NCBI GenBank assembly: GCA_000320545.1
Contig: ADNK01000065.1
Span: 1 to 36,574, forward strand
Length of the DNA stretch: 36,574 nucleotides
Source: Bigelowiella natans CCMP2755
Lineage: Eukaryota > Protista > Cercozoa
Reading direction: 5' to 3'
The notes under the pieces were generated by a model that had not been told where the DNA came from, did no database searches, and saw only the letters and a list, made by a program, of their open reading frames with translations. Of this stretch, positions 1 through 36,574 are shown in pieces. The position numbers were made by a program, and so were the translations under genes. How positions within the stretch are numbered: position 1 is the first letter of the stretch; each line of letters opens with the position of its first letter.

Positions 1-104
1 TTACAAGTTTTGACTTTCGCAATGTCCGTTATAAGACAACATCCACTATGAAAATCACTTCGGTGTAACAACATAGCTGGGAAGTCAAGGGCGCGAACAG
101 AATA

Positions 105-126
105 CTAACTAACTAACTAACTAACT

Positions 127-172
<46 letters not shown>

Positions 173-174
173 GC

Positions 175-205
<31 letters not shown>

Positions 206-245
206 GCAGCAGCAGCAGCAACAACAACAACAACAACAACAACAC
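105..245. repeat. Compound microsatellite (CTAA)n followed by (CAA/CAG)n
   Basis: Directly visible tandem CTAA units, then about 40 CAA/CAG units ending just before the ATG at 247. Confidence 0.95.
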
Positions 246-246
246 T

Positions 247-1821
247 ATGAACACATTTTATCAGGAGCATGGCACCACAATGGCTTCACGCAACCCTGTT
301 CTCTCTGCATGGTTGGTGGTGGCCCTCTTTCTCTGTCGTGTGTACGCAATGGAATTCGATGACAAAGGAGTCGCCCCTGCTCACGATATATGTTCAAGGC
401 TGAAGCCAGATGTGGAGACCGGCCGAGTGAGGTCTCCAAATTGTGCTACTACTAGTAGTAGTGAGTCGGATGATGGTCCAACATCGGTCTACGATCCACT
501 CCCTAACGGCGAATACCCTGGAGTAATATTCAGGCAACAACGCGGCCCAGATGATAAAATCATCACTGAAATGGGTCATTTGATGACTCGTGGGTGGACT
601 CTACTTGCCGAGGCTTGCCATAAATGTGGAGTACGTACCAAATTTTGATGGTTCAGAGCGGACGATGTTTAACTTACAACACATTTTTTGGTCAGTGTCC
701 GATGATGCAGCCTCCCCTTTGGAGCAAACAGAATTCATCCTCATGTATCTATTGCGAGAAAGTAATAACATACTTCGTACTGTATTTCCCTTCACCACCG
801 AAAAGTGTATTTTCAAGCTACCAATGATTCTGCTTATTTTGTTGCGATGTTCAGCATCACAATGTTTTCTACTTCAAATGATATCTTGATGTAGATGATA
901 GAACGACGTTAATCTTCTCTTCCTTCATATAGAACAATGAGTTAGCTGTATCCAAGAGGCCCCAACGGAAAACTACTACTACTACTACTTCAAAGATGAT
1001 GCCAACAAGCCCTGTTTCAAACGGGTCACAGTATAAGCTCTGGGGTGGGCGACTCAAAGCAAGAAAAAGCCTAGAAGAGATCATACCTAGCGGGAGACCT
1101 GGGCATAATCGGCAGCAGCAGCAGAATATAATAAGAGATGATATTGTTGCCTCCTCTTCCTCCTCTCATTCGAAAAATCGGGCTGACAACTTACGAACTC
1201 TCAATAATATTGGGCAAGAAAATGGGGGGTTGTTACCATTGCGCAATCAATCAAAAGAATCTTCGTATTATCTCTCCATTGTAAGAACCAACAATTTCTA
1301 TCGTTTCTCCGTACATTTTCTTAGAATTCATGTCTATTAACAATTCTCCTATAATCAAAGGACGATATAAAGGAAGTAGCGAAATTGGACGACGACAACT
1401 TCTACGAGAAACATGTAGTAGTAGTAAATAATATTGAAAAAAAAATGCAATTTATCAACTTAAAGATGATCCTGAATAGATCCGTAAAATTGTATGTTTG
1501 TCTGCACCCACCAAAATTTGTAGAAAAATTATTATTCTAATCCGATGTCGGAGAACGCTCTTAAATATCTGGAAGCTAAGGCATTGACATCACACGGTAG
1601 TACCAGCAGCAGCAGCAGTAGTAGTAGTAGTAGTAGTAACCCTTCTTCACTCCTCTTCCCACCCCCCACCACTAATTTCTGACAATTGATCAAAATGGCG
1701 AGTTATTTATAACCGCAACACCTCTAACAAGGACAGAACAAAATATCATAATTCATGTAAGAATAATAATTCTCCAGCCCCAATCTCCCCTACCCGCCCC
1801 CCCCTCTTCCTATGCCTCTCT

Positions 1822-1863
<42 letters not shown>

Positions 1864-2695
1864 ATATATTAGAACGTCTTGAGCTTGAAAGGAATAGTTT
1901 GGCGGTTGCATTGCCGCCTTTAGACACACCTGACGACCCCCAATATCCACCCCTGCCTGAGCCTCTTGAAAATGAAATACCGAAGCTTTCCAAAGCTCTT
2001 TCCGACAGTGTTCGTGAATTTTGGAACGAAAGAGCAGACTCAGAGGATCTTCATAGAAGACATCGATTTCTTGAGGAGAAAGCTCTTATCCATAACCCTT
2101 GTACCCTCCTCAACAACAACAAAAACAACAAGACATTCACGATGATGACCACGACGAATAAGCCAACAGCAGCAGCAGCAACGAACAAGAGCAACAATGA
2201 TTCTTTATCTAATCAAGCTGTACTTGGACAATGGAACAACACCGAGGGAAGAAGAAGAAGAAGAAGAAGAAAAGAGAGGAGAGACAAAGAAGAAGAAGGA
2301 AAAGGAGAGCAACAACAAATGAGCGACCAAGAATATCACACAGAAACAGAAAGGAAAAATAGTAGTAGTAGCAGTAGTAGTAGTAAGCAATCAACTGTTG
2401 GAGCATCATTTCAGGATAAACTTACTAAGGTACACGCTCACACAATCGATTTTGATGATGGAGACGTTGATGTATGTGTTTACCTCAAGAGAATAACAAC
2501 AATAATGTGATCATAAGCATGATGCTTGTCTTTCTTCCTTCATCCCCCCCTTAGTACCATCTGCCTCCTTTGTTTATATCCATCTACTTATAACTTAGAT
2601 TGTAAACGGAGGAGGAGGAGGGAGTCAAGAAGCCTCTGAGGACTTAATTGAAAGCTTGGTTAAAAACTGTAAGACGATGAGATATTCTTCGTCCC

Positions 2696-2755
<60 letters not shown>

Positions 2756-3115
2756 TAATATGAGACATAAAACATACAATACATGGTACTCTAACCAATA
2801 CAACCACCACCACCATCATCATGATCATCTCCATTTGCAGATATCATGCATTTATCTCATTGATGACTTTCAGCAAGAGATCATCAGCAAGGAATTATCC
2901 ACCATGGAACGATAAGATCTAGAAGAGGAGAAGGGAAAAGCGACGAGGATAATGAATATTATAGTGGCAAAGACGATTCAAGCTTTGAAGATAGTGATGA
3001 TGAGAATGAAAATAGATATGTAGAAAGAGGAGAAGCAATGCGGACTAATAAACACGGCGAGCATCGACAACAAAGGAATGATGATGACACTGTAACTATG
3101 GACGATTGGGAATAA
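247..3115 (+). CDS. Multi-exon SSSCA1/ZNRD2-like (Auto_anti-p27) Zn-ribbon protein with long low-complexity C-terminus
   Basis: Exon 1 ends MGHLMTRGWTLLAEACHKCG at GTACGT (631). The next exon, 711-761, gives PPLWSKQNSSSCIYCEK, completing the SSSCA1-type G(W)xxLxxxCxxCGxPL...CxxC motif. Further GT-AG exons at ~933-1280, ~1361-1414, ~1872-2471, ~2600-2668 and ~2874-3115 (..TMDDWE*). Some junctions uncertain; start could be ATG 247 or 280. Confidence 0.75.
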
Positions 3116-3688
3116 GAGGAGGAGGGAGATGAAGGGAGGAGGAAAGATATTGCTAAGCATTCAACTATCTCTATCTTTGGATTAATTCTTCTTCTTCTTC
3201 TTATTATTATTATCTTCACACAGTGATCATTATAACACCAACACATATTCTTTTTCTTGCCTTACTTTGCATTTGGCCCTGGATATATTGTCCCTTTCTT
3301 GTATTAGATTGTTTCTCGAATGAAATGACAGTACTCACAAATATCACATGTGCGTTGTCAGGTTTTTCATACTTTCAACTTCAAGGTGGTATTGCTAAAA
3401 TGGTAGTGATTTGGTACTAACAGTTAAACACTATTAAAATAATTATTATTATTATTATTAGTAGTAGTAGTAGTTGCTGTAATTGTAGCTTTATGAAGCA
3501 CCAGTAATACTTACTTATGGCGACTACTACAAAATAAGTCATATTTATCCATATTTATCATCTGTCTTGCTTATAAATCTCCTCTTCTCTAACCTAATAG
3601 TATTCGTGAATAGACTTCATCCTCATTGTATGGAAGTGTATTATTATTCTCTTTCCTCTCTTATCATCCTACCTACCTAACAACCTAG

Positions 3689-4316
3689 CAATCTTCAAAG
3701 ATGAAGAAGTTTCTGGATAACTTTCCTCCTGAAAGGACTTTTAAAGACGAAGACGATGTAGCAATTGTTGATGAATATTTGATTGATTTGCTCACACATC
3801 GATTATTATTATCATCATCTTACCATTGGATCATCTTTATATACTTCCCATGATTATGCAGTTTGCCCGTCATTTATACTACGAAGAGGTAATAGTAATA
3901 TGCAATAAAAGACAACAACGACACAACATTAAGAAGAATGTGATATAATTTAACAACAATTAATTAGGTGGCAAAAGGACGCAACCCAATGGAGGAGGAA
4001 GATGATGATGATGATGATGATAATGGCCAAAAAGCTTACAGAAATTTCAAAAATTCATCGCTTTTTAGCCTTGTTGAGAAGTAATAGCATCAATCTTATT
4101 GATCGTAGTAGTAGTAGCAGTAGTAGTTGTAGTAGTAGTAGTAGTAGTAGTCGCATGTTTATCATTATACAAAGTAAATGGATTTGGAATTCAAAACAAC
4201 TAGGAGCTGTCAAATAGATAATAATAACGGGAGAGTGTGATTATTCACAAACGAGAAGTAGCTCTATTTGATGACGCCTTATTTATTGATATAACTGTTG
4301 TAACTGCTTACTACTT

Positions 4317-4353
<37 letters not shown>

Positions 4354-5360
4354 CTAGATTGAAGAAGCATGTTCCTGCCTTCAGGGAAATGCACAAACCC
4401 CTTAGTGAAACTGCCTCTACATTTGTACGTTCTTAGCAGCATCGATTGTTAGAAATATTGTTGATCAGTGAAAAGTATTATTATTCTTATTATGTAATAT
4501 ATACCTTAGCTTTGTTCAAAGAACTTCTAGTTTTTCACCAAAAACGATGTATCTGTCCTCTGATTCCAAGAGCCGTCTAACACTGCTGTTGTGTTGGCGT
4601 ATTATGTAGTTGTGGTCTCATTCATTTATTTGTTTGTTGATAACCAGGAGTACCGACGAATGGAGAGAATGGAAGCTAAAAAGAATGCTCAGGTAGTAAT
4701 ACTGCTAAAGATCTTGCTCACTCACACACACACACACACACACACACACTACAGTACACTACACTATTAGCGTAAGAATGGGTATTTTGCTGTACTTTGA
4801 AGTCAAAACCGTGCTGTTGCTTTTATGTGGGGACTTGATGTAAATATTGCATTCTATACCAACACTCCTTATCCATCATTATAATAATGATGATAATTAT
4901 TATTGATACTATTGTTTTTTAATGGTTTTCTTCTTCTCTATTTTCTTCATAGGCGAGTCAGAGAGAAGCAAGAGCAAAAGAAAAATGGAAGTACTACTTA
5001 GCAGAGGGATTTAAGGTCGTTCATCGTAGATGATGAAAAGAAAGAATATCATCATTGCTATGCTTATTATTAATATCACAATTCGTGTTTCATCAGGAAA
5101 TAAGAAAAATGTGCATAAAATGCAAGCGCAAAGGTTGTTGTGTCACTATTACATAGAAACAAATGAAAGATACTGATAATAGTAGCAATGATGACGTATC
5201 TTGTAAACTACTACTATATATTTTAGGCTTGATGCAAAGAGAGGACATGGAGGTATGATGACCTAATACTGCAAAATTGGTTTATGATGACTACCAGTTA
5301 ATTATATGATGATGATCCGCAAATTGATATTATTAATTAAGTACAACCATTCATCATACC

Positions 5361-5395
<35 letters not shown>

Positions 5396-5511
5396 GTAAT
5401 AATAATAATACACGTTATCCTCGTACTTGTTGTCTGTTTCATCGTCATCTTTATGTTATTGAGTGTACCTGCTACTTGATAGCACTAATACGATGATTGG
5501 ATTAGTGCGGC

Positions 5512-5585
<74 letters not shown>

Positions 5586-6284
5586 CAAATGCATACATAC
5601 ATACAGAATGGTTACGGAATTCGTCGTTGCATTCTTTGCAATACAGTGTGGAAACAGCAGTTGCGGCGTCATCATCATGAGAAGAAGAACAAGAAGATGA
5701 CAATCACAAAAACAGAAGAAGAAGAAGAAAAAGAAGAAGATGATGATGATAGTGATAAAAAAGGGAAAAAATATTGGGAGAGAGAATGATACTGTTCTCA
5801 GTAATTATGCTTCCAGAGCTAAATTTATCGAGGTATGTTATCAAGAAAATATATAGCGGAAAAATGTAATGAATTCTTATCAATATGGACCTCAAGCATT
5901 AATGTGATAATAATAATAGCCAATTGGGGCTTGTATATCGCTTGTTGTTGAAAGAAATTATCATCATGATTGTTATGTGATATGATCATTATTTCTTCTG
6001 TACTTTCTCTCCCTTTCTTTCCCACACTTTTTACTTAAATGGAAGAATCACAAAATAAGAGATGTGGTCTATTTCCTCATATATGTTTAAACTATAGTAT
6101 GTTTTTGTCATCATCATCATCAACAACAACAACAACCTCTGCCATTATCTTAGGGTAATAATAGAGCAAGGAGGGGAACAAGTGCAGCAGCAGCAATGGA
6201 TATCAAGCAACATATGCAAGGAAAAATGAGAGAATTCTTAGCCAAAGGCTACAAAGTAGTAGCAGTAGTAGTAGTAGTAGTAGC

Positions 6285-6321
<37 letters not shown>

Positions 6322-6540
6322 ACGATATAACAAATGTGCTGCTGCAAGAGGGAATGGTGGGTAGATGGTGGTGGTTGATATTTACTTGGTATTCTTCTTG
6401 TTTTGTTCCTTTCCTAGGGGGTACAGACAAAGTGCACAAATTGTGACTATAGGGGAGGTCATTTAATAGTGTGATTTTCAACATACATCAATCTCAATAA
6501 AACATGGACAACACGATAATAATAGATAGAATGATGAGCC

Positions 6541-6572
<32 letters not shown>

Positions 6573-6708
6573 CGGTATACTACTAACTAACCACTGTAAT
6601 GCATTAGGCATTGTGCAATTTCGGGATGAAAAGGTGCTTGTGGAAAAGAGTGATGATGCTGCTGATGATGATGATGATGCACAACAGAACAATGCATAAA
6701 CACACAAA

Positions 6709-6753
<45 letters not shown>

Positions 6754-8646
6754 GAGATATTATCTTCCAGCCCTTCTGTACTTGATGTATCCACAAACCT
6801 CTACATTCTTGTTCTCCCCTGAACGTGGTGTTTCCATCATTCTCTATGCAACAACAAATCAACGCCTTCTTGTCTTTTGATTCTTTTTGTTTTCGCACCA
6901 TCAGTATCGACCCTTATTGTCTTTTGATTCTTTTTGTTTTCGCACCATCAGTATCCACGCAAAATACGTCGTTGCTTAGCATGTGGGACTATGTGGATGG
7001 CGAGGATAAAAAACACAACAAGATATAGTAGTAGTAGTAGTAGTAGTAGTAGTAGGGATACTACTACTATACGCACAAATTCTAGCGATTACAATCACCT
7101 CGAGGACCAACAGTGGAGAAAGCATGAACGACGATATAAAAACAAAGATCAAGAGAAGAACAACATATTGCATGCTATGAAGAAGCACCAATCCAGACGA
7201 AGAATAATCACAGAGGAAAGATGTGCCGCTATTGATGATGATAAAAATGATGATGATGATAATGATGATAACGATGAACGTTTGCCAAGCTACTACGATA
7301 AACGGGTAGTCAATGGTGCTCGAAAGCAGCTGGATCGTCATCATCATCATCATCAGCAGCAGCAGCAGCAGCAAGGAGGAGAACAATCTAGCAAGAAAGG
7401 GAGAAGGGTAGTAGCAATGAAGAGTATAAAATAGTACTATTAGAAGTAGTAACAGGAGGAGGAGGAGGAGAAGGAGTATTTCTTGTTAATAATGTTAAAT
7501 TGCAGTTATAATTCATTTGCCTTTGGCTTCATTCATATTTGTGTGGATTATAATCATCACCATCATTATCATCATTGTCACCACCATCACCACATCAGAG
7601 TCAAATTGCTGATAATCTGAAGAAAGAGATGAGGTGAGGAGGATATAACAACGACAACAACAACAACAACAACAACAATAACGTATTCAAGTCATCGAAG
7701 AGATGCTTGAGTCATCATCTAGTTGACTATTATGTCTACGATTTGAAACTACTACTGCGAACCTACTTGGTTATCAATTTGCCTATAAGAGGTAACAACG
7801 ACTGTGGTGGTGGTGGTGATGATGATGATGATGATGATGGTGTCAATTTGATGATTCTCATAGGGAAGAAATGCAGCCACTACGTGACTATTTGGATTTA
7901 ACGCCTCTACCGAAGAATGTTACCAAAAAGATCTTAGAAGAACAAATGGAGAAGAAGCTGCAAAAGTCAGATAATGGAAGAGGAACGGGGAACTTAGTAA
8001 CATCACCAATACCGCTGATGTTATCGGCAGATTATGCAGATGAAGGAAGAGGGGGAAATGACAATCGTCGTGAGTCCAACCATCGTCATCATTATCATGA
8101 ACATCATCGCAGAATAATAACGCAACAGCCGCTGAAGAAGACCTCGCTCCTTGCAGGATTTCGTTCAAAAAGAGATGGTAGAGTTTATGACAAGTACTTA
8201 TCTCTGAATGAAAGTGATAATGAAATAGGACGTGCTTATGGACGATACGGGGAAGGTAGTAAGTGATATGATGATGAGATTTAGTAGACGAAGTAAGTAG
8301 TAATACTACTACCACATTATGTGAAATAAGAAGGAGGATTGAAGGGTCAAAACACCGATGATGGCGTTGGATAGTAGGGAAGAATATTATGTACCACCAC
8401 CACCACCACTATTTGTTGCGTTGTGGATAACAACAATCACTACTACTACTACTACCACCCACCCACCAACATTATTTGTTATGTTACAGATAACAGCACT
8501 CCAGTCAAAAAATGGATCGATTGGGTTGTCATCATCATCATCATCATCATCATCATTAGTCGTCGTAGTAGTAGTAGTAGGAGCAGTAGTAATAATACTA
8601 GTAGCAGCTGCTGGAGAATTACACACCAACTACCAACCAACAAAAA

Positions 8647-8679
<33 letters not shown>

Positions 8680-10335
8680 ATAATCATCAGTGGCAGTAGC
8701 TACAGTAGCACATGAGTTGTTCTTAGTTTGATAAAAGACAAGTTTGATCAATAATACGGATATGAATCTCTTCCTGCTAAAAAACACTCATTTTTGTGTC
8801 GTTGTTTCTTCGCATTGCCTATAGATATGACTATTATCCCTGATATTTATTTATATGTTGTACTTGTATCATCTTCCCAATACTCCTAAATACCACAGCA
8901 AACAAGGCAGAAAGAGGCTTCTACGGAATATCGTTTGATAGAGGCTGAGCTAAAGGATGGGGAGAGGCAATTAAGAAAGAAAGATCAAGAATATAGCGAA
9001 AAAGCAATGTCTGCTAGGAAATCTGGCCAAAGAAAATACACGTATTATTATTATTATTATGAATATCATTATCACTATTTCAAAGCAGCAATAATAGCCG
9101 TTTGTACATAGAAATAGTATATTCTATATTACACAACAACAACAACACACAACAACAGTAATAAAAGATCTTAATTAGTGATTTTATGTCGAAACTCTTA
9201 TCATCATCATCATCTTCATCATTATCACCATCATCTCAATATGTTCTTCGCTGTGTACTACTGCTAATAGAATCGAGGAGTTACGTAATAGCAGATACCC
9301 ACCAGTATATTTGAGGCCAGAGGACATAGAAACCAGTGATTTGTCTTCATTATCTGGGGGAGATTGGAATTCAACGGAGGAACGATCGAAGTAGTAGTAG
9401 TAGTTGTAGTAGTAGTAGCAATAAGAAGAAGATGAAGAAGCAAAAGAAAATCAAGGGAATTAGCAACAACGAGCATCATTACATCACCATCATTTATGAG
9501 CACAACCACCTTAGATGCGTGTTGTTTTACGGTCATCATCACCACCATCAATCTCTTCTCCTCCTCCTCCTTTGATTATTATTATTATATAGGGCACATG
9601 AGCAGTACGATAAGATGTGGGATATACTGCACAGCAGGTTATTAATAGACTCTTGAGAGGGGGAGCTAGGGTGAAACATTATGCATGCAATCAAAACTGC
9701 TACTACAACTACTGCGACTACTACTACTACTACTTTGATTCTCGATAATGATGACGACGAAGAGGAGTAGGGTGATGATAATGATGATGATGATTATCAG
9801 CGATGTATACATATGATGGCTGCTTGCTGCTCTATGAACTCATGAATTTAACATTTCACCATCATTATCTCATTCCCAGCAACAACGATACGAATAAAGT
9901 TCCTCACTCCAAAGGCCATCATTATGGTGATGATGATGATGATGAGGAGGAGGAGGAGGAAGTTTTCGTGACTAACAAGGTAGTGTTTGCGGTTACATAT
10001 TTAGTTGGAAGAAGAACAAAATCCTCGGTCGGATATAAGATTACTATCATCATCATGCAAGTTTAGTTTGTGTATCACAATTTTGTATTATTATTTTTAT
10101 TAGCAGTAGTAGTAGTTATGATCAAATTAACGTGGTAATTAGGAGAGTGAGGGATATAAAGAGGCAAATAGGAAGCTGAATATGGAACCACAGGAGTAAG
10201 TAGATTATCGTGATGATGATGATTATGACGATGATGATAAGACCGTTCTTCATCACTTTCACTTGGTATTCTTCTTCAATCAGGCTATTTGACCGGGTTT
10301 CAGGGGGAGGAGGCAGCATCAGCTTTACCACCAAA

Positions 10336-10379
<44 letters not shown>

Positions 10380-10683
10380 GAGAGCTACTAGCAGCTTGCT
10401 TATTGTGAGTTTGTGATTGGTATCGGTCGCAGAGTAGTTTTATTGGAAAGAGGTGGGGGTGCCTTTTGCAATAGACGAAGCCAAAAATTTTTTTGATAGA
10501 AGTGTGATCTAGTAGTAGTACAAGAAGAAGATGATTATGAAGAAGAAGAAGCTACTGTGGTTGTTGTTGTTGTTGTTGTTGTTAGTATTGTTGTTATTGT
10601 GGCTTAACCACTACTGTGATTCACTGTCTAGACGGGATGTGTGGATAATTATTATGGAGATGATATTCTTATTGTTGTTTCCT

Positions 10684-10714
<31 letters not shown>

Positions 10715-11188
10715 TCGTCATCATCATCTTTAATTCTCAAATGCTCTACCTTGCTGCTTTTATGATATGAAGATCATGGAGATGGCTGGCATACGCTTTA
10801 TCAAAACTACAATAATAACGATAATAATAGTGAGGAGGAGGAGGAGGAGGAGGAGGAGGAGGAGGAGGAGAGGGAGAGGTGGAAAGGCGAGAAAGAGGAT
10901 TCTTCACATGAGAGGAATGTTAATTCGATATATACTGACAAGTTGGACCACAAGAAGAACAATAACAATTACTACTACGACTACCAACAACAACCACAAA
11001 AGCAGGAGGATGGTAACAAGGCAAGCAAGCTTGAGAAGGAGCAGATGATGATGATGATGAAGAAGAAGAAGAAGAGGGAGAGCAGATGGAAGAATACCAA
11101 AGATTGCCATCATTTCAGAGATCAACAACCACCGTCGTTGGATTTTATGGGGGAGGAAGATATTATCAAAGTCGCTTACACACACTCC

Positions 11189-11231
<43 letters not shown>

Positions 11232-11242
11232 CTCTCAATCTC

Positions 11243-11277
<35 letters not shown>

Positions 11278-11549
11278 ATGAAAGTATTCATCATTAATTG
11301 GTTTCCTTTCTGGGAACATGTTATTGTTTATGTACGTAGGCACCAACCGATTACTTTCAAAGGTCACAGCAGCAGCAGGTGCAGGAGCAGTATACGAATA
11401 ATTCGTATCATCCTCTACTACTACCTCCTACCACGCATTCATACAACCCTGTAATACCACTTACTGAGTATCATCATCACCATCGTCGTGAAGAACATCT
11501 TGAACGTAAATCGTTAAGAAAAGAGACCAAGGAGGAGAAGAGAAACAGC

Positions 11550-11585
<36 letters not shown>

Positions 11586-12709
11586 AATCATCATCATCAC
11601 CATCGCAATCACGATAACAAGGAGCAATATAATAGAGCAGCAGCGCTTCATCAGGAACTTGAGCATCTTAAAAGCATTGAAAATCAGATTCAGCAACAAC
11701 GATTAAGACTTCAAAGTGAGCTGCAGATAACAAATAATGATGTTAAAGGAAGAAGAAGGATACTTGACAAGGATGTTGTTAAGGGGGGGGGGAGGAAGGA
11801 TGACTCTCATCGTTATACATCTCAAAGGCGGAAGAAGCAGCAAATACAGCAGCTTAGTGATGATGATAATAATAATAATAATAAGGGGCAGGAAGATCAT
11901 GAATTGAGGGTGGTTTCATCGTCTCAATTGCTAAATCATCATATTACAAAGACTAGTAACAGAATCTCTTCCTCCCCCAAGAAGGGTAATGAAAAGAAGA
12001 GGAAGGACATATTATATCCGTCAAAAAATCATCATCTCAAACAGGATAATGATGATGATCATTTTAAAGATTTAGACGATTTTATCTTGAGCAGTCGTCT
12101 ACAAGAAAGGGAGGAGAGATGTTTCCACGAAAATGATGATGATAATAATTATTATAAGAAGAATAAGAAGAATAACCATGATGATAGTAACGATGGTAGT
12201 GATACAAATGATGATCTATCCGATTGGGTAGAGGAGGAGGAGGAGAGAAAGAGTCATCAAACTATTATTGACCCATCATCGTATAGATCAAAAGTCTCCA
12301 ATAATGGTGATGGTAGTAGTGATAGTAGACCTACTGCTTCTTCTGCTGCGACATCTTCCATGAAACAAGTAATAGAAAGATATTGATGGTGATTTTATCA
12401 TCCTTTGCCTATGCCATAATCAGAAGAAATTTACTTTGTCATATTTCCTATTTGATTTTCGTTTGTCATTGTTGTCGTTGTGTTTCCTTAATCAAGCTCT
12501 CAAATTGAATAACATACATGTCCATACTTAAAACATAACAATAAATCTACACACATTGGCATTTCATCTTCAAATTATTGGGGGGTGCTATGAGTAACAT
12601 CAAGCCTTCTAGATCGATGAATAAACACTACAATTGATATTTTCTGTTGATTCATGTGTTTTATGGTTTTCTTGGAAAGAAAGGTTTTTGCATTTATGCT
12701 CATCCATAT

Positions 12710-12741
<32 letters not shown>

Positions 12742-13661
12742 CCATCATTATCACAACCCTTAGCATCATCATCTGCTTCTTCAAGATGAGCCCTTAATCA
12801 ATGATAACCACCATAAATCGCCTCAATCGGACATAGCAAGAATACTGAGGAGAAGCCTTAAAAAGGGGTTATTATTATTATTAATAATAATAATAATATT
12901 ATTATTATTATGCCATGTGTATAGTACGTACTAGTAGAATTATGATAATGGTCATCTTGTCCCTCCTCTTCTCTTTGCGTGAGCATAATCCCTCTAAATC
13001 TTTCTCACAATGGAAGGGCAAGAGAGGCTACACGCTATGAAGCAAAACAAATGCAGATTGAAGAAGAGAGGTGGTCATTTAATGATGTGATGATAAAGAT
13101 AGTGTTGGTTGTGCATATGTGTGTGTGTGTGTGTTTGAGTCACTGAAAGAGACCTGAAACTAATATTATATTGCATTTGTCCGTTTACCAGGAAAATCCA
13201 GCAAAAGCGTAATCATCGCCGAGATAGTAAGACAACAACAATAACAACTGTTTTTGGTGAAACTCAAGAGAAAATAATATATTTTTGTCCATTATTTAAG
13301 TGCTCATCATATGAATCTTGATCTGAAAAACTAAACTGGGAACCATATGCTGATACTGCTGCTGCTGCTGCTGCTGCTTTGAAGACTACTGACTCAATCA
13401 ACACCAATTTATTGTTTCTACTCTTCTCCTCTCTGATATCTTTACCATCTAAATTATATTATAGACTGCTATGATAATGAGAACAACAACGACGACTTGG
13501 CTGAGCAATTTCAAAGCTTAAATGGTGAAAATCAAGATCAAGACATCGGAAAAGCAGGAAGAGAAGGAGGAGGAGGAGGAGGAGGAGGAGGAGGAGGAGG
13601 AGGGGAAGGACATGAATTAGATTCTCAGATGTCAGAGTCAGATGGTGTATGGAAAGGGGAG

Positions 13662-13701
<40 letters not shown>

Positions 13702-13905
13702 AATATGCTTTTTAGAAGCTTTTGCTTCTCTTCTTTGTATAAAAGGCTGCTGCTGCTCCTGCTTTTAATTTTTACTACAACACGAAACTAAATTATTATC
13801 TCCCAATCACCCTCCTCTCTGGTTGGGAGGAGACAAAATAAGGGATATATGGTCTTAATGTTGTAAGATAAAGTAGTATTTGGAACAATCGCTGTAATGG
13901 TATAA

Positions 13906-13949
<44 letters not shown>

Positions 13950-14526
13950 ATAGCCGAAGTTATGTACGATGCAGTCGGAGAACAAGTTAAACGATGTCAT
14001 TCCCAACCGAAAGATCCTGCTCTCAGAAAGGTGCAATCACATGATTTAGAAGTGTGATATGAGTTAATGATGTATAATGATAATGATGATGATGATGATG
14101 ATAAGTGACTACATAATTGATGATACTTTGTATGGGGGTGAAAATTCGAAAACATTCTTTTTTTTGTCGCGTTCATATAAACTATATATATGTGTGTGTG
14201 TGTGTGAAATATATTTTCTCTTTCGCTATGATTCCCTTTTCATCTTCTATTATTCTTCTCTCCTTAATCAGTCAGCAGAACGATTGGTACAAGATCTTCC
14301 ACGATGGCTTGATGAAGATGAGAGATTCGATGCACAACAACTAAAAGAATACGACGAATATGTTGAAAAACACAATAAAGAACAACGACAAAAACAAGTC
14401 CAGGAAACCTCCTCCAATAGTGGAAAGGTGATGTTTTCCGGAAAGGCAATATCACTACTTGTGTGCATACCGAGGACATAACTTTTTGAATGTACACAAG
14501 CTGCTGCATACTGCTTTTTGCCAACC

Positions 14527-14587
<61 letters not shown>

Positions 14588-15185
14588 CGTGTGCGTATGT
14601 TTGTGTTTACTGTAGTACACGCTTTGCCGTTTTCCTTGATGCCTCCCCCTGGTTTACCCCTCGACGATTTTACAGCTGTGTAGTTCTCTGACTGCTGCTA
14701 AACACTTCAATATGATTTGTTTCTTACTAAGAGTATCATTGACCAAGGCCAAGATCAAGAAACAGACAAATTGCCGAATATTAGATGGAAAGATTTTGTT
14801 AATTCCAATTCAAAATTCCGATCATCGCCCCTACTTCCACGTGAAAGAAAGGCACACACTATTGAGGACCAGCTAGAGCATCGACTAAAATTGGTATTCA
14901 TAATATTTTGCTATGTTGTTAGACGCATATTTGAACGGCTTCTTTCTTTATTAATTATCGATAATTATTAATAGCTCACAGAACAGCTTCCAAACGAAAC
15001 AAACAAGCCACGAGCTGCAGAAATTCGTAGGATTATCCGGTTAGAGCACCTATTATGCAAATATGTGCTATGTCTTAATACAAATTACAATTGCAATTAA
15101 ATATACAGAGAAACGGCAAAGGCCCTCACGGAAGCTAGAGCGACTCCACGACGGGCTGCTTAAAAGAAAGCATTATGATAGATAA
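3689..15185 (+). CDS. Long multi-exon protein (possibly two genes) with two tandem CxxC..RRCxxC Zn-ribbon modules and His/Asp/Glu/Lys-rich low-complexity regions; function unknown
   Basis: Chain of mostly phase-compatible GT-AG exons: MKKFLDNFPPERTFKDEDD|FARHLYYEE|VAKGRNP..; ..KWKYYLAEGFK|EIRKMCIKCKRKG|LMQREDME|NGYGIRRCILCNTVW; ..REFLAKGYK|GVQTKCTNCDYRGG|IVQFRDEK|YPRKIRRCLACGTMW; SQIADNLKKEMR|EEMQPLRDYL..; a large exon at ~11341-12368; last exon ..LLKRKHYDR* (TAA 15183-15185). The 5' end and several internal links are unresolved, and there is one apparent frameshift near 5760. Confidence 0.5.
6870..6955 (+). repeat. 47-bp-period tandem duplication containing a 3' splice site
   Basis: TTGTCTTTTGATTCTTTTTGTTTTCGCACCATCAGTATC occurs at 6870 and at 6917. 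Confidence 0.9.
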
Positions 15186-16109
15186 ATTGAGCATCGACAA
15201 CTAGACTACGCTATATACAAGTTCCTGTTAGTGCAAGGAATGCCTTGGCCTTTCCAATGAAAAGAATTACAAATATTTGCGAGAACATATTAACGTGCTA
15301 GCGTGGTGCCCCATGAGGTTTGTGGCATGGGCGCATGAATATTTTTTAACAAACACGTGTACGCCTGCTAGACACACATGCATGCAGCATGCACACAGCA
15401 GTCTAAGTGCTCTAGTACATGTACGGTGATTATGATTATTATGAGCTCATTAGCTATGTGTGGTATATAGCTATCGCTCGGCTATTTGCAACATGCTTAT
15501 GTTTTTGTCATCATGCTCGTTCTGGCATTCTAGCATTGTGTGCATGTGAGCTACAAAGTGCAAACCTAGTATGTACAAGGGAAAGGTGCAGCACTGCGAG
15601 CATTACGCCGTGCTTCATTTACACTTATTTGTTCATGTAAGCAGATCATGACAAGTATAGTGGCATGCTAGCATGCTCCATGCGCAGTGCTTGCAGCTGC
15701 TATGACACATTTTTAATTAAATGACACAATTAATTTTGCTGGCGCAGTAGCGCGTTTTGTGCGATTCCTCTATTCCTGCAATGAACTCAAGCAAGGCTAG
15801 AAGGTAGCTAGCTAGCACTGAAGCAAGATAATGATGATAGTGTTCAGAGTGTGTACACATAGCGCGTTGATGACTGACGAACTATGCAACATGTAGCAGC
15901 AGCAGGCGTGTAATTACACATTATTTGCATAATAAATAAGCCGTACACTACGTACGCGCTTGCTAATTGTGCGCGATGTCGCACTGAAGCTAGCTAGCTA
16001 GCGAAGGCAGTCGCAGCAGCAATAAAGCATATATTTTCCTTTGTCACCAACTTTGATGAACATTAATTAATTTGTCATTCTCATGCTCTATGTCAACCTG
16101 TGTGGAAAT

Positions 16110-16144
<35 letters not shown>

Positions 16145-16184
16145 AGATTCTGGTCAGCCATTAATGCGGAATATATTATAGCTA

Positions 16185-16696
16185 TCATCGACGCCGCTTA
16201 TAAAAGAGAATGTAGGCCTTGTCTGTGACAACATAGTCTCTTCGCACTTCATTCACACGGGTATCATCAAACTTGTACCACTTTTTATTGATTGGGCTCT
16301 TGGCATAAGCTGTGTAATGCCCTGCTTTGTTTGTGCGGCCGATGTGATTAGATACCGCAACAAGATCGTAGTTGATTCCCTTGAGCTCATCATTCTCTAT
16401 CACTCCATCAAGTTTAAGTTCGTGCAGTGGAAACTCGACGTAAGTGGAAACCTTTTGGCCGCTGATTGGTCAATTATCATAACTTAGATGATGATGATGA
16501 TGATGATGATGATGACATCGATTTTGAACAATATGTTTAATAGTTGAAAACTACACTTGACGGGGTCTCGTAGATGATTGCAAAGTCATGGTGGTAGTGT
16601 GACATACCCAAAGTATTATTATTATATCAACTTTTATTATTCTTATCATCAGGAAATGAAAATTTAAGAGGCAGAACATAATATAGGGCACTATCG

Positions 16697-16732
<36 letters not shown>

Positions 16733-17792
16733 CAAAAGCAATAGTAGTAGTAGTAGTAGTAGTAGTAGCAGCACCTGTAGTAGCCCATTCTAAAGCGATT
16801 AAGGGTGATGACAAGGATATCTGGTAGGTGGGCTATACGTGTATATTTCACTTTTTTCTGCTTTCGATTGCATCTCTCACAAGTCAGGCCCTCGAGCACT
16901 TCTTTCTTCTTATACAATTCAAAACAGTCTTTTAAGCTTACTGTAGATGACCAAAAAGAGCTAGGAGGAATGGAGAGCTGCAGCACCTGGTAAAAGATGA
17001 CACATACATATTATGATTATGATTATGAGACGACGTTTCGTGAGGTAGTGAGTACAAATGCTTGTTGTATTGGTTATTGTAGATTTTAAACAGCAATACA
17101 GCAGAAACCAAAGGTAGTAGCGACGAAAAGTAAGTAGTAAGGGGAGAATGATACAGATAAATGGTGATGATGATGATGATGATAAGGAGAAGGGCAATAC
17201 GATAAGAATAAATAGAAGAAGAAGCGAAAATACTTATCATTGTGTTGACTATATCTCAGTGAGTACGATGATCAAGTAAATCGTGCTTATCGTTGTCATT
17301 ATCACTATATCTCAGTGAGTACGATGATCAAGTAAATCGTGCTTATCGTTGTCATTATCACTATCAACAATAACAACATCATTGTAGAAGCAGATATACT
17401 ACCTGGGAGGCTGTATTGATTATATGTGTTTTATTACAAGTAAGACACATCGTTGTTTGCTGTTCCACATATGTCATTAAATCCGTTATAATTGAGTCGT
17501 TTTTTTTCCTATATGACTCCCAATATGAGGACTTCTCCTTCTCTTGTTTCACTGGACAATCTTTTTTTTCTTTTCCTTCTTTTCCTTCTTTTTTACCGAC
17601 ATCTTCGATTTTATTATTTGCTACTGCAGCTGCTGCATCATTAGCCGCTGGTGGTCGCTTGAGGTCTGATGATAATCGATCAAATAACAGTACAAGGAGC
17701 TCACTAGCATCTTGCTGCCTGCTGCCTTTAAAGTCAGGATTTGCTTTGCCAATCATCTTTTTCAAGGCTCTTGGTGGAAAGACCTGTTTACG

Positions 17793-17862
<70 letters not shown>

Positions 17863-19194
17863 TAGGAGATAACGACAACGTTAAAGATAAATATAGCAGC
17901 TATGAGCGAGTGCATATGCATCATAGTAGTGGCTGTGCTACTGATATACTGTTATCATTTGATAGTATAAAATCATTACGGATGTTTGAGAGTTCCAAAG
18001 TCGCTGTAGCAATTCTGCGAGTGTGGTTGCCATCATTCCTCCTCCTCTCGCTGCTGATGATGACAACAATTGAGGAAGGTCCTGCAAGTAACTTTGATCT
18101 AGAAAATACTCAGTGAAGTCCGCACAGTTTGACAGGCATTGCACTATTGAGTTCATATAGCACGTATTGCCAAGATTTACAAGACCGACCCCACCACGTA
18201 CCTAGTAATAAGGAATGTAATGATAATAATGACGATGATGATGATGACATTGAAAGAGTTAACAAAGGCAGTTAGTAATGGTTGGAATTATGATGTGTCA
18301 TCATCTTGTTCTCCTCCCATTTGCAATAACATATGATGATCTTCTGTATCGTCATACCCTTCCTTTCCCATCGATGATGATGGTATTACTATATCAACTG
18401 CTAATCATTATCATCATAACCGCTGTCGTTATCGTCATTATTCGTCTTCCCCTCCCCCCTCCTCCTCCTCACCACCACCACTACTGCTGCTACTACTACT
18501 ACTATTATGCTTTGAGCTGAGGATACCTACCATTGGCGGAGTATTCGAATCATATTTCTGCACGGTCATTGTCCCATGTTTTGCGAGGCGTGAAGAATTG
18601 ATATTGAGCCACTCATCCCACTTTTTTGAGAACCCGACGTAGTGAACGAATACCTGGAATATGAATGACAAGAAATAATACATGTAATCTTATCATGTCT
18701 GTTGTTATTATGGTCCAATCAAAGGAAAAGTTTGATCATTGAACATGAAGAAGAACAAGAGATGTAAATGATGGATAATAGCGTAAAATAAGATATGGCC
18801 ATATCTAGAAAGAAGAAGATGGAAAACAGCAAGGATAAGGAGGAGGAGGAGGAGGAGGAGGAGGAGGAGGAGGGGGGGCTACTAGCTGGTGAAGCACAGA
18901 ACAATTACTAGAGAATATCAATGCAGTCGATAAGCATGATGTCCATAATAATAATTTTACCACATGAAGATACATGGAAAGTCCTATATACTACGATAAG
19001 ATGATAATAATAATACCGTGTTATCTTCGGATCTACACTCAATCACTTCTGCTTCATACCACTTCTTCATCGTATCTTTTGCGTCCACCAAATCTCCACG
19101 CTGAAATCAATCAATCATAAAATTAACAACAAAACATTCACCATGAGGATACTGGTGATAATAATGGTGATGATGGTGATAATGACTATGACAT

Positions 19195-19226
<32 letters not shown>

Positions 19227-21254
19227 TAACCTCCAGATCACGCCAGTCATGCTTCTCCACCACTCGGACCCATTTGCCATTTGACCTCCTTTGCATTTAA
19301 TTAATGAACAATGCAGATGATAACGATTACGATTACGATTACGATTACGATTACGATGATGATGATGATGATGATGATGATGTATATCAGCAGCAACATC
19401 AGCAGCAGCACTACCACCACAAACAATTTTCCCTCTTTTCTATGACTACTTCTAGCATTATTCTTTGCTTCTTTTTGTGGTCAATTTTCCTAGTATAACT
19501 GCTGTTTGCATTTACATATAACGTTTCAATCAGGATAATTTTATATCGTCACCATCATCGTAATATTATTCTTCGATTTTACACAATTATTATCATCTGT
19601 CTGTCATGTTTCTCTTGATCATGTGTTGTCCATGCATTATGTAAAGTTGGTATTTACTTTCGTCGCTCGAGTAGCAATTCCGTAAGTTTTAATTCTGCCA
19701 AAGACTTGAACATGTGATCTTCCTCCTTTGCTAGCTCCCATCCGTATCTGACGACAATAAAGAAGAATGAATGCATACATCAATCAATCAATGAACAGGA
19801 GGAAGAGGAATTAGTTGAAGGAAACAACTAACATTATATATATATATATATATATATATATAATGATCATGATGACGACGATGATATCATAGTGGTATAT
19901 ATAGATGATAGTAACGAATACAACCAAATCTACTGACGCACTTACTGCCGTTAACAACAACAACAACAACAACAATAATACTGTAGAGACTGCTAGCAAA
20001 AAAGGAGGAGGAGGAAATAGTGGAGGTTGGGATAATATACTACGAATAATGGATGTGTTGTTCTTTTTGTTAGTAGAAGTGGTGGCCTCCTTCTTCTTGG
20101 TCCTTGTCACCCCTTCCCCCTCCTCCTCCTCCTCCTCCTCCTCCTCCTCCTACTACTACTTCTACCTTCGATGGGGTAGCCACAGCCTTACTATCTCTCT
20201 TGGAGAATAGACTTTCTCTTCAGTTATCTCATCAAATAGCTTATCTGGACGCTCTCCAAAGTCGTGGGCAGGCTTTTTCTTGGTGATGCTGCATGATAGC
20301 AGCTCGGTAGAATCACTATGGAACCAGTATTCTGTTTTCTCTCGTATATTATACTTCACACGAACCTAATCAACAACATTAGATCGATGGATAAGAAGGA
20401 CAACATGGGCCAACATTAGGGAACATCATCATCATAATCATCATCATCATCATCATCGTCATATCATGGATGGATGCGACAACCTTACCTGTCGTTTGTT
20501 TGAATGAATAAGGTTAATGGTAGCCAGGTGCCAAGGAGGTAAGTCACCGTCCAAATCCCTATTATAAAAGAAGTTCTTGATCATGATGATAGATCGATCG
20601 ATGTATGCAATAGTCTGTATTGAATGTGGAGTTCTATTTAGTCTTCTTCTTCTTCTTCTTCTTCATTTGTAACTCCTTGGATGATGGTGCTACATCAATC
20701 ACTGTAGACTACGATCAATCGGGTGGTGGTGCCACTCCTCCTTTACTTTCCATCATAACTATTGTTGTAACTAGGTAAAACTGTCCTCCTCCTCCTCCTC
20801 CTCGTCGTCATCGTATTCTCATCGTCATTATCATCATCATCATCTTCATCTTCTTCTTCTCTTTCTAGCCAACACAAACAACAACCTTTTCTTAACGACA
20901 CGTAAGCGTGCCCAGACCTTCTCCCTCTTTGCATATTGCACTCCTCGTTTATCGTGAGGATCGGTCATGTAGTGATAATGAGAGAATCGATGACGTTCCC
21001 TCACATTGACTACTTCGTTGTGTTTGCTGTCGCTGTATTTGGGGTCTTGCCAGTTGATTTCCACAAAGTCTCTGCGCGTATATCACAGCAAATGATGAGG
21101 GGGAAAAGAGGTAGTAGTGAGTGAGTACTATACCATTGTTTTGCTTAACAATAATAAAGCCGAGTTGTTTATGCTTGGAAACATTAGATTCAATTATTTT
21201 CACGGGATGGATATTAATAATGATAATGATTGTGACAATGATATTGATAATGAC

Positions 21255-21286
<32 letters not shown>

Positions 21287-23100
21287 GGCCTTTTCAGACG
21301 AGAAACAAATGACTCCTTGACTTTCTCTTTTGCAGTTAGTTGTTTAACTTATTACTTGTTATTCTTGTTGAATCTCCGGACAATTTTTGCAGGAAACCAA
21401 TAACCATACTCATCCTTAGCGTCTACCATGGAACCTTCGTCAAGACAAATCCCCAAGACTCTCCGTGTAATTTTCATCGGCTGCAGTATTGCAGGAACAA
21501 CCACAGATAAACAACAGCAGCAGCATTTGAAAGAAAGAAGAGTTCTCAAAGTGGTCTATCAATACACTGACTTTTACCAATCGGTCATGTAGTTAACACT
21601 ACAATTGACAGAAATTATTTGTAGTATTCTCTCTTTTCTACGCTTATTTGATCATACGAGAATGATGAAGTAGTTGTTAAAGGAGGCTAAGGAAAACTAC
21701 TTGCACAAACGGAAATGGTCTCCGGTGATAGGGATAGGTTTCTATTGCTGGAAAAAAATAATGCTGATTTTCGTCTACTATGTATGCTGACTTGGAAGAA
21801 GGCTAGGAGAGTTTCAAGGAAAAACCGACGGAAAAGAAGAAATGCTAAGCTAATCAATCATGGAAGGAGTCATCACAATCACAATCACATTCATCATCAT
21901 CATCATCATCATCGCGTACTCACTCAAGCGAGGAGACTACTAACTACATCTACCACCTCATAGTCCTTGACTAATTCATCCCGTACATCACAGAGGCGGG
22001 AAGAGCTCGAAAATGACAGCTTGCGTTTAGATTTTCTCTCCGGTTCTCCTTCTGCCGTCGTTTGAAGCTAGTAGGTAGGAAGAATACGACAATTATTAAA
22101 ATGGGTTAGTTACGAGGAAGCAAAATCACCATGATCGGAAGAATAATGAGTAGTAGTGCGGATATGAGTCGTAGTAGTAGTAGTAGTAGTAGTAGTAGTA
22201 ATTCTCATTTCATACCAACTCATCATTATCTCCCAAACTGACGAAATCAAATAGAAGAACACATTTAGTAGTGTGTTGATGTTGGGAATAGCATCCTTTA
22301 CCACGACTTAATAATAACTGAATGCAGCCTTACACTGCAAGATGCGCTGCTGCTGCTACTACTGCTGCTGTGCTGCTAATGATAGTGTGGCCATTCCTGT
22401 CACTACTACCTTTGTCTTTTTTTTTTACTTGTTACATGTTATTATTATTATTATTATTATTATTACCAAAGAGATAATCATTGGATAAAGATCTAGCCTG
22501 ATGCTTCTCTTCAATATTCCAAGTTCCCTAGCTTCACGTACAATCGGAGTGTGGCCACCATACCTTTGATCGTAGTAAAAGAAGAGAACAAGAGAGAGAC
22601 GACGAAAACAACATTACAACACAGTACATAATAAACGGCGAATGGATAAATCATGATGGCAAATTCAAGAAGCAACCATATTTAATTTATCGCTCAAAAG
22701 AAACACACCACTGCAGCCAAGCCTTTGAGACAGATTCTGGTACAGATACATAGTCACGACTCTCCCTTATTCCGCGCTTAAGTTTGTTGTAAGAATCCAT
22801 CGAGTATAAGGAGTCGAGGAGGATTTCTCCTGGAGATGATGATACTGAAGAAGAAGAAGTAGAAGCAGCAGTAGGCTTTACAGGATATGTTGTTTTGACA
22901 TATGCTGCCCACTTCCTTGCCCAAGAGACGGGAATGATAGCTCTCCTATCTCCGACCTAATAGTAAGTAAGTAGTAGTAGTAGTAGTAGTAGTAGTTGTT
23001 GTTGTTGGACAAATAATTCTGGCTGATGATGATAACCAGTCTTCCGGTGTAATTGTCTTCTACATCTATCATAAGCTTTTTCCGATTCAGGAAAGCTCAT
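16185..23100 (-). CDS. Ubiquitin carboxyl-terminal hydrolase (USP, peptidase C19) with N-terminal DUSP domain and Tudor/MBT-like repeats; multi-exon
   Basis: Cys box [18 protein letters not shown] (~18130-18195), QQDASELL (~17700) and His box [30 protein letters not shown] (16185-16403). DUSP motif reconstructed across exons at 22470-22957: [41 protein letters not shown]|[14 protein letters not shown]. Tudor/MBT-like [16 protein letters not shown] (~21380-21430) and [19 protein letters not shown]|[15 protein letters not shown] (~18600-19100). The start at ATG 23100 (MSFPESEK) is tentative. Confidence 0.9.
17248..17364. repeat. 56-bp perfect tandem duplication inside a USP intron
   Basis: ACTATATCTCAGTGAGTACGATGATCAAGTAAATCGTGCTTATCGTTGTCATTATC occurs at 17248 and 17304. 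Confidence 0.9.
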
Positions 23101-23135
23101 TTATGGAAGAACTTCGATGAATCTTATCCTCATAG

Positions 23136-23567
23136 GAGCTCATTCTACAACAACTACACAACAGCAGCAGCAACAACAACAACTACTACTACTACTACTA
23201 CTACTAGCAGTATACCATCTGGTTTCATCATAAACATGCACGCAACCACCTTGAGCGGTCCTGCCTGAGATGCCAGACTGGTAATCTGTTCTCTCTGTAG
23301 AAATCATTTAAAGACACAACGATGACGATGAGGAGGAGGAGGACAGTTTGAAGGCGAATAGAGAAATTTAAATGAGAGTAAAGTGCAGAATGACAAAATC
23401 ATATAACTACGGCCACCACTAGCACTACTGTCGCACTTTTTTTGACCTGTTGAGCTGGAGGGGGAGGGGCAACAGTAGGTTTAGCTGGGGGAGGCTTTAT
23501 TGGTAGACTAATAGTTCTTTTTGTTACAGGAGGGATCACCAACTAAAGATCATGTAGCAACAGCAGT

Positions 23568-23631
<64 letters not shown>

Positions 23632-24918
23632 CGTGAGTTCATGCGCGTCTTATTTCTAATTTAGATGCAGATTTGAAAATAAATCAAAATTGCTTGCAAA
23701 CTCATTCACATAAGAAATATAATGATGATGATTCATGAATGAACTTAGCTCTGCCGCAAAGAAAGACCGTTAGCGTTTTCAGTCATTCACTTATATCATG
23801 TAACAGCAGTTGGAATAATGATGCTATAATATTCCACTACTTTAATTTGCAACCAAGTAATAGCTACCACGGAAAGTAACAATTAACTACTTTGATGATT
23901 ACAGATACTATTTCTACGTCTCTCATGTTATTCCCAATGAATATGGTGGTGGTGGTGGTGGTGGTGGTGGTAATCGTTATGAGAGTTCTCTTTAAATTGA
24001 TAATTTGCTTTCGCCTTTCTGATGAGTGGTTGGAAATAATTATACAACTCACTTGATTGTCATAATCCTTTTTATCCTCCTCACTCATCATCACGGGTCG
24101 AATCTATATGAGAGGCATGGAAAAGTATGAAGAAAGAAATAATGAGTGCTAGTGGACATAATCAGGGAGTATTCCAAAAGCTATGATTCATCGTTTTCCC
24201 ACCGCTCATATCTAAAAATCCATATCTTGGCTCATATACATTACATAATTTGAGTCATCTGAAAAGTGATAATGGTTATCTCCATCATCCTATTCCTGAC
24301 ATCTTATTACTCACCAAAGGCTCCTCGCAATTCATCTCCTTTTGAAAATGTTGACCGTCTCGTTCATAATGAACCTTGTCGGTGATAACCGCAGCATTGA
24401 GAACAGAGGAGGGGGGGGGCGGGGAGTAGAACAAGAATAATTTTGTGATTATACTGTTGTATGGAGAAAAACTTGGCGCTATAATCATTTTACGAGAATT
24501 GCATCGTGAGAAAATTCATACGAACGAGGAGCATTGTCAAAATAATGAAATAGTCCGAAAATGGTGCTGCTTTATGTTGTATTCATTTAGAATAATTTTA
24601 GACGTAAAAATCAATGCTAACATAACGAATAAGCGTGTGGAAGCACATCGATTTTCGATGTAAGTTTCGCTCAAAGTAGTCTATTTTATTGTTTCTTGTA
24701 TATCATCATGTTCCGCTTAAAGTCTATATCAATGGTTTTTGTATATCATCATGTTTGTTTGTCCAAGTCTCCTCATACACTACTATGCAACCAGCACCTT
24801 GATCATCCTCACTACCCCCATCTCCTTCGATTCTAATTTGAAGATTTTGTCGATTTTGCCCTGGATATGAAAGCAGCAAGTGTTGGGGTGGTGGAGAGGG
24901 ATCCAATACAGTATTAAC

Positions 24919-24971
<53 letters not shown>

Positions 24972-26110
24972 TTATCTACACACACTCACACACCCACACG
25001 CACATCGGCAAAGATAACGTTATCCGCACCTTATACCAGCCGTCGCCGCTGGTTGAATACACCTAAATAAGAACAAAAAAGAATATGGTAGCTCACATTA
25101 TTTATAGTCGTATTATTTGATGGCAACATCATCTATCAAATACCTAGTAGTACACGCCGATGCTAAATACTACTGACCTCTATTTCATCTCCCACTTTCC
25201 ATGTCTGTCTGATTTTCGATTCTTCAAGGGACTTCGTGCGAACAAGAGTTGTGGGAACGTAATTTTCCGTTGACATCTAAATATTATTTTTAAGAAGCCG
25301 AAAGAAAAGGATGGAGGGGGGGGAAAGGCAACCTTGAATTAAGAAATTGCGTTTTTTTATCCAACTTGGTGAAAAACATGGTCTTCTATCTGTTGCAAAA
25401 GACAGATGGTTTATCTGCTGAGTAATAGTAATATGGTCTTTCTGTCTGTTGCAATAGACAGACAGTTTGTGGAGTAGTAATGTTGAGGAGACTGACTTTA
25501 GAATCAACATCGTTCTTCGACATTGTACCAACTAGAGGAAGGCCTCGAGACAAATCTTCGGATAATTCTTTCAATTCTTGCTTCCCAAACTTTTCTCCAA
25601 AGTTATCGCACAGGTACTTGAAACGCTAACGATTATTATGTATGCATTAGAGTGAAGGATCCTTAAGCGAGTGCTCATCGCTCACTTTTTGTGTGCACCT
25701 TGCAAGTGCAGTGTTTGTACGTTTGGGAATGTGGAGAATGAAAGTAATGTACTAATGAGCTAGGCACTGACCTGAGCGATGCGTTGATTCTTAGTTAAGC
25801 ACGTAATGAGCTGGAATTGCTCCAATTCAACCAAGTCCTGGAGTCGCCCCCGGTAAATAATTAGGTGTGTGAGATTATACCAACAATGTATGTGATTACT
25901 GCTCAAGCACCCATACCTAATGTACTAACCTTGAGAATGTCGACCATTTCTTGCTTGGAATAGCCATCTCTGTTGTCTGGAAGATGACCGGATATTGCTC
26001 CTACGTGCATTAGTCGATGTCGGTCATCATTCCGTTGTGCAACTCCTCAAAAAAAATTAACCAATCTCGTGAAGCGCATTGAAGCTCAACTGCTTCAGTT
26101 TGTTTTCCAT
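23136..26110 (-). CDS. Multi-exon hypothetical protein with an N-terminal Rho_N/SAP-like helical segment and a Tudor/SH3-like WKVGDEIEVYS..W..G domain
   Basis: Spliced exons: MENKLKQLSFNALHEIG|AISGHLPDNRDGYSKQEMVDILK|DLVELEQFQLITCLTKNQRIAQ|RFKYLCDNFGEKFGKQELKEL..; ..RQTWKVGDEIE|VYSTSGDGWYK|GKIDKIFKL..MIK|VHYERDGQHFQKEMNCEEPL|IRPVMM..; then a Pro-rich exon at ~23447-23540. Both ends are uncertain. Confidence 0.6.
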
Positions 26111-27873
26111 CCTTCTTCGTTTTCTGGTTCAAGCAGCTTGTTGTTAACTTTCTTGTTACGGGCGAACGGGCGAAGGAGCCTAATGAGCGGATGGATCTTG
26201 CACGAATGATAGCCCTTTTGATGAAGCTGCAGTCCTCTTAAGATATTTTGCTTAGAATGAGCATTTGTCGCACTTCAAACAACGCATTGTGTTTGTCCTC
26301 TGCGACAATCAGACAGCAGGGCAACAAGTACCGGTAATTAACAACAAGAGACCACTTCTCTGCTTTGCGCGACAACCAAAAAAATGATGTGCACAATTGC
26401 GACGACTGTCAAGCCGATGGGGACAGGGCGGGCCCCATCCCCAAACCATGTGTCACCGATGGGATGGACAGATGTATCGCCCTGACCATTGGTGACTCGG
26501 TCAATCAGTGAAGGACGCTTGGATCTGTTGTGAAAGACTCTTCTTGTGCGAAGACGTTCTGGCGTTGCTCAGATCAAACAACTGGCTGACAAACTTGCAC
26601 GGACAGCAAAGAACACCCTGAACAAGCCAAACGAGGACTTGATGTGAGCGTCCTCGCGTGGCTTCCCCCAGTCCCTCTGGCCCTCGACAAATGCAAGTCG
26701 GTGGGGAAAAAAGTGAAAAACTCCAATTGTGCGTTGCACGTCCATCGTTCCAAGCCAGCAAGCTGGCAAGCCCCTGGCTGGCTCGCTTGTTGGGCTTGGC
26801 AACCACGCCAGCACGCTGGCATGTCACGCTGGCACGGACCAGCAAGCCAGGTGGGGAGACAAATCTTGAAGTCGCAGCTCCAGCGCTGCGTGCCTTCCCA
26901 TTGACTCAAGAGCTCTCCCACCAGACTCAAAACAACAAAGAGTTCAGGGCCTTCACTCGCTCCAGCGCTGCCGAAGCTTGAGGGAAAGTTGAAGCACCAG
27001 AGCAGTCAAGCCAGCAAGCCAGCTCCAGAGCTGGCCAGTCAGGCTGGCATGACCAGACTGGCAGAGGACTCACCCAGCCACGTTGGAATGCTTTGCACCC
27101 TGACCGCGCAGTGCACGCTTGCACCAGCAGCAGCAACGCCAGAGCAATCTGCGTGCGTTCGTTGGCTGCGACAAGCAACACGCACGTGGTTGACAATGCA
27201 GCCGAAGTGCGATGTGCGACTTCGACAAACTGCCGCGACAATGCATGCAGTGGCTGCTGACCAATGAGAGCCAATTTCTCACGAGTCATCGGGCTGTTTC
27301 GCCCCCATCAAAGTTCAGCGCTGCCGGCGCACATGCTTGTTCAGGCAATTTCGCCTTGATGAATCTTGACATTGTGCAGCACGCATGAAACGTCACGTCG
27401 TCATCATCACAGAATCCAAACTGCTGCTTGCCCCTCCTCCGCAACCTGGTGGCCCACAGCGCACCCTGCCCTGCACTCCGTGCCATTGGCCAACTGACTT
27501 CCAACAAGCCATCACTGGATCACAGCACCAGAGTGGCCAAGCCGTCATTTTTTGGTCCTCGTTCAAGTTTCAGCCCGACCAGCCGAGGCACTGCGTTTCG
27601 TGTTTTGCAAGTGCTGGAGTGTTGTGCAACACTGAAACGGCAAACAAGACTTTGGAAGTGCATGGTCGGCTGGTCGCTCGTCAGGGCTTTTTTCTTTCTT
27701 TCTCTGGTTCTTTCGACGTGATGGTCGACTTGCTCGACCTGGCGATCATCGAGTTTCTTTCTGCTCCTTTCTTTCGGTGCAGTCTGAGTCACCAACGCAG
27801 TGTTTCTTTCGTTCAATTCGAGCATTCCAGCATTGAAAAACCACTTGCATCGTCGACTCTGGGACTTGTCGAC

Positions 27874-29631
27874 TGGAGCTGGGCACAAACAATTTTTTTT
27901 GTTTGGAAGTGCTTTGCTTTGCTTCTGAACAAGTGTTTGATTTGAACAAACAATGCCTGCGTGTCGCGAAACCAGTGTTTGGTTTGTTCAAACAATGTTC
28001 GAACAAGAAGCAGCGTTTGCAAGTGCATTTGCAAACACTTTCCGCAAGGAAAATGTTTGCAAGTGTTTTCCTGTGAAAATCGTTTGCAAACAATTTGAAA
28101 AATTTGAAACGTTCCCGCGCAGCTGCGCACAAAGCACGACATGACAGACCAAATCGCAATGCATTTGAATGCGCATTGTGCAACGTGTGACAAAGGGAAC
28201 AAACAATCGCACAGGCACAACTTCACAACTCATTGCAGATGGACATGGTTGTTGCGTGGACGCCATGCGCATGCAGATGTGTGGCATCATGGCGCACACA
28301 TGCTGCCATTGAAAAGATTTGATCACTTCATCACATCCGTCTCGTGGCTGCTCAGGACTCAGGACTCAGCCCCACAGACTCAGGAACTGTTTTTCTCTGC
28401 TTTGCAACCTCCAGCTGTGCCTTTCTCGTGTTTGAGAACTTTCCAAAATCTGTCCAACTTTGACAATTTGTTGAGCATTGCCAATGCTTCAGCTGTGTCT
28501 GTCGACAATGCACTTCGACGCGCTGTCAGTGTCAAGCCACACAACAAGAAGATGCGTTCGGACTCGACTGACGCAGCTTCAAATCATCGTTTTCCTTTTC
28601 ATGCCGAGCTAGCGAGTGATGCTTCTCCAAAATGGAGCTTCATGCACAAAGATGCATTCTGATGGAAAATGACAAGCCCTGCGGGTGGGGTTGTCAATTG
28701 CAAATGCAATTTGAAACAGTGCCAACATGGCATCTGATTGGTTGTTTCTTTGGTGAAATCAGGGAAGCAAAAGCAATGCAGCGTGTTGCAGACACACGTT
28801 TTTGATTGCTAGTTTGTTGCACCAATGAGAATGAGCTGCGCTCTCGCAAGGTGTGCACGATCGCAACAGCAGCTGCTGCACGTGCTGCTGACTAGCTGGC
28901 CCTGGCTGACTGGAGCTAGCAGCAATGAAGTTTCATCAGTTGCACATCAGTGGTGCGAGATGCTGGCGAGATGGCAGCGAGACGGATGCAATGAAATGAT
29001 CTGTCACTTTTTTCAATGGTCCGTCACAACCTGGCAATGCACATGCTGGCATGTGCAGTCCAACAGCACCAGAGCAGCAGTGCGCAGCACGTGTGCCAGC
29101 GCATGGCATGGCGGCTGCGTGCGTGCATGCTGCGCATGCGCAGCACATGCGCAGGCCTAGCTAGCTAGCCTGGTCGCCGTGGCCACGTGGGTGATTTTTC
29201 TTCAGAAATTCACCGACAACGCAAGCTCAGGCGATCTCAAACTTGGCTAGCAATGTCGGCAATGATTGGCCACGCTGGACGCATGCAAAAGCTCAATTTT
29301 GGTGATTTTCTTGAAACATTTCCAAAAATGTTTGCAAACACATTCAATTTGATTTGGTTTGAACAAACACGAACACCTTGAAAAATCATTTCCAAACACC
29401 AAACACTTGCAAACTTGTGTTTGGTTTGTTCAAATGCCACTCTAGCTCGTGCAAACAAGCAATGATGGACATGCAATGCACAACATGTGCAATGTGCACA
29501 GTGCAATGCACAATGCACACGATGCACATGGTGCATTGCTGTGTCCATCATGGCATTTGATTTGAACAAGTGATGTTTGTTCAAATGCATTTGCAAATGC
29601 ATTTGTTTTCAAGCATTTGTGCCCAGCCCCA
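27874..29631. mobile_element. Non-autonomous (internally deleted) hAT-superfamily DNA transposon, 1758 bp
   Basis: 8-bp target-site duplication TTGTCGAC at 27866-27873 and 29632-29639. TIRs are TGGAGCTGGGCACAAACA (left) and TGGGGCTGGGCACAAATG (right, reverse complement). Subterminal TTTGATTTGAACAA / GTTTGGTTTGTTCAAA repeats occur at both ends, and there is an internal transposase remnant. An 8-bp TSD is the established hAT signature. Confidence 0.9.
28420..28580 (-). pseudogene. hAT transposase C-terminal dimerisation-domain remnant
   Basis: Minus-strand translation EAASVESERIFLLCGLTLTARRSALSTDTAEALAMLNKL matches the hAT dimerisation consensus (A/S)S..SER.FS..G...T.RR..L....E.L..L. In-frame TGA codons lie just upstream. 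Confidence 0.8.
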
Positions 29632-29740
29632 TTGTCGACACCATTCCAGCATTGCCTGTTGTCCTCCAGCTCCAGAGCTGGCTAGCCGCAGCCAGCGCAG
29701 ATCGAAGAATGAGCACAATTGCAGTGCTTGGTGTGTGTGC

Positions 29741-29774
<34 letters not shown>

Positions 29775-31098
29775 AAGCGTCACGCATTGCAGCTAGCGCA
29801 GATGGACTGACTCGATCTGGAGCGGAGCATTCAGCTGTGGCTCTTGAGCTAGCTAGTCAGCATCGTTCCAGCATTTCAGCATTGTGCCGCAGCTAGATTG
29901 CACGATGAATTTCCGGCAGATTTTTCACTCAGGCAAGCTAGCAAGAAACGAAAATCACATGCATCTCTCCAAGCTCTCTAGACCTGCTAGCTAGCAAGCT
30001 GTGCGTGCATGCCAGCATGCATGACATCAAGCTAGCAAGCTAGCCCATGGTGGCTAGGTTTGCTCTAGTCCACTGCTGGACTGCCATGCTAGTCTAGTCT
30101 AGCAGTGTGCACGTGCTGGTGTTGTCACGTGCGTGGCCGTGCACGCACAAAAGACATGATCACGTGCAGCCACGCACCACATGCGGCGTGGCCAGACAAT
30201 GGACACAAGGAACAAGCCACATGTGATGTGCAATGGTGCACACAGCACATTCTGTGTCCATTGTCCAGGTGCACGTGACTGTGACATTCCACCACATGAC
30301 CAATGCTGACACAGCATGAGTGTGTGTGAGACCATTGCAATGAAGTGATTGAACGTTCATTCATTCAATGGTCTTCCTGATGTGCACGTAGCTGGGCGAT
30401 CGAAACAGCGGCCACGCACACAGCAACGCTCATGCATGTTGTTTTGTCTGTCTCGCGCGTGACGCACATTTGCACATGCCTAGATGCGCACATCCAGCCA
30501 TGCATGGCCTAGCTAGTGCTGCATCGCAATTGCACACAAAGTCATGGACCGCGTTGCGATGCGCTTTGTCATCATCATGGATCTAGAGATCATCATGATC
30601 GATGACCACTAGCAAGACAAAACTACAGCAGAGAAGATGCAATTTGTCTAGTCCGATTCGTCTCAAGTAGCTTGTCGCAGTCAATGCAACAATCGCTGCA
30701 TCACAGCGCATGCGCAATGCCACATGCATGTGCCACATGTGCTATTACTATGTCCATTATCTGTGCGCTGTGTCGCTGCTATAGATGAACATTGTTAAAT
30801 GCATTGCATCCACATGTTGCACACATTGACCGCCGCTAGACCGGCGTCAACGCATTATTGATCGACATCCATTTAGCTGCTATGTAGCTTTGCTAGTTTG
30901 GTGCTTTCGACTCAATGTTGTTTGATGAGGCACTGTCACCACACGCGCCCGTCCACATGCGCATGTTTAATTAGTTATGTGGTCATGCATAGGTTACATT
31001 TTTTGTCATTGTATTTTTTCATTACTGTTTTATATGCTTCAATTGCAATGTCAACTTTGCTATGAGTACTATCTACGACACCAGCGTATCCTTTCTTT

Positions 31099-32155
31099 TT
31101 AGGATATTGTGCAACTGATGCATACTGGAGATGTTGTAGATCCTTCCACCAAAACTGTTCTTGCACGGCCACTCGAATCATATATTACCCTACGCTGTGA
31201 CGACGAAAACGTCTTCCCGTCGTTTCGAACACTTTCGGTGCTACTGACAACTGTCGATTCCGCTGGTCCAGTACCGTTCGGGGATGTTACTTTTGAGGAC
31301 TCAAGAAATTCTTTTATGCTCATAAAAGGAAGTTTGGACTCCTCTTTGGGATCTATCCAACCTGGTACCTCGTTGTTGCTACACTTGTGATCGAAAGTAC
31401 AGCTTCGTTCCCTTTTACCGTTTCTTTCGAGGTCAAGAATCGATTTGTATTGATCTTTGGAAGAGGATGATGAGGAAATGCATTGAATATTGCCAAAATG
31501 CCCTTTGTCGTATAGATAACATTGAAATTTTTCTACTTGTAGGAGCAAATTTTGGCTACGGATCTGTACCCCGCTGTACCGGGTTTTGAGCAGGTCTCTA
31601 CATTCCCTGAGAGGACGCTTTAAATGAAACATAGTGTAGCACAGAACCATTGCAAATGCTCGCTGCCCGCCTCCATCACAATGCACTAAAACGGTGGAAT
31701 CCTGCGATCGGGCCGATTCTATAAATGTCACTCCTGATACGAAGAAATCGAAGATTTCCGAGCAACCACTACAGACTAGGATCGGTGATCTTAGGTAACT
31801 TAATTTTGGATGACTGAACTCCTTGCAGGTTTCTGGAGCCATATTCACAACGTGCCTAATACGAAGGCGGCATAGTAGGCCATAGTCTTGGCTTGCGACC
31901 TAAGCAGATAACACATCAGGGGTTGATTGTAAATTCGTCTATTTTTTAAAGTTGTACCTTGTCGCCTAGATATAAGAAAGGAAATATTTTCCAAACGTTT
32001 TCAATAGGTTCTGCATCCATTGGGTTAGCTAAGGGAAAATATGAGGTCAGCTATTATTGGTGAAGTCACAGAAGGTGGAGATTCAAACCTGCACTGCTTG
32101 ATGATTTTCCACATTCTGAGGACTGACTTATATTACTGCGCTTCTCCGATGGCAT
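31099..32155 (-). CDS. Dual-specificity protein phosphatase-like protein (atypical DSP), 3 exons
   Basis: Exons MPSEKRS..SSA|ANPMDAEPIENVWKIFPFLYLGDK|VASQDYGLLCRLRIRHVVNMA..FIESARSQDSTVLVHCDGGGQRAFAMVLCYTM carry the DSPc hallmarks LYLG, I.HVVN and VLVHCx5R..A...Y.M. Confidence 0.85.
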
Positions 32156-32835
32156 GGTGTTTTAAAATTAAATAGAAATTTGAATGGTTGATTCACTATC
32201 TGTGACTTCTTATTCCATGCACTACTGAGCACGATCTCTTTAGAAAATAATTGCAGATAGATTAAAAATACTTGAAGCTACTTTTTCTCCAACAATTACT
32301 GCAAACTAGATATCTATATTGATATAAGTACAGAGGTGATACCAGGACCAAATAAATTATAAACCCATACGCTGAAGGTAGAATCTAATGATCTAACACA
32401 AAATCATGGGGGGAGAAAAGAAAGTGACAAGCCTATCACGAAATTTTTAAGACATGCTGTGAGCGAAGCAGCTCGGAATAGAAAAGGTGAAAACAGTCAG
32501 ATTCATATGAACGACATAAAACTGACACAATATTTTACATATACGACAGCCAATGATAGAGCCAACTTCTCGGAAATAATTCCTGAGTCCGAAACGCGCA
32601 GCGGAGTTCCGGAAATTCTTTACCGAATACGAGCTCGTACTGGGAAATTCTCAGACAACATAGTTTTGAAGCGAATCTGGGAAAAAACAAGGCGAATACG
32701 AGTCGTAGATCCAGTCCAATCTGGATTAAGTCAAAAGGTGGGGTATTTATTCGATTCGGTTATGGTACATACAGCAGACCTAATAACAGGTTGATTACAC
32801 TATTATAAGGGTACCCTGCTTTACACAGTGATATT

Positions 32836-32862
32836 TAGATCTAGATCTAGATCTAGATCTAG
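32836..32862. repeat. (TAGATC)4 hexamer array in the divergent intergenic region
   Basis: TAGATCTAGATCTAGATCTAGATCTAG lies between the DSP gene (-) and the PHD gene (+). Confidence 0.85.
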
Positions 32863-33119
32863 CTATTTTTACATCAGATAGCCATTGTGTATGCGGACAT
32901 TTCTTGTGATTTTGCATCGTACCACTTTTTTTGGAGTGTTGGGAGAGCTATATGGTTTGAATATAAATCTTTGCGTGAACGATGTCGTTATAATAAAACA
33001 CAATGAATTCATTTAAATTAAGGATGTTCATTTCGATTTCCCAACTTGTTGTTGTCGGTACATTAAAAGAGAGGATTATTAAACCTTTTGCTCCTCCTTC
33101 CACAGGTCGTACAAACGAA

Positions 33120-34806
33120 ATGGGGCTAGATGCTGATGGCACTCAGCAATCCGAACTTCGCCATTCATTTAATAGAAAAGAATTGATTGGCAATCCGAAC
33201 TTCGCCATTCATTCATTAGAAAAGAATTGATTGGTTTCGCCTCGCAACCATCACTCACCATCATTACGGAGGACGCACATCGTCGTAGTGTTTTTCTTTC
33301 ACTCTTTATTGCCAAGTTTAGAGAAAGGGAGGGGCAGTGCAAAGTGCACCAAAGCCACTTGTGATCATGGGAAGCCATGAACAGGCCAATTCTTGTACTA
33401 AAACCACAACAACTTGCACAATTTCTGGGAGTGGTAAGAAACAAGGCAACGATACAGGAGAGGCACAACTCCAAATGCATTTGGTAGGTTACAAACGGCA
33501 GAAGTAAATAACATTCAAGTCCACTTTGCCCTGAACGATATTTAGAAAAGAGTTTTGACAAGATTGCTGATAATTGTTTTGAATCTGCTCCAAAATTTCT
33601 CAGATGGCTTCTTCACCAAATCCAAAGACGGAAAGTGAAGAAAATAAAGAAACAAATGAAAAGAAACAGATAGCAGGGGCGAATGAAGAACCCACGTTGC
33701 ATCAGAAGGTGGATGAAAATGAGCAAATAGATGAGGCTGAAGGAGAAGAAATAGAGAAGAAAGAACACAATGCCAAAATTTCTCAGATGGCTTCTTCACC
33801 AAATCCAAAGATGGAAAGTGAAGAAAATAAAGAAACAAATGAAAAGAAACAGATAGCAGGGGCGAATGAAGAACCCACGTTGCATCAGAAGGTGGATGAA
33901 AATGAGCAAATAGATAAGGCTGAAGGAGAAGAAATAGAGAAGAAAGAACACAATGACGATGAGAATAAACGGGATTTTATCAAGGGGAAAATGGATGAAG
34001 AAGAACTCGAGATTGGTGATAATAAAACGGGCAATATTCTAGCGGTCTCCGTGGAAGATAGAAGTAGTAGAGAAGAAAATAGCAGCGAGATGAAAAGCAA
34101 CGAGAAGGACGAGCGCAAAGATGCCCTAGAGGGGGGAATGGAACAATCACAGGCAGAAGTACAGAAAGGACTACGCCGCGACAAAGATAATGTTAAGGTC
34201 TTGGAATCCAGTGATATTTTGGAGAAACAGGCAGCACATGATAAGCAACCACTAGAAAATGACGGAGGCGGGCAGGAGGAGGAAGAAGATCGTTGTTGCA
34301 TTTGTTTCAGTCCAGACGCTGATGATTATGATCAGATTTTGTACTGTGATGGATGCGACCTTATGGTTCACCAGGTACTGAGTTAGTCAATAACAAACTG
34401 CATTCAAGCGAGAATTAGAATGCGCATGTTTGCCCAATGATTAAAATATGTAAATCCCCAGTGTGGGGGTTTGGGGGGGGGGGGTACATGAAAGCTGTTT
34501 CCGTGTCGTTCTGCTAGTGTAGATAAAATGTATTTCGCACTCGATGAAAATATAATAAACTTATTTTGTAAATTTAGCGCTGCTACGGCGTTGATGTTGT
34601 GCCAGAGGGGGATTGGTTCTGTCAGCGCTGCTCTGAGGGAAAGCAGAAAATGGAAGTAAAGTGTTTGCTGTGCTCCACATATGGCTACGCGCACAAGAAA
34701 ACGCCTAAAGGAAGCTGGGTCCACTCCACTTGCGCGATGTGGCTGCCAGAGACGTCGTTTAAGAACCCCCAAACAATGTCCCCGGTCTTAGGTTCTATTA
34801 GCTGAT

Positions 34807-34850
<44 letters not shown>

Positions 34851-35292
34851 TTGCTTGTCACTACCAAACTCAGCTACATTCATTCTACCCCATCCTTCTC
34901 CTCCTCCTCCTTCTCCTCCTTCTCCTCCCCTTAGGTGCTGGAGCAGTTGACCGCGAACGGTGGCGAATCCAATGCGGTGTGTGTGGTACCACAGGGAAAG
35001 GCGCCGTGGTTCAGTGTATATACCCCAATTGCAAGGTGATATGCTGCTGTTTTCCTGAAAGAAAGAAAGAAAGAAAGAAAGAAAGAAGATCATGATAAAA
35101 TCCAAGGGAAAAAAAATCAACTAATAATTTCATGGGCAGTTTACAATGATGCAGTAACACTGTTCTGTCTTCTCAAGTGGCCGTCGTCTTTCATTCGCCA
35201 TGATGATATTATATCTGTATCGTTACAATACTGTTTCTCATGCTGAGCTCTTGCTATTACCGTATCACACCACTATCATCTATTCCTAACCG

Positions 35293-35336
<44 letters not shown>

Positions 35337-36174
35337 CTTTCCCCCCTCTCGCTTCTGCCTGCTCCTTAGTGGGCGGTGCATCCACTGTGCGGATACGAGT
35401 CAAAGACACGTATGTTCATCGATGAAATACCCGTGGTGGATGGTGGGGACGACGTCGCCAAATGCATATTTTGTCCCTTACACCATGATGTTGAATTCAA
35501 GCCAATGGAGGTTGCACGTTGGATTGCCAAGGAGAGGAGAAAGAACAATAGTAGTAGTAGTAGTACATCATTTCGTCGCACCGCCTCTTCTTCCATAAAA
35601 CGAGGAAGTAAGCGAAGTAGGATTACGGATGATGATGCTCACAACAGGAAACGCAGTTCTTTTTATTATACCAATGAAGGACAGCGATCTAACAAGCTGA
35701 TAAACAAGAAAAAGAAGAAACTAGAGCAGGGCGATGAGAGAAAGAGGATGAAGAAAAGGCGCATAGATACTAAAGGCTCTAGCCACAAATCCAATGTATC
35801 TACATCATCCTCATCTGAGATGATCAGGAAGAGAAAGAGGACGATGATGATGAAATCTGGTGCTGCTTCTTCTTCTCGATTCCTTTCTTCATCTGGTAAT
35901 AGGTCTATTAGTAGTAGCAGGAAAGGAAATGAAGGACAGGGCAAGAAGAGAAAGAAAAACATACAGGAAGCAATGACAATGTTTGGACGAAACTGGGAGA
36001 AAGTCGCAAAGTATCTTCAACTTCCACTTCTCAAGGCCAAGCGTGCAGCAAAGCGTTACCTTACCTTCCTATACGTGAAATCACGCCCTCTTCCGGAAAG
36101 AGTTGCAGCGACAGGTGGGTGGGTAGCAGTAGTAGTGAATTAGTAGTAGTATGATGATGATGATGATCTGATAG

Positions 36175-36239
<65 letters not shown>

Positions 36240-36574: not shown

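Follow-up and report, generated by a model that had tools for sequence, protein, structure and literature searches.

A deleted hAT element of 1,758 bp in Bigelowiella natans very probably lies within a 4-kb domain of TpA-hypermutated DNA, in which the damage likely accumulated in two layers and was likely targeted by region. The features of this locus, within the 36,574-nt stretch of DNA analysed here (the window), are collected in Table 1.

Table 1. Coordinates of the element, the purged domain and the neighbouring genes in the window
Feature	Coordinates	Strand	Remark
Left target-site duplication (TSD) TTGTCGAC	27866..27873	+	8-mer found just twice in the window
Right TSD TTGTCGAC	29632..29639	+	identical to left
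Left terminal inverted repeat (TIR), 16-bp core plus CA	27874..27891	+	begins TGG; TAG in related copies
Right TIR, 16-bp core plus TG	29614..29631	-	
Subterminal YR-TTTG motif array, left	27892..28130	.	
Subterminal YR-TTTG motif array, right	29301..29613	.	
Very high-copy motif	28306..28345	-	minus-strand RNA reads of related loci end there in poly(A)
hAT transposase, last 65 codons (C-terminal dimerisation region)	28383..28577	-	88% identity to P0005
Segment aligning with the terminal part of an abundant plus-strand transcript, likely captured	28581..28731	+	template keeps TA at 9 listed sites
Core of TpA-purged domain	26476..30388	.	no TA outside CTAG, 3,913 bases
Fringe of purged domain	to 30742		only CTAG and three GTAG/CTAC
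Left flank, heaviest damage	26476..27865	.	0 TA, 0 CTAG, 38 CTGG/CCAG, ApT rho 0.63, GC 55%
Right flank, lighter damage	29640..30623	.	21-22 CTAG retained, 1 other TA
Host gene model, DUSP-domain ubiquitin protease N-terminus (Bigna1 126060)	22690..26010	-	
Host dual-specificity phosphatase gene (Bigna1 66621)	31099..32155	-	

Extent and setting of the purged domain

Beyond the patch, the longest stretch free of TA other than CTAG is 203 bases, versus 3,913 bases within it, and a gap of this length has a log10 P of about -137 at the TA rate of the flanks. Between positions 26481 and 30600, 30 TA are left versus 246 expected, and 29 of the 30 belong to CTAG. The TA rho is 0.12 within this interval versus 0.85 outside, and the CA/TG rho is 1.77 within versus 1.20 outside, with values of 1.51-2.0 by segment. 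The initial annotation had described TA as absent here. Outside CTAG this description is correct; on the other hand, nine TA remain in the element, all nine of them in CTAG, and the loss is not restricted to the element but spans 26476-30388, reaching 1.4 kb to its left and 1 kb to its right. Neither this reach, nor the sparing of CTAG, nor the earlier description of the process in B. natans features in the initial annotation.

The domain fills the gap between two host genes and ends approximately 470 bp short of each: the stop of the phosphatase gene (31099) is about 475 bp from its right edge, and the modelled start of the ubiquitin-protease gene (26010) is 466 bp from its left edge. At this locus the process comes as close as about 470 bp to host genes. 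Over 266 aa, the product of the phosphatase exon at 31102-31899 shows 100% identity with a protein labelled Bigelowiella natans, and two further window proteins match Bigna1 models. Contigs from the DNA runs X6 and X7 match 27600-27903, which spans the left junction of the element, and 29419-29602 with 0 differences, and one X6 contig matches 27977-28112 with 0 differences; an assembly artefact is excluded by these contigs. As hardly any target is left in the domain, this identity would fit a raised as well as an ordinary present-day mutation rate.

The left flank is at single-copy depth over the 270 bases of 27600-27870. Its six frames gave no match to Pfam, its best PHROG match (E 0.005) was rejected, and the one open reading frame queried against the Atlas gave no usable match. 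The right flank resembles the GCTAG-rich intergenic DNA at 15001-16050, which is unmutated, holds 92 TA and served as its control. A (TG)n microsatellite at 29742-29773, within the purged domain, could in part be the remnant of a (TA)n run, of the kind present at 23566 and 36180.

Relation to TpA hypermutation in B. natans and likely chemistry

According to the main text of Mettrop et al. (bioRxiv 10.64898/2026.01.13.699255), integrated viral DNA of Bigelowiella natans undergoes TpA>TpG/CpA hypermutation, by which the mutation rate is raised 1000-fold in two viral inserts. Of the 231 de novo changes described there, 230 were A>G/T>C, every one on TpA; none of the 231 mutations hit ApT, and the text limits hypermutation to TpA. 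Low-TpA genes are reported to be enriched for DDE and reverse-transcriptase domains, with 124 genome clusters, and an ADAT2-like enzyme is named as a putative candidate. The locus in the window has in common with the viral inserts of that text the host species, the dinucleotide, the two products (TA>TG and TA>CA), regional clusters and transposons as targets, and it is likely a case of the published process. Here, 500-bp windows across 26501-30500 have a TA rho of 0-0.33, in a windowing that differs from that of the preprint. In contrast to the viral inserts as presented in the preprint, the process has here reached its end point, in a small DNA transposon together with the intergenic DNA on either side, and the sparing of CTAG, the second tier of ApT hits, the gradient within the domain and the sharing between copies are found only here, as far as the main text goes. 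The basic phenomenon is therefore that of the preprint, and the extent of the purge, the CTAG sparing and the ApT tier are new relative to its main text, in which the words "CTAG" and "context" each occur 0 times; its supplements list mutations and may show context. Literature searches for CTAG with Bigelowiella natans, or with a TpA deaminase and a transposon, found none, and the available text of a giant-virus preprint (10.1101/2025.11.19.688996) is without a CTAG motif.

Based on this likeness, targeted TpA hypermutation would be the likely cause of the domain. A likely adenine-deaminating enzyme would act on either strand in a silenced region, so that A>G on the top strand would yield TG and A>G on the bottom strand CA. 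The reciprocal CA/TG pairs would follow from A>G on either strand; the related copies show that TA did become TG or CA. Deamination of A is the chemistry towards which we slightly lean, and the sequence is compatible with modification of either A or the T paired with it. Polymerase eta favours TA in a WA pattern, and oxidised thymine can pair with G. An error-prone polymerase or oxidation of T in TpA, in place of an adenine deaminase, is thus a conceivable source, though a somewhat unlikely one. TA is self-complementary, which makes A>G and T>C indistinguishable, and the candidate enzyme of the preprint is, in its main text, still putative; however, AA/TT steps show no depletion (rho 1.19) and one T8 run persists unaltered, unlike the WA pattern, and the changes reported in 10.64898/2026.01.13.699255 were, in 230 of 231 cases, pure transitions on TpA.

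The process may also be set beside other known systems. Fungal RIP makes TpA from CpA and can leak into flanks. RIP, which the preprint cites, is likewise a regional, dinucleotide-specific transition mutagenesis of repeats, but it is opposite in direction: C>T at CpA raises TpA, whereas here TpA is lost and CpA/TpG is gained. Furthermore, unlike RIP, the B. natans process was seen, according to the preprint, in mutation-accumulation lines that grew vegetatively, and a viral insert present in a single copy was among its targets.

CTAG and, probably, ApT as slower contexts

Among the 34 TA that remain in 26476-30742, 31 lie in CTAG and three in GTAG/CTAC, versus 14 CTAG among 92 TA in the unmutated CTAG-rich control. 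The survivors are not evenly distributed. In 26476-28608 there are 0 CTAG versus 42 CTGG/CCAG, and in 28609-30623 there are 30 CTAG versus 25 CTGG/CCAG (Fisher 6e-10 for the left versus the right zone; background 3 per kb). CTAG is a slow target, not an immune one. Its loss forms a gradient that has its maximum to the left of the element and runs across the element borders. A 20-base direct repeat (27019-27038 and 29666-29685) flanks the element; its sole difference, CCAG versus CTAG, is an example of a CTAG that was hit to the left of the element and kept to its right.

A second slow context is probably ApT. The left flank has 44 ApT versus 70 expected, with a rho of 0.63 against a minimum of 0.89 among 148 outside windows, and in a simulation a purge of TA only left the ApT rho unlowered. 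In the alignment to related sequences described below, 8 of the 10 non-TpA A>G/T>C difference rows fall at ApT (background 0.23, P 2.5e-4, among the best 40 of 179 rows), the direction of these changes being taken from the majority letter. Judged from the survivors and the differences to sister copies, ordinary TA seems to be lost fastest, followed by GTAG/CTAC and last by CTAG and ApT. With regard to the part of CTAG that blocks the reaction, 8 of 10 one-sided sites favour the 5'-C, whereas k-mer excesses favour the 3'-G. The ApT rows depart from the short-term spectrum of B. natans, in which only TpA is hit; since the species and the other features match, they would represent a slow second tier of the same process.

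It may be asked whether CTAG was shielded, by methylation or a bound protein, rather than disfavoured by the enzyme. Intergenic DNA here typically contains runs of GCTAG, as the 14 CTAG in 15001-16050 illustrate, which would suit a shielded site, and literature searches for data on DNA marks in B. natans found none. Shielding is nevertheless unlikely: surviving CTAG have varied outer bases and occur both in the element and in the flank, and the half-sites GTAG/CTAC survive next, accounting for 3 of 3 surviving TA outside CTAG at the fringe (P 0.004). If CTAG and ApT are indeed disfavoured by the enzyme, the rule that CTAG is slow and ApT late is a fingerprint for testing candidate deaminases.

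Structure and identity of the element

The consensus start of hAT TIRs is YAG/TA(A/G). With TGG in the window copy and TAG in its relatives, the TIR start conforms to this family feature. The two TIRs are identical at 15 of 16 positions and are followed by CA on the left and TG on the right (reverse complement). The YR-TTTG motif occurs 12 times in the first 257 bases, 15 times in the last 331 and 4 times in the middle 1,170, that is, 46 per kb in the 588 terminal bases versus 3 per kb in the middle; 25 of the 27 terminal motifs have CA or TG, two have CG and none has TA. By analogy with Hermes, as described in PMC10368747, these motifs may be bound by the transposase.

The transposase remnant of 65 aa is 88% identical to the C-terminus of the B. 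natans protein P0005, which scores Dimer_Tnp_hAT with an E of 2.5e-17; the remnant alone (E 0.041) falls short of the cut-off. Six frames of the element held no further transposase parts, and a search of the remnant against 50% representatives gave one weak, repetitive match, which was discarded. P0005 (Bigna1 74739) lies on another scaffold, has 1 Tyr in 402 aa, and carries His/Met where Tyr/Ile are usual; it is itself, to judge from its composition, a TA-purged copy annotated as a gene. The hAT identity proposed in the initial annotation is borne out. An 8-bp TSD is described as diagnostic of hAT (PMC3355664) and subterminal arrays are described in Hermes (PMC10368747); because both are present here together with the remnant 88% identical to a hAT protein, the element is assigned to a deleted, non-autonomous hAT derivative. 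Like the Ds-like non-autonomous hAT elements described in PMC3355664, PMC10368747 and PMC3285750, it has an 8-bp TSD, short imperfect TIRs, subterminal repeat arrays and a remnant of the C-terminal dimerisation domain, and it was likely mobilised in trans. It differs from the elements of those descriptions in that just 65 transposase codons, joined to a likely captured piece, are left, and in that every TA of the TIRs and subterminal motifs has been converted.

The piece at 28581-28731 matches, on the plus strand, the terminal 140 bases of an RNA-like contig 1,183 bases long and of very high depth, whose DNA template is single-copy and retains TA. Its junction coincides with the end of the transposase match, and it is likely a Pack-type captured fragment. 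The 40-base motif at 28306-28345 occurs at roughly 200 times single-copy depth; an inverted near-copy lies at 28978-29019, and a less similar copy at 30328-30349. Compared with related contigs, 8 and 14 additional bases are present at 28605-28612 and 28939-28952; the 8-base addition makes CGAG-CTAG-CGAG and could be an excision footprint. Pattern scans for the TIR with the subterminal motif in metagenome contigs, and for the high-copy motif in metagenome and viral contigs, gave 0 matches, and no unmutated copy of the element is present elsewhere in the 36,574-nt window.

Timing of the damage and copies of the interior

From the reciprocal mismatches, the initial annotation had dated the mutations to after insertion. 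The TIRs and subterminal motifs are carried along unchanged when an element moves, so their mismatches date only from the origin of those motifs and leave the insertion undated. Only the TSD becomes identical at insertion; here it is identical and uninformative. The proposed immobilisation of the element is hypothetical as far as its ends go; for the interior, it is contradicted by an estimated 5-8 copies that share the TA-free sequence. Copy numbers were estimated by relating contig word depth to 17 values per run that looked single-copy and were picked by hand (their medians being 9.8 and 72.9); contigs of this type lose rare variants, and the sister copies are represented by partial contigs. 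By this estimate, 28406-28545 is present in about 7.5 copies, with 0 differences in the X6 and X7 DNA runs; 28665-28903 (X6) in 7.7 copies, with 4 substitutions; 28724-29069 (X7) in 6.3 copies, with 7 substitutions and a 14-base gap; and 29098-29240 (X6) in 4.7 copies, with 1 difference. A TA-free interior is thus estimated to be common to about 5-8 copies.

In these shared stretches, about 690 interior bases, some 30 more TA would be expected at the flank rate, and the shared contigs restore just three CTAG and one GTAG. At six sites (28701-28723) where the transcript has TA or the reciprocal state, the X6 contig agrees with the window. Independent choices between TG and CA would not yield shared 31-mers; most interior hits therefore likely predate the split from the sister copies, and hence mobilisation. 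The sharing does not reflect duplication of the whole locus on the left, since 27600-27870 is at single-copy depth. On the other hand, each of the 7 substitutions relative to the X7 contig is an A>G/T>C change in the window copy, three at CTAG and four at ApT; the sites 28398-9 and 28647-8 are reciprocal to the sister contigs; and the end regions 27977-28112 and 29419-29602 are at single-copy depth and private to the window copy. The later layer, which comprises CTAG and ApT hits, some reciprocal sites and probably the ends, would be specific to this locus; damage to the element ends after insertion, which the initial annotation proposed, is quite plausible. In X6 and X7, the contig of this locus stops exactly 30 bases into the element, which suggests that these 30 terminal bases, TGG and CA included, recur in another context; two independent hits could also be responsible, the chance of which is about 1 in 4 per copy.

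An element with intact ends that was inserted, only later lost all its TA and was killed by that loss would explain why both flanks are purged too and why the CTAG gradient crosses the element borders. The end regions private to the window copy, and the reciprocal differences at 28398-9 and 28647-8, which arose after the split, would also fit. However, this course of events is quite improbable, because the roughly 690 interior bases are nearly letter-identical to contigs at 5-8x depth and already lack TA outside CTAG but for one GTAG, and because the contig break in both runs points to TGG and CA elsewhere. Under the two-layer reading, an earlier donor would have lost most of its interior TA before that interior spread to about 5-8 copies; once separated from the others, the window locus would have taken further hits in the slower contexts. 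As this late layer tracks the position in the locus and not the element borders, targeting is likely regional, through chromatin or RNA-guided spreading, rather than base-by-base homology. A broader reading, put forward tentatively, is that the mutator follows a graded code, sweeps domains from gene to gene whatever their copy number and does not stop hAT derivatives, with target-exhausted elements escaping. The continued spread of mutated transposon interiors that is suggested here bears on whether the process works as a defence; if the reading is true, elements without remaining targets escape that defence.

Ancestral state of the CA/TG sites

The letters and coordinates of the three CA/TG pairs, the TSD and the TIRs check as first described. 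Besides the pair that follows the TIR cores, these are G-TG-TTTGATTTGAACAA (27933) versus G-CA- (29553), and GTGTTTGGTTTGTTCAAA-CA (27975) versus -TG (29417). Two of the three pairs sit at the very end of the aligned repeat, and the pairs alone are weak evidence. An automatic tally of repeat pairs in the patch found 26 CA/TG among 405 labelled mismatches, many of which are chance pairs; the tally, run with no shuffle control, was set aside.

Related copies were compared by aligning to 27600-29725, at 80% likeness, the contigs and reads from four of the 24 listed runs. Difference rows were counted in the best 40 of 179, picked by support. CG or fixed CA/TG in the relatives, which the initial annotation had named as evidence against a TA ancestor, was not the pattern seen: among these best 40 of 179 rows, 20 restore TA, 8 represent four reciprocal CA/TG sites, 8 are A>G/T>C at ApT, 1 restores CG and 3 are other changes. 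No RNA run was listed as containing the stretch itself; the aligned RNA reads do not agree exactly with the window, most of them stem from related loci, and they are therefore uninformative on expression of the window copy. One related end reads TAGG, then GCTGGGC; in another, TA precedes GAGCTGGG. Related subterminal motifs read G-TA-TTTGATTT and G-CA-TTTGA. Site 28398-9 exists in three states, with TG in the window, CA at about six copies' depth and TA at about two. These relatives support TA, not CG, as the ancestral state, in agreement with the initial annotation.

Decay of an ancestral CG by deamination of 5-methylcytosine, with a merely compositional scarcity of TA, is scarcely credible and is refuted as the main cause because related copies carry TA: row 28129 has CG in all other copies and two motif copies read CG, but 20 rows restore TA versus 1 restoring CG (best 40 of 179), the CpG rho is the same inside and outside the purged region (0.71 and 0.68), the CG motif at 28081 corresponds to CA in other copies and represents a double hit, and such decay is unable to remove about 215 expected TA.

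The conversion of TA can also be followed in the likely captured piece and in the coding remnant. At 28701-28713, the window reads CA-AA-TG-CA-ATT-TG and the RNA reads TG-AA-TA-TA-ATT-TA. In the comparison of the remnant with P0005, Thr stands opposite Met and Ala opposite Val, the outcomes predicted for ATA and GTA codons.
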